Assembly: GCA_965116875.1 (NCBI GenBank)
Contig: OZ220733.1
Span: 864,001 to 928,000, forward strand
Length of the DNA stretch: 64,000 bases
Origin: Candidatus Latescibacterota bacterium
Lineage (GTDB): Bacteria > Latescibacterota > UBA2968 > GCA-2709665
Direction of reading: 5' to 3'
In this document: piece after piece, positions 1-64,000 of the stretch
How the letters are laid out: each line of letters starts with the position of its first letter
How positions within the stretch are numbered: position 1 is the first letter of the stretch
The notes under the pieces: model-generated
Databases searched by the model: none
What the model was told of the DNA's origin: nothing
The model's input: the letters and a program-made list of their open reading frames with translations, nothing else
Position numbers and translations under genes: made by a program

Positions 1-1000
1 CGGCCGCCTGCCACTTGTAGGTGGTGGTTGTATAGGGCCCGGCGCCGTAGTGCGGCGACGTGGCGACGATTCCAATCCGGTTCAACGCGCCCGCTTCGAT
101 CATGTACACGAAATCGAAAAACCAGAGGCTGAAGAGAACGTCGAGGCTCGCGAAATAGGAAAAGCAGATGACGGGCGTGCTGAGGAAGATGAAAAACGGA
201 GGATACTCTTCGGGTAGGAGGTCCCAGATGAAGCGACCGGTTGCCGTGGGAAAGCTGGGGACCATCGGGTGGAACCAGGCGATCATGTTCCACCAGAAGA
301 CGATTGACGTGAGCGCGAATCCCGCCCAGAACACCCTGCCCTTCATGAACTCCGGCAGCCACCTCTCTCCGGAACCGGCCCGTGACGTCATCTCCAGGAC
401 CGGAGCCAGCGCCGGGTACACCAGTTTTTCATGGTCGGCCCACTGGCGGTGCAGGAGAACCGAAATGCAGATGCAGGCAAAGCCCAGTACAAACACGAAC
501 GAGAGCCACCAGAACAGCGGCAGCCCCCAGACGTCCCAGGGAATCGTCGTCCGGCCGGGCAGCCCCTCGTAGAACCAGGACATCGCCAGGCTGTCATTCG
601 TGGGGACCAGCCACCCCGGCAGGTGCGGATGGAGGTACTCCGCCCAGCGGTTCTCCGGCGTCGCGAAATAGTGCGGGGACGCCAACATACCCACCAGGTA
701 CCCGCTGACTCCGTAATTGGGCCCGATGGCGCTGATGACCCCCATGCTGAAGACCGTGATCCATTCCGATGGCGACAGCACAAAGGCGGCGCCGAACCTC
801 CGGGCAAGCACGGCGCAGGCCAGTATCGATACCAGGCAGAGCAACAGGACGCCCATGGGAATCTGGGCGACCATCATGTACGACCCTTTCTGGATGTACC
901 GGGCCGTACAGGCCAGCAGGCTCATGGCCGTCGCAATGCACAGACCGATTACGATCGACCGAAGGGTCACCCTCGCTTCCGGCTGTTTCTCGCCTTTCAC
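1..1000 (-). CDS. DUF6785/DUF6784-like polytopic membrane protein (partial, runs off window start); paralog of 6086..8089
   Basis: Manual translation from GTG at 1000 gives MKGEKQPEARVTLRSIVIGLCIATAMSLLACTARYIQKGSYM..., aligning with the N-terminus of 6086..8089; not in the ORF track because it has no stop inside the window. Confidence 0.8.
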   Translation of the reverse strand, partial: MKGEKQPEARVTLRSIVIGLCIATAMSLLACTARYIQKGSYMMVAQIPMGVLLLCLVSILACAVLARRFGAAFVLSPSEWITVFSMGVISAIGPNYGVSGYLVGMLASPHYFATPENRWAEYLHPHLPGWLVPTNDSLAMSWFYEGLPGRTTIPWDVWGLPLFWWLSFVFVLGFACICISVLLHRQWADHEKLVYPALAPVLEMTSRAGSGERWLPEFMKGRVFWAGFALTSIVFWWNMIAWFHPMVPSFPTATGRFIWDLLPEEYPPFFIFLSTPVICFSYFASLDVLFSLWFFDFVYMIEAGALNRIGIVATSPHYGAGPYTTTTYKWQAA

Positions 1001-1208
1001 GATACGTTACTCATTGTCTTCCTTTGCGGGAGCCGACCTTGATTCGTCATTTTTCGGGGACGTAAAACCGAATATATGCAAGCTGATAAAGGCGATTCAA
1101 CTGCTGATTACCAGGATACACCAGGTCACTGGAAGTTAACGGAAAAAACGTCCTTTTGGACGACCTTTACGCCCCGTTTCAGGTGGTCTTCGTCGCGTCG
1201 CCGAGTTG

Positions 1209-2546
1209 CTATTTTCTACGAATTGGGGCTAACGGATTGATCCAGACGACGGCCCTGCTCCCCCAATCCGTGGACATGACGTCTTCGTAGCCGTCACCGT
1301 CCAGATCCGCCAGCCGGACGATATTCGGCCAGTTGAGGTCCGCGCCGTCACCCAGCCGGGTCGCTTCCCACTCCGTGCCGTCACCCCGCACGTTCCTGAA
1401 AACATAGACCCCGTCTCCGCCATCTGAAGGCGCCACGATATCCAATCGCCCGTCCCGGTCCACGTCTCCGACGGCGAAGGAATAGGCGTGACCCAGGCCG
1501 CCCGCGATTTCATGAAATCTCCATTCCATTCCGGGTCCGAGATTCTCACGCCAGGCCAGATACCCGTTTCGCAGGCTGGTCTCGACGCAGTCCAGGTCCC
1601 CGTCCGCGTCGAGGTCCGCGAATCGCGCATGGACCTGGGAAAGGGGCCTGTCGGAAAAGCGGGCGACCCATCGACGCACCGAATCGGGCGATTCCACGCG
1701 AAGGGAATCCCGCTTCCATTCGGTCCCCTTTCCATCGGCATTGAACAGGAGAAACGGTTGCGATGCGTGCTCGGAGGCGCACACGAGGTCCAGGTCCCCG
1801 TCCCGGTCCACGTCCCCCGCGTCCACGCCGATCAGGGGGGGCAGGTCCACGCGAACCGGCACTTCCTCCCAGGAATCGGATTCGCTGTTTTTCTGACGAA
1901 ACCACCCGACTTTATCCCCCGATTCCGAAATGGAGGTGACCACGATATCGTCGAGACCGTCTCCGTCGACGTCCGCGACCACGGCCCTGACCGGAAGCTC
2001 CAGCGCTTGCGACCTGAGGCTGAGCTTTCTCCAACGTGCCCCGTCCGAAGTCTCGTACAGGACCGTCTCTCCCGACAGATAGCAGGGGACCACAACGGCC
2101 GTGTTCCCGCCGGCCGTGCGACGTACCACGACGGCGTCTTTCGGCGTGACCTGCCGGTCATCCAGCAGATGGATACGTAACGCCAATCCCGAGTCCGGCC
2201 GGGCGGCAAGGTTCTCCAGCCAATAGACCATGCCGTACTCACGGTCCTGGTCCGGGACCTCTTCCCCACCCGACTGAAAGGCCACCACGAGGTCCGGGTC
2301 GCCATCCCGGTCGAAATCGGCGGCGTGAATGCCGTAGGAATTGGCCCCGTCAAGCGATCCACCATCGCCGCGCCCCAGGTCGAATACACGCCAGCGTGCG
2401 GCCGCACTTGCGCCCAATCCCCTGACATTGGGGCTCAGGGTCAGAATCTCCGGAGGGACCTGGGCCGCGGCGGGAACGGCGACGGCGCAGGCAGCGGCCG
2501 CGATCCATCCCGTCCGGAACGCCCGGAAACCGAAATACGACATCAA
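1209..2546 (-). CDS. Secreted FG-GAP/VCBS repeat (beta-propeller) protein
   Basis: Signal-peptide-like N-terminus; repeated DxDxDGDxD motifs (ADFDRDGDPDL, GDVDRDGDLDL, ADLDGDGYED). Confidence 0.85.
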   Translation of the reverse strand: MMSYFGFRAFRTGWIAAAACAVAVPAAAQVPPEILTLSPNVRGLGASAAARWRVFDLGRGDGGSLDGANSYGIHAADFDRDGDPDLVVAFQSGGEEVPDQDREYGMVYWLENLAARPDSGLALRIHLLDDRQVTPKDAVVVRRTAGGNTAVVVPCYLSGETVLYETSDGARWRKLSLRSQALELPVRAVVADVDGDGLDDIVVTSISESGDKVGWFRQKNSESDSWEEVPVRVDLPPLIGVDAGDVDRDGDLDLVCASEHASQPFLLFNADGKGTEWKRDSLRVESPDSVRRWVARFSDRPLSQVHARFADLDADGDLDCVETSLRNGYLAWRENLGPGMEWRFHEIAGGLGHAYSFAVGDVDRDGRLDIVAPSDGGDGVYVFRNVRGDGTEWEATRLGDGADLNWPNIVRLADLDGDGYEDVMSTDWGSRAVVWINPLAPIRRK

Positions 2547-3775
2547 CGCCTCCCCGGCATCTTCGTTGTGTGGATGCGTCCGCCGATCCCGCCCAGCTCC
2601 GCCGGCATCTGTCCGGAAGGACGATCCGCGCAGGGCCGGAAGTCCGGAACCCTCACGACCCTGGACCCTTCCTCGATCGAATCCACCGCCAGCACCGCCG
2701 GCGCCATCGAGTCCATCACCCTGTACACGTCGTATTCAAGCGACTCGCTCTTCAGTATCGCGTCGCGAAAATACATATGCACGTAGTAGTCGGCGTCGCC
2801 GTGGCCGCTTCCCCGCGCCTCCGGGGGCGCATCGGTCCGCTGGTACTGCCAGTCGACCTCCATCCAGTCGTTCATCTGCGTGTCCGCCAGCCACAGTTTC
2901 GGCTTCTCCTTTCCGGACCGCCGCCACTCCACGCTTCCCTTCGTACCGATCATCTGCCACCAGTGGTGGTCTCCGTGCGGCCTGGGCTGGTTGAACCCGT
3001 TCAGCATCCGGATCAGCGTGTCGTTCTCCGTCTTCATCAGCGCCACCTGAATATCCGCGTTGAGCATCTCCGGCGTCGTATAACTGGGCGGCCTGGTGCT
3101 CATGGCCGTGACCTCGGTCACGCGGTCGTCCAGGATCTTCAGCAGTATGCTCAGGTCGTACGAAGCGGAGATGATGTAGGGAAGAAACTGGGGCGTTGCG
3201 GGTTCGGCATCCGGGTGGTCGGCAAGCGCCTCAACCGGGTAATTCTTGCCGGTATTGTAATCCTGGAACCACTGATGGGTGCCGTAGTAACCCAGGTACT
3301 GACCTTCCGCGTACGTGATCTTGCCCAGCATCCCGTCGTCCACCAGCTTCTTCCAGCCGTCCACGAACCCCCAGAACCGCGTCTGCTCCGCGAGGCTGTA
3401 GACCAGTCCCGTCCGCTCCACGTTCGTGACGATACGCCAGCATTCCTCCATCGTCTGGGCTCCCGGCACCTCCGCGTTGACGTGCTTTCCCGCCTCAAGC
3501 GCCTCCGCGGCCAACGTCCCCTGCTCCATCTGTCTGACCACCAGACCCACCGCGTCCATCTCCTCGTACGCCAGGAAATCGTAGTAATTGCCGAATACCT
3601 TCACGTCGTCCCGATATGCGATCTCCGCCAGCGCCCGCTCGTGCAACGGCTCGATCCAGTCGTAGATGGCTGTGATCCGGTAACCCGGGACCCTCTGCAA
3701 AAGCCGGATCCAGTGCAGCCCGCGGTGGCCCAGTCCTGCAACTCCGATTCTGATCTCGTCCATGGTCGTCTCCAT
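2543..3775 (-). CDS. Gfo/Idh/MocA family NAD(P)-dependent oxidoreductase (copy 1)
   Basis: Rossmann IGVAGLGHRG; GKHVNAEVP (EKP-equivalent); GSGHGDADY C-terminal motif. Confidence 0.9.
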   Translation of the reverse strand: METTMDEIRIGVAGLGHRGLHWIRLLQRVPGYRITAIYDWIEPLHERALAEIAYRDDVKVFGNYYDFLAYEEMDAVGLVVRQMEQGTLAAEALEAGKHVNAEVPGAQTMEECWRIVTNVERTGLVYSLAEQTRFWGFVDGWKKLVDDGMLGKITYAEGQYLGYYGTHQWFQDYNTGKNYPVEALADHPDAEPATPQFLPYIISASYDLSILLKILDDRVTEVTAMSTRPPSYTTPEMLNADIQVALMKTENDTLIRMLNGFNQPRPHGDHHWWQMIGTKGSVEWRRSGKEKPKLWLADTQMNDWMEVDWQYQRTDAPPEARGSGHGDADYYVHMYFRDAILKSESLEYDVYRVMDSMAPAVLAVDSIEEGSRVVRVPDFRPCADRPSGQMPAELGGIGGRIHTTKMPGRR

Positions 3776-3859
3776 TCGTTTCTGGCTTGCCGCCCGTTCA
3801 GTTGCGAAAACCGCCGAACCGATACGTACGCGAGACGCCTACCCGCGCCCGCTTCCCCG

Positions 3860-4777
3860 TCACACGGGATCGCGCTCGCAGCCCAGCGCCTGCGCAATCG
3901 CCCGGATGTGCGACGGACCCGCGCCGCAGCACGCGCCGATGAAGTGGATGCCCTCGGCCTTCGCCTTCAACGCGTATTGGGCCATCTCGCTGCCCGACAC
4001 GATCATCGACTCGCGTATCACCGAATTGTTGGGCCCGGCGTTCCGATAGCCCTGCGGCTGATAGGCGATGGGGATATCCACCGCCTCCCGCATCGCCAGG
4101 ACCCCAGGCCACATGGTCATCGAATCGCCGGAGCAGACCAGGCCGACGATATCCGCGCCCTCTTCCGCCAGGACCTTCGCGCACTCCGCCGGCGTGGCGC
4201 CGTCGTGCGTCCGGCTGCTCGAGCCCATCAGCACCATCGCGGGCACGTTGGTTTTCTTGCAGCGCGAAAGGCACAGCCGGGCTTCGTCCAGCCGCGCGAA
4301 CGTCTCCGGCACGAGGAGCCCGGCGCCCGCGTCCACCATCCAGGAAATGTGCTCGTCCCACTCCGCGCATGCCCGCTCGCGCGCCCGGGCATTGTCGGGC
4401 TGGAATATGTACGGCCCCGTCCAGGACCCCGCGGCGGTCTGGTTCAGGCAGCCGGCGACCAGGGCTTCGCCGCCGCATGCCTCCAGTGCCAGCCGGATCG
4501 CGGTGCGGGAAATCTCCTCCAGGCGCGCACCCTCCCCGATTGGGCCGTCGCCCGGTTTGTGGCGGCGTTCGAGTTGGGACCGGCTGGTCCACCAGGTCTG
4601 TGCCTGCAGCACATGGGATCCGGCCCGAAAGAAATCCTGGTGGATCTGACGCAGCGCGTCCGGATCTTCCAGGATCATCTCCGGGGTATCGTATCCCCGC
4701 CACCTCGCCTCGATGATCATCCCGCCGTCGCTCAGAACGACGCCCTCCTCCAGCATTTTCAATATGTCCATGCCCAT
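3860..4777 (-). CDS. Homocysteine S-methyltransferase (BHMT-like) family protein (copy 1)
   Basis: VLSDGG, HQDFFRAGS, ETF, GLVC and IGACCG Zn-ligand motifs. Confidence 0.9.
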   Translation of the reverse strand: MGMDILKMLEEGVVLSDGGMIIEARWRGYDTPEMILEDPDALRQIHQDFFRAGSHVLQAQTWWTSRSQLERRHKPGDGPIGEGARLEEISRTAIRLALEACGGEALVAGCLNQTAAGSWTGPYIFQPDNARARERACAEWDEHISWMVDAGAGLLVPETFARLDEARLCLSRCKKTNVPAMVLMGSSSRTHDGATPAECAKVLAEEGADIVGLVCSGDSMTMWPGVLAMREAVDIPIAYQPQGYRNAGPNNSVIRESMIVSGSEMAQYALKAKAEGIHFIGACCGAGPSHIRAIAQALGCERDPV

Positions 4778-4898
4778 CCTGGCCCTCCTGTACTGGAATC
4801 CAATCGAGTTTCAATATACGCCCCATCGCCGCCGAACGATTCCCGGTTTCCTCCTGCCGGGTCCCCGATACGCCTGGCGTCGATAAATTCTTCGCACG

Positions 4899-5825
4899 CT
4901 ATCGCGGACGGAGTTCAATGTGTTTCCGTTCGCAGTCCAGCGCCTGCGCCATCGATCGAAGGAGCCGGATCACCACGCCGTCCGATCCGCCCACGAAGCG
5001 GATGTCGTGGGCGACCGCCTTCAACGCGTACTGCCCCATTTCAATCCCGTAGACGTGCATGCCTTCCCGCATGTGCTCCCAGTGCGCCCTGCACGTGCGA
5101 TACCCGTTCGGCAGAAAGGCGATGGGCGCATCCACCGCGTCCCGCATTTCCAGCACCACGGGCCACAGGTCCTCCGGTTCCCGCATGCCGCCCCCACCCA
5201 CGACGTCTGCGCCGTCGCCTGCCAGAACGCGCGCGCACTCGGCCGGCGCGACGCCGTCCGCCGTCACTTCATCCTCGCGAAGCCCGGGATTGTTCAATCT
5301 TCCCTCGGGCAATGCGACGTCCACGGATACCACAACCGGCAATGCGCTGTTCCTGCAGCAGGCCAGCGCCAGGCGCGCTTCGTCGAGCCGGTTGAATGAA
5401 TCGCAGACGAGCAGATCCACGCCGGCGTCCGCCATTATCCCAACCTGTTCCTCCCACTCCGTCCGGGCGCGGTTTACGGATCCCGCGTCATCCGCCTGAA
5501 AGGCCCCCGTTGGCGCCAGCGTCCCCGCCACGAGCGCCTCCCCGCCGGCCGCGCGCTTCGCCAGCGAAACAGCCCTCCGGTTCAACGCGTCGACCCGGTC
5601 GCCGTTTGCCCGTTCGCCAAGTCCGGTTCGCGTACACCGGCCCGTCAGGGTTCGGATCACGCCGGCGCCGGCGCGGAAGAAGTCCTGGTGGACGAGCCGC
5701 ACCGCGTCCGGGAAGTCCTCGAGTACGAACGGCGCCGAATATCCGCGAAGCCTCATTTCTTCCACGTTTCCCCCGTCGGCCAGCACGAAGCCTTTTTCAA
5801 GGGATTTCAATACGGACTCTGGCAT
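4899..5825 (-). CDS. HMT-family protein lacking Zn-binding cysteines (copy 2)
   Basis: VLADGG and HQDFFRAGA retained, but VVGGGG replaces GxxC and VGGSDG replaces GxCCG. Confidence 0.85.
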   Translation of the reverse strand: MPESVLKSLEKGFVLADGGNVEEMRLRGYSAPFVLEDFPDAVRLVHQDFFRAGAGVIRTLTGRCTRTGLGERANGDRVDALNRRAVSLAKRAAGGEALVAGTLAPTGAFQADDAGSVNRARTEWEEQVGIMADAGVDLLVCDSFNRLDEARLALACCRNSALPVVVSVDVALPEGRLNNPGLREDEVTADGVAPAECARVLAGDGADVVGGGGMREPEDLWPVVLEMRDAVDAPIAFLPNGYRTCRAHWEHMREGMHVYGIEMGQYALKAVAHDIRFVGGSDGVVIRLLRSMAQALDCERKHIELRPR

Positions 5826-5888
5826 AAAACAACTCCTTTCCTGTTATCATCTCACTACAATCAGCACAGGGTGCTACTCGCAGACCCG

Positions 5889-6085
5889 AAAAGCGGTGAT
5901 AAAACCGGGTAGAGGGGAGACGGAAGACGGGAGAAGAAGCCCTTGCCGATCTGTTCTTCCGACTTGCCTGCGGCTTGGGATGAATCCCTAATCGGCATGC
6001 GATCTCTTCCCTCTCCCGGCTCACGTCTCACCCGGTGGTCGGGCGGGCTGTGGTCCTCTAACGTCTCCCGTCTACCTCTCCCCGC
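5889..6085 (+). repeat. Dispersed repeat family R2 (heptamer-armed, ~140-200 bp), copy A
   Basis: GGGAGAAGAAGCCCTTGCCGAT..CCGACTTGCCTGCGGC core shared with 36313, 41456 and 44379; purine-rich left arm, pyrimidine-rich right arm. Confidence 0.85.
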
Positions 6086-8089
6086 CTAATGCCAGCTGTG
6101 CACCCTGTGACCGGAATTCGGGAACCAGATGGCGTCCACGACCGTGCCCGCGATCACCGCAATGATGTATGCCGTCAGTATCCCGATGAAAAAGGGCAGC
6201 GATCGCCGGTAAAACGCCGTGCCGCCGATCCGGAGCATCAGGAATTTGATCAGCCACGCGACCAGAAGCGTCAGGCTTTCCAGCCTGGCGAATATCGTAC
6301 CCGAGAGCGCGAACCCAACCGGGTGGAGCCGCCATCTGGGCAGCCTGTAACGCATGACGTTCAGGGCCGTCATGATAACCACTCCCCCGAGGAACAGCCA
6401 GTATTCTACGGCCAGGATCGGCCGCGGGTTGCGCAGCGCGTCCACCGCCAGGCCGTAATTCCATTCACCCTCGCGAAGAATCAGCCAGTTCGGCTGGAAA
6501 TTGTACCCGCCCATGGTATAGGCCAGCCAGACCGTATGGAGCGTCGACACCACCGTACCCACCATGAACGCCCCGAAAATTCCCCAGAAAAAGCGCCGCT
6601 TCCCTTCGGGTAGAAAATCTCCCAGGCGGTTCACCTGTGCGACCATCGGCAGCGCGAAACTCCTCGGGTGATTGACCGTGAACGGCAGCAGGCTGGAGGC
6701 GGCGTTCGTTGACGGGTTCAGCCTGTGGGCCCCTCCCAGCGCAAACAGCGCGTAGTCCCAGGCCACCGCCGGGGGATCCACGTACACCAGCCCCGAGTCG
6801 GCGACCACCTTCGCCACGCCCACGTACGCGATGAACATGGCCGGCGTCAACACCAGGATCATTCCCGGCTCCACGCCGATCCGCGCGAGCCACGCGACAA
6901 TATAGACGCAACAGACGACCAGCCCGACAACGGCCGCGCGATAGGATATCCATTCCCTGCTGTCGTCCAGGGCGGAACCGTCCGGGCGTATCGCCTTCCG
7001 GAAGACCTCTCTCAGGTGCCCCCGGGAGATCCAGAGCCACCAGATCACCAGCGCGGCGAAGGCGCCCGCCGTCTGGAATTTGTAGCTCGTGAGGTTGTAC
7101 GGGCCGGAACCGTAGTGCGGGGACGTCGCCACCACTCCCAATCGATTCAGAATGCCGGCTTCGATCATATAGAGGATATCGAAGAACCAGATGCTGAAGA
7201 GCACTTCCAGGTTGGCGAAATAGGAAAAACAGATGACGAAGATGCTCACGTAGACGCAGAACGGGGGATACTGTTTGGGCAGGAGATCCCACACATAGCT
7301 CATGCGGGTGTTTATCACCCTCGGAAACGTCGGATAGAACCAGTGCACCATATTCAGCCAGAAAACCCCCGACGTCAGTCCGAACCCCGCCCAGAATGCC
7401 TTTCCCGTCATGAATTCCGGAAGGACGCGCGCCCCGGACCCGCTCCGGTTCGCCATCTCCAGAACCGGCGTCAGCGCGGGATAGACCAGCTTTTCGTGGT
7501 CCGCCCACTGGCGATGCAGAATCACCGACACGCAGACACATGCGAACCCCAGGACGGCGATGAATATGAACCACCACAGCAGCGGCCCACACCAGTCGTG
7601 CCAGGGTATGGACATCCCGTTCGGGAGCCCTTCGAAAAACAGGGTAATGGACCGATGTTCGTCCGTTGAGATCAACCAGCCGGGAAGATGCGGGTGCAGA
7701 AACTCCGACCATCTGTTCTCGGGTGTGGCGAAGTAGTAGGGAGCCACCATCTGGCTCACAAGATACCCGCTGATACCGTAGGTGGGGCCCATGGCGCTGA
7801 TCAGGCCCATGCCGAAAATCGTGATCCACTCCGCGGGCGCCAGCACGAATCGGCGGCCGAACCATCGGGCAAGCGCCGCGCAGATCAGGATGGACACCAG
7901 AAAGAGAAGAAGGTCGCCCATCGGGATCAGGCTGATGGCCATGTACGACCCGTGCTGAACGTAACGCATCGTATTGGCGAGCAGATTGACCGCGATGGAA
8001 AGCCCGAGCCCGAAAACGACGGCCCGTGTTGTTACGCCGTGACGCACGGAATGTTGTTGCCGCGCTTCCGCCGTGCCGCCCCTGGCCAT
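6086..8089 (-). CDS. DUF6785/DUF6784-like polytopic membrane protein (putative transporter)
   Basis: 667 aa, many hydrophobic segments; YYFATPENRW, QWADHEKLVYP, LHPVGFA motifs. Confidence 0.8.
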   Translation of the reverse strand: MARGGTAEARQQHSVRHGVTTRAVVFGLGLSIAVNLLANTMRYVQHGSYMAISLIPMGDLLLFLVSILICAALARWFGRRFVLAPAEWITIFGMGLISAMGPTYGISGYLVSQMVAPYYFATPENRWSEFLHPHLPGWLISTDEHRSITLFFEGLPNGMSIPWHDWCGPLLWWFIFIAVLGFACVCVSVILHRQWADHEKLVYPALTPVLEMANRSGSGARVLPEFMTGKAFWAGFGLTSGVFWLNMVHWFYPTFPRVINTRMSYVWDLLPKQYPPFCVYVSIFVICFSYFANLEVLFSIWFFDILYMIEAGILNRLGVVATSPHYGSGPYNLTSYKFQTAGAFAALVIWWLWISRGHLREVFRKAIRPDGSALDDSREWISYRAAVVGLVVCCVYIVAWLARIGVEPGMILVLTPAMFIAYVGVAKVVADSGLVYVDPPAVAWDYALFALGGAHRLNPSTNAASSLLPFTVNHPRSFALPMVAQVNRLGDFLPEGKRRFFWGIFGAFMVGTVVSTLHTVWLAYTMGGYNFQPNWLILREGEWNYGLAVDALRNPRPILAVEYWLFLGGVVIMTALNVMRYRLPRWRLHPVGFALSGTIFARLESLTLLVAWLIKFLMLRIGGTAFYRRSLPFFIGILTAYIIAVIAGTVVDAIWFPNSGHRVHSWH

Positions 8090-8104
8090 GGATCCCCCGT
8101 CCGT

Positions 8105-9301
8105 TTACCCAACGCGCAACCCCTCGCCGCCCGGATCCGCCGGAAGCTCGCCTGCCGCCCGGTCCCGGTTCGGGCGAAAATCGGGAACCCGCATCAACCG
8201 GCTCCCTTCCTCGATCGAGTCAATCGCCCGAACTGCCGCGGCAACCGTATCCATGGCCCTGTACACGTCGAATTCCAGCGGCTTCCCCTCGAGGACGGCG
8301 TCGCGAAAGTGCATATGCACGTAGGAATCCGCGTCGCCGTGGCCGCTGCCACGCGCCTCCGGCGGCGCGTCGGTACGTTCGAAGCCCCAATCCACCTCCG
8401 TCCAGTCGTTCATCTGCGCGTCCGCGAACCAGACTTTCGGCTTCTCGCGGCGCGACCGCCGCCACTCCAGGCTGCCCTTCGTGCCGATCATCTGCCACCA
8501 GTGGTGGTCTCCGTGCGGGCGGGGCTGCGTGTGGCCGTCCAGCATGCGAATCAGCGTATCCTTTTCGGTCTTCATCAGCGCCGCCTGTACATCCGGCTTT
8601 CGAATCTGAGGATGCGCATAACTGGGCCGTTTCGTACTCATCGCCGTGACTTCCGTCACCCGGTCGTCCAGGATTTTCAGCAGAATGCTCAGATCGTAGG
8701 AGGAAGCAATAATCGGCGGGGTGTCGTGGGGAAACGTGGGGCTGGCCTCGGGATGGTCCGGCAACTCCTCTATTGAATATTGTTTCCCGGTGCTGTAGTC
8801 CTGGAAAAACTGGTGCGTACCGTAGTACCCCACGTACTGACCTTCGGCATAGGTGATCCTGCCCAGGCGCCCATCGTCCACGAGGCGCTTCCATCCGTCC
8901 ACGAACCCCCAGAACCGCGTCTGCTCCGCCAGGCTGTAGACCAGCCCGGTCTGTTCCACGTTCGTAACGATGCGCCAGCATTCCTCCATCCGGTACGCGC
9001 CCGGCACCTCGCTGTTTACGTGCTTTCCCGCTTCCAGGGCCTCCGCCGCCATTCGCCCGACCTCCGCCTGCCGCACCACCAGGCCCACCGCGTCCATACG
9101 ACTGTATGCGAGGAAATCCTCGTAGCTGCTGAACGCCGCCACCTCGTCGCGATACGAAATCCCGGCGAGCGCTCGCTGCTGCAGCGGTTCGATCCAATCG
9201 TACACCGCCGCGATGCGAAAGCCCGGGATATTCTGCAGCAGCCGGATCCAATGCAGGCCGCGATTGCCGAGCCCCGCGATCCCGATGCGAATTTCGTCCA
9301 T
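8105..9301 (-). CDS. Gfo/Idh/MocA family oxidoreductase (copy 2)
   Basis: Close paralog of 2543..3775; start placed at MDEIRIGIAGLG after a GGAAGGAAAG RBS-like sequence. Confidence 0.9.
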   Translation of the reverse strand: MDEIRIGIAGLGNRGLHWIRLLQNIPGFRIAAVYDWIEPLQQRALAGISYRDEVAAFSSYEDFLAYSRMDAVGLVVRQAEVGRMAAEALEAGKHVNSEVPGAYRMEECWRIVTNVEQTGLVYSLAEQTRFWGFVDGWKRLVDDGRLGRITYAEGQYVGYYGTHQFFQDYSTGKQYSIEELPDHPEASPTFPHDTPPIIASSYDLSILLKILDDRVTEVTAMSTKRPSYAHPQIRKPDVQAALMKTEKDTLIRMLDGHTQPRPHGDHHWWQMIGTKGSLEWRRSRREKPKVWFADAQMNDWTEVDWGFERTDAPPEARGSGHGDADSYVHMHFRDAVLEGKPLEFDVYRAMDTVAAAVRAIDSIEEGSRLMRVPDFRPNRDRAAGELPADPGGEGLRVG

Positions 9302-9335
9302 GTCTTTCCTTCCGTGTCCGAACCGCGACACCGAA

Positions 9336-9422
9336 CCTCAATTCGAAAAAAGACAACCGTTAATTTACCACAAAAAGCACAAAAGGCACAGAAGGTGACG
9401 GTGCGAAAACGGGGTTTTGAGC
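9336..9422 (+). repeat. Repeat family R3 (CCTCAA..TTGAG ends, internal CACAAAAAG/CACAAAAGG nonamers)
   Basis: Near-full inverted copy at 47968..48053; partial copies at 26481, 42597, 51654 and 53420. Confidence 0.8.
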
Positions 9423-9468
9423 CTGTATATATTCGACATTCAGGTCCCAGAATAATTGCGAATCGAAG

Positions 9469-10179
9469 CTAATCGAGTTGAAAACGAATGTAGATGAACA
9501 TCCGCACTTCAACGGCCTCCCGGTTCTGGTACCCTGGAAGATATCGGAAACGCGACAGGGCGTCGAGCGAAGCTTCGTGAAACAGTTCGTGCCCTTTGCG
9601 GACCACGCTGTCCTTGACCCGGCCGTCCTTTCCCACGGTGAATTCCATAAGCACGACGCCCTCCAGGCCGGCCCGCCGCGCTTCCTCCGGATACGCCGGC
9701 TCCACCTGTTCGAGGAGCCTGGGCTTCCGTTCCACAAGGCGGGCGGGCAGGACAACCTCCCCATCCACCTCTTCGTCCCTGAAGGGGGCCGAGACCAGGG
9801 AGTCCCGGGGCGCGGTGAGGCGTATGGATACCGCGTCGAAGTCGAGTTCGGCGGAGGCGGCGACCGTCGACTCCTCGGGAAGCAGGTCGCGGCTGTCCGT
9901 TTCGAGCGGGACCGTCGGCCTGACAAGATCCGGAAGCCGCAGGCCCTGCCGGGTCTCCGGCACGTCAGTTGCCTGAATGAGAATCGGAAGTTTTGCGGGG
10001 GTTGGCGTGCCGAGCCTGAAGGCCGGAAAAGTAAATGCAACGGCCGCGTGCAGGGCGAGCGAAATCCCGATGCACAGGGGGAAGACCTTCCGATACTGCG
10101 CCTTCAAGTCCGCTTCGGGACGGCTGGTCCGGACGATCTTTCCCGTAATCCAGGGTCTGGGAGGCAGCTGTTGTGGCAT
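9469..10179 (-). CDS. tonB: Energy transducer TonB family protein
   Basis: N-terminal TM with SxxxH (SLALH); C-terminal YPEEARRAGLEGVVLMEFTVGKDGRV TonB_C motif. Confidence 0.85.
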   Translation of the reverse strand: MPQQLPPRPWITGKIVRTSRPEADLKAQYRKVFPLCIGISLALHAAVAFTFPAFRLGTPTPAKLPILIQATDVPETRQGLRLPDLVRPTVPLETDSRDLLPEESTVAASAELDFDAVSIRLTAPRDSLVSAPFRDEEVDGEVVLPARLVERKPRLLEQVEPAYPEEARRAGLEGVVLMEFTVGKDGRVKDSVVRKGHELFHEASLDALSRFRYLPGYQNREAVEVRMFIYIRFQLD

Positions 10180-10253
10180 TGTACACTCCACGCTGCCTGC
10201 ACGGCCGGCGTACACGAGTTCGACAAGCGTTTATGGACCACGGCTGCAAAAGC

Positions 10254-10288
10254 GCCTGCCTGCGCAGCGTACTGCGCTGCAGGCAGGC
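10254..10288. repeat. Palindromic hairpin GCCTGCCTGC..GCAGGCAGGC
   Basis: Perfect 10-bp inverted arms between the GWxTD and TonB genes. Confidence 0.5.
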
Positions 10289-10367
10289 CGGTCGGGAACT
10301 CAACGGTAATTCTAAAAACAGCCTCTCATGCGGCTTCGGGCGGGCGTCCCAATGCCCGCGCCATGTG

Positions 10368-13139
10368 CTATCGCGTCGCTTCCCTGACCCAGAAGAGGCC
10401 CTCTTTGGTGGTCCGCTGTCCGCTGTTCATATCCTTTACGGTCATCCGGACCCTGCGGCGCCCCGCTGCGGTCTCCCCGATATCCAGCGCCACGTAGTCC
10501 GATACGGATACCTCGGTCCCGGTCTGTTCGTAGCGTACGGTCACGGCCGATTCCGAACGCCCCAGGACCCGTGTCGTCAGGCGCGAAAGGCTCGTACCGC
10601 TTTCATCGGTACTGTAGACCTCGTAAACCACCTCGTAGCGCGTCGTCCCGAATTCGTCCTTCTTGAGATTGTAGATCTCGAAAAAGACGAACACGTGCTG
10701 CCCCGCGTCGAAGACATGCGAAGGCAGCGGCGTGATATTCCATTTGCCGCGGACGAACTTCGGATCGGAACCCGGCATCGCGGCCGTCACCTGCTTCGCG
10801 ACGAACAGATCGCTCAGTTTCAGTCCTTCCCCGGAATAGTCCTCCACGGAGAGCTTCTGCGAATACGCCTGCAGGCGTTTCGTGTTGTGCCGCTGCACCT
10901 GCAGGGCCAGTTCGTAGTCCCCCGCCTGCACGTCGAGGAGATCCACCCGGTCCAGAAGAGCCCGGTCGCGCCGCCGTCCCGAGACCGGCACCTCCAGATC
11001 CTGCTGCAGCGCCAGCACTTTCGTGTACCGGGCGTCCATCAGCGCGACTCGCCGATTCACCATCACGTCGTCCTCCGTTTCCCCGGGAAGCGCGACGTTT
11101 TCGATGGGTATGCCCACGTTTACCTGAATCTCCGTTCCGCCATTCTTCCCGCGGAAAGTGACTACGTCATAGCTGAAGTCCAGCGCCTCGAAACCCGTTA
11201 CGCTGAAGTACTCCGGCTCTTCCCGCGACACGGACGCAACACGGGTTGAGGGCGAAAGTTCCGTAAGCCGTTGCATGAGCCGCACGTAGCCCATCTGCCC
11301 CACGTGCGGGTCCTTGTCCAGGTTCTTGAGATCCTGGCTGTTTACTCCGGGCACGGGCGCGTATTCGTAAACGCCGGAGTTCTGTTCATCCGTGAAGGCG
11401 ACTTCCAGTCCCTTTCCCACGCCTGCATATACCCAGACCTCCCAGGGAACCGACGCCCAGTTGTGCCCCGTCGTTACCGGCTTCCACCCGCTCAACCCGA
11501 TCGCGAATTCGGGGTCCAGATCGATGCCGGCCTGTATGGGAGAGTCTTCGAGGTCTATCAGTTGCTGCGGCGACGCGGCGGGATTGCCCTCGGCGCCCGG
11601 TTCGGCCTGATCGGGTGCAAACACGGCCAGATCGAGCTCCTCGATTACAGCAGCCTGCAAGTCGCGCCGGATGTCCTCGCTGGGCTCGAGGAAGGAACCC
11701 AGATCCGTACGTATCGGAAAGACGGGTCCCACGAAACTGATGCCGAGTCCCTGTGCGCCGTACAGCTGGTAGGCCATGTTGTCCTGCACGCGTTCCACGG
11801 CGGGAGGGACCTTCGGATTCGGCTGTATCGAGGAGGAGCGGTAGTCCGGTACCCCGTACCTGATGTACACTTCGCCGCGGCGGTCCCAGGGCCACTTAAG
11901 CGTTCCATAATTCGTCCGGGCGTACCACACCCGACGATGGTGCTCGGCGCGACGCATCGCGCCGCGTGAGGCCTTGAACGGGTCGTGGCGGAGCCAGAAG
12001 CGCTGCAGAAACGCGGCCCGCTTCTCGGGAGGCGTGATGCGATACGCCTCAATCTCATGCGGCAGCCCCACCAGCGATACGTCCCGGTAGAGCGCCTGTT
12101 CTTCCGGGTCCAGGCTTTCAACGTAGACCTTGAACGCCCGCAGTGCGCCTTCGTAATCGCCACGCGCCATGAGCGCCTGCGCCAGGAGCGGCAACGCGAG
12201 GTCCTCGGACATCAGGGACGTCAGGGTTTCAACCTCTTTGTACCGTTCCTTTTCCAGCAACTCGTTGGCAAATGCCAGCGCCGCGGTCTGATCCGCCGGC
12301 TTCAGTTCCAGGTATTTTTCGAAATATACCATTGCGCCATGCAGATCGCCCTCCTCACGGTGTGACTCTGCCAGCAGCAGATGAGCCGGCGCAAGGCGTG
12401 AATCGAACTCGAGGGCCCGGTCCGCGGCCTGCCTCGCCCCCGGTCGCCCGGTTTCCTGGTAGGCCCTGGCAAGCAGGTAGTGCGCTTCGGCATTGGTGGA
12501 ATCGGCGCTCAGTGCGGCTTCCAGGTGCGGCAGCGCCGCCTCCGGGTCGGACGCCTGTTCGAGCGCCAGCCTGCCCAGGCCGCTATGCGCGGTGGTCTGT
12601 TTCGGGTCGAATCCCACCGCCCGTTCAAACGCCGTGCGCGCACTGTCCGGGGCGCCGGCTACAAGAAGCTGGCGCCCGACCTGAGCCAGGGCCCGCGCCA
12701 GATACGTTTGCGTCCAGGTATACGTGGGATCGGCCCTCAACGCCGCCTCCAGATGAGGCAACGCCGCTTCGGGGTCTCCCTCCAGTTCGAGGGCCACCCG
12801 TCCGAGGCCGCAATGCGCCGTGGCCAGCTTCGGGTCGAATCCCACCGCCCGTTCAAATGCCGAGCGCGCGGCGCCGGCACTGCCCACCCGCAGGTACAGC
12901 ATGCCAACCCGGTTCAGAACGAGTCCCGCGTGGTCCGGATGGTCGACGAGCGCCCGTTCCAACGCCTTCGCCGCCGCCACCACCGCCGGCACGTCACGGG
13001 CTTTCAGGCCCCTTGCGTACACGGCATCCAGTTCAGACAACGACGTTCCGGCGGCAGGCGCGTTAACCGGCCATTGCAAGGCGATGATCAGCGCAGAAAC
13101 CAACAACAGGCGAACACACCGCAATTGTCGATCTTTCAT
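10368..13139 (-). CDS. TPR-repeat GWxTD-domain protein
   Basis: Signal peptide, N-terminal TPRs, FWLRHDP..EHHRRVWYA..WDRRGEVYIRYGVPD motif. Confidence 0.85.
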   Translation of the reverse strand: MKDRQLRCVRLLLVSALIIALQWPVNAPAAGTSLSELDAVYARGLKARDVPAVVAAAKALERALVDHPDHAGLVLNRVGMLYLRVGSAGAARSAFERAVGFDPKLATAHCGLGRVALELEGDPEAALPHLEAALRADPTYTWTQTYLARALAQVGRQLLVAGAPDSARTAFERAVGFDPKQTTAHSGLGRLALEQASDPEAALPHLEAALSADSTNAEAHYLLARAYQETGRPGARQAADRALEFDSRLAPAHLLLAESHREEGDLHGAMVYFEKYLELKPADQTAALAFANELLEKERYKEVETLTSLMSEDLALPLLAQALMARGDYEGALRAFKVYVESLDPEEQALYRDVSLVGLPHEIEAYRITPPEKRAAFLQRFWLRHDPFKASRGAMRRAEHHRRVWYARTNYGTLKWPWDRRGEVYIRYGVPDYRSSSIQPNPKVPPAVERVQDNMAYQLYGAQGLGISFVGPVFPIRTDLGSFLEPSEDIRRDLQAAVIEELDLAVFAPDQAEPGAEGNPAASPQQLIDLEDSPIQAGIDLDPEFAIGLSGWKPVTTGHNWASVPWEVWVYAGVGKGLEVAFTDEQNSGVYEYAPVPGVNSQDLKNLDKDPHVGQMGYVRLMQRLTELSPSTRVASVSREEPEYFSVTGFEALDFSYDVVTFRGKNGGTEIQVNVGIPIENVALPGETEDDVMVNRRVALMDARYTKVLALQQDLEVPVSGRRRDRALLDRVDLLDVQAGDYELALQVQRHNTKRLQAYSQKLSVEDYSGEGLKLSDLFVAKQVTAAMPGSDPKFVRGKWNITPLPSHVFDAGQHVFVFFEIYNLKKDEFGTTRYEVVYEVYSTDESGTSLSRLTTRVLGRSESAVTVRYEQTGTEVSVSDYVALDIGETAAGRRRVRMTVKDMNSGQRTTKEGLFWVREATR

Positions 13140-13227
13140 GTACCGACGTCTCCCCGGTAAACAGACAGGCGGCCCTGTCGCGAAACAAAGCCGCCTGGCG
13201 GTTCATTCGAATTGCGCTTCTGTTCGG

Positions 13228-14202
13228 TCAGAACGATCCGGTCACGGAAAACCGCAGGGTCGCGCCGTTATCGGGAAAATTGTCGAACTTCACGTAGGCG
13301 AAATCCGCCTGCACGTGATGAATCCCGCGCTGCAGACGGACGCCCGCCCCTGCGGTAACGTCCTGCACGTCGTAACCCAGCTTGTAACCGGCCCGAAGCG
13401 CGACGATGTTCCGCAGCCAGAGTTCGGCGCCCACGTGCATCCGCCGTTCGACGCTGACGCTGTAGAGCGCCTCGACCGCGCCGGTCAGCGAGACGTCTTC
13501 CCCGCGCTCCCCGTAGACCTCAGCCGCTGTTGCCATGCTGAAGAAAACCGGCATCTTGCCCTTGATGGCTTCGTCCGTGAGGAGTACGAGGTCCTTCCCG
13601 AAGTTGCGCAGCGACATGCCGATGCGCAGGCTCCGGTATCCGGTATGGTAGAAGGTGCCCACCGCCAGGTCGAAAACGCGGTAGTCGTAACCCTTGTCGA
13701 GCTTCTCCTCGATCACCCGAGCCTGAAATCCCACGGAGAAGCGCTCCGTAAACTGCCGGGCATAGACCCCGCCCACCGCCCAGCTTCCGGTGTCCAGGAT
13801 CCGGCCCGTCCCCTCCGGATTGAAAATGGTGGTTTCTTCGATATCGCCGGTATTGAATGCCACCAGACTCAGGGCGAGGGCGCCGTAGTCGGTATTGACG
13901 CCGATCGCCGCGGAGTTCAACTGGGACTCCAGGAGCCACTGGGTGTTCGTGAATGCAAACTGCAGCCGGTTGCGCGTCATGGCCGTGAGCCCGGCGGGAT
14001 TCCAGAACACCGAATTGATGTCGTCCGCCACGGCCACGTACGCGTCTCCCATCCCGGCTGCGCGCGCGCTCTGGGATATCTCCAGGAAGGCCGCATAGGT
14101 CTCGCCCACCGGTGTCTGGTTGGAGATATCGGCCAACGCCGGGGCGCCCAGCAAGAGGACGCCGACAAGCGCCGCATAGCCGATCCGATGAATGCGCCTC
14201 AT
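13228..14202 (-). CDS. PorV/PorQ family outer-membrane barrel
   Basis: FLEISQSARAAGMGDAYVAVADDINSVFWNPAGL motif; C-terminal Phe. Confidence 0.9.
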   Translation of the reverse strand: MRRIHRIGYAALVGVLLLGAPALADISNQTPVGETYAAFLEISQSARAAGMGDAYVAVADDINSVFWNPAGLTAMTRNRLQFAFTNTQWLLESQLNSAAIGVNTDYGALALSLVAFNTGDIEETTIFNPEGTGRILDTGSWAVGGVYARQFTERFSVGFQARVIEEKLDKGYDYRVFDLAVGTFYHTGYRSLRIGMSLRNFGKDLVLLTDEAIKGKMPVFFSMATAAEVYGERGEDVSLTGAVEALYSVSVERRMHVGAELWLRNIVALRAGYKLGYDVQDVTAGAGVRLQRGIHHVQADFAYVKFDNFPDNGATLRFSVTGSF

Positions 14203-14212
14203 GGCGACCTCC

Positions 14213-16741
14213 TTAGCGAATGATGACCAGCTTGGCGCCCTTCACCTGTCCCTGAGATTCCGACACCAGGGATTCGACGGTGACGAAGTAAACGCCGAAG
14301 GTCAACTGTGTGATGTGCGTTCTGTTGAACTGGAAGAAGGCCGCTTCGCCCTCTGTCTGCGAATCGTGGTCGACCTCGCCCACGAGGTCGCCAGCTACCG
14401 AGAAAATCCTGATCTTGGCCTTCCTGGGAACGTTCAGGATGCGGATCTTGGTTGAGCCCTCGTAGGTGTGCGGCGACTCGGGGATGTACGGATTCGGCAC
14501 AATGAGGATATCCTTTTCCAGCCGGTCCGCGCTGGCCGTGGGCACCTGCACGGGGCTGTCGGGCGCCGATCCCGAGGGGGGCAGATAGTAGGTGGAAACG
14601 TCTCCGATTCCGGATTCGTAGGCCCGGACACCGCCCTCCACCGTGGCGCCCGTAACCCGGCTGGCGAATCCGGAATTGGCGCTGCCCTGGTAGGAGCGCA
14701 CGGCATAATAATACTGGAATCCCGCGAGCGACTCCGTGTCTTCATACGCGTATTCCGCGGAGCCGTTCGCCGGTACGTCCTGGATCATCTTCCAGAGGCC
14801 CGGCTGGGTCTCGGACTGGTATACGCGGTAACCCGCGACGTCGGATTGCCCGGTATCGGGGTTGATCGATTTCTCCGGGTCGCCCGTCCAGGTAATCAGG
14901 TTGCGGGCGTTCTCGGAAGACGACACCCTCGCGTCCACGTCGGGAGGCTGGTTGGGAAGGTCGTAACCCAGCGCATAGGCCTCCTTGGCCTTATTCAGGT
15001 GGTTGAGGAGGTTGGTGAACGCGGCGCCGTTCTCCTCCTTCTTGAGCTCGCTGGTGTCTCCGGACTTCTGGTAAGCCCGGAAGTTCTCGGTGACCGGCGC
15101 GGCCGCCACGTAGGCAAACACGAACTTCACCTTCTGTCCGGGCGCCAGGTCATAGGGGCCGTAGGTTTCCAGGGGGGTGTAGCCCGCGGCGATGCCGTGC
15201 CTGCCCTCCCACTCCCAGGTGGGGATGGGCATATACGGCATAGGGCCTAACGGGACCTCCGGAATCGGGAGCAGCGGCACGCCCAGGTTGGGATTTCCAG
15301 AACCCCTGCTCGGGCGTTCCAGAAGCGGCTCGTTGAAATAGGACGGTTCCGGCGTGCTGACCAGCATCTGGTAGAGCGTCTCGTGGTTCATCTCATTGGG
15401 GTTCGGTTCGTCCGTGAGTAACCCGACGGCGGCCGCCGCGCTGGACGGATACCGGTACAGAAAATGGAAGAAGTTGTACGAGAACGGCTGCTCAGGAACC
15501 TTCGGCGCCTCGTAGCTCTCCGGATCGCCCACGAACCCGTCCGTGGGATCGACGTCGATCGGGGCCTTGCCGATCCATGCCGGTGACGTGATGTCCCCGA
15601 CGCCGATAAGACTTGGGAACGTACACTGCGCGCACCTGTGTTCGGAGCGGTACGGATCGCCGATATCGTCCGCCAGCGGCCCTGTCAGGCAGAAGTTGTC
15701 CCAGTCGTACTGGTAGGTCAGCCGGAGGCCGCGCGCGGATGCCGGACCGTCGTAATTGGGCGCCTCCGTATACTTGATCTTGTCGTCCTGGGAATTGTCC
15801 AGGGGTCCGAAATTGCTGCTGCACCCGTCTCCCGTGCCGTAGTCGGAATAGTACGCCCTGTAACTGACCCGGGAAACGCCCGCGGATGACGGCAGGAACC
15901 GGTGATGGAAGGAAAAATAGACGTTCGTGAGATTGTGCCCGCCGCCGGCGAGGTCGGACGCGCGATCGCCGTCGGTATCCCCGGTGTTCTCGAACACCCA
16001 CTCGGTGATCACGAAATCGTCGTATTCCGGGTGGTTCCACGCAAAAGCCGCCTTCTCACCCGTAATGCCCAGCCCGGTGGTCCACTTGCTCAGAACGATG
16101 TCTTCAGGAAAATTGTCGGTGGAAGCGTCGTTGTACTGGCCGATGCGGTAATTCAGGATTTCCCTGGGCTCCAGCGCATCCAGATCCACCCCGGTGCCCG
16201 GCCACCAGTTGGCCATCGATCGCCCCGAATTGGGGCTGACCACGTCGCTGCCCAACCCCGCGTACTTGCCCCTGAAGTCCACGCTGGGATCCACCGCCAT
16301 CGCCACGACGTCTTCGCTTTCTTCCATCGCCGATATGAGGGGGTTGGCCCAGCTCACCGCGGCCTCGCCGTTCACTTTGGTGGCGATCCACCATCCGTGG
16401 CCGCGGCCGTTGTGCGACGTCAGATCCACGTGCATGCTCCCGGCGCTGCGCTGTTCCCCGTAGTAGGCGGAAAAGTCGTTCGTTCCGCCGCCGCCCCAGC
16501 TGATCAGCGCGAACCCAGGATAGGCCAGATCCAGATAGAGGCCGGCATAGTTCCCTTCCACGGGCCGAGCCCCTTCGGCGCCAGTGCTGAGAAAGCTGTG
16601 CCAGAGGGTGCCGCGCGCGAGGTGCCGGGGCGTCAGCGACTCACCGGCCAGGTTGGAGACGGTCGCCCGCTGGGCCTCGGCCGGACGCCAGAACGCGCCT
16701 GCGATCAGGAGTGCGCCTGTAATGATGGTTATGCGTCTCAT
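14213..16741 (-). CDS. Large secreted protein with FN3-like and T9SS CTD-like C-terminus
   Basis: Signal peptide; AGYRVY..YYYAVRSY; IVPNPY..IRIFSVAGDLV..GVYF..KLVIIR. Confidence 0.75.
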   Translation of the reverse strand: MRRITIITGALLIAGAFWRPAEAQRATVSNLAGESLTPRHLARGTLWHSFLSTGAEGARPVEGNYAGLYLDLAYPGFALISWGGGGTNDFSAYYGEQRSAGSMHVDLTSHNGRGHGWWIATKVNGEAAVSWANPLISAMEESEDVVAMAVDPSVDFRGKYAGLGSDVVSPNSGRSMANWWPGTGVDLDALEPREILNYRIGQYNDASTDNFPEDIVLSKWTTGLGITGEKAAFAWNHPEYDDFVITEWVFENTGDTDGDRASDLAGGGHNLTNVYFSFHHRFLPSSAGVSRVSYRAYYSDYGTGDGCSSNFGPLDNSQDDKIKYTEAPNYDGPASARGLRLTYQYDWDNFCLTGPLADDIGDPYRSEHRCAQCTFPSLIGVGDITSPAWIGKAPIDVDPTDGFVGDPESYEAPKVPEQPFSYNFFHFLYRYPSSAAAAVGLLTDEPNPNEMNHETLYQMLVSTPEPSYFNEPLLERPSRGSGNPNLGVPLLPIPEVPLGPMPYMPIPTWEWEGRHGIAAGYTPLETYGPYDLAPGQKVKFVFAYVAAAPVTENFRAYQKSGDTSELKKEENGAAFTNLLNHLNKAKEAYALGYDLPNQPPDVDARVSSSENARNLITWTGDPEKSINPDTGQSDVAGYRVYQSETQPGLWKMIQDVPANGSAEYAYEDTESLAGFQYYYAVRSYQGSANSGFASRVTGATVEGGVRAYESGIGDVSTYYLPPSGSAPDSPVQVPTASADRLEKDILIVPNPYIPESPHTYEGSTKIRILNVPRKAKIRIFSVAGDLVGEVDHDSQTEGEAAFFQFNRTHITQLTFGVYFVTVESLVSESQGQVKGAKLVIIR

Positions 16742-16802
16742 TGATTTTCTCCCCGCCTGTTTGCGCCGGGGCAGCCGCGCCGCCCCGGCGTCAGATACAT
16801 AC

Positions 16803-19800
16803 CTAGAAACCGATCCGCACGCCCATATTCACGTACCTCGGCGTTCCGCCGCGCCTGAAATTCGAGTCTCCGTACTTCAGGTAATTGGTGTCGTTGGGTG
16901 TGGGCTTCTTCAGGCCCCAGCGCACATAGTTGGAGCCGGAGGAGCCGTCGTAGAAGGTATTGAACAGGTTGAACACCTCCGCGTACAACGTGGGGGTGGT
17001 TTCCCCGATCCTGAACGACTTCTGGAAGTTGAGGTCGGTCCGGACGAAAATCGGTCGGTTGCGGACGGTCTGCACGCTCGTCCCGGGCAGGGTGATCTGG
17101 AACTGCCGCCCGTTGTCCAGCCGCCAGACCACGTTGGCCTGGATGCCGCCCAGGATCCTGGCGCCGCCGATTTCTTCGCCCGGCCCCCAGTCCATCGGCG
17201 TGGACCAGAGGAACTGGAAGGAGGCATTCGTGGTGGGCGGCTGCCCCCGGAACGCGTCCACCTGACGCCAGACGTCCTCGAACCAGAGGTTCTGCATCTC
17301 CTGCTTCTCTGATTCGCTCAAGCCGGGATATTCGCTCCAGGGACGTATCGCATCGAGCCGGTTCGTTCCCCACCCCCCGACGAACGTCGTTCCGTCCTGC
17401 AGTTTCTTTCGGATCGCCTCGTTCGCCCTGTGGCCGATCGTCCGGATTTCATCGTCGGTCAGACGAACAATTTCGTCATTCGCATCGACCGTGAAGTATT
17501 TCGAACTGGCAATGAAGTTGGAGTCCGGAAACGTCGTAACCTGAAGCTGTGAACCGCCCGACCAGTTGAAGAGCACCCAACTCACGTCCAGACCCACCCG
17601 GAATGAGAAGTTGTTGGAAAATGCCTTTGTGAAACCCATCTCGATACCCTTGGTTTCCAGGCGGGCGTTGGGACCGCGGTGACCCACGTAGGTAAGGGTC
17701 TGCACCGGATCCGAGAACCGATGCACCCCGCCCGAACCAACCCGTTCGGTCCGGCGGTAGTAGGTGGAAAGCTCCATCACGAAGTCGCTGACGAAGTTCC
17801 ACTCCCCGGTCACCTCGAACTCGGCGGTGCTCGGCAACCCCCCCGGGTTCTGATAGCCGCCGTCGAGCCGCCACTGCCCGCCCCCGATCCAGTTCAGATC
17901 GAACCAGACGTCGTCCAGTTCGGGGTGGTTCTGGGCGTCGGACGTGGTCCAGGGTTCCAGCCACAGCAGGGAGAATTGCGGGGGTTTGTAGTACACGCCG
18001 TAGGAATACCGCACGGTGGACCGTTCGGTGATCGGGTGGGACAGACCGATCCGCGGCGACAGGCTCGTCATCGGCCGCGTCTTCGCCAGCGGCACCCGCC
18101 CCGTGCGCCAGGCCTTGTAGGTCCTCCAGCCCGGCAGTGCCTTCATAAAGCCGGACAGAGTCCGCTCGGGCCCGCCCCAGAAGCTGTCGAAGCGAAGGCC
18201 TGCGTGCAGCACGAGGCCCTGGAACTCCAGCTTTTCGTCGACGTAAGCGGCCAGCCGGTTCACCGTATACCGCTTGCCGGGCTCGCTGTTGCCGGCCATG
18301 ATCTTCATCGTGGCGTTGGTCGCGCTGGACCGGTTGTAGTCCCAGTTGAGGTTGCTCATGTTCTGAAACACGAAACCGGCCTTGAAGAGATTCCGCCGGG
18401 TAAGCTGACCGGTGAAGTCGTACCGCAGGCTGTACCTGTTGTTGTCTTCCACCACGATGCGCCGGCGTTCCCGGTCTATGTTGAACTGCCCCAGCTTGTC
18501 CCTTCGCCAGGACGTCGTCGTGGCGTCGACGTCATCACCCGGGTCCGTTTTCGTCCCGTAGTACCCCACCTGGAATTCGTGGAACATCCGGGGGTTGATG
18601 CTCTGGGTGCCCGTTACGTAGAAGATCCGGTTGACCCGGTTCTGCTGGTACCCGGTCGTGCCGTTGATGAGGAAGAGGTTACCCCCCACCGAACGGTTGG
18701 CGTCGCCGAAGAACGTGGGCTCGTTGGACTGATTGAAGCCCAGCTTGACCTTGAGGTTCGGCGACGGGGTGAAGCTGATTTTTCCGAAGATGCTGTGCTG
18801 CCGCAGCCCCGTCAGCGTGGGCGCGGGCAGAGTAATCTTGCCGCGACTGGTTTTCCCGCTCACCACGAACGTGGCGTTCTCGCCCAGAGGACCGGTGACC
18901 CATCCCTCCACGAAATGTCCGACCGAACTCTCGTAGTCCTGCTTGACGTGGATCAGCTGCCCGGTGTCCGGGTCTTTCTCGTTCACCCATTCGGAGTTGT
19001 TCCACTGCAGCCTGTCGCGCCAGTACCCGTTCGCCCCGCCGCGCTGCCCCGGCGTGGCGTCGTACACGTTGGCGCCGCGGTGCCGCTTGCCGGGCAATTC
19101 CACCCTGAGGTCGAGGCCGCCCCGGTAAATCCGCGTGCCTTCCCTGCTGATGATGTTCACCACCCCCGCGGGCGACGAGGCCTGCGAGGCGTCCGCCCCG
19201 CCCCTGACCAGCCCCATCTCACCGACGGCGGTTACCGGCAGGTTCGTGTACTGCCGAACGCCCGTCTGCTGCGAGGTGTCCAGGTTCATCAACTCGATAC
19301 CGTCGAAGGTCCAGGTCTGCGCCGCGCGCATCGAATAATAGCTCATATGCCGGATGCGCACGCCGTTGCCGGGACTGTCGTTCACGTTCGTGCCCACGGC
19401 GTACTGCAGGTGCTCCCTGACGCCCCTGATGATGGGTACCTGCTCGATCTCCTGAGAGGATATCTTCGCCTCGCTGGACGTCCGGTCCACCTCCACCAGG
19501 GGCCGTTCTGCCCTCACCACGATTTCCGCGGCCTCCAGCGCCGATTCCCGCAGCGTAAAATCGGACACCGTCGTCAGGCCCGCGGCCACCTTGACCCGCT
19601 CCCGAATCACCGCCTCGAAACCGACCATCGATGCCTTCAGGGTGTATAGCCCGGGCTCGACACCGATGATGACGTAATACCCTTCGCTGTCGGACGTCGC
19701 ACCGAAGCGCGTCCCTTCCACCACGACGTTGGCCCCGGGCAGGGCGCCGCCGTCCGCGTCGGTCACCTGTCCGGTAATCTTGCCGTAGAAGGTCTGGGAC

Positions 19801-19865
19801 TGCGCCGGCCCCGCCAGCAGGCATAGCGCCGCAATGATGCCCAAAACCAATAATCCACGCCTCAT
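16803..19865 (-). CDS. TonB-dependent receptor with carboxypeptidase-regulatory-like N-terminal domain
   Basis: GKITGQVTDA..LPGANVVVEGT; SPRIGLSHPITE; PRYVNMGVRIGF terminal; AAGGAG RBS before ATG at 19865. Confidence 0.9.
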   Translation of the reverse strand: MRRGLLVLGIIAALCLLAGPAQSQTFYGKITGQVTDADGGALPGANVVVEGTRFGATSDSEGYYVIIGVEPGLYTLKASMVGFEAVIRERVKVAAGLTTVSDFTLRESALEAAEIVVRAERPLVEVDRTSSEAKISSQEIEQVPIIRGVREHLQYAVGTNVNDSPGNGVRIRHMSYYSMRAAQTWTFDGIELMNLDTSQQTGVRQYTNLPVTAVGEMGLVRGGADASQASSPAGVVNIISREGTRIYRGGLDLRVELPGKRHRGANVYDATPGQRGGANGYWRDRLQWNNSEWVNEKDPDTGQLIHVKQDYESSVGHFVEGWVTGPLGENATFVVSGKTSRGKITLPAPTLTGLRQHSIFGKISFTPSPNLKVKLGFNQSNEPTFFGDANRSVGGNLFLINGTTGYQQNRVNRIFYVTGTQSINPRMFHEFQVGYYGTKTDPGDDVDATTTSWRRDKLGQFNIDRERRRIVVEDNNRYSLRYDFTGQLTRRNLFKAGFVFQNMSNLNWDYNRSSATNATMKIMAGNSEPGKRYTVNRLAAYVDEKLEFQGLVLHAGLRFDSFWGGPERTLSGFMKALPGWRTYKAWRTGRVPLAKTRPMTSLSPRIGLSHPITERSTVRYSYGVYYKPPQFSLLWLEPWTTSDAQNHPELDDVWFDLNWIGGGQWRLDGGYQNPGGLPSTAEFEVTGEWNFVSDFVMELSTYYRRTERVGSGGVHRFSDPVQTLTYVGHRGPNARLETKGIEMGFTKAFSNNFSFRVGLDVSWVLFNWSGGSQLQVTTFPDSNFIASSKYFTVDANDEIVRLTDDEIRTIGHRANEAIRKKLQDGTTFVGGWGTNRLDAIRPWSEYPGLSESEKQEMQNLWFEDVWRQVDAFRGQPPTTNASFQFLWSTPMDWGPGEEIGGARILGGIQANVVWRLDNGRQFQITLPGTSVQTVRNRPIFVRTDLNFQKSFRIGETTPTLYAEVFNLFNTFYDGSSGSNYVRWGLKKPTPNDTNYLKYGDSNFRRGGTPRYVNMGVRIGF

Positions 19866-20016
19866 ACGCCAACTCCTTAGCTGATAGATCCGTGTACGAT
19901 CCAACCGTCGAATTCTCATTACTCCGGGATCCTCTCCATAGGCGATCCTCCCTGTCTGTTGCCAAACCGGTTGAAGTGGATTCAAGACAGTTTCGAACGG
20001 ATCTCCGGTAAAGGGT

Positions 20017-20682
20017 TCATTCGCCCGCGCCGAAGTCCCCCGCGAAGCTGATAAAGTCCTGGAAGTTTATGGTGTCGTCTCCATTCAGGTCGAATACCGG
20101 ATTGAACTCCGCGTCGCCCCGGCTCCTTCCGAATGCAGCAGCGAAGCTCGCGAAGTCCGCAAAGTCAACCTTCCCGTCCGCGTTGAAGTCGGACCGGAGC
20201 CGCGAAGTCACGGGAATGCTGCTGAAGACTCCGGGATTGCTCAACGACAGGATCCGGCCCGGCGCAGGGTCGCCGACCCGCCATGCGCCCGCCGGATCGC
20301 CGAGTTCCATGCCGTTCGTGAATCCGTCCCGGTCGGAGTCAAGCAGCGCCAGGCTTGGCCCCCACACGACGTTTCCGGAATATCCGGCCTGGGACAGAAA
20401 CCCACTCTTTATCGTCACTCCGAAGGCGTTCAGAGGACCCCCGCCGCCGGTGTACGTGTGGCAACTGGCGCAGATCTCGTCGCCTTCGTTTATGGCTTCA
20501 TGCGTCGACTCCGAAAGCGGAATATCGAGCCTTGTGGTTGTTCTGCCCCGGTCGACGTGGCAGGTACGGCACCGGGCCGCGTTGGCATTGGGAACCTGGA
20601 GTACCCGTTTCGGCCGCGCCTCTGTCTCAGGGCGTACCAGGAAGACGAGGACAAGGACAACCGCTGCGGTCCGGGCGTTCAT
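20017..20682 (-). CDS. Secreted protein with two CxxCH motifs and a C-terminal dockerin/EF-hand pair
   Basis: CRTCH, CASCH, GGGGPLNAFG, LDSDRDGFTNGMELGDP, DFNADGKVDFADF, DLNGDDTINFQDF. Confidence 0.75.
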   Translation of the reverse strand: MNARTAAVVLVLVFLVRPETEARPKRVLQVPNANAARCRTCHVDRGRTTTRLDIPLSESTHEAINEGDEICASCHTYTGGGGPLNAFGVTIKSGFLSQAGYSGNVVWGPSLALLDSDRDGFTNGMELGDPAGAWRVGDPAPGRILSLSNPGVFSSIPVTSRLRSDFNADGKVDFADFASFAAAFGRSRGDAEFNPVFDLNGDDTINFQDFISFAGDFGAGE

Positions 20683-21420
20683 TTAGCGCATGAAGTACTT
20701 GACGCCGACCATCAGGTTGAAACTGAAAATCGGAAAGGCCTTCTTCAGTTCCCAGTCTTCGTAGGGCCTCAACTCGCCCATCGACACGTTCCAGCGGAAC
20801 CTGAAATCCACGAGGAACTGATCCGAGGTTCGGTGGTAGAAGCCCAACCCGGTGTTAATCGACAGCGCCACGTCCTCGTCCACCGTGGTTTCCACCATGC
20901 CCTGCGCATCCGTTCTGATCTGTTCGCCCACCTGCCCCGGCCAGATCAGACCCGATACCTCGTGGGTATATCGTAAAAACCCGATCCCGGCCGCAATGTA
21001 CGGAACGCTCTGTCCGACTACATCGCGCTTGAAACTGCGCAAACCGTTGACCACGATGCCGCCGATCCACATGTTCGCCTCGGCGCCGGGGCTCTTTACC
21101 GATGAACCGTTCGCCGCACCCAGACCGTTGTGCCAGGTGAAACTCCGGTCGGCCAGACCGGCGTCTGACAGCGGAGAGTACGTCACTTCCACTTCCGTCA
21201 TCGTTCTGTCTGACACCTGGTACGTCAACTGGCCGATAAACGCCGGCGAAATATTGTACCAACCCTTGAGCGGCCCCGCCGGCCGCAACATGGATCCGTG
21301 GACGCCGAGCGCGTAACGCAAGTCCTGCGCGTGCGAGGTGGACGTGATACCGAGTCCGAACAGAATAAACGCGCCCAGGACCGGGACGAGCGCCAATCTG
21401 AGAATGCCCGTTGCCTTCAT
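20683..21420 (-). CDS. Outer-membrane beta-barrel protein
   Basis: Signal peptide; PYIAAGIG; alternating strands; terminal GVKYF; GGAGG RBS. Confidence 0.75.
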   Translation of the reverse strand: MKATGILRLALVPVLGAFILFGLGITSTSHAQDLRYALGVHGSMLRPAGPLKGWYNISPAFIGQLTYQVSDRTMTEVEVTYSPLSDAGLADRSFTWHNGLGAANGSSVKSPGAEANMWIGGIVVNGLRSFKRDVVGQSVPYIAAGIGFLRYTHEVSGLIWPGQVGEQIRTDAQGMVETTVDEDVALSINTGLGFYHRTSDQFLVDFRFRWNVSMGELRPYEDWELKKAFPIFSFNLMVGVKYFMR

Positions 21421-21429
21421 AACTTCGGA

Positions 21430-21690
21430 CCTCCTTTCGAACCGCGGCCGTGTGACAGCCGGCGAATTGCACCAGATTTGGATTCAGTTTACACCGCATC
21501 GAAACTCCATCCAGTCAATCCATAATGTTGCACCAATACATAATATAAGGCGGGTTTCACAGAAATACAAAGAGAAAATCGACTATTTTTAATAGGTCGA
21601 ATTAAAAAAAATTAACGACAATCCGGCTCGAAAAAACGAACTCTGCTGTTCTGACTGTTTTTGTCTGTGCGTGTTCGAGGTCCTGACGTA
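21430..21690. promoter_or_regulatory. AT-rich upstream region, probable promoter of the envelope operon
   Basis: Sharp AT-rich stretch upstream of the first minus-strand gene; specific boxes not resolved. Confidence 0.35.
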
Positions 21691-21696
21691 TCTTTT

Positions 21697-22068
21697 AAGG
21701 AAGAAGGAAAAAGGAAAAAGGAAGAAGTAGCGGTAACTTTGACGTCTGTCATTTCTGCAATCGGACTCTCGCAAGAATCGAATGGAAGCGGATTGCTGTG
21801 GAGAGCGGAAAACCGGCGGCGTTTCCTTGAAATTCAGAGTGTCTATGGATGACCGGCACGCGAAACCTGGCCTTGCACCCTCTCTCCCGGACCTACCCCC
21901 TAACCCCCTTCCTGAAGGAAGGGGGAATGTTGACGGGTGGCTGTACAGGTTTTGTGACGTGCCGGATGGCGATTACCTTTCGATCAGGGCATTTATAGAA
22001 GCCCGGCACGCGACGTACCGGTTTCCTCCCTCTTTCCTTTAGGAGAGAGGGCCGGGGAGAGAGGTCGG
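21697..22068 (+). repeat. Repeat family R1 (~370 bp), copy 1
   Basis: GTAGCGGTAACTTTGACGTCTGTCA..GGAGAGAGGGCCGGGGAGAGAGGT; recurs at 22170 and 35918. Confidence 0.9.
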
Positions 22069-22169
22069 TGCTGGGTGGAGGGGTCGCTTTTGACTTTGCC
22101 TTTCGCTTTTAACTGACGGCTGATGGCTGACAGCTTCTTCCGAGAGGGCCGGGGAGAGAGGTCTGCGGG

Positions 22170-22403
22170 GGGACCTATCCCCTAACCCCCTTCCTGAAGG
22201 AAGAAGGAAAAAGTAGCGGTAACTTTGACGTCTGTCATTTCTGCAATCGGACTCTCGCAAGAATCGAATGGAAGCGGATTGCTGAGGAGAGCGGAAAACC
22301 GGCGGCGTTTCCTCGTAAATCAGAATGTCTATCAATAACCGGCACGCGAAACCTGGCCTTTCCCCCTCTTTCCTTTAGGAGAGAGGGCCGGGGAGAGAGG
22401 TCG
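22170..22403 (+). repeat. Repeat family R1, copy 2 (shorter)
   Basis: About 110 nt near-identical to 21728..21840. Confidence 0.9.
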
Positions 22404-22408
22404 CATAA

Positions 22409-22545
22409 AGGCGGGTAGAGGGTAGACGGAAGACGTTAGAAGAAATCCTTGCCCGGTAGGTTAATCTTCTTGCCTCCGGCACGAGAAGAAGCCTCACGAG
22501 GCAGGCAATCTCTCCCCTCTCCCCTCTCCCGTCTCCCCGTTTCTG
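22409..22545 (+). repeat. Repeat family R2, copy B
   Basis: AGAAGAAATCCTTGCCCG..TTGCCTCCGGCACGAGAAGAAGCCT subtype, as at 41292 and 44753. Confidence 0.85.
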
Positions 22546-22612
22546 AAGGGCCGGGGAGAGAGGTCTGTGGGGAAGGGCGGAGATGTTAGACTTTGACTTT
22601 GTCTTCGTTTCT

Positions 22613-22660
22613 AGCTGATAGCTGACGGCTGATCGCTGATAGCTGACGGCTGATCGCTGA
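22613..22660 (+). repeat. Tandem heptamer GCTGANN
   Basis: gctgata gctgacg gctgatc gctgata gctgacg gctgatc gctga; shorter runs at 22112, 39989, 44575 and 45001. Confidence 0.85.
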
Positions 22661-22696
22661 ATGCATGTTTTTGACAGGAAAAAAAGGACGAATCAG

Positions 22697-24181
22697 ATGG
22701 AACGGGCTGGCCGGCGCGTTTTGAGGGCGCCTTTACTCCTTGCGATTGTCTTCGCCGCAACCCTGTTCCCGGACGCCGCCGGCGCCACAACGGAAATGCC
22801 GCCCGCCGCGCGCGAGGCCCTTGAAGCCGGTCTCAGACTCGCCGGCGCCGGCAGGCTGGACGACGCGTCTCGCGAAATGGCGCGGGCCGCCGAACTGGCG
22901 CCGGAATCGGCCCAGGTCTGGCACAACTACGGTATCCTGAGCGCGCAGATGGGCCGGCTGGACGACGCCGTGGAGATGCTGGAACGCGCGGCAAGGCTGG
23001 AGCCGGACTACCGGCACACCCACGTCGTACTTGGCGCCGTCTACCAGCGCATGGGAAGGCTGCAGGATGCCGGACGCGCGTATCGGCGCGCGGCGGACCT
23101 GGCGCCGAATCTGCCGGACGCGCACCGGGCCCTCGGACTACTCGCCGTTGTGCGTAACGACCTCGCCGTGGCGGCGGCCGCATTCAGGCGGGCCGCGGCG
23201 CTGGCGCCGGGCAGTGCGGAGCTTCAATACAGGCTGGGCGCCGTGGAGTTGAAGCAGGGCAACGGGAAGGATGGGGAAGCGGCCCTGAAGCGGGCCGTCG
23301 CCCTGAAACCGGACCTGCTGCCGGCCTGGCTGGAACTGGCGGCTTATTACAAACAGCAGCGCTACCTTGACCCGGCGTTGGATGCATACCGCCGCGCCGC
23401 CGTGCTGGATCCCGCCTCCGCGGCCGCGTGGCTCGGTGTGGGGGACGTCGAAGCCGCCAAAGACAACGCCTCCCGTGCCGCCAACGCCTTCCGGAAGGCC
23501 GAAAAAGCGGATCCCTCGAACCCCGACGCGCCCTTCATGCTCGGCCGGGCGCTGATGAACCTGGGACGTACCGCGGACGCCGTCCCGGCGTTCCAGCGGG
23601 CTGTCGGGCGAACGCCCGACTTTGCCGACGCTCGATCTGCCCTTGCGGGGGCATACGCTGCTCTCGGGGAGGACCGGAAAGCTGTCGAATCGTACCGTGA
23701 GGCCGTCCGGTACGCGCCGTCACACGCGGGCGCTTATTTCGGGATGGGTGACGTTCTGCTGAGAATGGGCCGCCTGCCCGAAGCGGAGGCGGCGTTCCGG
23801 CGGGCGATCGCGCTGGACCCCGGCCATGCCAGGGCCCGCTACGGCCTGGGGCGCGCCTGCATGCTCCAGGGGCGTCACGAGGAAGGGAAACGGGAATTGG
23901 CGGAATTCGAGCGGCTGTCCGGGGAAGCGCACACGCTGGACGTTCTGGAGCGCGCTGCGCTGCGCAATCCCGAAAACCCCGAACTGCACGATCGACTCGG
24001 CCGGCTCTACGCTTCGAGGGGGCGGACCAGGGATGCGGCCGCCGCGTTCGGCCGCGCCGCGGCGCACTACGAGCGGGCGGGAAGAATCGATGCGGCGCGG
24101 CGGGCGCTGAAGCGCGTCCTGTCGCTGAACCCGTCGGACGAAGCGGCCCGCGCCGACCTCTCCCGCCTTGGGAAAAACTGA
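22697..24181 (+). CDS. Tetratricopeptide repeat protein (secreted)
   Basis: Signal-like segment then more than 10 TPR units. Confidence 0.9.
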   Translation: MERAGRRVLRAPLLLAIVFAATLFPDAAGATTEMPPAAREALEAGLRLAGAGRLDDASREMARAAELAPESAQVWHNYGILSAQMGRLDDAVEMLERAARLEPDYRHTHVVLGAVYQRMGRLQDAGRAYRRAADLAPNLPDAHRALGLLAVVRNDLAVAAAAFRRAAALAPGSAELQYRLGAVELKQGNGKDGEAALKRAVALKPDLLPAWLELAAYYKQQRYLDPALDAYRRAAVLDPASAAAWLGVGDVEAAKDNASRAANAFRKAEKADPSNPDAPFMLGRALMNLGRTADAVPAFQRAVGRTPDFADARSALAGAYAALGEDRKAVESYREAVRYAPSHAGAYFGMGDVLLRMGRLPEAEAAFRRAIALDPGHARARYGLGRACMLQGRHEEGKRELAEFERLSGEAHTLDVLERAALRNPENPELHDRLGRLYASRGRTRDAAAAFGRAAAHYERAGRIDAARRALKRVLSLNPSDEAARADLSRLGKN

Positions 24182-24225
24182 CCGCGCCGGCCGGCCCCCT
24201 TCGGAGCGCCACTGTCGACGGACTG

Positions 24226-25509
24226 TCAGTCATCGCGCCCGCGGGGTGTCAACCGTCCGTAGTACACCTCGTTGCTGTTCTGCTCGGAGGGCCCCGTCCA
24301 GTAGCAGTCCACAAAGGGCGCACGGGTTCCGCCGGCGCGCGTGGTATTGGTAAAGAAGTGCCAGAGCCGGGACGGCATATCCAGCTGAACCGGTTCGCTG
24401 ATCCGGTCCCAGCGTCCGTCTTCGCCTTCGGCGTACCAGACGCCCTCCGCGTTGCTTCTGCCCCCGCGCGTCAGGAAGTAGTGGAAGCGGCCGTCCGGTC
24501 CCTGGTAGATCCGGCCCCCGTTGAAGTTCCCCATACAGAAGTGTTCGAACGGCCCGCCGGGTTCTCCGACCGCGTGATAGAGCAGGCTGTTCCCCGGGTC
24601 CTGACCCCGCCCCGCCCATACGGTGGTGGCCGGCTGACGGTTTTCATAGTACGTCAGGTGCACCCGCCCCTGCATATCCATCATCAGGTCCTGGTGATCG
24701 GTGGTTCCTCTGGCGCGACCGTCGAATGTATCGGACACGTCGCTGATGACCGTCATCCGCCAGTCTTCCGGGGATTCGAACACGTCCGGGCAGTAGTAAT
24801 AATAGGCCTTCAGGACAGGGTAGATGCCGCGGGGCGTCTCAATCGTACTGATCTCGCCGGTTTCGCGATCCCTCAGCTTCACGGTCTGGTTGGGAAACTG
24901 CTCGCCCGCCAGGAAATAATCGTCGCTGGAAATCGAGTGCGCCTCCGCGCCGTTGAGGATCACGAAGTTGTAGCCGCGGTTCTGCTCGTGTTTCACGCTG
25001 CCCGACACCGCCGGACGATAGCCTGTTTCCGGGTCCAGCACGTACCAGGTCATGGTTGGCAGCCCGCCGGCGACAAGGATGCGGTCGGCCGCGTCGATCG
25101 ACGCGCCGAAGCGACTGTCCGCGGTGGCGTATTCCTGAATCGTGAACCTCTGAACCTGGCCGGGCGGATCGAAGATGGCGTGGTAACTGGCGTTCTCGCC
25201 CGCGATCACGTGCAGCCGCCCGCCGCGGTCGACAAGCAGGTTGCCGTTCTGCGGCACCGGGGGCAGAGGGTCGCTCGCCTCCCAACGCCCGTCGCCAACG
25301 CGCCGGAACACCACAAGCGTCATATCGTCCCGCCAGCTCAGCGCATAGACGTCCTCGCCCGAACGGACGATATTGGACTGGTTGTATCCCCAGCAGCTTG
25401 CGCCGCTGCCTCCGGTCTGCAGGCGCCCCGCCGTGTCCGTAATCATCTCCACGTCGAAACGCGGCCGCACCGGCTGCGTACAGGTCACGTGGACCCGTTC
25501 CGGTTTCAT
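24226..25509 (-). CDS. Hypothetical protein, possibly a BNR-like beta-propeller
   Basis: Coupled to the upstream ABC ATPase by an ATGA overlap at 25506-25509; DxxGRxH repeats. Confidence 0.65.
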   Translation of the reverse strand: MKPERVHVTCTQPVRPRFDVEMITDTAGRLQTGGSGASCWGYNQSNIVRSGEDVYALSWRDDMTLVVFRRVGDGRWEASDPLPPVPQNGNLLVDRGGRLHVIAGENASYHAIFDPPGQVQRFTIQEYATADSRFGASIDAADRILVAGGLPTMTWYVLDPETGYRPAVSGSVKHEQNRGYNFVILNGAEAHSISSDDYFLAGEQFPNQTVKLRDRETGEISTIETPRGIYPVLKAYYYYCPDVFESPEDWRMTVISDVSDTFDGRARGTTDHQDLMMDMQGRVHLTYYENRQPATTVWAGRGQDPGNSLLYHAVGEPGGPFEHFCMGNFNGGRIYQGPDGRFHYFLTRGGRSNAEGVWYAEGEDGRWDRISEPVQLDMPSRLWHFFTNTTRAGGTRAPFVDCYWTGPSEQNSNEVYYGRLTPRGRDD

Positions 25510-26465
25510 CCGATTCCTCCTTCCGTGAGAAAACACGCGGCCTGATGTCCCGTATCGACCTCCATCAGCTGCGGCGTCTCCCGGCTGCACCGGTCCATGC
25601 GGTACGGGCACCGCGGATGGAACGCACAGCCCGGCGGGGGATCGACGGGGCTTGGAACTTCACCTTCCAGGATGATCCGCTCCGACTGCGCATCCGGATC
25701 GAGGCGCGGCGCCGAAGACAGCAGAATCTGCGTATACGGATGGCGCGGCCGCCCGTACAGGGCTTCCGTCGGGCCAACCTCCACCAGCTTTCCCAGGTAC
25801 ATGACGCCCACGACGTCCGAAAGGTGTTCAACGACCTTCAGATCGTGAGAGATGAACAGGTACGCCAGACCGAAGCGTTCCTGCAGGGTTTCCAGAAGGT
25901 TCAAAATCTGCGCCTGGATGGAGAGATCCAGCGAGGAGACCGGCTCGTCGCAGATCACGAACTGCGGTTTCAGGGCCAGCGCGCGGGCGATCGCGACGCG
26001 CTGCTGCTGCCCGCCCGAGAACTCGTGCGGAAACGTGTCCGCCAGCCGCCGCCCCACGCCAACCAGGTCGAGCAGGCGGCCCACCTCTTCCTCACGTTCC
26101 CGCTTCGTGCCCACCCTGTGGATCTTCAGGGCGTCCCCCACGATGGCGCCCACGCTCATCATCGGGTTCAGGGACGCCAGCGGGTCCTGAAAGACAATCT
26201 GCATCTGCCGCCGCAGCGCGCGCAGTTCCCTGCCGGAAAGCGCGCCCACGTCCCGTCCCTCGAAAACCACCCGTCCCCCGGTGGGCTCGTACAGTCGCAG
26301 GACCGCGCGAGCCAGGGTCGACTTGCCGCTGCCGCTTTCTCCAACCAGGCCGAAGGTCTGGTTGCCGTGGATCTGAAACGTCACCCCGTCCACGGCCCTC
26401 ACCACGTCCCGGCCCTGATCAAAATGCATCTTCAGGTCCTCTACCCGCAACAACGGTTCCGACAT
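25506..26465 (-). CDS. Oligopeptide/dipeptide ABC transporter ATP-binding subunit (OppF-like)
   Basis: GESGSGKS, FSGGQQQR, CDEP, HPYT and GCAFHPRC tail. Confidence 0.95.
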   Translation of the reverse strand: MSEPLLRVEDLKMHFDQGRDVVRAVDGVTFQIHGNQTFGLVGESGSGKSTLARAVLRLYEPTGGRVVFEGRDVGALSGRELRALRRQMQIVFQDPLASLNPMMSVGAIVGDALKIHRVGTKREREEEVGRLLDLVGVGRRLADTFPHEFSGGQQQRVAIARALALKPQFVICDEPVSSLDLSIQAQILNLLETLQERFGLAYLFISHDLKVVEHLSDVVGVMYLGKLVEVGPTEALYGRPRHPYTQILLSSAPRLDPDAQSERIILEGEVPSPVDPPPGCAFHPRCPYRMDRCSRETPQLMEVDTGHQAACFLTEGGIG

Positions 26466-26527
26466 AGTACCGCCCGTTAACCTCAATTCCAAAAAGACAA
26501 CCGTCAAATTGGCCGCAAAGAGCCTGA

Positions 26528-26730
26528 ATGCGGGGAGACGGCAGACCAAAAGCGGTGAGCCGGGAGCCGGTAGAGGGTAGAGATTACCTGCCTTGTGAGG
26601 CTTCTTTTCCTGCCAGAGGCAAGGAGGGATAAACTAGCGGGCAAGGATATCTTCTACCGTCTTACGTCTCCCGTCTACCCGGTTTTCTCCCCCTCTTCCG
26701 TCTTCCTTCTCACCAGGTGGTGGGCCGGGG
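26528..26730 (-). repeat. Repeat family R2, copy C (inverted)
   Basis: Reverse complement matches the 22409 subtype (TCCTTGCCCG..TTGCCTCTGGCA..AGAAGCCTCAC). Confidence 0.75.
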
Positions 26731-26943
26731 TATGGAGACCGGGAATAGGGTTTGAAACCCGAATTGACGCAACGTATATTGAAACCAGGACCTCGCGCGT
26801 GTGGACCGGTTCCCCGCAACCCCGGCACGACGCCGAAAAGTAGGCCCGGGTACCCCCGGATGCAAGCATAATCGGGTCAACGGACGCACCGGGATCGACG
26901 CGACTTCGTACACACATCGGATCGAACCTGAAAGGACCGTCTC

Positions 26944-29271
26944 ATGGGCGTAGATATCACGCTGGCGAACGAAATCCGGGTGCCGCGCCGTGGCGAGTGG
27001 CTCTGCAGGGGACTCCCGTTCCCGGAGGGATCTCTGTCGGATTCCGGGAGGCTGACCATGAAAGACGAGACCGGCCGGGTCCTGCCTCTCGCTGCGGAAG
27101 CGTTGGCCCGATGGCCCGACGGCTCCCTGAAGTGGGTGCTGCTTCAGTTTCCGGTGGACTTCGACCGCAATGGACGGAAGCAGTACGCGCTGACGTGCGG
27201 GGAGGACTCGCGGGAACCCGATACGGGTCCCGGGATTTCGATTTCGGAAACCGGGGCGGGGATCGAGGTTGACAACGGCGTTCTGCGGTTTCTGCTTCCT
27301 GATTCCGGAACGTCGTTTCTGGCTGAGTGCAGCAGGGGAGACAGGGCGTGTATCCGGACGGTAAGCGCACAGATCGAAGACGAAGCGGGCGTCGTATATA
27401 CGAGTTGTCTGGATAGAGAACCCCGCGTCGAGAGATCCACCGAAAAGATGCTGGTGGTGAGCAGGAAGGGCGCGCACCGTGACGAGGCCGGTCGAAAGCT
27501 GTTTTCGTTCGTTTTCCGGGTTACGGTATTCGCCGGCGCCGAGGACCTGGAAGTCGAATACCAGTTCATCCACGATGAGCCCTACCGGGACGTTCCGGAA
27601 CGGCGGAAACTGGCCCAGGGGATCGGCACCCCGAGCGTGGACCTGGAAAGTCCGCGTCTGCGTCAGCTGCGGGCGGTGCGGCTTGTGGTGGAACACGCCA
27701 AGGGGGGCGCCGACGAATTCGCAACCTGCCCCATCGCCACGGTTGGGAACCAGGGCCTGATCACGTGGGCCCGACCCATTCGGGGCCTGTTGACCGACGC
27801 CCCTCGTACGGCCATGTACGACGCGATGATCGACGCCGACGTGGACGACGGCGAGACACAGGTCGGCCGGTCGCACGGGTGGGTTTCCGCGGGGGACGGC
27901 GAAGGCGGGGTCGCGGCCTCGGTCCGGAAGTTCGTCCAGCAGTGGCCCAAGGGTTTTTCCGCGGACACCGAAAAAATCGTTCTGGATCTCTGGCCCGAGG
28001 CGGCGGGGCCGCTCGCGATCTTCCAGGGACAGGCCAAGTCGCATCAGGTCAAGCTGCGGGTGTACACGGGCCGCGCGGCCGGGGCCCGGCTGGCGGACTG
28101 GCACTTCGCGTATCAGTTTCCCGTGGTCTTCTCTTCTCCGGACTGGTTCATCGACTCCGGGGCCATCGGGCCCGTTTTCCGCTATCAGCCGGGGAAATAC
28201 AAGGGAATCGAGCAGAAGTTCCGCCTCGAATTCGAGCAATTCCTGGGATACGACCGGCGCCTGGGGATGATGGACTACGGAGACTACGAGCAGCTGATGA
28301 GCGCATCCTGGGGACGCGTGGATTTCATGGCCAATTGCGAGCACGACTTCGGCCAGACCGTGTATCTGCAGCTTGTTCGCACCGGCAATTACCTCTATCT
28401 CGATGCCTTCGAATCCGCGATCCGGCACGTGATGGACCTGGACATCATCCACTTCGACGATCACTTCGACGAGCGGGGCGGATGGACCTCCCACGGCGCC
28501 TTTCACGTCGGTGCGGACGGGAAGCCCAACTGCCACCTCTCGCACATGTGGGCGGAGGGGTTTCTGTCGTACTACTATTATTGCGGGTATACGCCTGCGC
28601 TGGAATCCGCGCGAGGCGTGGCGGACCTGATCTGCAGGAAGGTGGCGGCGGGGGGCGGGCGGCGCGGCGCAAGGGACCGGGGGTGGCCGTTGATCGCGCT
28701 GTGCAGCGTGTACCGGGCAACAGGGGAAAAGCGGTACGCTGAGACCGCGGAGACGATTGCGGCTTCCTTTACCGAGGGACCGGACCCGCTGGAACCCAAC
28801 GGCGGCTGCAGCGGCGGCTGGGGCCCCATCCCCTACCAGCAGGCCGTGATGGGCAGCATCGCCGCTACCGGGCTGGCATACCACCACCAGACCTTCGGGA
28901 ATCCCCTCAGCAGGGAATCGTTCCTGAGGGTGTGCGACTTTCTGGAAAGCGAGGACGTTCGCACGCCGGAAGGGCTCTATCTGTCCATGCCCGGAAACGA
29001 GACGCCGATGAGCTACATCGGTTTTTCCGCCCTCAGGGAGAGTATCGGCTACGCGTGGGAACTCACCGGTGACGAGAAGTACGTGCACGCCGGGCTGCGG
29101 GACATCGAAATGAACATGATTTCGACCTTCCCGTCCGTCGGGCATCTGGAAAAGACGAGATTCGGGTGCGAGGTCGTCCGCGCGACAGGCGACTCCATCA
29201 GCGTCATCTGGCGCGACCTGCTTCGGTTCTTCGACTACGCGGACAGGGCCGGGCTGCTGCGAGATTTTTAG
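26944..29271 (+). CDS. YetA/PL26 exo-rhamnogalacturonan-lyase-like protein
   Basis: GLPFPEG..LARWPDGSLKWVLL N-terminus; GMMDYGD, SHMWAEG, RDRGWPL toroid motifs. Confidence 0.65.
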   Translation: MGVDITLANEIRVPRRGEWLCRGLPFPEGSLSDSGRLTMKDETGRVLPLAAEALARWPDGSLKWVLLQFPVDFDRNGRKQYALTCGEDSREPDTGPGISISETGAGIEVDNGVLRFLLPDSGTSFLAECSRGDRACIRTVSAQIEDEAGVVYTSCLDREPRVERSTEKMLVVSRKGAHRDEAGRKLFSFVFRVTVFAGAEDLEVEYQFIHDEPYRDVPERRKLAQGIGTPSVDLESPRLRQLRAVRLVVEHAKGGADEFATCPIATVGNQGLITWARPIRGLLTDAPRTAMYDAMIDADVDDGETQVGRSHGWVSAGDGEGGVAASVRKFVQQWPKGFSADTEKIVLDLWPEAAGPLAIFQGQAKSHQVKLRVYTGRAAGARLADWHFAYQFPVVFSSPDWFIDSGAIGPVFRYQPGKYKGIEQKFRLEFEQFLGYDRRLGMMDYGDYEQLMSASWGRVDFMANCEHDFGQTVYLQLVRTGNYLYLDAFESAIRHVMDLDIIHFDDHFDERGGWTSHGAFHVGADGKPNCHLSHMWAEGFLSYYYYCGYTPALESARGVADLICRKVAAGGGRRGARDRGWPLIALCSVYRATGEKRYAETAETIAASFTEGPDPLEPNGGCSGGWGPIPYQQAVMGSIAATGLAYHHQTFGNPLSRESFLRVCDFLESEDVRTPEGLYLSMPGNETPMSYIGFSALRESIGYAWELTGDEKYVHAGLRDIEMNMISTFPSVGHLEKTRFGCEVVRATGDSISVIWRDLLRFFDYADRAGLLRDF

Positions 29272-29278
29272 CGACGCG

Positions 29279-30235
29279 TCAGCCTTCGTGGTGCCAGCAG
29301 GAAACGGCATGGTCGACCGATATCCGGGTCATTCCGGGATGCTCTTCCCGGCACCGGTCCGTCGCGCGGGGACAGCGCGGATGGAAGCGGCAACCGGACG
29401 GCGGTCGGGTCATGTCCGGCGGCTGCCCGGGGATGGTATCCAGACGCCCCCGTACCATCTTCGCGTTTTCCAGCAGTCCGATGGAATAGGGGTGCCGGGG
29501 GGAGTTCAGAAATGCACGGGTGGGCGCGATTTCGGCAACCCTGCCCGCGTACATCACGACGATCCTGTCGCTGAACTCCACGGCCAGGCCGAAATCGTGG
29601 GTGATCAGCACAGTGGACATCCCGTACGACGCCTTCATCCGGTTCATCAGGTCCATGATCTGCGCCTGCGTTGTGACGTCCAGCGCGGTGGTGGGTTCGT
29701 CGGCGATCATCAGCTTCGGCTCGCAGCTCAGCGCCATCGCAATCATCACGCGCTGCTTCATCCCTCCCGACAGTTCGAACGGGTAGTTCCGGTACCGCAA
29801 CGCCGGCGCCGGTATGCCCACCTCTTCCAGGAGTGAGACCGCGCGTTCGAAAGACCTTTTCCTGTCGGCGCGCCCGTGCCACAGTATGGGTTCGGCAATC
29901 TGCGGACCGCTCCGCATCGTGGGGTTGAGTGAAGTCTGCGGGTTCTGAAAAACGAACCCGACGTCGTTGCCGCGAATCTCCTGAAGCGCACGCTCATCCA
30001 GTTGCAGCAGATTCCGTCCCTCGAAGATCACCTCGCCGCCTTCGATCTTTCCCCGTCCGCCGATCAGTCTGACAACGGACAGCATGCTCACGCTCTTGCC
30101 GCTGCCGCTTTCCCCGACGATGCCCACGCTCTCCCGTTCCCCGACCTCGTACGAAATGCCGTCCACCGCCCGCACGATGCCGTCGCGGCGATAGAAGTAC
30201 GTCTTCAGATTCCGGATGTCGAGGAGAGTGGACAC
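29279..30235 (-). CDS. Oligopeptide ABC transporter ATP-binding subunit (OppD-like)
   Basis: GESGSGKS, LSGGMKQR, ADEPTTALD, GCRFHPRC. Confidence 0.95.
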   Translation of the reverse strand: MSTLLDIRNLKTYFYRRDGIVRAVDGISYEVGERESVGIVGESGSGKSVSMLSVVRLIGGRGKIEGGEVIFEGRNLLQLDERALQEIRGNDVGFVFQNPQTSLNPTMRSGPQIAEPILWHGRADRKRSFERAVSLLEEVGIPAPALRYRNYPFELSGGMKQRVMIAMALSCEPKLMIADEPTTALDVTTQAQIMDLMNRMKASYGMSTVLITHDFGLAVEFSDRIVVMYAGRVAEIAPTRAFLNSPRHPYSIGLLENAKMVRGRLDTIPGQPPDMTRPPSGCRFHPRCPRATDRCREEHPGMTRISVDHAVSCWHHEG

Positions 30236-30261
30236 GAACCTGCCTCACACGGGAGAGGGAC

Positions 30262-31164
30262 CTACTCTTTTGGGTTGAACGCGTCGTTCAGCCCGTCGCC
30301 CAGATACGTAAACGACAGCAGCGCAAGCGCGAACGTGGCGGCCGGCCACGCGAGCTGATAGGGAAAGGCCCTGAAATTCAGGCTTCCCACCTGGATCAGG
30401 ACCCCCCAACTGGGGCGCGGAGGCATCACCCCCAGCCCGAGCAGGCTCAGCGCCGACTCCGTCATCATCAGGCCGGGGACCATGAAGGCGATGGCGACGA
30501 TCAGCGGGCCGAAGGAATTCGGAAGCACGTACCGACGGATCGCGTACCGGTGCGTTGCCCCGAGCGCGCGCGCGGACTCCACGTATTCGAGGTTCTTGAT
30601 GGACAGGACCTGGGCGCGCATCAGCCGGGCGAACCCCACCCAGCCGGTGGCTGCGATGGCGATGAAGATCGTCACGATGCCCCGGCCAAGGACGGACACC
30701 AGGATGATGCTGAACAGAAAACCGGGGAACGCGTACATCACATCGGTAAACCGCATCAACACGTTGTCCACGACGCCGCCCGCGTATCCCGCGACCGCGC
30801 CGATGAGCCCGCCGATCGCCACTGAAATCACGGTGGCGCCGAATGCGACGGCCAGGGCCGTCTGAAGACTGAAGATCAGACGGCTGAAGATGTCACGCCC
30901 CACCTCGTCCGTCCCGGCGATGTGCCGCCAGGACGGCGGCTGGTACGCGTTGTCCAGGTCGATCTGGTTGTACCCGTACGGCGCGATGGTATCCGCGAGG
31001 GCTGCAACCAGAACCATCGCAATCACAAACGCCAGGCTCAGCACCGCGAGCCGGTTCGACGCGAATCGTTGCCAGACGGCGCCCCAATAGGAGATCCGTA
31101 GCGGCCGGGGCGACGACTCATCCGCATCGGAGGGCTTACGGCCGGCCGGATTCAATACAGACAC
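30262..31164 (-). CDS. Oligopeptide ABC transporter permease (OppC-like)
   Basis: HIAGTDEVGRDIFSR; EYVESARALGA. Confidence 0.95.
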   Translation of the reverse strand: MSVLNPAGRKPSDADESSPRPLRISYWGAVWQRFASNRLAVLSLAFVIAMVLVAALADTIAPYGYNQIDLDNAYQPPSWRHIAGTDEVGRDIFSRLIFSLQTALAVAFGATVISVAIGGLIGAVAGYAGGVVDNVLMRFTDVMYAFPGFLFSIILVSVLGRGIVTIFIAIAATGWVGFARLMRAQVLSIKNLEYVESARALGATHRYAIRRYVLPNSFGPLIVAIAFMVPGLMMTESALSLLGLGVMPPRPSWGVLIQVGSLNFRAFPYQLAWPAATFALALLSFTYLGDGLNDAFNPKE

Positions 31165-31188
31165 GCGTTTTCTCCTCCCAAAGGGTCA

Positions 31189-32163
31189 TCACCTGTTTTG
31201 TCTATAGCTCGCCCGGATGCGCGGATCGATCAGCGCGTACCCGATATCCACGAGCAGGTTCATCAGCATAATCAGGAATCCGAAGAACAGGGTGGACGTG
31301 ATGATCATCGGATAATCGCGGGTCCCGGCGGCGGCGACGAACAGCTTGCCCAGGCCGGGGATATTGAAGATTTCCTCGATGAACGCCGTGCTTACCATGA
31401 GGTTGGCGAACTGCGGTCCGGTAATCGTCAGCAGGGGGATCAGCGAATTCCGCAACGCGTGGCGGAAGACCGCCTTGTTCCGGTTTCCCCCTTTCGAGAA
31501 GACCGTTCGCACGTAGTCTTCACCCATTTCCTTGATCAGGCTCACCCGGACGTACCGGGCGATGCCCGCAACCGGCTGGAAGACCATCGCCATGACCGGA
31601 AGCACCGCGTACTCCCAGGTCCCCCATCCGGACGTGGGAAAGAGCTGGAGCGTCACGGCGAAGAAGACGATCACCAGCAGGGCGATGACGTAGGACGGAA
31701 TGCAGATGCCCAGCATGGAAACGAACATGGTCGCGCGGTCGATCCACGTATTCCGGTACAGCGCCGCGCCAATGCCCATGGGAATGCCGATCAGGAGGGC
31801 AAGCAACATCGGCGAGAAGGCCAGGACGAACGTGCGCGGAAAGGCCGTCGTCATCATTTCCTGAATGGTCGTATCCGGATAGCGGAACGAGGGTCCGAAG
31901 TCCAGAACGGCCGCGTGCCGCAGATAGATCAGGATCTGCTCCCAGACGGGCGTATTCTCGCCGTAGCGTTCCTCCCAGAGCATGAGCGTCTGGCTCTTCT
32001 CCTCGAACTGGCTCAGCCTGCTGCCCGTGATCTGCTGGTTCATCAGCCGTTCGATGTTGAAGAAGTCGCCCGGCGCGGCGTGCATCAGGTAGAACGTGAT
32101 GATCAGAATCGCGATCAGGCTCACGAAGATCTGACCGACCCGGCGGAAGAAGAACATGACCAT
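31189..32163 (-). CDS. Oligopeptide ABC transporter permease (OppB-like)
   Basis: DFGPSF; HALRNSLIP; RDYP; IDPRI. Confidence 0.95.
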   Translation of the reverse strand: MVMFFFRRVGQIFVSLIAILIITFYLMHAAPGDFFNIERLMNQQITGSRLSQFEEKSQTLMLWEERYGENTPVWEQILIYLRHAAVLDFGPSFRYPDTTIQEMMTTAFPRTFVLAFSPMLLALLIGIPMGIGAALYRNTWIDRATMFVSMLGICIPSYVIALLVIVFFAVTLQLFPTSGWGTWEYAVLPVMAMVFQPVAGIARYVRVSLIKEMGEDYVRTVFSKGGNRNKAVFRHALRNSLIPLLTITGPQFANLMVSTAFIEEIFNIPGLGKLFVAAAGTRDYPMIITSTLFFGFLIMLMNLLVDIGYALIDPRIRASYRQNR

Positions 32164-32193
32164 GACGATTCTCCGTATCGGGACCGCTCCCGT

Positions 32194-34155
32194 TTACAGT
32201 TGCTGACCCCTGTCATCGATATCGATCCATTTCAGATACATGGGATTGGCCCACCAGTAGGCGCAGAACTTCAATCCCTGCACGTAGGGCTTGACCAGAG
32301 CGGTGGCATTGGCGACGTGGAGCGGAAAATCCCAGCTGAATGCCTGGACCAGACGGTGTACTTCGCGGTTGATCTCAGCCTGGCGGGACGGGCTCCGCGC
32401 GTGATGCGCTTCCTGACGCATTTCCTCCAGACGCCAGCGAAGGTCGCTGGTGTTCGACCACTGGAAATGGTATTGGCGGGCCTGGAGCAGCGTGACGTTG
32501 AGCGCCTTCCAGCACCATTCCAGGTCCGCATCCGGCGCGCCCGCCGTCCGCATGATCTCGTCCGCGGTCTGCCGCCAGCCGCTCATCACCTCCTCCGCCT
32601 GCCCGCGCAGGTGCGGTCCGTGCCTTCCGTTCGCAAAGAGCGACATTACCGAGTCCGCGTACGCCCCGATTCGCAGGTGGACCGGTTCGAAATCGGAGAG
32701 GCGCTCCCCCCCCTTGAGTTTGACCATGCCCGAGCGGACCTGCAGGATGCGCCGCTGCCCCTCCCACCAGGCCCCGTAGACGCCGGGATCGTTCGTCCAC
32801 TGGACGTTTTCAATCCATTGCGTGCCGTAGATGGGATTCGGCCACGGCGCCCCCGAGGCCGCAAAGCAGAACCCCGCATAATCCGATGGATTCAGGGACA
32901 CCCGCTTGTCGGCGTACACCCCCAGTTCCTGATTGTCGATCCGGAACCGGATGCCCAGATTCTCTTCCAGCATGGTGGCGATCACCACGAACTGCGACAC
33001 CATCTCGGGCGCCAGGTACGACGGGATCAGAATCACCGACTCGGGAATGCCCTTTCCACCCGGATACCCCGCTTCGGACAGCAGTCGCCGGGCTTCTTCG
33101 AGGTCGAATCTCATCCCGAATCCGGGATCCCAATCCGGCATCGCGGGCGTGGAAAGCATATGCATGGGCGTCTCCCGCCCGAGAAAGATCGACTCCACGA
33201 TCCGGCGCTTGTCGAAACCGAGGGCAATCGCGCGCCGAACGCGGGCGTCCCAGTAGACCGGGTGCTTCGAGAACAGGAATTTTACAAAGGAGAGCCCGCT
33301 CGTGGGCGTCAGGACCAGCTCGTCGCTCAGATCGGGATGGTGTCTGGCGTAATGGATATCGGCGATCGACGGCAGCAGCGCGAAGTCGATCTCACCGCTC
33401 TGATAGCCTTCCAGCGGTCTGCCCGCGAAGCGGCTGTGTATCCGCTCCAGATTGCCGCGGGGCAGATTGTACTGCGGATTCTGCTCCAGGACGATATGGG
33501 AATTGAGTTCCCACTCCACGATCCGGTACGGTCCGTTCCCCTGGTAGTTGGGCAACTTGTGCCACGCGTCTCCGTACTCTTCAAGTGATCCGCGGTGAAT
33601 CGGAAACATGCTTCCCGTCACCATCGCGTTCATGAAGGCGGGATACGGCCTCGCCAGGCGGAATCGCAGCGTGAAGTCGTCCGGCACGTCCACACCCACC
33701 TCGTCCTCCCGCGCCGCGCCGTTTCTGAAATCCATCGCCTTGACCACGTACTGCAGCGGCGTGTCCCAGAGCCACTTGCTTTCGCGCCCCGGTTCCATCT
33801 GATAGATGAAGGCGGACCTGTAGTCCCGCGCCGTTACCGTCGTCCCGTCGTACCAGCGGTTGTCCCGCCGCAGAAAGAACGTAAACGTCAGCCTGTCTTC
33901 GGAGATTTCCCACCGTTCGGCCTGCGCCGGAATCAACCCGCCTTCCGGACCCAGTTGGACCAGGCCCTCTTTCGTGCCGAGCGTAATCTGGGCGTACATC
34001 CCCCCCGTATACAGATAGCTGTTCAACGTACTCACGGGCGGTCCGATGTACCGGATCTCCCTGGGTCGGCCGGCATGCGCCGGTGTACCCAGGAGCGTTA
34101 CGGCAAGAATTGCGAACATGACGCCCGTTCGCCAATCTGTGCTCCGGAGAATCAT
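32194..34155 (-). CDS. Family 5 ABC substrate-binding protein (OppA-like) with C-terminal insertion
   Basis: AERWEISEDRLTFTFFLR; GNGPY; DARVRRAI. Confidence 0.9.
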   Translation of the reverse strand: MILRSTDWRTGVMFAILAVTLLGTPAHAGRPREIRYIGPPVSTLNSYLYTGGMYAQITLGTKEGLVQLGPEGGLIPAQAERWEISEDRLTFTFFLRRDNRWYDGTTVTARDYRSAFIYQMEPGRESKWLWDTPLQYVVKAMDFRNGAAREDEVGVDVPDDFTLRFRLARPYPAFMNAMVTGSMFPIHRGSLEEYGDAWHKLPNYQGNGPYRIVEWELNSHIVLEQNPQYNLPRGNLERIHSRFAGRPLEGYQSGEIDFALLPSIADIHYARHHPDLSDELVLTPTSGLSFVKFLFSKHPVYWDARVRRAIALGFDKRRIVESIFLGRETPMHMLSTPAMPDWDPGFGMRFDLEEARRLLSEAGYPGGKGIPESVILIPSYLAPEMVSQFVVIATMLEENLGIRFRIDNQELGVYADKRVSLNPSDYAGFCFAASGAPWPNPIYGTQWIENVQWTNDPGVYGAWWEGQRRILQVRSGMVKLKGGERLSDFEPVHLRIGAYADSVMSLFANGRHGPHLRGQAEEVMSGWRQTADEIMRTAGAPDADLEWCWKALNVTLLQARQYHFQWSNTSDLRWRLEEMRQEAHHARSPSRQAEINREVHRLVQAFSWDFPLHVANATALVKPYVQGLKFCAYWWANPMYLKWIDIDDRGQQL

Positions 34156-35873
34156 GGACCCGCTTCCCCTTCCTCAATGACGATCTCCCGATCGGCTGAT
34201 GTGCTCCCCATGTGCTCCATCGCGCCGCCGGGCCATCGGACCGTGACGGAATCAGCCGCTTCGTGCCGGCCGAGTCCGAAGTGAAGACGGAAGTCGTTCT
34301 GCGACAGATAGCTTGATCCGCTTTGCACCTCGCGGACCTGCCGCCGTCCGCCGGCCCATACCGTCACGCTGGCGCCGATGCCGTTGCGGTTGGACCGGCG
34401 TACCGCGCTGCCGGCATTCTTCCGATGCTCCCGTGCGGCGCCGACCAGTTTGATCCTCAGCCAGCGGTTCCCGTTGCCGACCTCGTTTCTCAGGAGACGC
34501 GCTTCGCCGTTCACCGCCAGTACGAACACGTCCACGTCGCCGTCATTGTCGTAGTCCCCGAAGGCGGCGCCCCGGGCCGGGACCGGTGCGGTCAGGTCGT
34601 CCTTCACTTCGCGCGTGACGTCGACGAACCGGCCGTCGCCCCTGTTTCGCATCAGGATGGCCGGCTGCCGGTAGACACTCCCCACCCGGTCGGCGTTATC
34701 GAGCACGTGGCCGTGCACCATCAGAAGATCGGTCCAGCCATCGTTGTCGTAGTCCAGAAATCCCGTTCCCCACCCAACGTGGGGCATCGTGGGGATCCTG
34801 ACCCCCGAGGTCGAGGAGACGTCCGTGAAAAGCGCGCCGCCCTCGTTACGGTAGAGCCCGGCGCCCTCCAGCCTGAAATTGGTAACGGCAAGGTCCAGCC
34901 GGCCGTCCCGGTTGAAATCGCCGAAGTCCGCGCCCATACTGGACTGAAGCTCGCCGGACCCGTTGTAGGCCACGCCCGACAGAAGGCCCTTCTCCACAAA
35001 ACGCCCGTCGCCCTGATTCAGATAGAGAAAATTGGGCGTCATATCGTTGGCCACGAAGACGTCCACCCACCCATTGCCGTCGACGTCGGCGCAGGCCATC
35101 CCCATCCCCTTGCCGCCGGGATTGAAGACGCCCGCCCGCTCCGTCACGTCGGTAAAGGTCCCGTCGCCATTGTTGCGATACAGGCGGTCGGCAGCCCCCT
35201 TGAAGTTGTCGGGGTGCGGATAGAACCTGCCCTCCTCCGAGAGACCTGTGGACCGTGCAACGTAGGGCCTCAGTCGCGTCTTTGGGGTGGCGGTGGAGTA
35301 GTCGACGTAGTTGGCCACGTAGACGTCCAGGAATCCATCCGCGTCGTAGTCCAGGAAGGCGCACCCCACGCTCCACGCGGCATCGCCGGCCACGCCGGCC
35401 TCGGCCGCAACGTTCCGGAACGTCCCGTCGCCGTTGTTCCGGAACAGGCTGTTGGGCCCGTAACACGTCACGTACAGGTCGTCGTGACCGTCGTTGTCGA
35501 AGTCTCCGGCGCAGACGCCCATGCCGTAGGCCGTTTCACCCACGCCCGCGAACCGCGTGACGTCCGAGAAGCGACCCCCGCCGGCGTTCCGGTACAGCCG
35601 GTTTTTCGGGGGAGCTCCGGCATAGCCGGGCAACGTCCCTCCGTTGACGGCGAATACGTCCAGCCGGCCGTCGCTGTTGTAGTCCAGAAACGCGACCCCG
35701 GACCCCATCGTCTCCACGAAGTACTTTCTGCCGGTGCCGCCGTGGACGTGCCGGAAGTCAATGCCCGATGACGCCGTCACGTCGACGAACCGGGGCGAGT
35801 CCGCGTACAGAGACCCGCCATAAAAATTCAGAAGGAAGAAGAAAAAGGGAAGAAGGGTGGACATCTTTCCCAT
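34152..35873 (-). CDS. CRTAC1-like FG-GAP / ASPIC-UnbV protein
   Basis: FVDVT..ETMGSGVAFLDY; SYLSQNDFRLHFGLG; VRWPGG. The ORF-track extension to 35993 runs into repeat R1. Confidence 0.9.
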   Translation of the reverse strand: MGKMSTLLPFFFFLLNFYGGSLYADSPRFVDVTASSGIDFRHVHGGTGRKYFVETMGSGVAFLDYNSDGRLDVFAVNGGTLPGYAGAPPKNRLYRNAGGGRFSDVTRFAGVGETAYGMGVCAGDFDNDGHDDLYVTCYGPNSLFRNNGDGTFRNVAAEAGVAGDAAWSVGCAFLDYDADGFLDVYVANYVDYSTATPKTRLRPYVARSTGLSEEGRFYPHPDNFKGAADRLYRNNGDGTFTDVTERAGVFNPGGKGMGMACADVDGNGWVDVFVANDMTPNFLYLNQGDGRFVEKGLLSGVAYNGSGELQSSMGADFGDFNRDGRLDLAVTNFRLEGAGLYRNEGGALFTDVSSTSGVRIPTMPHVGWGTGFLDYDNDGWTDLLMVHGHVLDNADRVGSVYRQPAILMRNRGDGRFVDVTREVKDDLTAPVPARGAAFGDYDNDGDVDVFVLAVNGEARLLRNEVGNGNRWLRIKLVGAAREHRKNAGSAVRRSNRNGIGASVTVWAGGRRQVREVQSGSSYLSQNDFRLHFGLGRHEAADSVTVRWPGGAMEHMGSTSADREIVIEEGEAGP

Positions 35874-35917
35874 ATAACACCCTCGAAGCCGGACTCTCGC
35901 TAACGATTTAACAGAAC

Positions 35918-36308
35918 GAGACCTACCCCCTGGCCCCCATCTTGAAGGAAAAAGGAAGAAGGAAAAAGTAGCGGTAACTTTGACGTCTGTCACTTCTGCA
36001 ATCGGACTCTCGCAAGAATCGAATGGAAGCGGATTGCTGAGGAGAGCGGAAAACCGGCGGCGTTTCCTTGAAACTCAGAGTGTCTATGGATGACCGGCAC
36101 GCGACGTGTGCCTTTCCTCCCTCTCTCCCGGACCTACCCCCTAACCCCCTTCCTGAAGGAAGGGGGGACGTTGATGGGTTGATTTACAGGCTTTGTGATG
36201 TGCCGGATAGCGATTACCTTTCAATCGGAGTGTCTATCAATGACCGGCACGCGACGAGTGCCTTTCTCCCTCTTTCCTTTAGGAGAGAGGGTCGGGGAGA
36301 GAGGTCGC
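35918..36308 (+). repeat. Repeat family R1, copy 3
   Basis: Colinear with 21697..22068. Confidence 0.9.
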
Positions 36309-36312
36309 GAAA

Positions 36313-36448
36313 GAGTGGGGAGACGGGAGAGGGGAGACGGTAGAAGAAGCCCTTGCCGATTTGTTCCTCCGACTTGCCTGCGGCATGAAAAGAAGCCCTT
36401 TACGGCATGCGACCTCTCCCGTCTCCCGGCTTACGTCTACCCGCTCTC
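36313..36448 (+). repeat. Repeat family R2, copy D
   Basis: Same core as 5889 and 44379. Confidence 0.85.
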
Positions 36449-36454
36449 AGGCTT

Positions 36455-36501
36455 TTCCTTCTTCCTTTTTCCTTTTTCCTTTTTCCTTCTTCCTTCTTCC
36501 C
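36455..36501 (-). repeat. Tandem heptamer TT(C/T)TTCC
   Basis: About 6 units; reverse complement of the GGAA(G/A)AA runs at 21697, 35944 and 46292. Confidence 0.85.
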
Positions 36502-36510
36502 TTGTTTCTC

Positions 36511-37641
36511 TTATTTGCTGTTGAGCAGCGTATGGACCGCCCGTTTGAACACGTGGATCGCGCGTCTCGCGGCGCCGTGCGGACCCGCCGTGGCGACGTT
36601 GATTTCATAGAATACGCTGGGGATGCCAAGCCTCCGGGCCATCTGATAGCACATGGTATTCTCACGATGCACGTTGGCCCTGCCGTGCGTGGACATGCCG
36701 TCGGTCTCCAGGCGCATCGTATCGCAAAGGGCCTGGTACAGCCGGGCTGCTTCGGCATTCTCAAAGACCGGATCGACCACCTCGTACCACCCGTCGTACG
36801 GGTATTCTCCATTTTCCCGCCAGCCCACGAACGCGTGGATATTCACCCACAGCGCCGGCCGGTCCTTTACGAGCTTGTCCCATAGCAAACGACTCTCGTG
36901 AGCTTCGGGCGCCTCCGCTTCCGGATCTTCGCCGAATGCCCGGTACATGTCCAACCCTTCGGCGTTGAACGCGTTCCTGCCCATCACGTTGCCATCGGGA
37001 TTGACCACCGGCACCACCTCCACCTGGGTCTGCTCCCGAAGGGTGACGGCATCCGGCACAAGCGAGGTGACGAAATCCGCAATGCCCAGCATTCCCCACG
37101 TGCCTGTAAATTCGATTGCGTGTTGTCCGGCCACGCACAGGATCCGGGGCTTGCCGGGCGCGCCTGTCCGGATGCCGGTGATTTCGCGGCCCTGTACCGA
37201 TGCGTCGATGGTGAACGCCTCGCAGCGGTCCCCGCGTTCATCCGCCAGCCTTCGCATCGCGTCCTGCGTATCGCTATAGGGCGCGGGCCATGCGTTCGTT
37301 ACCCGAATCGTCTCGTTCGCGTTCAGATTCAGGCGGATCAGCAGCGGTTCCTCCGAATTCCGGACCCGTTCGCGGTCGAGCGGCTTGAATCGGCCCTCCG
37401 TACCGGATGAGACCCACACCGTGGTCGGCAGGCTGACCACGAATCCCTCCGGGCCGAATCGCGAGTCCGGCCACACTTCAACGGTCACAAACGATGCGGG
37501 ACCTTCATTCCGGACGTCGAAACAGAAGTAGTAACAGTACGTGGGCTTGTCTCCGATGACCTCGAGCCGGAACCGGTCGATCGCGATCTGCCGGATCTGC
37601 TTCGCGTTTCCACATTCGAAATCAGCGGTGATTGATATCAT
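36511..37641 (-). CDS. M14 family zinc carboxypeptidase
   Basis: ADFECGN N-terminus; GQHAIE (HxxE), VNPDG, NIHA. Confidence 0.85.
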   Translation of the reverse strand: MISITADFECGNAKQIRQIAIDRFRLEVIGDKPTYCYYFCFDVRNEGPASFVTVEVWPDSRFGPEGFVVSLPTTVWVSSGTEGRFKPLDRERVRNSEEPLLIRLNLNANETIRVTNAWPAPYSDTQDAMRRLADERGDRCEAFTIDASVQGREITGIRTGAPGKPRILCVAGQHAIEFTGTWGMLGIADFVTSLVPDAVTLREQTQVEVVPVVNPDGNVMGRNAFNAEGLDMYRAFGEDPEAEAPEAHESRLLWDKLVKDRPALWVNIHAFVGWRENGEYPYDGWYEVVDPVFENAEAARLYQALCDTMRLETDGMSTHGRANVHRENTMCYQMARRLGIPSVFYEINVATAGPHGAARRAIHVFKRAVHTLLNSK

Positions 37642-37695
37642 CACGATTCTCCCCGGGATGCGCGTGGACGACGTACGCACACGCCACCGACCTGA

Positions 37696-38823
37696 TCAAT
37701 AGTACCCGGTTCCCGCGGGCGGCCGGGCGTACGCCACCTCGATCCGACCGGGAACGCCTTTGCGGTTCATCGAATTCACGCCCCTGCATGCCAGCGACTG
37801 GACTCCCTCCCGCATCGGCCAGTCGAATTGCTCGCCACACGGCTCCCAGGCCCCGTCGTCGAAGCGGATTTCGTAGTGGTCGAAGAACGGCATGCAATGT
37901 GAGAGCGTTACCGCCAGCCTGGCGCCCTCCTCGTCCCACGAGGGCCGGGTGGAAATGCGCACCAGATTCACGGTCCAGTACATGTCCGGGAGACTGGAGG
38001 TCCACTGAATGGGGCCAAGCGGTCTGAAATTGCTCACGAACGTGGGCAGGCAGCGGCGGTCCACCCACTCCAGGGTGAGGCGATCCGTCAGGACACGGAC
38101 CCGGGCATAGTAGTCCATCACCCGGTTTCGCAGGAACCTGGCGAACAACTGCCGGTTGACGTCCTCGTCATAGTCTTCCCGGCACGTGGGATCCCGGAGC
38201 GCGAGCCGGACGTGCCTGGCGTCGGGAATGACAAATTCCGGCTGGTCCTGCACCATTTCCACCTCATCCGCGGCGCCGTCCAGCCACGCCTCCCGGATCT
38301 CCAGCGCATTCAACGGCATACCGTCCCGTTCGTAGTGGACGTTGACGTCCGGATCCATCATCACCCACTTCCGGTGTTCGTTGGACCAGACCTCCGCGAC
38401 CGCGTGTCCGACGTTCCACATCGCGTAGTCCCGGGGCGCCTCGCAATCTTCAATGGAGACCGCCGCCCTCCGCGCCGGCCAGCCCAGGGCGGTTGCCGCA
38501 TCCACGTAAAGCCGTGCGTAGGAACCACAGAAGAACCGTTCCCCCCTGCTCACGGCTTCCAGGATTCCCAGGCCGTCGTCGACTTCCGGACGGTTGTACC
38601 AGAGCCCGTGGTCCCACTGTTTGCGGACCCATCGCTTCAGGGCCAGAAACCCCTCGAATTCCGTCTTGCAGCCCGCCACGACGTCCTCCAGCCCGTATTC
38701 TTCCCTGAGGCGCGCAATTCTCGGCGCATGCGGATCCCCGTAATCGTGGCAGGTATAATCCCCGCTGAAGTCAGGTACGTCATAGGCGACGACGCGGAAC
38801 TCTCCAGGACAGCTCTGGCTCAT
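37696..38823 (-). CDS. Transglutaminase-like domain protein
   Basis: Cys-His-Asp triad: FFCGSY, GHAVAEVW, WVMMDPD. Confidence 0.85.
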   Translation of the reverse strand: MSQSCPGEFRVVAYDVPDFSGDYTCHDYGDPHAPRIARLREEYGLEDVVAGCKTEFEGFLALKRWVRKQWDHGLWYNRPEVDDGLGILEAVSRGERFFCGSYARLYVDAATALGWPARRAAVSIEDCEAPRDYAMWNVGHAVAEVWSNEHRKWVMMDPDVNVHYERDGMPLNALEIREAWLDGAADEVEMVQDQPEFVIPDARHVRLALRDPTCREDYDEDVNRQLFARFLRNRVMDYYARVRVLTDRLTLEWVDRRCLPTFVSNFRPLGPIQWTSSLPDMYWTVNLVRISTRPSWDEEGARLAVTLSHCMPFFDHYEIRFDDGAWEPCGEQFDWPMREGVQSLACRGVNSMNRKGVPGRIEVAYARPPAGTGYY

Positions 38824-38839
38824 TTTGTTCTCCCGCGGG

Positions 38840-39754
38840 TCACCCGGTTCGTACCGGTTTTCCCAGCGCCTCGGCCATCGCGCGGATGTGCGACGGACCC
38901 GCGCCGCAGCAGCACCCCACGAAGTTGATCCCTTCCGCCCTCGCCTTCAGCGCGAACGCCGCCATATCGTCGGGCGTGACGCCATTGCGGTGACGGTGGA
39001 CGGCGTAGCCGACGTCTTCGGTATCCGTCATTTGCCTGAATCCCTTCGGCTGGCATGCGATCGGCACGTCCACCGCTTCCCGCATCTCGAGCGCCGTCGG
39101 CAGCATCTGGTCCGGGTCCCCGATGCAGACGGTCCCCACGATATCCGCGCCGTCGTCCGCGAGGACGCGGGCGCACTCCGCCGCGGTGGCGCCGTCCTGT
39201 GTCTGCTTGTCGCTGCCGATGCCCACGAGCGCCATCGTTGGCAGGCCGGTCTTCTTGCAGCTTTCCACGCACAGCCGCATCTCGTCCAGACGGAAGAACG
39301 TCTCCGGAATCAGGAAGTCGGCGCCGGCGTCGACGAGAATCGCGATCTGCTCTTCCCATTCGGCCTGCGCGCGGGCGTGCGACGAAGGATCCTCCGGATT
39401 GTAGACCCGGTCTCCCAGCCGGGAGCCGGTCATCGTGGAGACGAGACATCCGCCTACCGGCGCCTCCCAACCGGACGCCTCCTTCGCGGCGCGAATCCCG
39501 GTCCGGTTGATCTCGTCCACACGGTCTCCCCACCCGTATTTCTCCTCCAGCTGAGCGCCCGAGGTAAACCACGTCAACGCCTGGAGCACCTCGGCGCCCG
39601 AATTGAAGAAGTCCCGGTGGATCTGCTCGAGCGCCTGGGGGTGGGACCCGATGATACCGGGCACATCGTACCCGCGCCAGTTCGCCTCCAGGTACATCCC
39701 GCCGTCTCCCAGTACAGTCCCTTTTTTGAGCATTTCCATAAGATTCCCGGCCAT
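38840..39754 (-). CDS. HMT-family protein (copy 3)
   Basis: LGDGG, ETF, GTVC, VGCCCG. Confidence 0.9.
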   Translation of the reverse strand: MAGNLMEMLKKGTVLGDGGMYLEANWRGYDVPGIIGSHPQALEQIHRDFFNSGAEVLQALTWFTSGAQLEEKYGWGDRVDEINRTGIRAAKEASGWEAPVGGCLVSTMTGSRLGDRVYNPEDPSSHARAQAEWEEQIAILVDAGADFLIPETFFRLDEMRLCVESCKKTGLPTMALVGIGSDKQTQDGATAAECARVLADDGADIVGTVCIGDPDQMLPTALEMREAVDVPIACQPKGFRQMTDTEDVGYAVHRHRNGVTPDDMAAFALKARAEGINFVGCCCGAGPSHIRAMAEALGKPVRTG

Positions 39755-39825
39755 ATCAAGATTCTCCAATGTAGTTACGATACTTAATACGGAAGGCGTA
39801 TGAAGTGTTGGTTACGCCGGTGGTC

Positions 39826-40144
39826 GGGCGCCCACAAGGGACGCCCCTACACAGCCAAACGCCTATGAATTGAGCTTTTTGGGTTTCGCGCCGATGTTGC
39901 ATTTGTAGGGGCAACCCTTGTGGTTGCCCAAACGATGGCGCTGACAACCGTGACCTGATTTCGCCTGGCCGTATCGTACACCGGGTTTAGCTGAATGCTG
40001 ACCGCTGATGGCTGACACGGTAGAGGTAACGCCGATGGCCGGGCGCCCACAAGGGACGCCCCTACAATACCAGACGTCAACGAATTGAACTTTTCGGGTT
40101 CCGCGCCGATGTTGCATTCGTAGGGGCGTCCCTTGTGGGCGCCC
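39826..40144. repeat. REP cluster: four GTAG-type REPs in alternating orientation
   Basis: GTAGGGGCGTCCCTTGTGGGCGCCC or variant at 39826-39850(-), 39905-39929(+), 40041-40065(-) and 40120-40144(+). Confidence 0.9.
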
Positions 40145-40200
40145 AAAAAATGGCGTTGGTAACCGTGAATTGATTTTGCAAGGCCCGTCTGTTAACCTGT

Positions 40201-40298
40201 CCCGAGGCAATCTCCCGGGTATACTCCGCGCCGTTCTCCAGCACGTACGCCAGGGGTTGGGCGCAGACGGGTACGGACACGGCGTCCATCTGGCTCAT
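40201..40298 (-). pseudogene. Remnant of a sixth HMT paralog
   Basis: Encodes MSQMDAVSVPVCAQPLAYVLENGAEYTREIASG, matching 41832..41921 of copy 5. Confidence 0.8.
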
Positions 40299-40314
40299 GA
40301 GGTCCTCCCGCGAT

Positions 40315-41229
40315 TCACCCGGTTCGCACCGGCTTCCCCAGCGCCTCGGCCATCGCACGGATATGGGATGGACCGGCGCCGCAGCAGCAACCCACGAAGT
40401 TGATCCCTTCCGACCTCGCCTTCAGCGCAAACGCCCCCATATCGTCAGGCGTGACACCGTTGCGATGCCGGCGGACGGCATAGCCGACGTCTTCGGTATC
40501 CGCCATTTGCCTGAATCCCTTCGGCTGGCAGGCGATCGGTACATCCACCGCTTCCCGCATCTCGAGCGCCGTCGGCAGCATCTGGTCCGGGTCGCCGATG
40601 CAGACGGTCCCCACGATATCCGCGCCGTCGTCCACGAGGGCACGGGCGCATTCCGCCGCGGTTGCGCCGTCCTTTGTCTCCTTGTAGCTGCCGATGCCCA
40701 CAAGCGCCATCGTCGGCAGGCCGGTCTTCTTGCAGCTTTCCACGCACAGGCGCATCTCGTCCAGACGGGAAAACGTCTCCGGGATCAGGAAGTCCGCGCC
40801 GGCGTCGACGAGAATCGCGATCTGCTCTTCCCATTCGGCCTGCGCGCGGGCGCCCGACGATGGATCCTCCGGATTGTAAACCCGGTCTCCCAGTCGGGAA
40901 CCCTTCATCGTGGTTACGAGACAGCCGCCTACCGGCGCCTCCCAGTCCGATCCCTCCTTGGCCGCCCGAATCCCGGTCCTGTTGATCTCGTCCACACGGT
41001 CACCCCATCCGTATTTCTTCTCCAGTTGGGCACCGGAGGTAAACCACGTCAGCGCCTGGAGCACCTCCGAACCCGAATTGTAGAAGTCCCGATGGATCTG
41101 CTGAAGCGCATCCGGGTTTGAGCCGATGATGCCGGGCACATCGTACCCGCGCCAGTTCGCCTCCAGGAACATCCCACCGTCTCCCAGGACGATCCCCTCG
41201 TTAAACATCTCCATCAATTTCCGCGCCAT
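40315..41229 (-). CDS. HMT-family protein (copy 4), near-duplicate of copy 3
   Basis: Same motifs; only scattered substitutions versus 38840..39754. Confidence 0.9.
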   Translation of the reverse strand: MARKLMEMFNEGIVLGDGGMFLEANWRGYDVPGIIGSNPDALQQIHRDFYNSGSEVLQALTWFTSGAQLEKKYGWGDRVDEINRTGIRAAKEGSDWEAPVGGCLVTTMKGSRLGDRVYNPEDPSSGARAQAEWEEQIAILVDAGADFLIPETFSRLDEMRLCVESCKKTGLPTMALVGIGSYKETKDGATAAECARALVDDGADIVGTVCIGDPDQMLPTALEMREAVDVPIACQPKGFRQMADTEDVGYAVRRHRNGVTPDDMGAFALKARSEGINFVGCCCGAGPSHIRAMAEALGKPVRTG

Positions 41230-41291
41230 ATCTCGATTCTCCCATCAACAGAAGCGGAATTGCGCCACCCCCAAAGTTCCCCAATCCCTTG

Positions 41292-41635
41292 ATGTGGGTA
41301 GAGGTGAGAGGGTAGACGGTAGATGAAACCCTTGCCCGGTATGTCTTTCCTCATTGCCTTCGGCACGGAAAGAGTCCTCACGAGGCAGGCAATCTCTCCC
41401 CTCTCCCGGCTTACGTCTACCCGCTTTTGAGGGGCCGGGGGGAGAGGTCGCCTTAATGCGGTGAGACGGGAGAAGAAGCCCTTGCCGATTAGTCCCTCCG
41501 ACTTGCCTGCGGCATGAGAAGAAACCTCACGGGGCAGCCAATATCTACCCTCTCACGTCTCCCCTCTCACCCGGTGGTCGGGCGGCCGGGTGAAGTGTGG
41601 TCTTCTACCGTCTCACGTCTCCCCTCTTCCCGCCT
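41292..41635 (+). repeat. Two tandem R2 copies (E 41292-41432, F 41456-41635)
   Basis: E matches the 22409 subtype; F is nearly identical to 44379..44565. Confidence 0.85.
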
Positions 41636-42571
41636 TTACAGGAGTTGATACGGACCCGGCTGATCCGGCATCGACGTCGGTTTCCCGATCGCCTCCGCCA
41701 TCGCCCGGATGTGATACGGCAGCGCCCCGCAGCATGCGCCGATGAAGCCCACGCCCATATCCCAGGCATCTCGCGCGTAGTCGGCCATCTCGCGCCTGGG
41801 CTGGTGACGGAGCTCGAAATGAACGCTGGATCCGGAGGCGATCTCCCGGGTATACTCCGCGCCGTTTTCCAGGACGTACGCCAGAGGCTGGGCGCAGACG
41901 GGAACGGACACCGCTTCCATCATCTTCCGCAGGATATCCCGGCACATGTACCACGGCCGCCCGCAATTCACGCCCACCACGTCGGCGCCCTCGTCCACGA
42001 GCCGTTTCGCGACTTCATCCGGCAGTAACCGGTCGGCGGTGTACTCTCCCGATTTATACGTGAACGCCACCACGGCGGGCACACCTGCGGCTTTGATGCT
42101 GGGCAACCCCAGTAGCGCCTCCTCCACGGAATAAAAGGTCTCCACGATGAACAGGTCCACGCCTGCCGCGGCCTGCTGTCCCACCCGCCGCTCGAAGAAC
42201 GCCTGCGCCTCGCGCCTCTCCCGTGCGGAAATGGGCGACCGCCTCCGGTACGATCCGATTCCGGAGGGGCTGAGCGTACCCGCCACGAAGCGGTCCGGTC
42301 CGGCGGCTTCCCGTGCAAGCTCCACCGCGGTACGGTGCAGTTCTTCATCCCGCTCCATCCGGCCCACGCCCCAGGTCATGGCCTGCAGCACCTCGGCGCC
42401 CGCAAGCGCGAACTCCCTGTGCAACTGGAGCAGACCCTCCGGGTGGTCCAGCACGGCCCAGGGTACGCCTTTGGAGAAACTCCCCAGGCACCGGCGTTCC
42501 AACTCCAAAAAATAGCCGCCGTCCCCAAGTACCGGCCCGTCCTTCAGACGATCCAGAAAACCTGATGCCAT
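41636..42571 (-). CDS. HMT-family protein (copy 5)
   Basis: LGDGG, HREFALAGA, ETF, GVNC, IGACCG. Confidence 0.9.
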   Translation of the reverse strand: MASGFLDRLKDGPVLGDGGYFLELERRCLGSFSKGVPWAVLDHPEGLLQLHREFALAGAEVLQAMTWGVGRMERDEELHRTAVELAREAAGPDRFVAGTLSPSGIGSYRRRSPISARERREAQAFFERRVGQQAAAGVDLFIVETFYSVEEALLGLPSIKAAGVPAVVAFTYKSGEYTADRLLPDEVAKRLVDEGADVVGVNCGRPWYMCRDILRKMMEAVSVPVCAQPLAYVLENGAEYTREIASGSSVHFELRHQPRREMADYARDAWDMGVGFIGACCGALPYHIRAMAEAIGKPTSMPDQPGPYQLL

Positions 42572-42852
42572 GGTAAACCCTCCTGCCAGATTCCAGCCTC
42601 AACTCGAAAAGAAAAAACTGACAATTTAGCCACAAAAGGCACAAAAACACAAAGGGTCATACCGGTCCAAAATCGTCATTGACAAACACATCTGTCCAAA
42701 ATCGTTGTTTCATGACGAATTCATTTCGGACCTGGAATCTTCTCCTTGCGAGTCGCCGCAGGACCCGGTAAATCCCTATAGTCCCCATACCGGACACAAG
42801 CGCCTTGCGACCGAAGGCGATCTGCCTTCTTTCACGGCATGATCCACTAATA

Positions 42853-43007
42853 CCCGGAGCGAGGGCATCCTGCCCTCGAACTTCGTTTGACCCGTCGATA
42901 ACCGATTCAATGGCCTATTGTTTCCTTTGTATCCGAAATCATATTGAAAACGACAGCGTCAGAGCCTCGCGACCTGGCCGTCGAGGGCAGGATGCCCTCG
43001 CTCCGGG
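42853..43007. repeat. Inverted pair of GGAG-type REPs (CCCGGAGCGAGGGCATCCTGCCCTCGA)
   Basis: 42853-42879(+) and 42981-43007(-); further copies at 44603, 44911 and 48073. Confidence 0.85.
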
Positions 43008-43092
43008 GAACGTCAGACAACCGGTCCCAGGTCGATTTCTGTCCTGGACAGCAGTGGATTTGCATATTGTACAGTGTCAGACGGCGAACTGG

Positions 43093-44295
43093 CTAAACCG
43101 GGAAATTGCCGGCTTTTCTCTTCTCGGAAGGCCGGAAATCCGGGACCTCCAGACAGGCGCTGCCCTGTTCCACGGACTGAACGGCCACGATGGCCGGCGC
43201 CGTGAGTTCGGCCGACCTGTACACGTTCAGCGGCGGGTCCGAATCGTTCAGGATGGCGTCCAGAAACGACGACAGCGCGAAGTAGTCCATATTCCCGTGC
43301 CCGCTGCCCCGCGCCTCCTCGGGCAGGTCTTCCTCGGAATATCGCCACGCCGCCTCCCGCGCGGATTCCTCTCCGGAACTCGCCAGCCAGATCTTCGGCG
43401 TGTCCACTCCCCGTGGGCCGCCGTATATCTCCGCGGAACGGGCGGTCTCCACCTTTCCCGTGGTCCCTTCCAGGTGCCACCAGTGATGGTCCCGGGGCGT
43501 CGCATACGTGAATCCGACCGCCATCCGGATGATCGTATCGTTTTCCGTGTGCATCATCGCCACCTCGATGTCCGATGCGGGGATCCCTTCGTAATAATAG
43601 CTCCGCGGGCGCGTTGCCATGCACGTCACCCGCGTCACCCGGTCCTGCAGCACCGTCAGGATGGGGCCCAGGTCGGTGGCCATGTAGAGAATCGGGTGAG
43701 GAAACCAGTTCCACATCCTGCTCTTCGCGGCCCTCGGATGACTCGACGCATCGTCCAGAAGGATGCGTTCGCCCGTTTCGGAATCGATCCAGAACCGGTC
43801 CTGCGTCATCCCGTGGAGATACTGTCCCTCGGCGAAGATGACGTGGCCGAGTTCGCCCTGCCGGACCAGTTTGCGCCATGCCTTCACAAACGGGTGGTAC
43901 ATCACCTGTTCGGCCATCTGAAATTTCAGCCCGCTGCGCTCCACCGCCACCACCATCCGCCACAAATCATCCATATCGTACGTCAGCGACACTTCGCAGC
44001 ACGCGTGTTTCCCTGCCTCCATCGCCCGGCAGATCAGGTCCGGCTGATCGTGCGGCGCCGTCACGATCGCCACGGCGTCGACGTCCGCCTTCGCCAGCAT
44101 CTCTCCATAGTCCGTAAAGCACGCGATCTCCGGATCGCCGGCCTCCCGGTACGCCTGCCCCACAAGCGCCTCGACCCTGTCGCACAGCGCCGTCACGCGG
44201 CACGTCCTGATGCGCAGCAGGTTCTTCATCCACGACCGCCTGCCCCGCGGCCCCAGCCCCACGATTCCGATCTTTACCTGTTTCTGTTTGGGCAT
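43093..44295 (-). CDS. Gfo/Idh/MocA family oxidoreductase (copy 3)
   Basis: IGIVGLGPRG; AGKHACCE; PRDHHWW; GSGHGNMDY. Confidence 0.9.
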   Translation of the reverse strand: MPKQKQVKIGIVGLGPRGRRSWMKNLLRIRTCRVTALCDRVEALVGQAYREAGDPEIACFTDYGEMLAKADVDAVAIVTAPHDQPDLICRAMEAGKHACCEVSLTYDMDDLWRMVVAVERSGLKFQMAEQVMYHPFVKAWRKLVRQGELGHVIFAEGQYLHGMTQDRFWIDSETGERILLDDASSHPRAAKSRMWNWFPHPILYMATDLGPILTVLQDRVTRVTCMATRPRSYYYEGIPASDIEVAMMHTENDTIIRMAVGFTYATPRDHHWWHLEGTTGKVETARSAEIYGGPRGVDTPKIWLASSGEESAREAAWRYSEEDLPEEARGSGHGNMDYFALSSFLDAILNDSDPPLNVYRSAELTAPAIVAVQSVEQGSACLEVPDFRPSEKRKAGNFPV

Positions 44296-44350
44296 CAGAG
44301 GCCTCCTTCAATGGTTTACAATATCGAAGGTGTGACGTGTGGCAATTCTA

Positions 44351-45030
44351 TTGCGCGGGCGACCGGCCGGTCGCCTAAATGCGGTGAGACGGGAGAAGAA
44401 GCCCTTGCCGATTTGTTCCTCCGACTTGCCTGCGGCATGAAAAGAAACCTCACGGGGCAGCCAATATCTCCCCTCTCACGTCTCCCCTCTCACCCGGTGG
44501 TCGGGCGGCCGGGTGAAGTGTGGTCCTCTCCCCTCTCCCGGCTTACGTCTCCCCGCTTTTGAGGGTTGGTGGGAGCTGACAGCTGATCGCTCTCTCCGAG
44601 ACCCCGGAGCGAGGGCATCCTGCCCTCGATAGCCTTTATCCGGTCCTGCTTCACAGCGCTGACTTCAACCGATTGTGATTTTGATTCAGGCTGAGAGCTG
44701 AGTCTGCTGGTTTTGTCGTTGCTTTTGCGCGGGCGACCGGCCGGTCGCCCAAATGCGGGTAGACGGGAGAGGGTAGACGGTAGAAGAAATCCTTGCCCGA
44801 CGCTTAATTCCTCGTTGCCTCCGGCACGAGAAGAAGCCTGACAATGCAGGTAATCTCTCCCGTCTCCCGGCTTACGTCTCCCCGCTTTTGAGGGTTGGTG
44901 GGAGGTGCCCCCCGGAGCGAGGGCATCCTGCCCTCGATGCGCCCCTTCTGGTCCTTCCGCTTCAGGGTGCTGACATCGGCTGATTGTTTCTTTGGTTCAA
45001 GCTGATGGCTGAGAGCTGATAGCTGACAGC
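44351..45030 (+). repeat. Composite repeat array (palindrome + R2 + GGAG-REP, twice) ending in GCTGANN heptamers
   Basis: GGGCGACCGGCCGGTCGCC at ~44357 and ~44731; R2 at 44379-44565 and 44753-44894; REP at 44603 and 44911. Confidence 0.85.
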
Positions 45031-45263
45031 TTCTTTCGCTGTTTCTCGACATGACAGGACACGCCCGGTTCCGGCATTCGAGGCTGACGGTTAGCAGCAC
45101 CAGCTAAATCCGAAACAGAAACGGCAGCCGAGTATCAGGCTGCCAGAACTTTAACGAAATATGGGGTCTCCGGCGCTGGAGGAGTTCGATAAGTTTTCCT
45201 GCGTGGATGCTCACTCTGTCACCGCATTCGTCTACCTGACCCGCACACGAGCGCCCATGCCCT

Positions 45264-45665
45264 TCAGTTACAGTCTACTTCGACGGCCAGTGCCTGACGG
45301 ACAAACTGAAGGATATCACCGGCAAATCGCAGTCCCTGCTCGCTCTGAAGCGCGCCGTAGTGTACATAAGGCGGCCCTTCCGGATAGCACATGGGACTGC
45401 GTGTTTGCAGATAGTAGTTGTCGAGCACCCGACCTCTATCGACGAGATCTTCCGGCGGCGTCTCCGGGAGTTCGGTCAGGAGGCGGGCTATAACGTTGCT
45501 TGTCTGCCTCTTTCCGCCGGCAACATGGAGCGCCTTGACGGCCTTCTCGGCCGCCTGGTGCGAGGCGAAGCACGCCCAGTCGTGACGGCCGTCTCTCTTT
45601 GCGGCTGCAGCGTGCTCCAGATCGTGCTCCGCCTGGTCGAGCCAGTCTCTCCAACGTTGCGCCAT
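45264..45665 (-). CDS. HEPN domain protein
   Basis: WLDQAEHDL..WACFASHQAAEKAVKA..LDNYY.TR; start placed at MAQRW. Confidence 0.85.
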   Translation of the reverse strand: MAQRWRDWLDQAEHDLEHAAAAKRDGRHDWACFASHQAAEKAVKALHVAGGKRQTSNVIARLLTELPETPPEDLVDRGRVLDNYYLQTRSPMCYPEGPPYVHYGALQSEQGLRFAGDILQFVRQALAVEVDCN

Positions 45666-45985
45666 ACTGTTGCTCGAATCCTGTCTGATTCCGAACGTCG
45701 ATACGACCAATTCGGGCTGTCTTTTTGCCACGAAAGGCGGCAATTTCACTAACCCATGATGTGGAAAGTTAAAATATCCCTAATTCCATACTTAAGCAAG
45801 GGGAAATGGCGTCGTGGCCGTTTGCGGCGGCAGGAATGCGCATCGGCCCTACCGGCTCTCGGGCCCTGAACGGTGCTCTTCGGCAGATAAAGCGTTGACG
45901 GAGGTTAGACAGATATTTAACTTTAACATCGATTCCACGTTTTTCCTGTGTGTTCGATTTGATATTATCAGGAAGGACCAAATAA

Positions 45986-46276
45986 ATGAACAGAGATGAC
46001 GCCGTAAAACTGCTTCGAGCGCACAAGGCGACCCTTGCACAGCGCTTTGGCGTTGTAGACCTCGCCCTGTTCGGGTCAATCGTCCGCAATCGAGCCATAG
46101 GCGACAGCGACGTTGACATCCTGGTGAGGTTCGACTCGCCGGCAACGTCAAAACGGTATTTTGGCGTGCAGTTTTACATCGAAGACCTGCTGGAGCGTCC
46201 GGTTGATCTGGTAACGGACAAAGCGTTGCGGACGGAAATGCGTCCATATATAGAGCGGGAGAAAATCAGTGTCTGA
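45986..46276 (+). CDS. Minimal nucleotidyltransferase (MNT) antitoxin-like protein
   Basis: LFGSIVR..SDVDILV..VDLV. Confidence 0.9.
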   Translation: MNRDDAVKLLRAHKATLAQRFGVVDLALFGSIVRNRAIGDSDVDILVRFDSPATSKRYFGVQFYIEDLLERPVDLVTDKALRTEMRPYIEREKISV

Positions 46277-46367
46277 AGGACACCACCAAGTAGAAAGGAA
46301 GAAAGAAGAAGGAAAAAGGAAGAAGGGATAATTTCGCGATTGATGAGCTGAATGGAGTGTTGACGGA

Positions 46368-46760
46368 ATGAAGGATGAAGGAGGAACGAAGAAGGAAGAC
46401 GTGGTTGATCTTCGGAGTCGGACGAAGGAGTTTGCGCTACGGATCATTCGCCTTTATTCGGGTCTTTCAAAGCAGACCGAGGCACAAATAATAGGCAGGC
46501 AGATGATCCGTTCCGGAACGTCGGTTGGGGCAAATTACCGGGAGGCATATCGCGCAAGGAGCAAAGCGGAGTTCGTCGCAAAAGTCGGTGAATGTCTGAA
46601 GGAGATTGAAGAAACCGGATATTGGCTTGAACTGCTCGGCGACTCAGGACTCGTTCCCGAGGAGCAACTTGAAGGCCTGACAAATGAATGCCGTGAATTA
46701 ACCGCAATTTTCGTCGCTTCAATTCGTACGGCGAAGAGCAGCGATGAACGCGGAGCATGA
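46368..46760 (+). CDS. Four-helix-bundle protein (23S rRNA IVS / Avd-like family)
   Basis: RTKEFALRII..QMIRSGTSVGANYREA..SKAEF..EETGYWLELL. Confidence 0.92.
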   Translation: MKDEGGTKKEDVVDLRSRTKEFALRIIRLYSGLSKQTEAQIIGRQMIRSGTSVGANYREAYRARSKAEFVAKVGECLKEIEETGYWLELLGDSGLVPEEQLEGLTNECRELTAIFVASIRTAKSSDERGA

Positions 46761-46944
46761 AAAACAAGGAAGAAGGAAGAGGGAAGATTTGCGAGTCTTT
46801 GAATAGTCAGGCGATCGCAGACCTCGCGAATGCTGGCGACGGACCACCCGATTATCCTGCCTTTATTTCTTCCTTTTTCCTTCTTCCTTTTTCCTTTACT
46901 CGGGCCTTCCAAAGCGGAGTTCATCGCAAAGTCCGGCGAATGTC

Positions 46945-47657
46945 TGTTAATGATCGCCCATATGCGGCCAAAGCGCGATCGGCCTAATGCGGCCACTTCA
47001 GGATCGCCTTAATCAGGCCACCTGGGATACGATTGAGGTTTCGGACTTTCCGACAACGTATCTACCTTCTGAGTGTCTCCCCGACAGTCAGGAGGGAAGA
47101 TCATGGCAAACCGGAGGTTCGAGATGTATCAGTATCGCCAGGTATTGACGCGTATGCGTTTGGGCGAGTCGGATCGTGCGATCGCCCGTTCAGGGTTGAT
47201 GGGTCGCGAGAAGGCCGGCGCGCTTCGTGAGGTCGCAGGCCGCGAGGGGTGGCTGGAGGCTTCCGGCGCGTTGACTGATGATGCGACCCTTGCGCAGTTT
47301 CTGGATGTTCCTTCCTCACGACCTCAGTCGGCCTCTTCGGTCCTCCCTTACCAGGACAAGGTCACGGCCTGGTGGCGTCAGGGTATCCGGGGTACGGTCA
47401 TCCACCAGGCATTGGTGGACACCTACGGCTATGCCGGCTCGCATTCTTCCGTTCGGCGTTTTCTCGAGGGGCTCAAAGACGCGCATCCCGACGTCACCAC
47501 CGTGTTGGACTTCGATCCGGGCGACGTGGCGCACGTGAACTTTGGGCGGGGTCCCACGATAAAGGGCTTCTTCACGGAACAGGCCACCGAGACGTGGATC
47601 TTCAGCGATGGTGCTGGCCTGGTCTGGGCTCAATTATGCCGATCATGGTTGGCCTGA
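46945..47657 (+). mobile_element. istA: IS21-family remnant: left end plus truncated, frameshifted istA
   Basis: TG-start end with three GATCG..GGCCA subterminal repeats (46952-47022); ORF from 47103 MANRRFEM..SVRRFL..FDPGDVAHVNFG; frame breaks near MVLAWS; no istB. Confidence 0.8.
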
Positions 47658-47967
47658 ATACGGCGATCCGTGACAGGCTACTCTTTTGGCGGAAAGTGCT
47701 TCATCACCAAAGGCGCGATCGGTCAGCACGGGAGAATTCGCGTCCTGTGCCGCGAACACGGCGTGGCTGATCGGCTGATCAAAGTATCTGATTCGTGTGT
47801 AACGAAAACGTTCCACAGGTCAACCTCAGAATTGAGAACCTGCACTGGGCTAAAGCAAGAGTCAGGCAAGGGTGAGGCATGAGTCGGGCAAGAGTCAAGG
47901 CACCAAGTCGGCACGAAGTCAGCACCAGGTCACTGGACGTGAGCCGAAGAAATGTCCTTCCGGACGA

Positions 47968-48053
47968 CCTCAATACCCCATTTTTCACCGGTACTTTCTG
48001 TGCCTTTTGTGCTTTTTGTGGTAAATTTGACTGTAGTTTTTTTCGAATTGAGG
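47968..48053 (-). repeat. Repeat family R3, inverted copy
   Basis: Reverse complement aligns with 9336..9422. Confidence 0.85.
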
Positions 48054-48253
48054 CTGATGGGTGAGGCGAAGTTCGAGGGCAGGATGCCCTCGCTCCGGAT
48101 GTTGGTGCATCACGTCGTGATTGATGGCAGATTGCCTTCGGTCGCAGGGCATTCGTGGCCGGTGTCGTGATATCCGGGTATTACCTGCTTCTGTGACTCC
48201 CTCTCAAGGGGGGAGTGATTGGACCGTCAGATTTGCTCTCGCCTTCGCTGAAA

Positions 48254-48592
48254 CTGTCATCCTAAGGAGGCGGAAAGGCTGGTCAGGCGTCCGCGCACAG
48301 GTCCTTCCACAAAGACCATATGCTAATCGTACAATCGCGAATACGGGAGATTCTTCGCTGCGCTCTGAATGACACGACTTACAAAAACCATTGGCGAAAT
48401 GTACCTGTCAGATCTTCGCTCCGCTCTGAATGACATGATGGCCGATAGCCGAGTACGATGCTTCCCGCTGTCATCCAGAGGACTTGCCCTGCTTGTGCTG
48501 CTTGCACTGAGCCTGTCGAAGTGGCCTGTCGAAGCAAGCCTGCCGAAGGATTGTCGAAGGGTCGAAGGCGCTGCCCTGAGCCTGTCGAAGGG
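48254..48592. repeat. TGTCAT..CTTCGCT(G/C)CGCTCTGAATGACA and (GCC)TGTCGAAG repeat clusters
   Basis: CTTCGCTNCGCTCTGAATGACA at ~48353 and ~48414; five or six GTCGAAG-like units at 48509-48592. Confidence 0.7.
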
Positions 48593-48914
48593 TGCCTCCT
48601 GGCCGACGAAGGATTTACTGCAGCATCGGATCATCCCCGTGCGATTTGCACATTTCGATAACTGGGAGGCAGCGCGTCATCGGCAGCCGATTGACCGTTC
48701 TTGCCGATGAGATCCAGGAAGACCTCCGCGATATCCAGCCCGGAGTTTGGCCTGGTAGGGAAAAATGTTTCGGGGCGAAGATCGATAAGTGGAATCGTAA
48801 GCGACGCCCGGTCCGAAGCCGACCACTTCTGCCACACTCACAGGTTCCGTTGCTCCATGTGTGACCCCGAGACACGGTCATTTCGGGGTCTCCTGCAATT
48901 TCAAAGGACAGCCC

Positions 48915-50057
48915 ATGGATATCGCGTGGATTCGCGGCCAGATGCCGGGCCTGAAACATGGCGTTTACCTGAACACCGCCGGAATCGGTATGTCGCCGGT
49001 CAGTGTGAACAAGGCGGTCGCCGAGGGGTATCAGCAGTTGCGCAGCGGCAGTGTCAGCACGAGCGACTGGTACGCCGCAATGGCAGAGGCCGAGGACGAA
49101 TTGCCGGCCAGAATCGCCGGCTTCATCGGAGCCGATGCAGGGGAAATCGCGTTGACGATGAGCACCGGCGAAGGGTACGGTATGGTGCTCGGCGGGCTGC
49201 GGTGGCAACCGGGAGACGAGGTTCTCATCACCAATGAGGAACATCCGGTACCCCTTCAGGCCGCCCAGGGTCTGGCGGACCGTGAAGGGGCGATCGTCAA
49301 AGCCGTCGAAATCGACCCGGACAAAGACCTTTTTCTGCGCCGGGTGGAGCAGGCGATCACCCCGCGTACCCGGCTGATCTGTTTCAGCCATGTCACGACG
49401 GATTGGGGGACCCGGTTGCCCGCCCGCGAGATCTGCGAACTGGCGCGGGCCCGCGACATTCTCACGCTCTGGGATGGCTGCCAGGCCCTCGGGCAGTTTC
49501 CGGTGGACCTGCATGAAACAGGCTGCGACTTCTACGCCACCAATGGCTACAAGTGGTTGCTCTCGCCGAAGGGTACCGGCTTTCTCTACGTGCGGAGAGG
49601 CGCGCAGCAATTTTTGAAGCCGCTGCGGCAACCGCACGCTCCCGGTGGTACGGCCCGGCAGTACGAGATGGGAACGCCGGCAAGTGTGCTCTACCTGGGT
49701 CTCGGCGCGGGTCTCGATTTTCTGGCCGGCATCGGCGGGCCGCAGCCCATCGCCGAGGAGGCGGGACGAAAGGCGGAATCGCTGCGCGAACGCCTGGATG
49801 CCATTCCCGGCGTGCGGATCAACGGCTCACGCCGCGCCGAAACCCGGACCGGCATCGTCGCTTTCTCCGTCGAGGGCATGGACGGAAACGAAGTCTCTGA
49901 CGCACTCCGGAACCGCTGGCAAATCGCCCAACGGGCGACCCACATCAACGAACCTTCCGGTGTGCGGATTTCGGTGGCGTTCTACACCAGCGACCCGGAG
50001 CTGAATACGCTGGTTGAAGCGGTCACGGCCATGGCGCGCGAAAAAGGACATCGGTAA
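48915..50057 (+). CDS. PLP-dependent class V aminotransferase (cysteine desulfurase-like fold)
   Basis: YLNTAG, EEHP, SHVT..G, DGCQ, NGYKWL (PLP lysine). Confidence 0.9.
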   Translation: MDIAWIRGQMPGLKHGVYLNTAGIGMSPVSVNKAVAEGYQQLRSGSVSTSDWYAAMAEAEDELPARIAGFIGADAGEIALTMSTGEGYGMVLGGLRWQPGDEVLITNEEHPVPLQAAQGLADREGAIVKAVEIDPDKDLFLRRVEQAITPRTRLICFSHVTTDWGTRLPAREICELARARDILTLWDGCQALGQFPVDLHETGCDFYATNGYKWLLSPKGTGFLYVRRGAQQFLKPLRQPHAPGGTARQYEMGTPASVLYLGLGAGLDFLAGIGGPQPIAEEAGRKAESLRERLDAIPGVRINGSRRAETRTGIVAFSVEGMDGNEVSDALRNRWQIAQRATHINEPSGVRISVAFYTSDPELNTLVEAVTAMAREKGHR

Positions 50058-50200
50058 CCGGTGAAACGCGGATTGCTTTCGCCCTTGCGACGAACGAGGT
50101 GATGCCGGCACGCCGCGTCGTGGCCAGCCGGAGGCGACATAGACAGACGCTTCTCTTGACGTTCGCGTCCCGATCCTGTATATTTCCACCTCGCAGTTAT

Positions 50201-50267
50201 TCGACAAATGGACGCTCTATTAACCATCAATTGGACGCTATCAAATCCGACAAATGGACGCCAGTCG
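50201..50267 (+). promoter_or_regulatory. Triple 11-mer CAA(A/T)TGGACGC array, 23-bp period, overlapping the start codon
   Basis: Units at 50205, 50228 and 50251; the third contains the ATG at 50254. Confidence 0.8.
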
Positions 50268-51501
50268 TTCCCTGTTTCCCCGCTCACTGGAACCCGTCAT
50301 CCGTGAGGCGTTGGCCGATACGCCGGTGGTCTGTGTACTCGGACCGCGGCAGAGCGGGAAGACTACGCTCGTGCGGCAACTCGCGCCCGAACGCGCATAC
50401 GTCAGCCTGGATGAGCACAACTACCATCAGACCGCCCTGACCGATCCGGCCGGTTTCGTCGCCAGCCTGCCGGAGACGGTGACGCTTGACGAGGTGCAAC
50501 GGGCGCCGGCGCTGCTCCCCGCCATCAAGCACGCCGTGGACCAGGATCGCCGTCCCGGTCGATTCGTGCTGACCGGCTCGGCCAATCTGTTGCTGGTACC
50601 CACCGTAACCGAATCCCTGGCCGGCCGGATGGAAATCGCGCAGTTGCATCCCTTGACGGAATCCGAAAAAGCGCGCGCGCCGGGCCGCTTCCTCAGTGAC
50701 CTGATCAACGGCGCGATCGAGCCGGGCATCCGGCCGGAGGCGGCGCCCGATGTGCCGTCACTGCCGGACCGGCTGGTCGCCGGCGGCTACCCCGAGCCCC
50801 TGACGCGCACGCCCGTCCGCTCCCGGCAATGGCACAGGCAGTATCTGCGCAGCATCATCGATCGGGACGTGCGGGACGTGGCTCGCGTGAGAGATGCACA
50901 CGAATTGTCCCGCCTGCTGGAGCTGTTGGCCCTTCGCAGCGCCGGACTATTGAACACCAGCAATCTGGCCGATACCCTCGGCCTGGACCGGTCGACGGTC
51001 AATCACTACATCGCCGTGCTCGAGAGGCTCTTTCTGGTACGTCGCTTTCCCGCGTGGCACCGCAACCCGGCCAAACGGCTCGTTAGAGCACCCAAGGTCC
51101 ATCTCTTCGATACCGGGCTGGCCGCAACCCTCGCCGACCTGACCGCGTACGACTGGCTCGGCAGGAGGAACCGCATGGGACATCTGTTGGAATCCTTTGT
51201 GGTGCAGCAACTCACTGCCCAGGCCACGTGGACGGAACCGGATTTGCGTTTCTGGCATTATAGAGACAAGGACCAGGTGGAAGTCGATATCGTCATTACC
51301 CGGGGTCAACAGACCTGGGGCATTGAAGTCAAAGCCGCCCGTACGCTCACTTCCGGCGATGGGAAGGGGCTTGTCCGGCTGGCAGACCGCTGCGGCGAGG
51401 ATTTCCAGTCCGGCGTGCTGCTCTACGCCGGCCGCGATTGCCTCCCCCTTCCCCACAAGCGCGTGCTCGCGGTTCCGCTGAGCGAATTGTGGGAGCGGTA
51501 G
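50254..51501 (+). CDS. AAA_14 ATPase with wHTH and DUF4143 (PD-(D/E)XK-like) C-terminal domain
   Basis: GPRQSGKTT, LDEVQ, LTGS, ESLAGR, GGYP, PKVHLFDTG, EVDIV..IEVK. Confidence 0.92.
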   Translation: MDASRSLFPRSLEPVIREALADTPVVCVLGPRQSGKTTLVRQLAPERAYVSLDEHNYHQTALTDPAGFVASLPETVTLDEVQRAPALLPAIKHAVDQDRRPGRFVLTGSANLLLVPTVTESLAGRMEIAQLHPLTESEKARAPGRFLSDLINGAIEPGIRPEAAPDVPSLPDRLVAGGYPEPLTRTPVRSRQWHRQYLRSIIDRDVRDVARVRDAHELSRLLELLALRSAGLLNTSNLADTLGLDRSTVNHYIAVLERLFLVRRFPAWHRNPAKRLVRAPKVHLFDTGLAATLADLTAYDWLGRRNRMGHLLESFVVQQLTAQATWTEPDLRFWHYRDKDQVEVDIVITRGQQTWGIEVKAARTLTSGDGKGLVRLADRCGEDFQSGVLLYAGRDCLPLPHKRVLAVPLSELWER

Positions 51502-51522
51502 GGCATGTCCGCGCGCTTTCAA

Positions 51523-51589
51523 TCAACAAATGGACGCATGATTAATCGACAATTGGACGCTTATAAAATCGGCAAATGGACGCCAATCG
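51523..51589 (+). repeat. Second copy of the triple 11-mer array
   Basis: Units at 51527, 51550 and 51573; 53/67 identity to 50201..50267 by manual alignment. Confidence 0.85.
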
Positions 51590-51695
51590 GAAAGCTCGGT
51601 TCGACACGCCGGTGATGGATTGCGGGAACGAAGCCGATTTCAGGCAGGTGTGAGCTTTTGTGTTTTTGTGCCTTTTGTGGCCAATGTTTTTTTAG

Positions 51696-53396
51696 CCTGA
51701 TTAATTCATGAATCGTCAGAAGATACAATTTAGGGAAGCAGAAGGAGCTTCCGTGTGATATGAGAAACGACAGTGCCGCTGCCGTGACTGATTTGGCGTG
51801 TCCAAGCCTTTATTGTGGCGTCTGCTGGGAGCACGGTAGCGCCGTTGCGTCAGGTTGACCATCATGTGATGGTCAAGGGGACAGACGTCTCCATGGCCAT
51901 TGTTCGTGTCGATCCAAACATGAAGGCGGGGTCAGCACGTCTAGGGATTTATGGAACAACACCCGTTGCCAGATTATAGAGGATCTTGCCATAAAGGTGT
52001 TTGAGTGGAAACACCGTCGGTAGATGGAACTTGATCCTGGTTTTCAACTCACAAACGCGCGCAGCGACTTTCAAGAGCCGGTTTTGCAGGGTATTGAACT
52101 GTGCGTGGGTCCACTTCGTGCCGCGCAACCCGATCGTCGCCAGGGAATGCATCAGGACATAGGCGGCGCTGTGGAGAAAGAGACGGAAGTGATTGGCCTG
52201 GAAGGTGTGACAAGAGGTGCGATCGGAACAGAGAAAGGTCTTGTGATTCTTGATGAAGTTTTCCATCCTGCCGCGTGAGCAATAGACGGTTTTGTAGATG
52301 CGTGACGGTTGGGCGTGTTGCAGGTTGGTGACCACGAATCGGATATTATCTCCTTGAGGTGTCACTTCCGCCTTGCAGACGATGCGTTGTGGACAATCCC
52401 AGGTCTTCGCCTGATAGTTCCAGCAGCGATAAAGGCGCACGGTTTTTCCCGAAACGGCATACGACGTCTTGGCCTGGTCCATCAAGGACTGTGCCTTCCG
52501 CAGGAGTATGGGGTTGCTGTTCTGTCCGAGGACAAAATACACATCTTCTTCCTCACACAACGCGTGCACTTCCGGACACGAAAAATGCGCATCGCCACGT
52601 AACAGGATCGCCACGTCGGGCCAGGCTTTACGCAGGTAGGCGATCACCCGTTTAAGGATGGTGACGATCTCTTTTCCCGTGGGCCGCCTGCCAGGGCGCA
52701 AGACCGTCGTGATCAACTTGCCGGTCCGGCCTTCATAGATATGCAGGGGCTGGTAGCAATACCCCTTGAAATACGCATTGAACAACGACAACTGTTGAGA
52801 CCCATACACCTTGTCTTCGGTGTCATCGATATCCAACAGGATGGCTTCAGGCGGTTCCTCATACGAGGCGATAAACACGTCCGCAAAGGCCCTGGCGATC
52901 CGAAACAAATCGGTTCTGCTGATCCGGTTCTCGAACCGACTCATCGTGGGTTGACTGGCCAGCGCCGCACCGGAAAGCGGCAACCGATCACAGGCCGCCT
53001 TGAAACCGGGGTCCTCGCGTAACGTATTGCAATCGTTCGCATCCTCATAGCCGCAGGCCATCTGAAAGACACGTTGCTTGACCAGATCCACCGTGGCGTG
53101 ATCCACGTAACTTTGATGCCGACGATCCGTGATGGCCTCAACGATCCCATACAAAATGCCGATTTTGGCCTCCACCTCACGAAGCAGCATCACCCCGCTG
53201 TCGCTGGTCAGGATGCCTCCATCGAACGTGGCTTCTACCTGTTTGCCAGAAAGACTTGCGAAAGACATCCTGTGATGCTTATCTTGACCTTCCACGGTAG
53301 TTTCCTCCTGTGTCATTGTGTGATGGTTATGACCGTAACCATATTATAATACAATGACTTGGGTATGGAAACTACCTTTTTTATGAATTATTCGGG
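51696..53396 (-). mobile_element. IS1380-family insertion sequence
   Basis: Imperfect TIRs CCTGATTAATTCATGA / TTATGAATTATTCGGG; flanks TTAG and CTAG; lower GC than neighbours. Confidence 0.85.
51949..53316 (-). CDS. IS1380-family DDE transposase
   Basis: FDGGILTSDSG, GYEDAND, LDIDDTED, RGDAHF, RGRMENFIK. Confidence 0.95.
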   Translation of the reverse strand: MTQEETTVEGQDKHHRMSFASLSGKQVEATFDGGILTSDSGVMLLREVEAKIGILYGIVEAITDRRHQSYVDHATVDLVKQRVFQMACGYEDANDCNTLREDPGFKAACDRLPLSGAALASQPTMSRFENRISRTDLFRIARAFADVFIASYEEPPEAILLDIDDTEDKVYGSQQLSLFNAYFKGYCYQPLHIYEGRTGKLITTVLRPGRRPTGKEIVTILKRVIAYLRKAWPDVAILLRGDAHFSCPEVHALCEEEDVYFVLGQNSNPILLRKAQSLMDQAKTSYAVSGKTVRLYRCWNYQAKTWDCPQRIVCKAEVTPQGDNIRFVVTNLQHAQPSRIYKTVYCSRGRMENFIKNHKTFLCSDRTSCHTFQANHFRLFLHSAAYVLMHSLATIGLRGTKWTHAQFNTLQNRLLKVAARVCELKTRIKFHLPTVFPLKHLYGKILYNLATGVVP

Positions 53397-53516
53397 CTAG
53401 GTAAACCGGAAGAGCAGGACAATGGCCACAAAAAGCACAGAAGGCACAGAGAGACCGGATGCGATCACTCGGACTTGCTGACCGGGTGAACTGACGCCTA
53501 TATTCGGATAAACGGA

Positions 53517-53768
53517 ATGAAGACGACGCGTTACTTTGAGGAGCAGGTGCTGCGAAAGCGCCCTTATATCAATCCTGACTGGTGCGTTGACGTCATCGCC
53601 TCCCCACTTCGACGCGAAATACAGCCGGACGGTCGTATACGCTTCTGGGGCGAAGTCTCCCACCCAGTGGATGACGTACCGCGCATTCTGCGAGTCGTAA
53701 CGTTGGAAGATGGCAAGACAATCCACAACGCTTTCTTTGATCGCGGTTTTCGAAAGGAAGGGCCATGA
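53517..53768 (+). CDS. Small putative toxin paired with a DUF2283 protein
   Basis: 83 aa; DGRIRFWG..LRVVTLEDG..HNAFFDR; ATGA-coupled to the next gene. Confidence 0.7.
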   Translation: MKTTRYFEEQVLRKRPYINPDWCVDVIASPLRREIQPDGRIRFWGEVSHPVDDVPRILRVVTLEDGKTIHNAFFDRGFRKEGP

Positions 53769-53980
53769 AACTCCACTATTATCCCGAAACCGATAGCCTG
53801 TATGTCGAGTTTAAATCAGGTCCGGGCACCGAAACGCGGGAGGTCGCAAACGGGCTGAATGTCGATCTCGACGCCAACGGGGACGTCGTAGGCTTCGACA
53901 TCGACGCGGCTTCCAGGCGTCTCGATCTTTCTACGCTTGAGACGGAGGCGCTGCCTGTACACGCGTACAAGATGGGCTGA
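53765..53980 (+). CDS. DUF2283 domain protein (putative antitoxin)
   Basis: YYPETDSLYVE..VDLDANGDVVGFDI. Confidence 0.85.
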   Translation: MKLHYYPETDSLYVEFKSGPGTETREVANGLNVDLDANGDVVGFDIDAASRRLDLSTLETEALPVHAYKMG

Positions 53981-54005
53981 TGACTGCTTACCTATGGAGT
54001 CCTAT

Positions 54006-55418
54006 ATGAAATGTGTTCTTCACCCCCGCCCTTGCGCCCTGATCGCAATTGGCGCTGTCCTGTTCCTGTTTGCCGTTCCCTCCGAAGCGGGTCCCGCGGA
54101 CGGATCGCGGTTGACCCTGGAGGCGTGTCTCCGGCAGGCCCTCTCCGCCAACCGTCAGTTGCAGGCCGCCGGGTTCGCGGCGGAGAAGGCGACCTGGGAC
54201 CGCCGGAACGCGTGGTCGCAGTTCGCCCCGAGGGTCAGCTTCAACACGGAGGTGACCCGGATTGACGAGCAGACGCTGGCCGAGCGGGACTTCTCCCGGT
54301 ATTTCCCTCTGGAGATCCCCGTGCCCAGGGTGGCGTTCCGCACCTCCTATTACTCATCGTTCCAGGCGCATATTCCCATCTTCGACGCGGAGTTGATCAA
54401 CGGCGTTTCCGTTGCAACCACGGGACAGGCCGCGGCCGAGCGGACCCGGGAAGCCATACGGGACCGGATCCTGCTCCAGGTCACGTCCGGATACCTGGAC
54501 GTACTGAAACGCGGCGCGATGCTCGAACTGCAGCGGGAATTCCTCGTCCTGACCGGGCTGAACGTGGAGAAGGCCGAAAGGATGCACCGCGCGGGCCGAT
54601 ATTCGAAGCTGGACCTGCTGCGATGGCAGGTGGAGCACCAGCAGCAGAAGAGCAGCGTGGCCGCGGGTGTGTCCGCGTTGCGGGATGCGACGGTCCGCCT
54701 CCGCCGGGTGCTCAACCTCCGCACGCTGCACGCCGATGCGCTGGTCGACCGGGTCCCGGACCGGATCGAGGCGGAGGTGACGCGCGTGGCCGGCCTGTCG
54801 GAATCGGAAATCCGCAGATTTGCCGGTGTGGACAGCCGGACGCTCGTGAACGGAAACGCTATGCTTGCCGCCGCCGAACAGGACCGCGAACGCAGCCGGC
54901 TCGTGTACCGGGGGCAATACTCGAGCTATCTGCCCGACGTATCTCTCAGTTATTCCACGGCGTGGAGGCGAAACGATACCCTGGCCCTGGACGACTACAG
55001 ACCTTCGACGGTGATGCTCAATCTGTCGGTCCCGCTGTTCACCGGGTTCCGCAATCTGTCGAGACTGAAGTCCGCGCAGTTCAGTTACCGCGCCCAGGAT
55101 ACGCGCTTTTCGGACCTGGTGGACGAAACGCGGCAGGCGCTCGGCGAGACGGTCAACCGGATCGTCAATCTGAAAACCCAGCGGGAACTGATCCGGACCA
55201 GCCTGGCGTTCAATGAGAACAACTACCGGATCGTCTCCCGCGAAAAGGAAATGGGGCGGGCTTCGAACCTCGACGTCATCGATGCGAAGCTGAACCTGCA
55301 GAACGCCCGATTGCTGGAAATCACAACGCTATTCGACCTCACATCGGCGGTGATCGAGCTGCGCTATCTGATGGGCGGCCTCGACGATCTGATCGAAGAA
55401 ATCGTGGAGTCAAAATGA
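54006..55418 (+). CDS. TolC family outer-membrane efflux protein
   Basis: LTLEACLRQALSAN; YLPDVSL; LSVPLFTG; G.ASNLDVIDA. Confidence 0.9.
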   Translation: MKCVLHPRPCALIAIGAVLFLFAVPSEAGPADGSRLTLEACLRQALSANRQLQAAGFAAEKATWDRRNAWSQFAPRVSFNTEVTRIDEQTLAERDFSRYFPLEIPVPRVAFRTSYYSSFQAHIPIFDAELINGVSVATTGQAAAERTREAIRDRILLQVTSGYLDVLKRGAMLELQREFLVLTGLNVEKAERMHRAGRYSKLDLLRWQVEHQQQKSSVAAGVSALRDATVRLRRVLNLRTLHADALVDRVPDRIEAEVTRVAGLSESEIRRFAGVDSRTLVNGNAMLAAAEQDRERSRLVYRGQYSSYLPDVSLSYSTAWRRNDTLALDDYRPSTVMLNLSVPLFTGFRNLSRLKSAQFSYRAQDTRFSDLVDETRQALGETVNRIVNLKTQRELIRTSLAFNENNYRIVSREKEMGRASNLDVIDAKLNLQNARLLEITTLFDLTSAVIELRYLMGGLDDLIEEIVESK

Positions 55419-56524
55419 GAAACAGGGAACCGGCGGTTTTCACCATGCTCGCGCTGTGCACACTCTTGATTTCGTGCGGGCCGCAGGAGGCGCCCGACGC
55501 GGGCGGGTCGGCCGAGCCGGGCGTGGATACGGTGCGGGCGGTCCCGGTCAGCGCCAGGGTTGTGCGGCAGGAACAGGTGGAAGAGGCCGTTGAGGTCACG
55601 GGCGTTATCGCGCCGCGCCGGGCGGTGGACGTGGTTTCGGAGACCGGCGGGAGGCTGACCCGCGTCACGGCCGCTGTTGGCGCGCGCGTCTCGGCGGGCG
55701 ACACCCTCGCGGTGATCGACGACCGCGTGGCCGCAAGCCGGCTGGAACACGCGAAGGCGCAGGTCCTCTCCGCCCGGAACAAACTGAAGATCGCGCGGCT
55801 GAATTTCGAGAGCGACCGTCAACTCCTCGACTCGGGGGACATTTCCAGGCTCGCGTTCGAGACGTCCCGCTTTACCGTCAAATCCGCCGAAGCCGAACTG
55901 AAATCGAACCAGGCGGAGCTGAGCCGCGCCCGGAAGGGATTCGAAGACACGCGGCTGACCAGCCCGTTCGACGGATGGGTATCCAGGAAGCACGTCGAAC
56001 TCGGCGCGATGATATCGGTCGGCAAGGCCGCCTTCAGGGTGGTCGATCTGACAACGACGAAGATCACGCTCGGCATCGCCCAGGCGGCCATCGGCCGCGT
56101 AACGCCGGGCGGGGCCGTACGCGTAACCGTCGATGCGCTGGGCGGCCGGACGTACGATGGGCACGTCCGTCACGTTTCCCCCCAGGCCGAGGCGGCGACC
56201 GGCGCGTTTCCCGTCGAGGTCCACCTGGCAAATACGCCCGGCATGACGATTCGAGCGGGAATGACCGCCCGATGCCGCGTGATTCTGGGGGATTCAGGTC
56301 TCCAGTTCGTCGTTCCCGGGAACGCGGTGGTCGCCAGGGACGGCAGGGAGTACGTCTACCGGATCCGGGACGGCGTCGCGCGACTCACCGAGGTGAAGAC
56401 GCGGCAGACGTTCGGCGCTCACGTGGCCGTGGAAACGGGCATCGAGCAGGGGGATTCGATTGTGGTGGACGGCATGAACCGCCTGGGCGCGGCAACGAAT
56501 GTAACCATTCGCCCCTCAAGATAG
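55415..56524 (+). CDS. RND efflux membrane fusion protein
   Basis: Lipobox-like LISC; SPFDG; RAGM; VPGNAV. Confidence 0.9.
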   Translation: MRNREPAVFTMLALCTLLISCGPQEAPDAGGSAEPGVDTVRAVPVSARVVRQEQVEEAVEVTGVIAPRRAVDVVSETGGRLTRVTAAVGARVSAGDTLAVIDDRVAASRLEHAKAQVLSARNKLKIARLNFESDRQLLDSGDISRLAFETSRFTVKSAEAELKSNQAELSRARKGFEDTRLTSPFDGWVSRKHVELGAMISVGKAAFRVVDLTTTKITLGIAQAAIGRVTPGGAVRVTVDALGGRTYDGHVRHVSPQAEAATGAFPVEVHLANTPGMTIRAGMTARCRVILGDSGLQFVVPGNAVVARDGREYVYRIRDGVARLTEVKTRQTFGAHVAVETGIEQGDSIVVDGMNRLGAATNVTIRPSR

Positions 56525-56569
56525 GTGCGGCGGCGGTTGAAGAGTTCCAAACCGTGAGGCATTCCTGAT

Positions 56570-59500
56570 ATGTCGATCGCGAAATTTTCAGTCCGAAATC
56601 CGGTTTTCGTGAACTTGGTCATGGTCGGACTGTTCTGCTTTGGCGCCATCTGTCTCGTCAGCATGCCGCAGGAATTGAATCCGCAGATCGACTTCAACTG
56701 GGTGATTGTCTCGATTCCGTACCCCGGCGCAAGCCCGGAAGAGGTGGAAAGCCTGATTGTAGAACCGGTCGAGGCCGAGGTACACGATCTGGACAAGATC
56801 GATGAATTGCAGTCTTCGGCGGGCGAAGGCCTGGCCCTGTTCCTGATCAAGTTCGAAGACATGTCGGAGTCGGAATTCAGGGAGATCTACACGGACCTCA
56901 AGGCACGTATCGACCGTGTGGCCCTTCCGGATGAGGCCGAGGACCCGCACGTGGACGACTTCGACAGCGGCGACTTTCTGCCCATCCTCACGGTCAACAT
57001 GGCATATACGATTCCGGAAGAGAACGCGCAGATTGTCGCGGAAGACCTCGAGGAGGACCTGAAGAATCTATCCGGTGTCGCCCGCATTCAGGTCGCCGGC
57101 CTTCCCGATCGGGAAATCTGGATCGAGGTGGATCCCTCCGGATTGACCGCACGCGGTCTCTCTGTCCTCGACGTGGTCCGGGCGCTGCGGGCCAGAAACC
57201 TGAACCTCCCCGGGGGCACCCTCACCTACCGAGCGAAGGAATACGCGATCCGGTCCCTGGCCGAGTTCCGGAACGTGGAGGAGATTCGCGAGACGATCAT
57301 CCGGGCGACCCCGGGCGGCGAGACCGTGAGAATCCGCGACGTCGCAAGGGTCCAGGACCGCCGCGAGGAACCCGAAGTACTCTCCCGGCTGAACGGCGAA
57401 CCGTCCATCACGTTCTCTCTGTCGAAGTCGGCCGACGCGAATACAAACGACGTGATCCAGGCCGTCAAGGAGACGGTCAGCCGCTATGAGGACCGCGTCC
57501 CGGACGGAATCAGCTTCAGCTTTACCGATGACAATTCCGTGTACATCAACCGGGTGATCGAGGCGCTCCGGAACAACGCCATCACCGGAATGATCCTCAT
57601 TTCACTCGTTCTGTGGCTCTTCCTGGGGTCCTGGAACGCCTTCCTGGCAACGCTCGGCATCCCCATCTCGTTCTTCATCACCTTCATCCTGTTGAGTTTT
57701 TCCGGGTACACCATCAACGGGAGCACGCTGTTCGCCATGGTGATGGTGCTGGGCATCATCGTGGATGACGCCATCATCGTGATCGAGAACTGTCACCGGT
57801 ACCGGCTGCAGGGCCGTAGCGCCAGCGAGTCCGCGGTCCTCGGCGCGAGTGAGGTGACAACGCCGATCCTCAGTTCCGTAGGCACCAACGTCGCCGCGTT
57901 TCTTCCGCTGATCCTTCTGCCGGACGTGATGGGCAAGTTCATGCGCGTCATCCCGCTGACCTTCGCGCTGGCGCTGGTCGCATCCGTTTTCGAGGCCTTC
58001 GTCCTTCTGCCCTCCCACTACGCGGAATGGACCCGGCGGTCCAATGCCCACAAGCGCGGCGAACAGCCGTTCTTCAGGAAACTCCGCAGGGTGTACAGTC
58101 GTCTGCTGGTCCGCACGCTCCGCCGCCGCTACTGGGTCATCGGATGCCTTGTCGCCGTGCTGGCGGGGGCTGTGATGCTCATTCCGCTGCTGGGGGTGGA
58201 TTTCTATTCCGGCGAGGAGTTCGACGCGTTCAAGGTCCTCATCAAGTTCCCCGAAGGAACGAGCCTGGACGAGTCGGACCGCGTCACGCGCGCCTACGAG
58301 GCCGAGGCGCTCCGGCTTCCCGGCGAGGACGTGGAGGGCGTGGTCACCAACGTCGGTCTGCTGCAGAGCAACACCGAGTGGCTGACCCGAAAGAGCGTTT
58401 CCCAGGTCATCGTGCAGCTGAAGCCCAGGGAAGAGCGCGCAAGAATGTCGGATGAGCTGATTGCCGTGCTCCGGGAACGCACGGAGCACATCGCCGGACC
58501 CGCGTCGGTCGTCTTCGAGAAATTCACCGGCGGGCCGCCCGAAGGCAAGCCCATCTCGGTGAAGGTTCAGGGTCGCTATCTCGACCGGATGAAGGAGGCG
58601 GCGCTTGCGCTGCAGGACTCGCTGCGCCGGATCCCGGGCACGCTGGAGGTGACCGACGATTTTCCGCCGGGCAAGGACGCGATCCGGATCGAAGTGGACG
58701 AAGTGCGCGCGGCCCTGTACGGGTTCACGGCGCAGGAGGTCGCCCTGAACGTTCGATACGCGTTCGACGGTGTGGAGGCGACGAAGTTCAGGGACGGAGA
58801 CGAAGAGGTGGGGGTCATCGTGCAGTATGCCCGGGAGAATCGCGCGGCCGTGGAAGACGTGCTGAACGTGCAGGTGACGAACCCGGCCGGCGGGACGGTG
58901 GCGCTGAGGGACATGGTCTCGTTCTCAATCGGTCCGGGCCGAACGCAGATTCAGCGCTTCGACCAGAAGCGGACCATTTTCGTCACCGGGGAGGTCGACG
59001 AAGCCGTTACGCAATTGAGCCAGATCAATGACAGAATGCTCGAAATCTTCCCCTCGATCGAGGCACGATTCTCCGACGTGAGCTTCGTGATCGGGGGCGA
59101 GTTTACGGATTTCATGGAGGCGTTCGAAGATATCGCGGCCCTTTTCGCGATCAGCCTGATCCTGATGTTCGTAATCCTGGGGACGCAGTTCAACTCGTAC
59201 GCGCAGCCGCTGGTCATCCTGACAGCCGTTCCGTTCGCAATCATCGGCGCGCTGCTCGGCCTGCTGATTTCGAGGAATCCGTTCAGTCTGACCGCGATGT
59301 TCGGGTTTGTCGGTCTGGCGGGTATCGTCGTCAACGACGCCATAGTCATGGTCGCCTTCATCAACAGGCGGCGGCGCGCGGACGGCTCCGTGACGAACAT
59401 CTGGCGGAGCATCGTCAACGCGGGACGCCTCCGGCTGCGGCCGATCATCCTGACGTCGGTCACGACAATCTCGGGCCTGCTGCCCATGGCGATCGGCATC

Positions 59501-59686
59501 GGCGGGAAGTCGGCCCTCTGGTCGCCGCTGGCCAACGTCATCCTTTTCGGATTGCTGGTCTCGACAATCCTGACGTTATTTGTCATCCCCTGCTTCATGG
59601 CCGCCCTGGACGATATCAAACGGGAGCGAAAGAAGGCGCGCCTGCGGGCGGACGAACAGGATTCACGGACATACGCTCAGAGTTGA
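56570..59686 (+). CDS. RND efflux permease (AcrB/CusA superfamily)
   Basis: GIIVDDAIIVIEN; GIVVNDAI; RLRPIILTS. Confidence 0.95.
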   Translation: MSIAKFSVRNPVFVNLVMVGLFCFGAICLVSMPQELNPQIDFNWVIVSIPYPGASPEEVESLIVEPVEAEVHDLDKIDELQSSAGEGLALFLIKFEDMSESEFREIYTDLKARIDRVALPDEAEDPHVDDFDSGDFLPILTVNMAYTIPEENAQIVAEDLEEDLKNLSGVARIQVAGLPDREIWIEVDPSGLTARGLSVLDVVRALRARNLNLPGGTLTYRAKEYAIRSLAEFRNVEEIRETIIRATPGGETVRIRDVARVQDRREEPEVLSRLNGEPSITFSLSKSADANTNDVIQAVKETVSRYEDRVPDGISFSFTDDNSVYINRVIEALRNNAITGMILISLVLWLFLGSWNAFLATLGIPISFFITFILLSFSGYTINGSTLFAMVMVLGIIVDDAIIVIENCHRYRLQGRSASESAVLGASEVTTPILSSVGTNVAAFLPLILLPDVMGKFMRVIPLTFALALVASVFEAFVLLPSHYAEWTRRSNAHKRGEQPFFRKLRRVYSRLLVRTLRRRYWVIGCLVAVLAGAVMLIPLLGVDFYSGEEFDAFKVLIKFPEGTSLDESDRVTRAYEAEALRLPGEDVEGVVTNVGLLQSNTEWLTRKSVSQVIVQLKPREERARMSDELIAVLRERTEHIAGPASVVFEKFTGGPPEGKPISVKVQGRYLDRMKEAALALQDSLRRIPGTLEVTDDFPPGKDAIRIEVDEVRAALYGFTAQEVALNVRYAFDGVEATKFRDGDEEVGVIVQYARENRAAVEDVLNVQVTNPAGGTVALRDMVSFSIGPGRTQIQRFDQKRTIFVTGEVDEAVTQLSQINDRMLEIFPSIEARFSDVSFVIGGEFTDFMEAFEDIAALFAISLILMFVILGTQFNSYAQPLVILTAVPFAIIGALLGLLISRNPFSLTAMFGFVGLAGIVVNDAIVMVAFINRRRRADGSVTNIWRSIVNAGRLRLRPIILTSVTTISGLLPMAIGIGGKSALWSPLANVILFGLLVSTILTLFVIPCFMAALDDIKRERKKARLRADEQDSRTYAQS

Positions 59687-59718
59687 CGGTCGGCTGGCGT
59701 TAACCAAAGGAGACATCG

Positions 59719-60612
59719 ATGGCACTGACGGAAACGGAACTGAGACAATACGAGGAACAGGGCGCGGTCACGGTTGACAGCCCGTTTACAACCGCCGAAC
59801 TGGACCGGGCCGAAGCCGCGTGGGACCGCCTGACGGAGAGCGGCCGTCCGTTCTACGAAGAACCGGACTACCTCGACGTCTTTCAGCACCCCTTCTTCGA
59901 AGAAGTGGCCATGGACGTACTCCGCGCGGATGGCGTGCACCTGTGGTGGGGCGTGTCCCCCCATGGCCGGCATCCTTCGAATGCGCCATTCGGGAGCGTA
60001 CGGGATCAATGGGCCGGCGGATGCCACACCGACATCCAGGCCACGTGGGACGACTTCCGGGCAACGCCCCGAAGGATGCGCGCGGAGCTCTGGTTCTGGC
60101 TCAACGACGTGCCGGAGCACCGCGGCGCGATGCGCGTCATTCCCGGCAGCCACCGCCCGATCATGGAATACTGGAACCGCGTCCTGACGCCGGAGCACAA
60201 GGCCATGCTGCCTCGCGTCCACGGCGTGCGTCCGGATCCGCCCGAAGGCGCGCCGGCCTATCCGGAGCATGTCCCGGATCTGGCGGATTCGCCCTGGCTG
60301 GAGCAGGAACCCACGCCCATGGTGGCTCGACGGGGGCAGATGCTGATTCTGTGCAGTTCCGGCCTGCACTCGGCCTGGCAGAATGAGGACAACGTTCCCC
60401 GGAAAGCGATGCTTTCGGCCTGGGCGGCTACGGGCGTTTCGTGCGGACTCCCGAAAGGCCAGCGCGACTCGCTGATGGCCTTCTTCCCGCTTCTGCGCCG
60501 GAAACTGCGGCCCGACCGGGCGCACATCGTTCCGGAGGACTTCGACTGGCTTTTCGAGAGCAACTACGAGCCGAAGTGGTCCGAGACGTTTATCGGGACT
60601 TCGACCGGATAA
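59719..60612 (+). CDS. PhyH-like Fe(II)/2-oxoglutarate dioxygenase
   Basis: HTD, GAMRVIPGSH, GLHSA. Confidence 0.85.
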   Translation: MALTETELRQYEEQGAVTVDSPFTTAELDRAEAAWDRLTESGRPFYEEPDYLDVFQHPFFEEVAMDVLRADGVHLWWGVSPHGRHPSNAPFGSVRDQWAGGCHTDIQATWDDFRATPRRMRAELWFWLNDVPEHRGAMRVIPGSHRPIMEYWNRVLTPEHKAMLPRVHGVRPDPPEGAPAYPEHVPDLADSPWLEQEPTPMVARRGQMLILCSSGLHSAWQNEDNVPRKAMLSAWAATGVSCGLPKGQRDSLMAFFPLLRRKLRPDRAHIVPEDFDWLFESNYEPKWSETFIGTSTG

Positions 60613-60629
60613 CACCAGGAGGAAGTACA

Positions 60630-61853
60630 ATGCAGGAAGTCGATCGCGAACGATTCCTGGAGGAGGGCTACCTCGTGGTAAAGGAAGCCATTCCCCGGGA
60701 AAAACTGCAGGACGTCCGCCGGGCTTACGAAGCGCTCGTGGACCGGCAACGCGAAAACTGGAAGGCCACGCGAAAGGAAGGAGACCCGCCCGGTGGCGAG
60801 TGGGAGTCCAGCCCTCAACCCCGCCTGATGCTGAACCGGCCGCCGCTGGTCGGCGGAATCAGCGAGGAGACGGCGCCCGCGGTGGAGGCGTGGCTGGAGC
60901 CAAACGTTTACGGCATCAGTTCAAAGCTCCTGGGCGTAGCCGACGCGTCGGTAACCGAAATGATGATGATGTGCAATCCGGTCCGGGACCACGGCCCGGC
61001 AAAGTGGCATCGCGACCACCACCCGATCGACACGGCGCCCCTCCAGGGGTATATCGACGACATCCTGGAAGGGGGACCCCGTTACGTTCAATGGAACATC
61101 CCCCTGTACGACGACAACGTCCTGTGGGTGATCCCGGGCAGCCACGTCCGGTTCAATACGGACGAGGAGAACGAGTACCTGCTGGCCGATCCGTGCCAGC
61201 CATTGCCGAAAGGCGTCCGGACCCACCTCGAAGCCGGAGACGGCGTTGTCTACATTCTCCCGATTCTCCACTGGGGCAGCAAGTACAGCCCCCGGTTGAG
61301 ACGGACGGTTCACGGCGGATTCTCCACGCATACGTCGATCGACGATCTCTCTTTCGTGGAATACCTTTCCGCGGGAGCGGCGGCGGCATTCCGGCGGTGG
61401 AACGACCGGAGCCTGGAGATGAAGGGGCATTCGGAGGCGGCGCTCAGGGCGGTTGTGGCACGCGACGGAGAGGCGTACATCGAGGCGTTGGACCGGCTTC
61501 ATCCGGACAGAGGCGAAAAGGGAAGGTTGCTCTCCACGGTCTTTCTGTGCAAGGCGGCTCTGGCGATCCGGCTTGCCGGGAAGGCCCCGTATCCCGACGT
61601 TCCCGATGAACTCTCACGCCGGCTTCGAGGCGCACATCCGATCACGCTCAACTGGGGTCCCGATTTCGCCGGGCGATTCAGCGAGTCGGAGGCGGAGACG
61701 TTATGGAACAGGTTCGAACCGCTGGACGGGCTGCTCCGGTCGGACACGGAGCATTTCGTGCCGGGATTCCAGTCAGGGCCGATGAAATACCACTTCAACG
61801 AAATGCCGGAGAATTACACGATCGCGGACTTCATTTCGGGATGGGCTACGTAG
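60630..61853 (+). CDS. PhyH-like dioxygenase with helical C-terminal extension
   Basis: FLEEGYLVV, WHRD, VIPGSH, ILHWG; GGAGG RBS before ATG at 60630. Confidence 0.85.
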   Translation: MQEVDRERFLEEGYLVVKEAIPREKLQDVRRAYEALVDRQRENWKATRKEGDPPGGEWESSPQPRLMLNRPPLVGGISEETAPAVEAWLEPNVYGISSKLLGVADASVTEMMMMCNPVRDHGPAKWHRDHHPIDTAPLQGYIDDILEGGPRYVQWNIPLYDDNVLWVIPGSHVRFNTDEENEYLLADPCQPLPKGVRTHLEAGDGVVYILPILHWGSKYSPRLRRTVHGGFSTHTSIDDLSFVEYLSAGAAAAFRRWNDRSLEMKGHSEAALRAVVARDGEAYIEALDRLHPDRGEKGRLLSTVFLCKAALAIRLAGKAPYPDVPDELSRRLRGAHPITLNWGPDFAGRFSESEAETLWNRFEPLDGLLRSDTEHFVPGFQSGPMKYHFNEMPENYTIADFISGWAT

Positions 61854-61878
61854 CAAAGCCACCCCACGTCTCGCCCGC

Positions 61879-64000
61879 TCAATACACGAAGATGTCCTCA
61901 AGACCGACCTCGCTGACGGAGCCGTATTTCTCCAGCGCCGCGAGGTCGATTTTTTCCCTGTCCCCCACGATGGAAATCAGTTTCACCCGGTTCTTCAGGT
62001 TCTTGCCGTAGAACGCCAGCATGTCGTCCATTCCGGCGGCCTGGATTCTCTCGAATCGCGACTTTCGGGGATCCACCGGAATGCCCAGCCGTTCCCAGGA
62101 CCGAACGGACCCCAAGACCCGTCGAAAGCTGACTTTGTTGGTGCGATATCTGTTCAGAATGGAGGTGCGGGCTTCTTCGAATCGCTCGGGCGTGACCGGC
62201 ATGTCGTCCATCAGGCCGATAAACGCTTCCACGGCTTCGATCGTCTTGTCGGGCTGGCAGGCGATGGATCCCGCCAGGAGGTTCTGGTCTCCCTTCCGGC
62301 TGCCATTGAAGTATCGCGCCCACGCCGAATAGGCCAGCGCACGGGCCTCTCTGAGTTCCTGGAAGACGATTCCGCTCATTCCGCCGCCGAAATAGCTGTT
62401 ATAGAGTTCGGTAGCGGGAACGGATGCTTCGTTGAAATCTTTGTCCCCGAACTCGATATAGACGAGCGCCTGCGCAAGGGGCTTGTGGAAGAAGCGTATC
62501 TCGGTCCGTTCGGGAGTCCGCGCCTTGTAGAATCTGTACGCCGGCGGGTCCTCGAGCGCGTTCGGGACCGGATGGTGTTTTTTCAGGACGGCCAGGACCT
62601 TCTGTAAAGGAAGAGAACCTGTATAGGCGATGGTGTGTTTGTGTCTGAACAGGTTGCGGACCAGACCATGAAGCTCCTCCATCGAGAGTTCGCCCAGGGC
62701 TTCATTGGACAATGCGCGCAGATAGCGGGAGTCCTTTCCGTATCTGTTGAACAGAACGACACCGCCCTGAATGGTGCGGTGATTCTTTTTGGCGTCTTCG
62801 CGCTCGGCAAGGACGATCTTCACGAGTTCGTCCAGAGTTGATTTGTCCGCCGATGGATTGTTGACGAGTTGCGCCATAAGGGCAAGCGAAGCCTCGATGT
62901 TTTCATCCAGCCCGGAGACGGTAACGCTGGTCTCGTTGTTACCGGCCGACATGGAGAACTCGGTACCGAGCTTGTACCACTCCTTCTTGAGGGCTTCGGA
63001 GGTGTGACGTCCGGCGCCGGACTTGTCGAGAAGCCGGGCGGCCATACCCATCCTGTTGTTCTGGTTGTTGCCCAGGTCCACGGTGAAGGTGAGGGAGAAG
63101 AGGTCGTTGATGGGGTTCCGGGAGTAGTAGAGCCGGACGCCATCGCGGTAATCGGCAATCCGGTAGTCTTTGCCCGGGTCGACGAAGGTGGGCTCGATTT
63201 CCTCGGCCGAAATGGCCAGCACATTGCCGGCAAAAACCGACTGACGTGTGGCGTCGATGTTGATTTTGTCGATCCGGGGCTTCTGGATCCTGGGAATCTC
63301 GTGCTGTTCGTCGACGCGGTATCCGGCAACGTAATCGTCCGCGAAATAATGCCGCGCAACGCGGACCACGTCGTCCTTGGTGACCCGTTCCAGGCGGGCG
63401 ATCTCATTGACCGTATGGCTCCAGTCGTGATATGCGAGGAACGAATTGCGAATCCGGCGCACCCTGGCGTTGTCCGACTCCAACTCCCTCTTGTTGTTCT
63501 TCTTGAAGTCGGTGACGATCGCGGGCAGAATCCAGTCTTCGAATTGCCCGCTCTTTATGATTTCAAGTTGATCGAGCAACAACTGTTCCACTTCCTCGAG
63601 GGTCTGGTCCTTCTTTGGAATGCCCCAGAGGTACTGTGCGCCGCCGTCGTTGTACAGCGTCGGATACGATCCCGCCCGCCGGACCTTCTGTTTCTGGTTG
63701 AGATTCAGGTTGATCAATCCGGCGGTGGCGTTGTCCAGAATCATATCCAGGAGTCTGAGCGCGTCCGCGTCCTGATGACTCCTGGATGCCGTCCTGAACG
63801 CCAGAAGCACGTACTCCTCGCCCTGGAACCCGACCTGGACGCGCTCGGCGCCACTGAGGGGCGGCTCCTTCCAGTCGGGCAACTTCGGCAGCGGCCCGGG
63901 CTCCCATGCCGAGAAGTGCTCGTCGATCAGCTTGATGGTTTCGTCGATCCGGATATCGCCCGATATCGCGATCGCCATATTGTTCGGGACGTAATAGGTA
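61879..64000 (-). CDS. M16 family zinc peptidase (partial, N-terminus beyond the window end)
   Basis: YVPNNMAIAISGD; GGGMSGIVFQELREARALAYS. Confidence 0.85.
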   Translation of the reverse strand, partial: TYYVPNNMAIAISGDIRIDETIKLIDEHFSAWEPGPLPKLPDWKEPPLSGAERVQVGFQGEEYVLLAFRTASRSHQDADALRLLDMILDNATAGLINLNLNQKQKVRRAGSYPTLYNDGGAQYLWGIPKKDQTLEEVEQLLLDQLEIIKSGQFEDWILPAIVTDFKKNNKRELESDNARVRRIRNSFLAYHDWSHTVNEIARLERVTKDDVVRVARHYFADDYVAGYRVDEQHEIPRIQKPRIDKINIDATRQSVFAGNVLAISAEEIEPTFVDPGKDYRIADYRDGVRLYYSRNPINDLFSLTFTVDLGNNQNNRMGMAARLLDKSGAGRHTSEALKKEWYKLGTEFSMSAGNNETSVTVSGLDENIEASLALMAQLVNNPSADKSTLDELVKIVLAEREDAKKNHRTIQGGVVLFNRYGKDSRYLRALSNEALGELSMEELHGLVRNLFRHKHTIAYTGSLPLQKVLAVLKKHHPVPNALEDPPAYRFYKARTPERTEIRFFHKPLAQALVYIEFGDKDFNEASVPATELYNSYFGGGMSGIVFQELREARALAYSAWARYFNGSRKGDQNLLAGSIACQPDKTIEAVEAFIGLMDDMPVTPERFEEARTSILNRYRTNKVSFRRVLGSVRSWERLGIPVDPRKSRFERIQAAGMDDMLAFYGKNLKNRVKLISIVGDREKIDLAALEKYGSVSEVGLEDIFVY

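Follow-up and report, generated by a model that had tools for sequence, protein, structure and literature searches.

A four-helix-bundle gene between inverted heptamer arrays in a Latescibacterota genome: a candidate intervening-sequence-type cassette outside rRNA

The gene, its heptamer arrays and their neighbourhood

A DNA stretch of 64,000 nucleotides from a Candidatus Latescibacterota genome (the window; G000:C1:864001-928000, with G000 being this genome) was analysed, and coordinates given without a contig name are relative to it. On the + strand, heptamer arrays enclose a small gene, with a purine array on the left and its reverse complement on the right (Table 1). The gene product matched PF05635 in Pfam (E 1.7e-20, 73.6 bits against a curated cut-off of 33.8) and TIGR02436, 'four helix bundle protein' (E 7.9e-28, 96.8 bits against a cut-off of 24). 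It also matched chain A of the solved structure PDB 2RLD over query residues 13-124 (E 8.1e-25; sequence similarity only). The four-helix-bundle assignment made in an earlier sequence-only reading of this DNA was thus confirmed.

The protein has 130 amino acids when read from the ATG at 46368 and 119 when read from a conserved GTG at 46401. This GTG, preceded by an AAGGAGG/AAGGAAG motif, is kept in five of the six genus orthologs, and the G001 ortholog carries an in-frame stop four codons 5′ of it. Judging from these alignments, the GTG rather than the ATG may be the true start. Identity of the protein with DGR Avd was considered and rejected: no match to the DivGenRetAVD model was obtained at E 0.001 or better, and the flanking ORFs tested were an MNT gene and an IS21 remnant. 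For a paralog in the same genome, that model gave a weak match under its cut-off (E 1.7e-07).

Table 1. Features of the cassette, its neighbourhood and the related methylase-borne cassettes
Feature	Position	Strand	Remarks
MNT-type nucleotidyltransferase gene	45986..46276	+	Pfam NTP_transf_2, E 1.3e-14; upstream of the cassette and co-oriented
Left arm	46292..46333	+	Purine array with heptamers of the AAGGAAG type and GGATAAT at its 3′ end; paired to the right arm in the predicted fold
Spacer, left arm to leader	46334..46364	+	Contains GATTGATGAGCTGA; kept in genus orthologs (read from ortholog sequences)
Purine-rich heptamer-like leader	46365..46399	+	Over the ORF start; Shine-Dalgarno-like AAGGAGG/AAGGAAG; found by TRF
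Four-helix-bundle gene, PF05635/TIGR02436	46368..46760	+	Profile searches
Second purine array	46763..46787	+	Directly 3′ of the stop codon; length highly variable among orthologs
Right arm	46850..46897	+	ATTATCC, 10-nt bulge, pyrimidine heptamer array (TTCCTTY); reverse-complementary to the left arm
Remnant of a second copy of the cassette gene	46910..46946	+	Region encoding SKAEFIAKSGECL; 37 nt; cut at 46946
Probable end of an IS21-family element with broken istA remnant	46947..47654	+	Three 25-nt repeats at 46947-47020; istA from 47103
Methylase-borne cassettes	L004 (G009:C1:1100313-1103630), L018 (G024), L019 (G026)		PF01555 host

Four period-7 arrays were detected with TRF: 46288-46326 and 46867-46897 in the two arms, 46365-46399 across the start, and 46766-46787 behind the stop, in agreement with the earlier statement that heptamer-like sequence overlaps the start and follows the stop. 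The left arm reads AGAAAGG AAGAAAG AAGAAGG AAAAAGG AAGAAGG GATAAT from 46292 to 46333, letter for letter as that reading had given it. Its right arm had been described as the reverse complement of the left; the complementarity held, and the sequence given for it had omitted 10 bases. The arm consists of ATTATCC (46851-46857), the 10 bases TGCCTTTATT, and then TCTTCC TTTTTCC TTCTTCC TTTTTCC TTT up to 46897. In a repeat search, 46294-46324 and 46867-46897 formed an inverted repeat of 31 nt, 94% complementary, with 542 nt between the two halves. The right arm was also complementary to the leader (46365-46399; 34 nt, 79%) and to the post-stop array (25 nt, 88%).

An inverted-arm score was calculated as the local alignment of the upstream flank with the reverse complement of the downstream flank, and control positions within the window were scored with the same geometry. 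The cassette scored 52. Among the 404 controls the highest score was 45, with the median at 16 and the 99th percentile at 25, so that none equalled the cassette. No target-site duplication was seen at the cassette ends, the bases beside the arms (..CCAAGT / ACTCGG..) not being a direct repeat, and no transposase is encoded inside the cassette. A transposon or MITE with terminal inverted repeats was therefore rejected, the interior and spacers also being single-copy in the genome.

In addition to the co-oriented MNT gene, a HEPN gene on the opposite strand lies upstream of the cassette (Pfam). A scan covering the sigma-70 consensus found no sigma-70-like promoter or terminator on the + strand from the MNT gene to the cassette, and the MNT gene is the probable source of transcription into it. 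Rfam gave no match in the window at gathering thresholds, hence no rRNA context, and a search of the window together with 20 loci from several phyla returned three tRNAs only. Insertion in a helix of 23S rRNA was ruled out, as Rfam detected no rRNA and the flanks are the MNT gene and the IS21 remnant.

The gene remnant at 46910-46946 is a direct repeat, 86% identical to 46562-46598, and in genome G002 a tandem second copy of the gene is found at this place. The adjoining region is probably the end of an IS21-family element that truncated the second copy, as its sequence suggests; the istA remnant matched NCBIfam transpos_IS21 with E 1.8e-10, below the cut-off of that model. Five to six further partial matches to 46898-47060 occur elsewhere in the genome. 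A 23-nt tandem repeat (AATCGACAAATGGACGCTGATAA-like; 2.6-2.7 copies) is present farther downstream at two places, 50202-50261 and 51521-51583, approximately 1.3 kb apart.

Orthologs in the genus and heptamer arrays in this genome

The window cassette was found in synteny in 6 of 15 genomes of the genus: G000 and, at approximately 83-85% identity, G001, G002, G005, G008, and G012. The orthologs share one plan, consisting of a left array, a spacer, a purine leader, the ORF, a very variable purine array, a spacer, and a pyrimidine array, with the purine array after the stop codon being about 22 nt long in the shortest case and over 100 nt in the longest. The interior of the cassette is single-copy in the genome. 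Since the cassette is syntenic in the genus and its interior single-copy, the window copy is, on sequence grounds, an old and vertically inherited one that bears no sign of recent movement.

No clean empty site could be defined for the window cassette, because G004, G007, G010, and G013 each show a rearrangement of their own downstream of the MNT gene. In G010 (L150, G010:C14:1-3298), short AAGGAAG-type arms after the MNT gene enclose a different small gene that is not PF05635; it reads like DUF433 and is presumably of that kind, as judged by reading rather than by a profile check. In G004 (L152, G004:C238), the MNT gene is followed by an ORF which, by eye, we take to be a HEPN/DUF86-type partner. 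The window cassette presumably occupies the position of this ORF, of which G008 seems, also by eye, to retain only the tail.

PF05635 genes number only three in this genome. Each of them lies beside arrays of period 7, and the array sequence differs from gene to gene. The window gene has arrays of the AAGGAAG type. On either side of the second gene (L001, G000:C1:2748179-2748490), a compound unit of 45 nt is repeated 3.8 times, with an inverted CTCACTC array beyond it. At the third (L002, G000:C1:3462755-3463069), TAATTCT arrays are in direct orientation and interleaved with repeats of the 3′ end of the gene itself.

Arrays are far more numerous than these genes. Genome-wide, 179 period-7 arrays were found at a TRF score of 35 or higher, 57 of them of the AAGAAGG/AAAAAGG type; further large sets are of the GGGAGAC, GGTAGAC, and AGCTGAT kinds. 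Arrays that match AAGGAAR strictly number approximately 40 and are scattered over the genome, as are many more that match it loosely; most AAGGAAG arrays are solo, with no neighbouring gene. A module of about 105 nt, present in the window at 35969-36075, has 19 copies in the genome (88-100% identical), each abutting an AAGGAAG array and gene-less; in only 2 of the 19 does a complementary array lie within about 500 nt. The gene-less arrays are therefore numerous as parts of mosaic spacer repeats. The window copy of the module lies, together with a nested GGGAGAC/GTCTCCC hairpin, between an AAGGAAG array and its complement (35945-36506). Further gene-less mosaic spacer repeats with arrays of the AGCTGAY, CTCTCCC, and GGTAGAC kinds lie at 21697-22660 and 44467-45031.

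It had been suggested that the protein may act on the arms and so excise or spread itself and gene-less siblings. Gene-less arrays are indeed abundant; their numbers do not track the presence of a cognate gene. Among the 15 genus genomes, whose members are kin and not independent, no link was seen between the two for AAGGAAG (p 0.14) or GGGAGAC (p 0.56). A control with the pattern written backwards is uninformative for AAGGAAG, because the reversed heptamer is a rotation of itself.

The large surplus of arrays over PF05635 genes, and the 19 gene-less modules each abutting such an array, are what would be expected if an ordinary small gene happened to lie in a repeat-rich spacer, with the arrays being mosaic intergenic repeats functionally unlinked to it. 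A chance arrangement of this kind is weighed below against the flanks of other family members.

Flanks of PF05635 genes in other genomes and occupied and empty sites

A first set consisted of 32 PF05635 loci from 41 related genomes. By our own reading, a 7n array was present within 150 nt of the gene at approximately 24 of the 32 loci in the relatives. The heptamers differ from locus to locus, and the upstream and downstream ones are usually reverse complements of each other; they included CAGTGGT, CGGGTAC, GAAGTTA/CACTTCA, GATTGCG/ATCCGCA, and GGGGCTG/CAGCCCC. The sole locus read as a DGR (L027) lacks arms; we take it to be a DGR from a reverse-transcriptase-like frame downstream, which was read without a profile check.

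A second set of 80 loci from many phyla was collected with a search seeded by a 6-sequence alignment, an alignment of 17 sequences being too divergent. From 150 nt upstream to 200 nt downstream of the ORF, 124 tandem arrays were found in 27,895 bp, as compared with 286 in 384,029 bp farther away, a sixfold higher density. The excess is made up of periods 7, 14, and 21, together with periods 8 and 16, the latter two mostly in Bacteroidota. Arrays with a 7n or 8n period were beside the ORF at 69 of the 80 loci (149 of 1321 control positions) and on both sides of it at 43 (4 of 1321 controls). Inverted arms could be scored at 78 loci, two having been dropped because their flanks were too short; 45 exceeded the pooled 99th percentile of geometry-matched controls and 33 were below it. 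A tblastn search of plasmids served as an independent replicate and gave 24 records, mostly cyanobacterial. Ten loci were inspected, nine of them cyanobacterial; among the ten were loci from Nostoc punctiforme, Nostoc edaphicum, Anabaena sp. 90, Trichormus variabilis, and an Azospirillum; all ten had arrays, inverted by eye in at least eight. Direct instead of inverted arrays were seen at the TAATTCT gene of this genome and at a Pseudanabaena plasmid locus.

The layout of a gene between inverted arrays of 7- or 8-mers is therefore typical of the PF05635 family across phyla, and the periodic inverted arms that the sequence-only reading had called for in the flanks of homologs were found. These results speak against chance: the association recurs in unrelated phyla with unrelated heptamers, relative to geometry-matched controls from the same loci, and the two arms complement one another within individual loci. 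Both the inverted-arm and the array tests thus disfavour functionally unlinked spacer repeats, in spite of the many gene-less arrays, and leave such an arrangement very improbable.

Both neighbours were on the strand of the cassette at 61 of 71 classifiable loci, i.e., the 80 loci less 8 with short flanks and 1 that was unclear; for genes in general, about half would be expected to have both neighbours co-oriented. The spacers are short and taken up by the arms: the ORF starts a median of approximately 55 nt after the stop of the upstream gene, and the downstream gene starts a median of approximately 45 nt after the ORF stop. Cassettes of this family are thus co-oriented in very short intergenic spacers and, in the case described next, even lie inside an ORF. 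Annotated sites include cas6/cas4 (twice), cmr2/cmr3, positions after integrase genes, and a type IV secretion cluster. Genes of the PF05635 type inside cas loci have been noted earlier (PMC3936711).

An ORF for a DNA methylase (PF01555) holds a PF05635 cassette with CAGTGGT arms in three genomes, G009, which belongs to the same genus as the window, and G024 and G026, which belong to another family. The insertion site is identical in the three, between ...FGEPDI and (V)HGVDVFHPNTGE..., where a cassette of 454-488 nt replaces a linker of 45 nt; 17 allied methylase alleles from the same order are uninterrupted there. In its 300-nt upstream flank, each filled allele most closely resembles empty alleles from the lineage to which it belongs (similarities 0.89, 0.85, and 0.95), and the three cassettes are mutually only 67-78% identical, indicating that the cassette entered, or was exchanged among, three allele lineages at one site. 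Co-conversion of the flanks around the cassette was not seen, as the flanks cluster by the lineage of each allele.

The host methylase frame is open through the cassette in G009 (957 aa, 486 nt) and G026 (1087 aa, 459 nt). In G024, where the interval measures 493 nt, one extra heptamer causes loss of this frame. No stop interrupts the +2 frame in 3 of 3 methylase-borne PF05635 ORFs, as compared with 3 of 109 others. The cassette may here be dual-coding, or may act as a slippage switch of the methylase. In the N-terminal part of the G009 methylase (L004, oriented 636-664), a solo CAGTGGT array is translated in frame (..LSVVSGQWSGG..); the loop bearing it is variable and 11 aa longer than that of the closest empty allele (G001).

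The G024 allele bears on a further explanation, namely that the arms are a slipped-strand switch by which the cassette or its host gene undergoes phase variation, via the reading frame or the structure of the leader. A heptamer does not make up whole codons, so that one repeat more or fewer shifts the frame, which is what separates the broken G024 frame from the open ones in G009 and G026. The wide length range of the post-stop array among the genus orthologs fits such slippage, as does the variation of heptamer copy number among Coxiella strains (PMC4990558). Most arrays, however, are outside coding sequence, and a switch would account neither for the complementarity of the arms nor for the constant ORF family between them. 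As the general role of the arms, phase variation is thus improbable.

At a second locus, immediately 5′ of an MFS transporter gene in genus g6 (L168-L184), the PF05635 cassette is present only in G039 and G050. In most sister genomes a solo (CACTTCA)n array immediately precedes the ATG; genomes at a greater distance have nothing there. The array in G050 is expanded several-fold, to approximately 170 nt.

Related cassettes are thus present or absent at identical sites. The earlier proposals of a polymorphism bounded by the arms and of a mobile cassette that does without a transposase were accordingly upheld in part. They apply to the family, with the methylase gene filled in three alleles and empty in 17; they do not extend to the window copy, which is single-copy and syntenic in the genus.

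Predicted fold, interpretation and relation to known systems

The RNA from 46280 to 46910 was folded in silico, and both the MFE and the centroid structure paired the left with the right arm, thereby closing the whole cassette. The predicted energy was -207 kcal/mol (z -2.7 against 20 shuffles). Predicted duplexes with the pyrimidine arm had energies of -50.8 kcal/mol for the left arm, -39.7 for the Shine-Dalgarno leader, and -35.7 for the post-stop array. The suggestion that the transcript could form a long stem holding the ORF in its loop is in line with these predictions. Because one pyrimidine arm can pair with three purine arrays, alternative conformers would be possible.

These data, as well as those from the other genomes, lead us to regard the window feature as an IVS-type gene cassette outside rRNA, i.e., a compact, apparently promoterless four-helix-bundle gene between reverse-complementary heptamer arrays, with a probability of roughly 0.6. 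This reading is based on the layout found family-wide, on the presence and absence at the methylase site, and on the tandem heptamers in the stem of the Coxiella 23S IVS. Of the ways in which such a cassette could work, one with a stem formed in RNA transcribed from the host operon is best supported. Read-through from the upstream MNT gene would transcribe the cassette, and the pyrimidine arm would pair with the left purine arm to give a stem of approximately 31-45 bp with the ORF in the loop. In the window copy, the pyrimidine arm could pair alternatively with the Shine-Dalgarno leader or the post-stop array, so that closed, translation-off, and translation-on conformers might exist. A tandem unit would keep the arms pairable in any register, with slippage altering the copy number. 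As to movement, our favoured guess is that new sites are reached by recombination at dispersed heptamer arrays and not by a transposase.

Arm mismatches provided a test at the level of the strand. Across 42 loci with 1258 Watson-Crick pairs, no excess of G:U over A:C was found (36 G:U and 46 A:C, p 0.32); there is thus no sign so far of selection for a sense-strand RNA stem over a process that is neutral or acts at the DNA level. This result would suit an alternative in which the inverted arrays extrude as a hairpin or cruciform from single-stranded or supercoiled DNA and act as recombination sites, the RNA stem being incidental. The arrays would then be comparable to attC sites or serve as portable homology at which cassettes are gained, lost, and exchanged. 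Such a role would accommodate the MFS locus, where two genomes have the cassette and most sisters a solo array of the same heptamer, the exchange among three allele lineages at one methylase site, the arms of the same kind around a different gene in G010, and the dispersal of strict and looser AAGGAAR arrays in the genome. It should be indifferent to orientation, yet cassettes were mostly co-oriented with both neighbours; the cassette has no recombinase gene; and recombination between inverted arms leads to inversion, not excision. A function confined to DNA is therefore considered unlikely.

The IVS-type reading rests on comparison with intervening sequences of 23S rRNA. In Coxiella burnetii, as described in PMC4990558, the IVS has a 28-bp terminal stem that RNase III cuts mid-stem in vitro, and two to three tandem GACAGAT heptamers, with the number depending on the strain, precede the S23p start in the 5′ part of the stem. 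The authors argue that in Coxiella the ORF of the IVS goes unexpressed and is undergoing decay, and they cite Leptospira also for ORF-bearing IVSs in 23S rRNA. The window cassette resembles these elements in having an ORF of the PF05635 family in the loop and terminal inverted repeats, 28 bp in Coxiella and a predicted 31-45 bp here. It further resembles the Coxiella IVS in having tandem heptamers in the stem region (the 5′ stem in Coxiella and, by TRF, period-7 arrays in both arms here) and in having, apparently, no promoter of its own. Unlike the 23S IVSs, it lies outside an rRNA gene, after an MNT gene, and has three purine arrays competing for one pyrimidine arm. Cleavage by RNase III has been observed in vitro for the Coxiella IVS, whereas the stem of the window cassette is a predicted one. 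Compared with DGR Avd, the window protein belongs to the same four-helix-bundle superfamily; unlike Avd, its gene neighbours an MNT gene and an IS21 remnant and not a reverse transcriptase.

Integron cassettes are compact promoterless ORFs with a hairpin-forming imperfect inverted repeat and are inserted co-directionally. Cassettes of the window type are similar in being compact, apparently promoterless, co-directional, and provided with an inverted-repeat hairpin. They are different in having neither integrase nor attI, in having arms on both sides of the ORF, and in being scattered singly in operons.

Abundant heptamer repeats are also known apart from these genes. The cyanobacterial STRR form one such class. 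The TAACTGA repeats of Beggiatoaceae (PMC4679880) and the G-rich heptamers of Xanthomonas and Nostoc (PMC4692102) are likewise unexplained, and the texts of these two papers do not mention 23S, intervening sequences, helix bundle, S23, or IVS. They are like the present arrays in being short tandem 7-nt arrays in spacers and in being abundant, and PF05635 genes of cyanobacterial plasmids have flanking arrays of this sort. In this genome, most arrays stand without an adjacent gene. In the full-text literature, which mostly excludes subscription journals, no general link between the PF05635 family and flanking heptamer arrays was found, heptamers being described for the Coxiella IVS only. As far as found, the layout of a PF05635 gene between inverted heptamers is thus widespread and apparently undescribed in print.

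A broader proposal, which we consider speculative and rather doubtful, is that PF05635 cassettes are widespread selfish IVS-like elements carried on host transcripts. Tandem 7/8-mer arrays would serve them as register-free hairpin sites for landing and exchange, through which they would reach operons, rRNA genes, and even ORFs. The protein, as a pentamer, would act on the arrays, and gene-less arrays, including the cyanobacterial ones, would be footprints or non-autonomous relatives. If this were true, dual coding inside ORFs would be possible, and heptamer slippage could then switch a host gene.

For annotation, the small genes of this family that lie inside cas operons, defence-type methylase genes, and other operons are mistakable for components of those systems. 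The layout also supplies substrates for experiments, namely the arm duplex, the single arm, and the ORF in the loop, with model cyanobacteria and Bacteroides as tractable hosts. Two puzzles of long standing, the function of the 23S IVS protein and the origin of abundant bacterial heptamer repeats, would merge into one testable problem.
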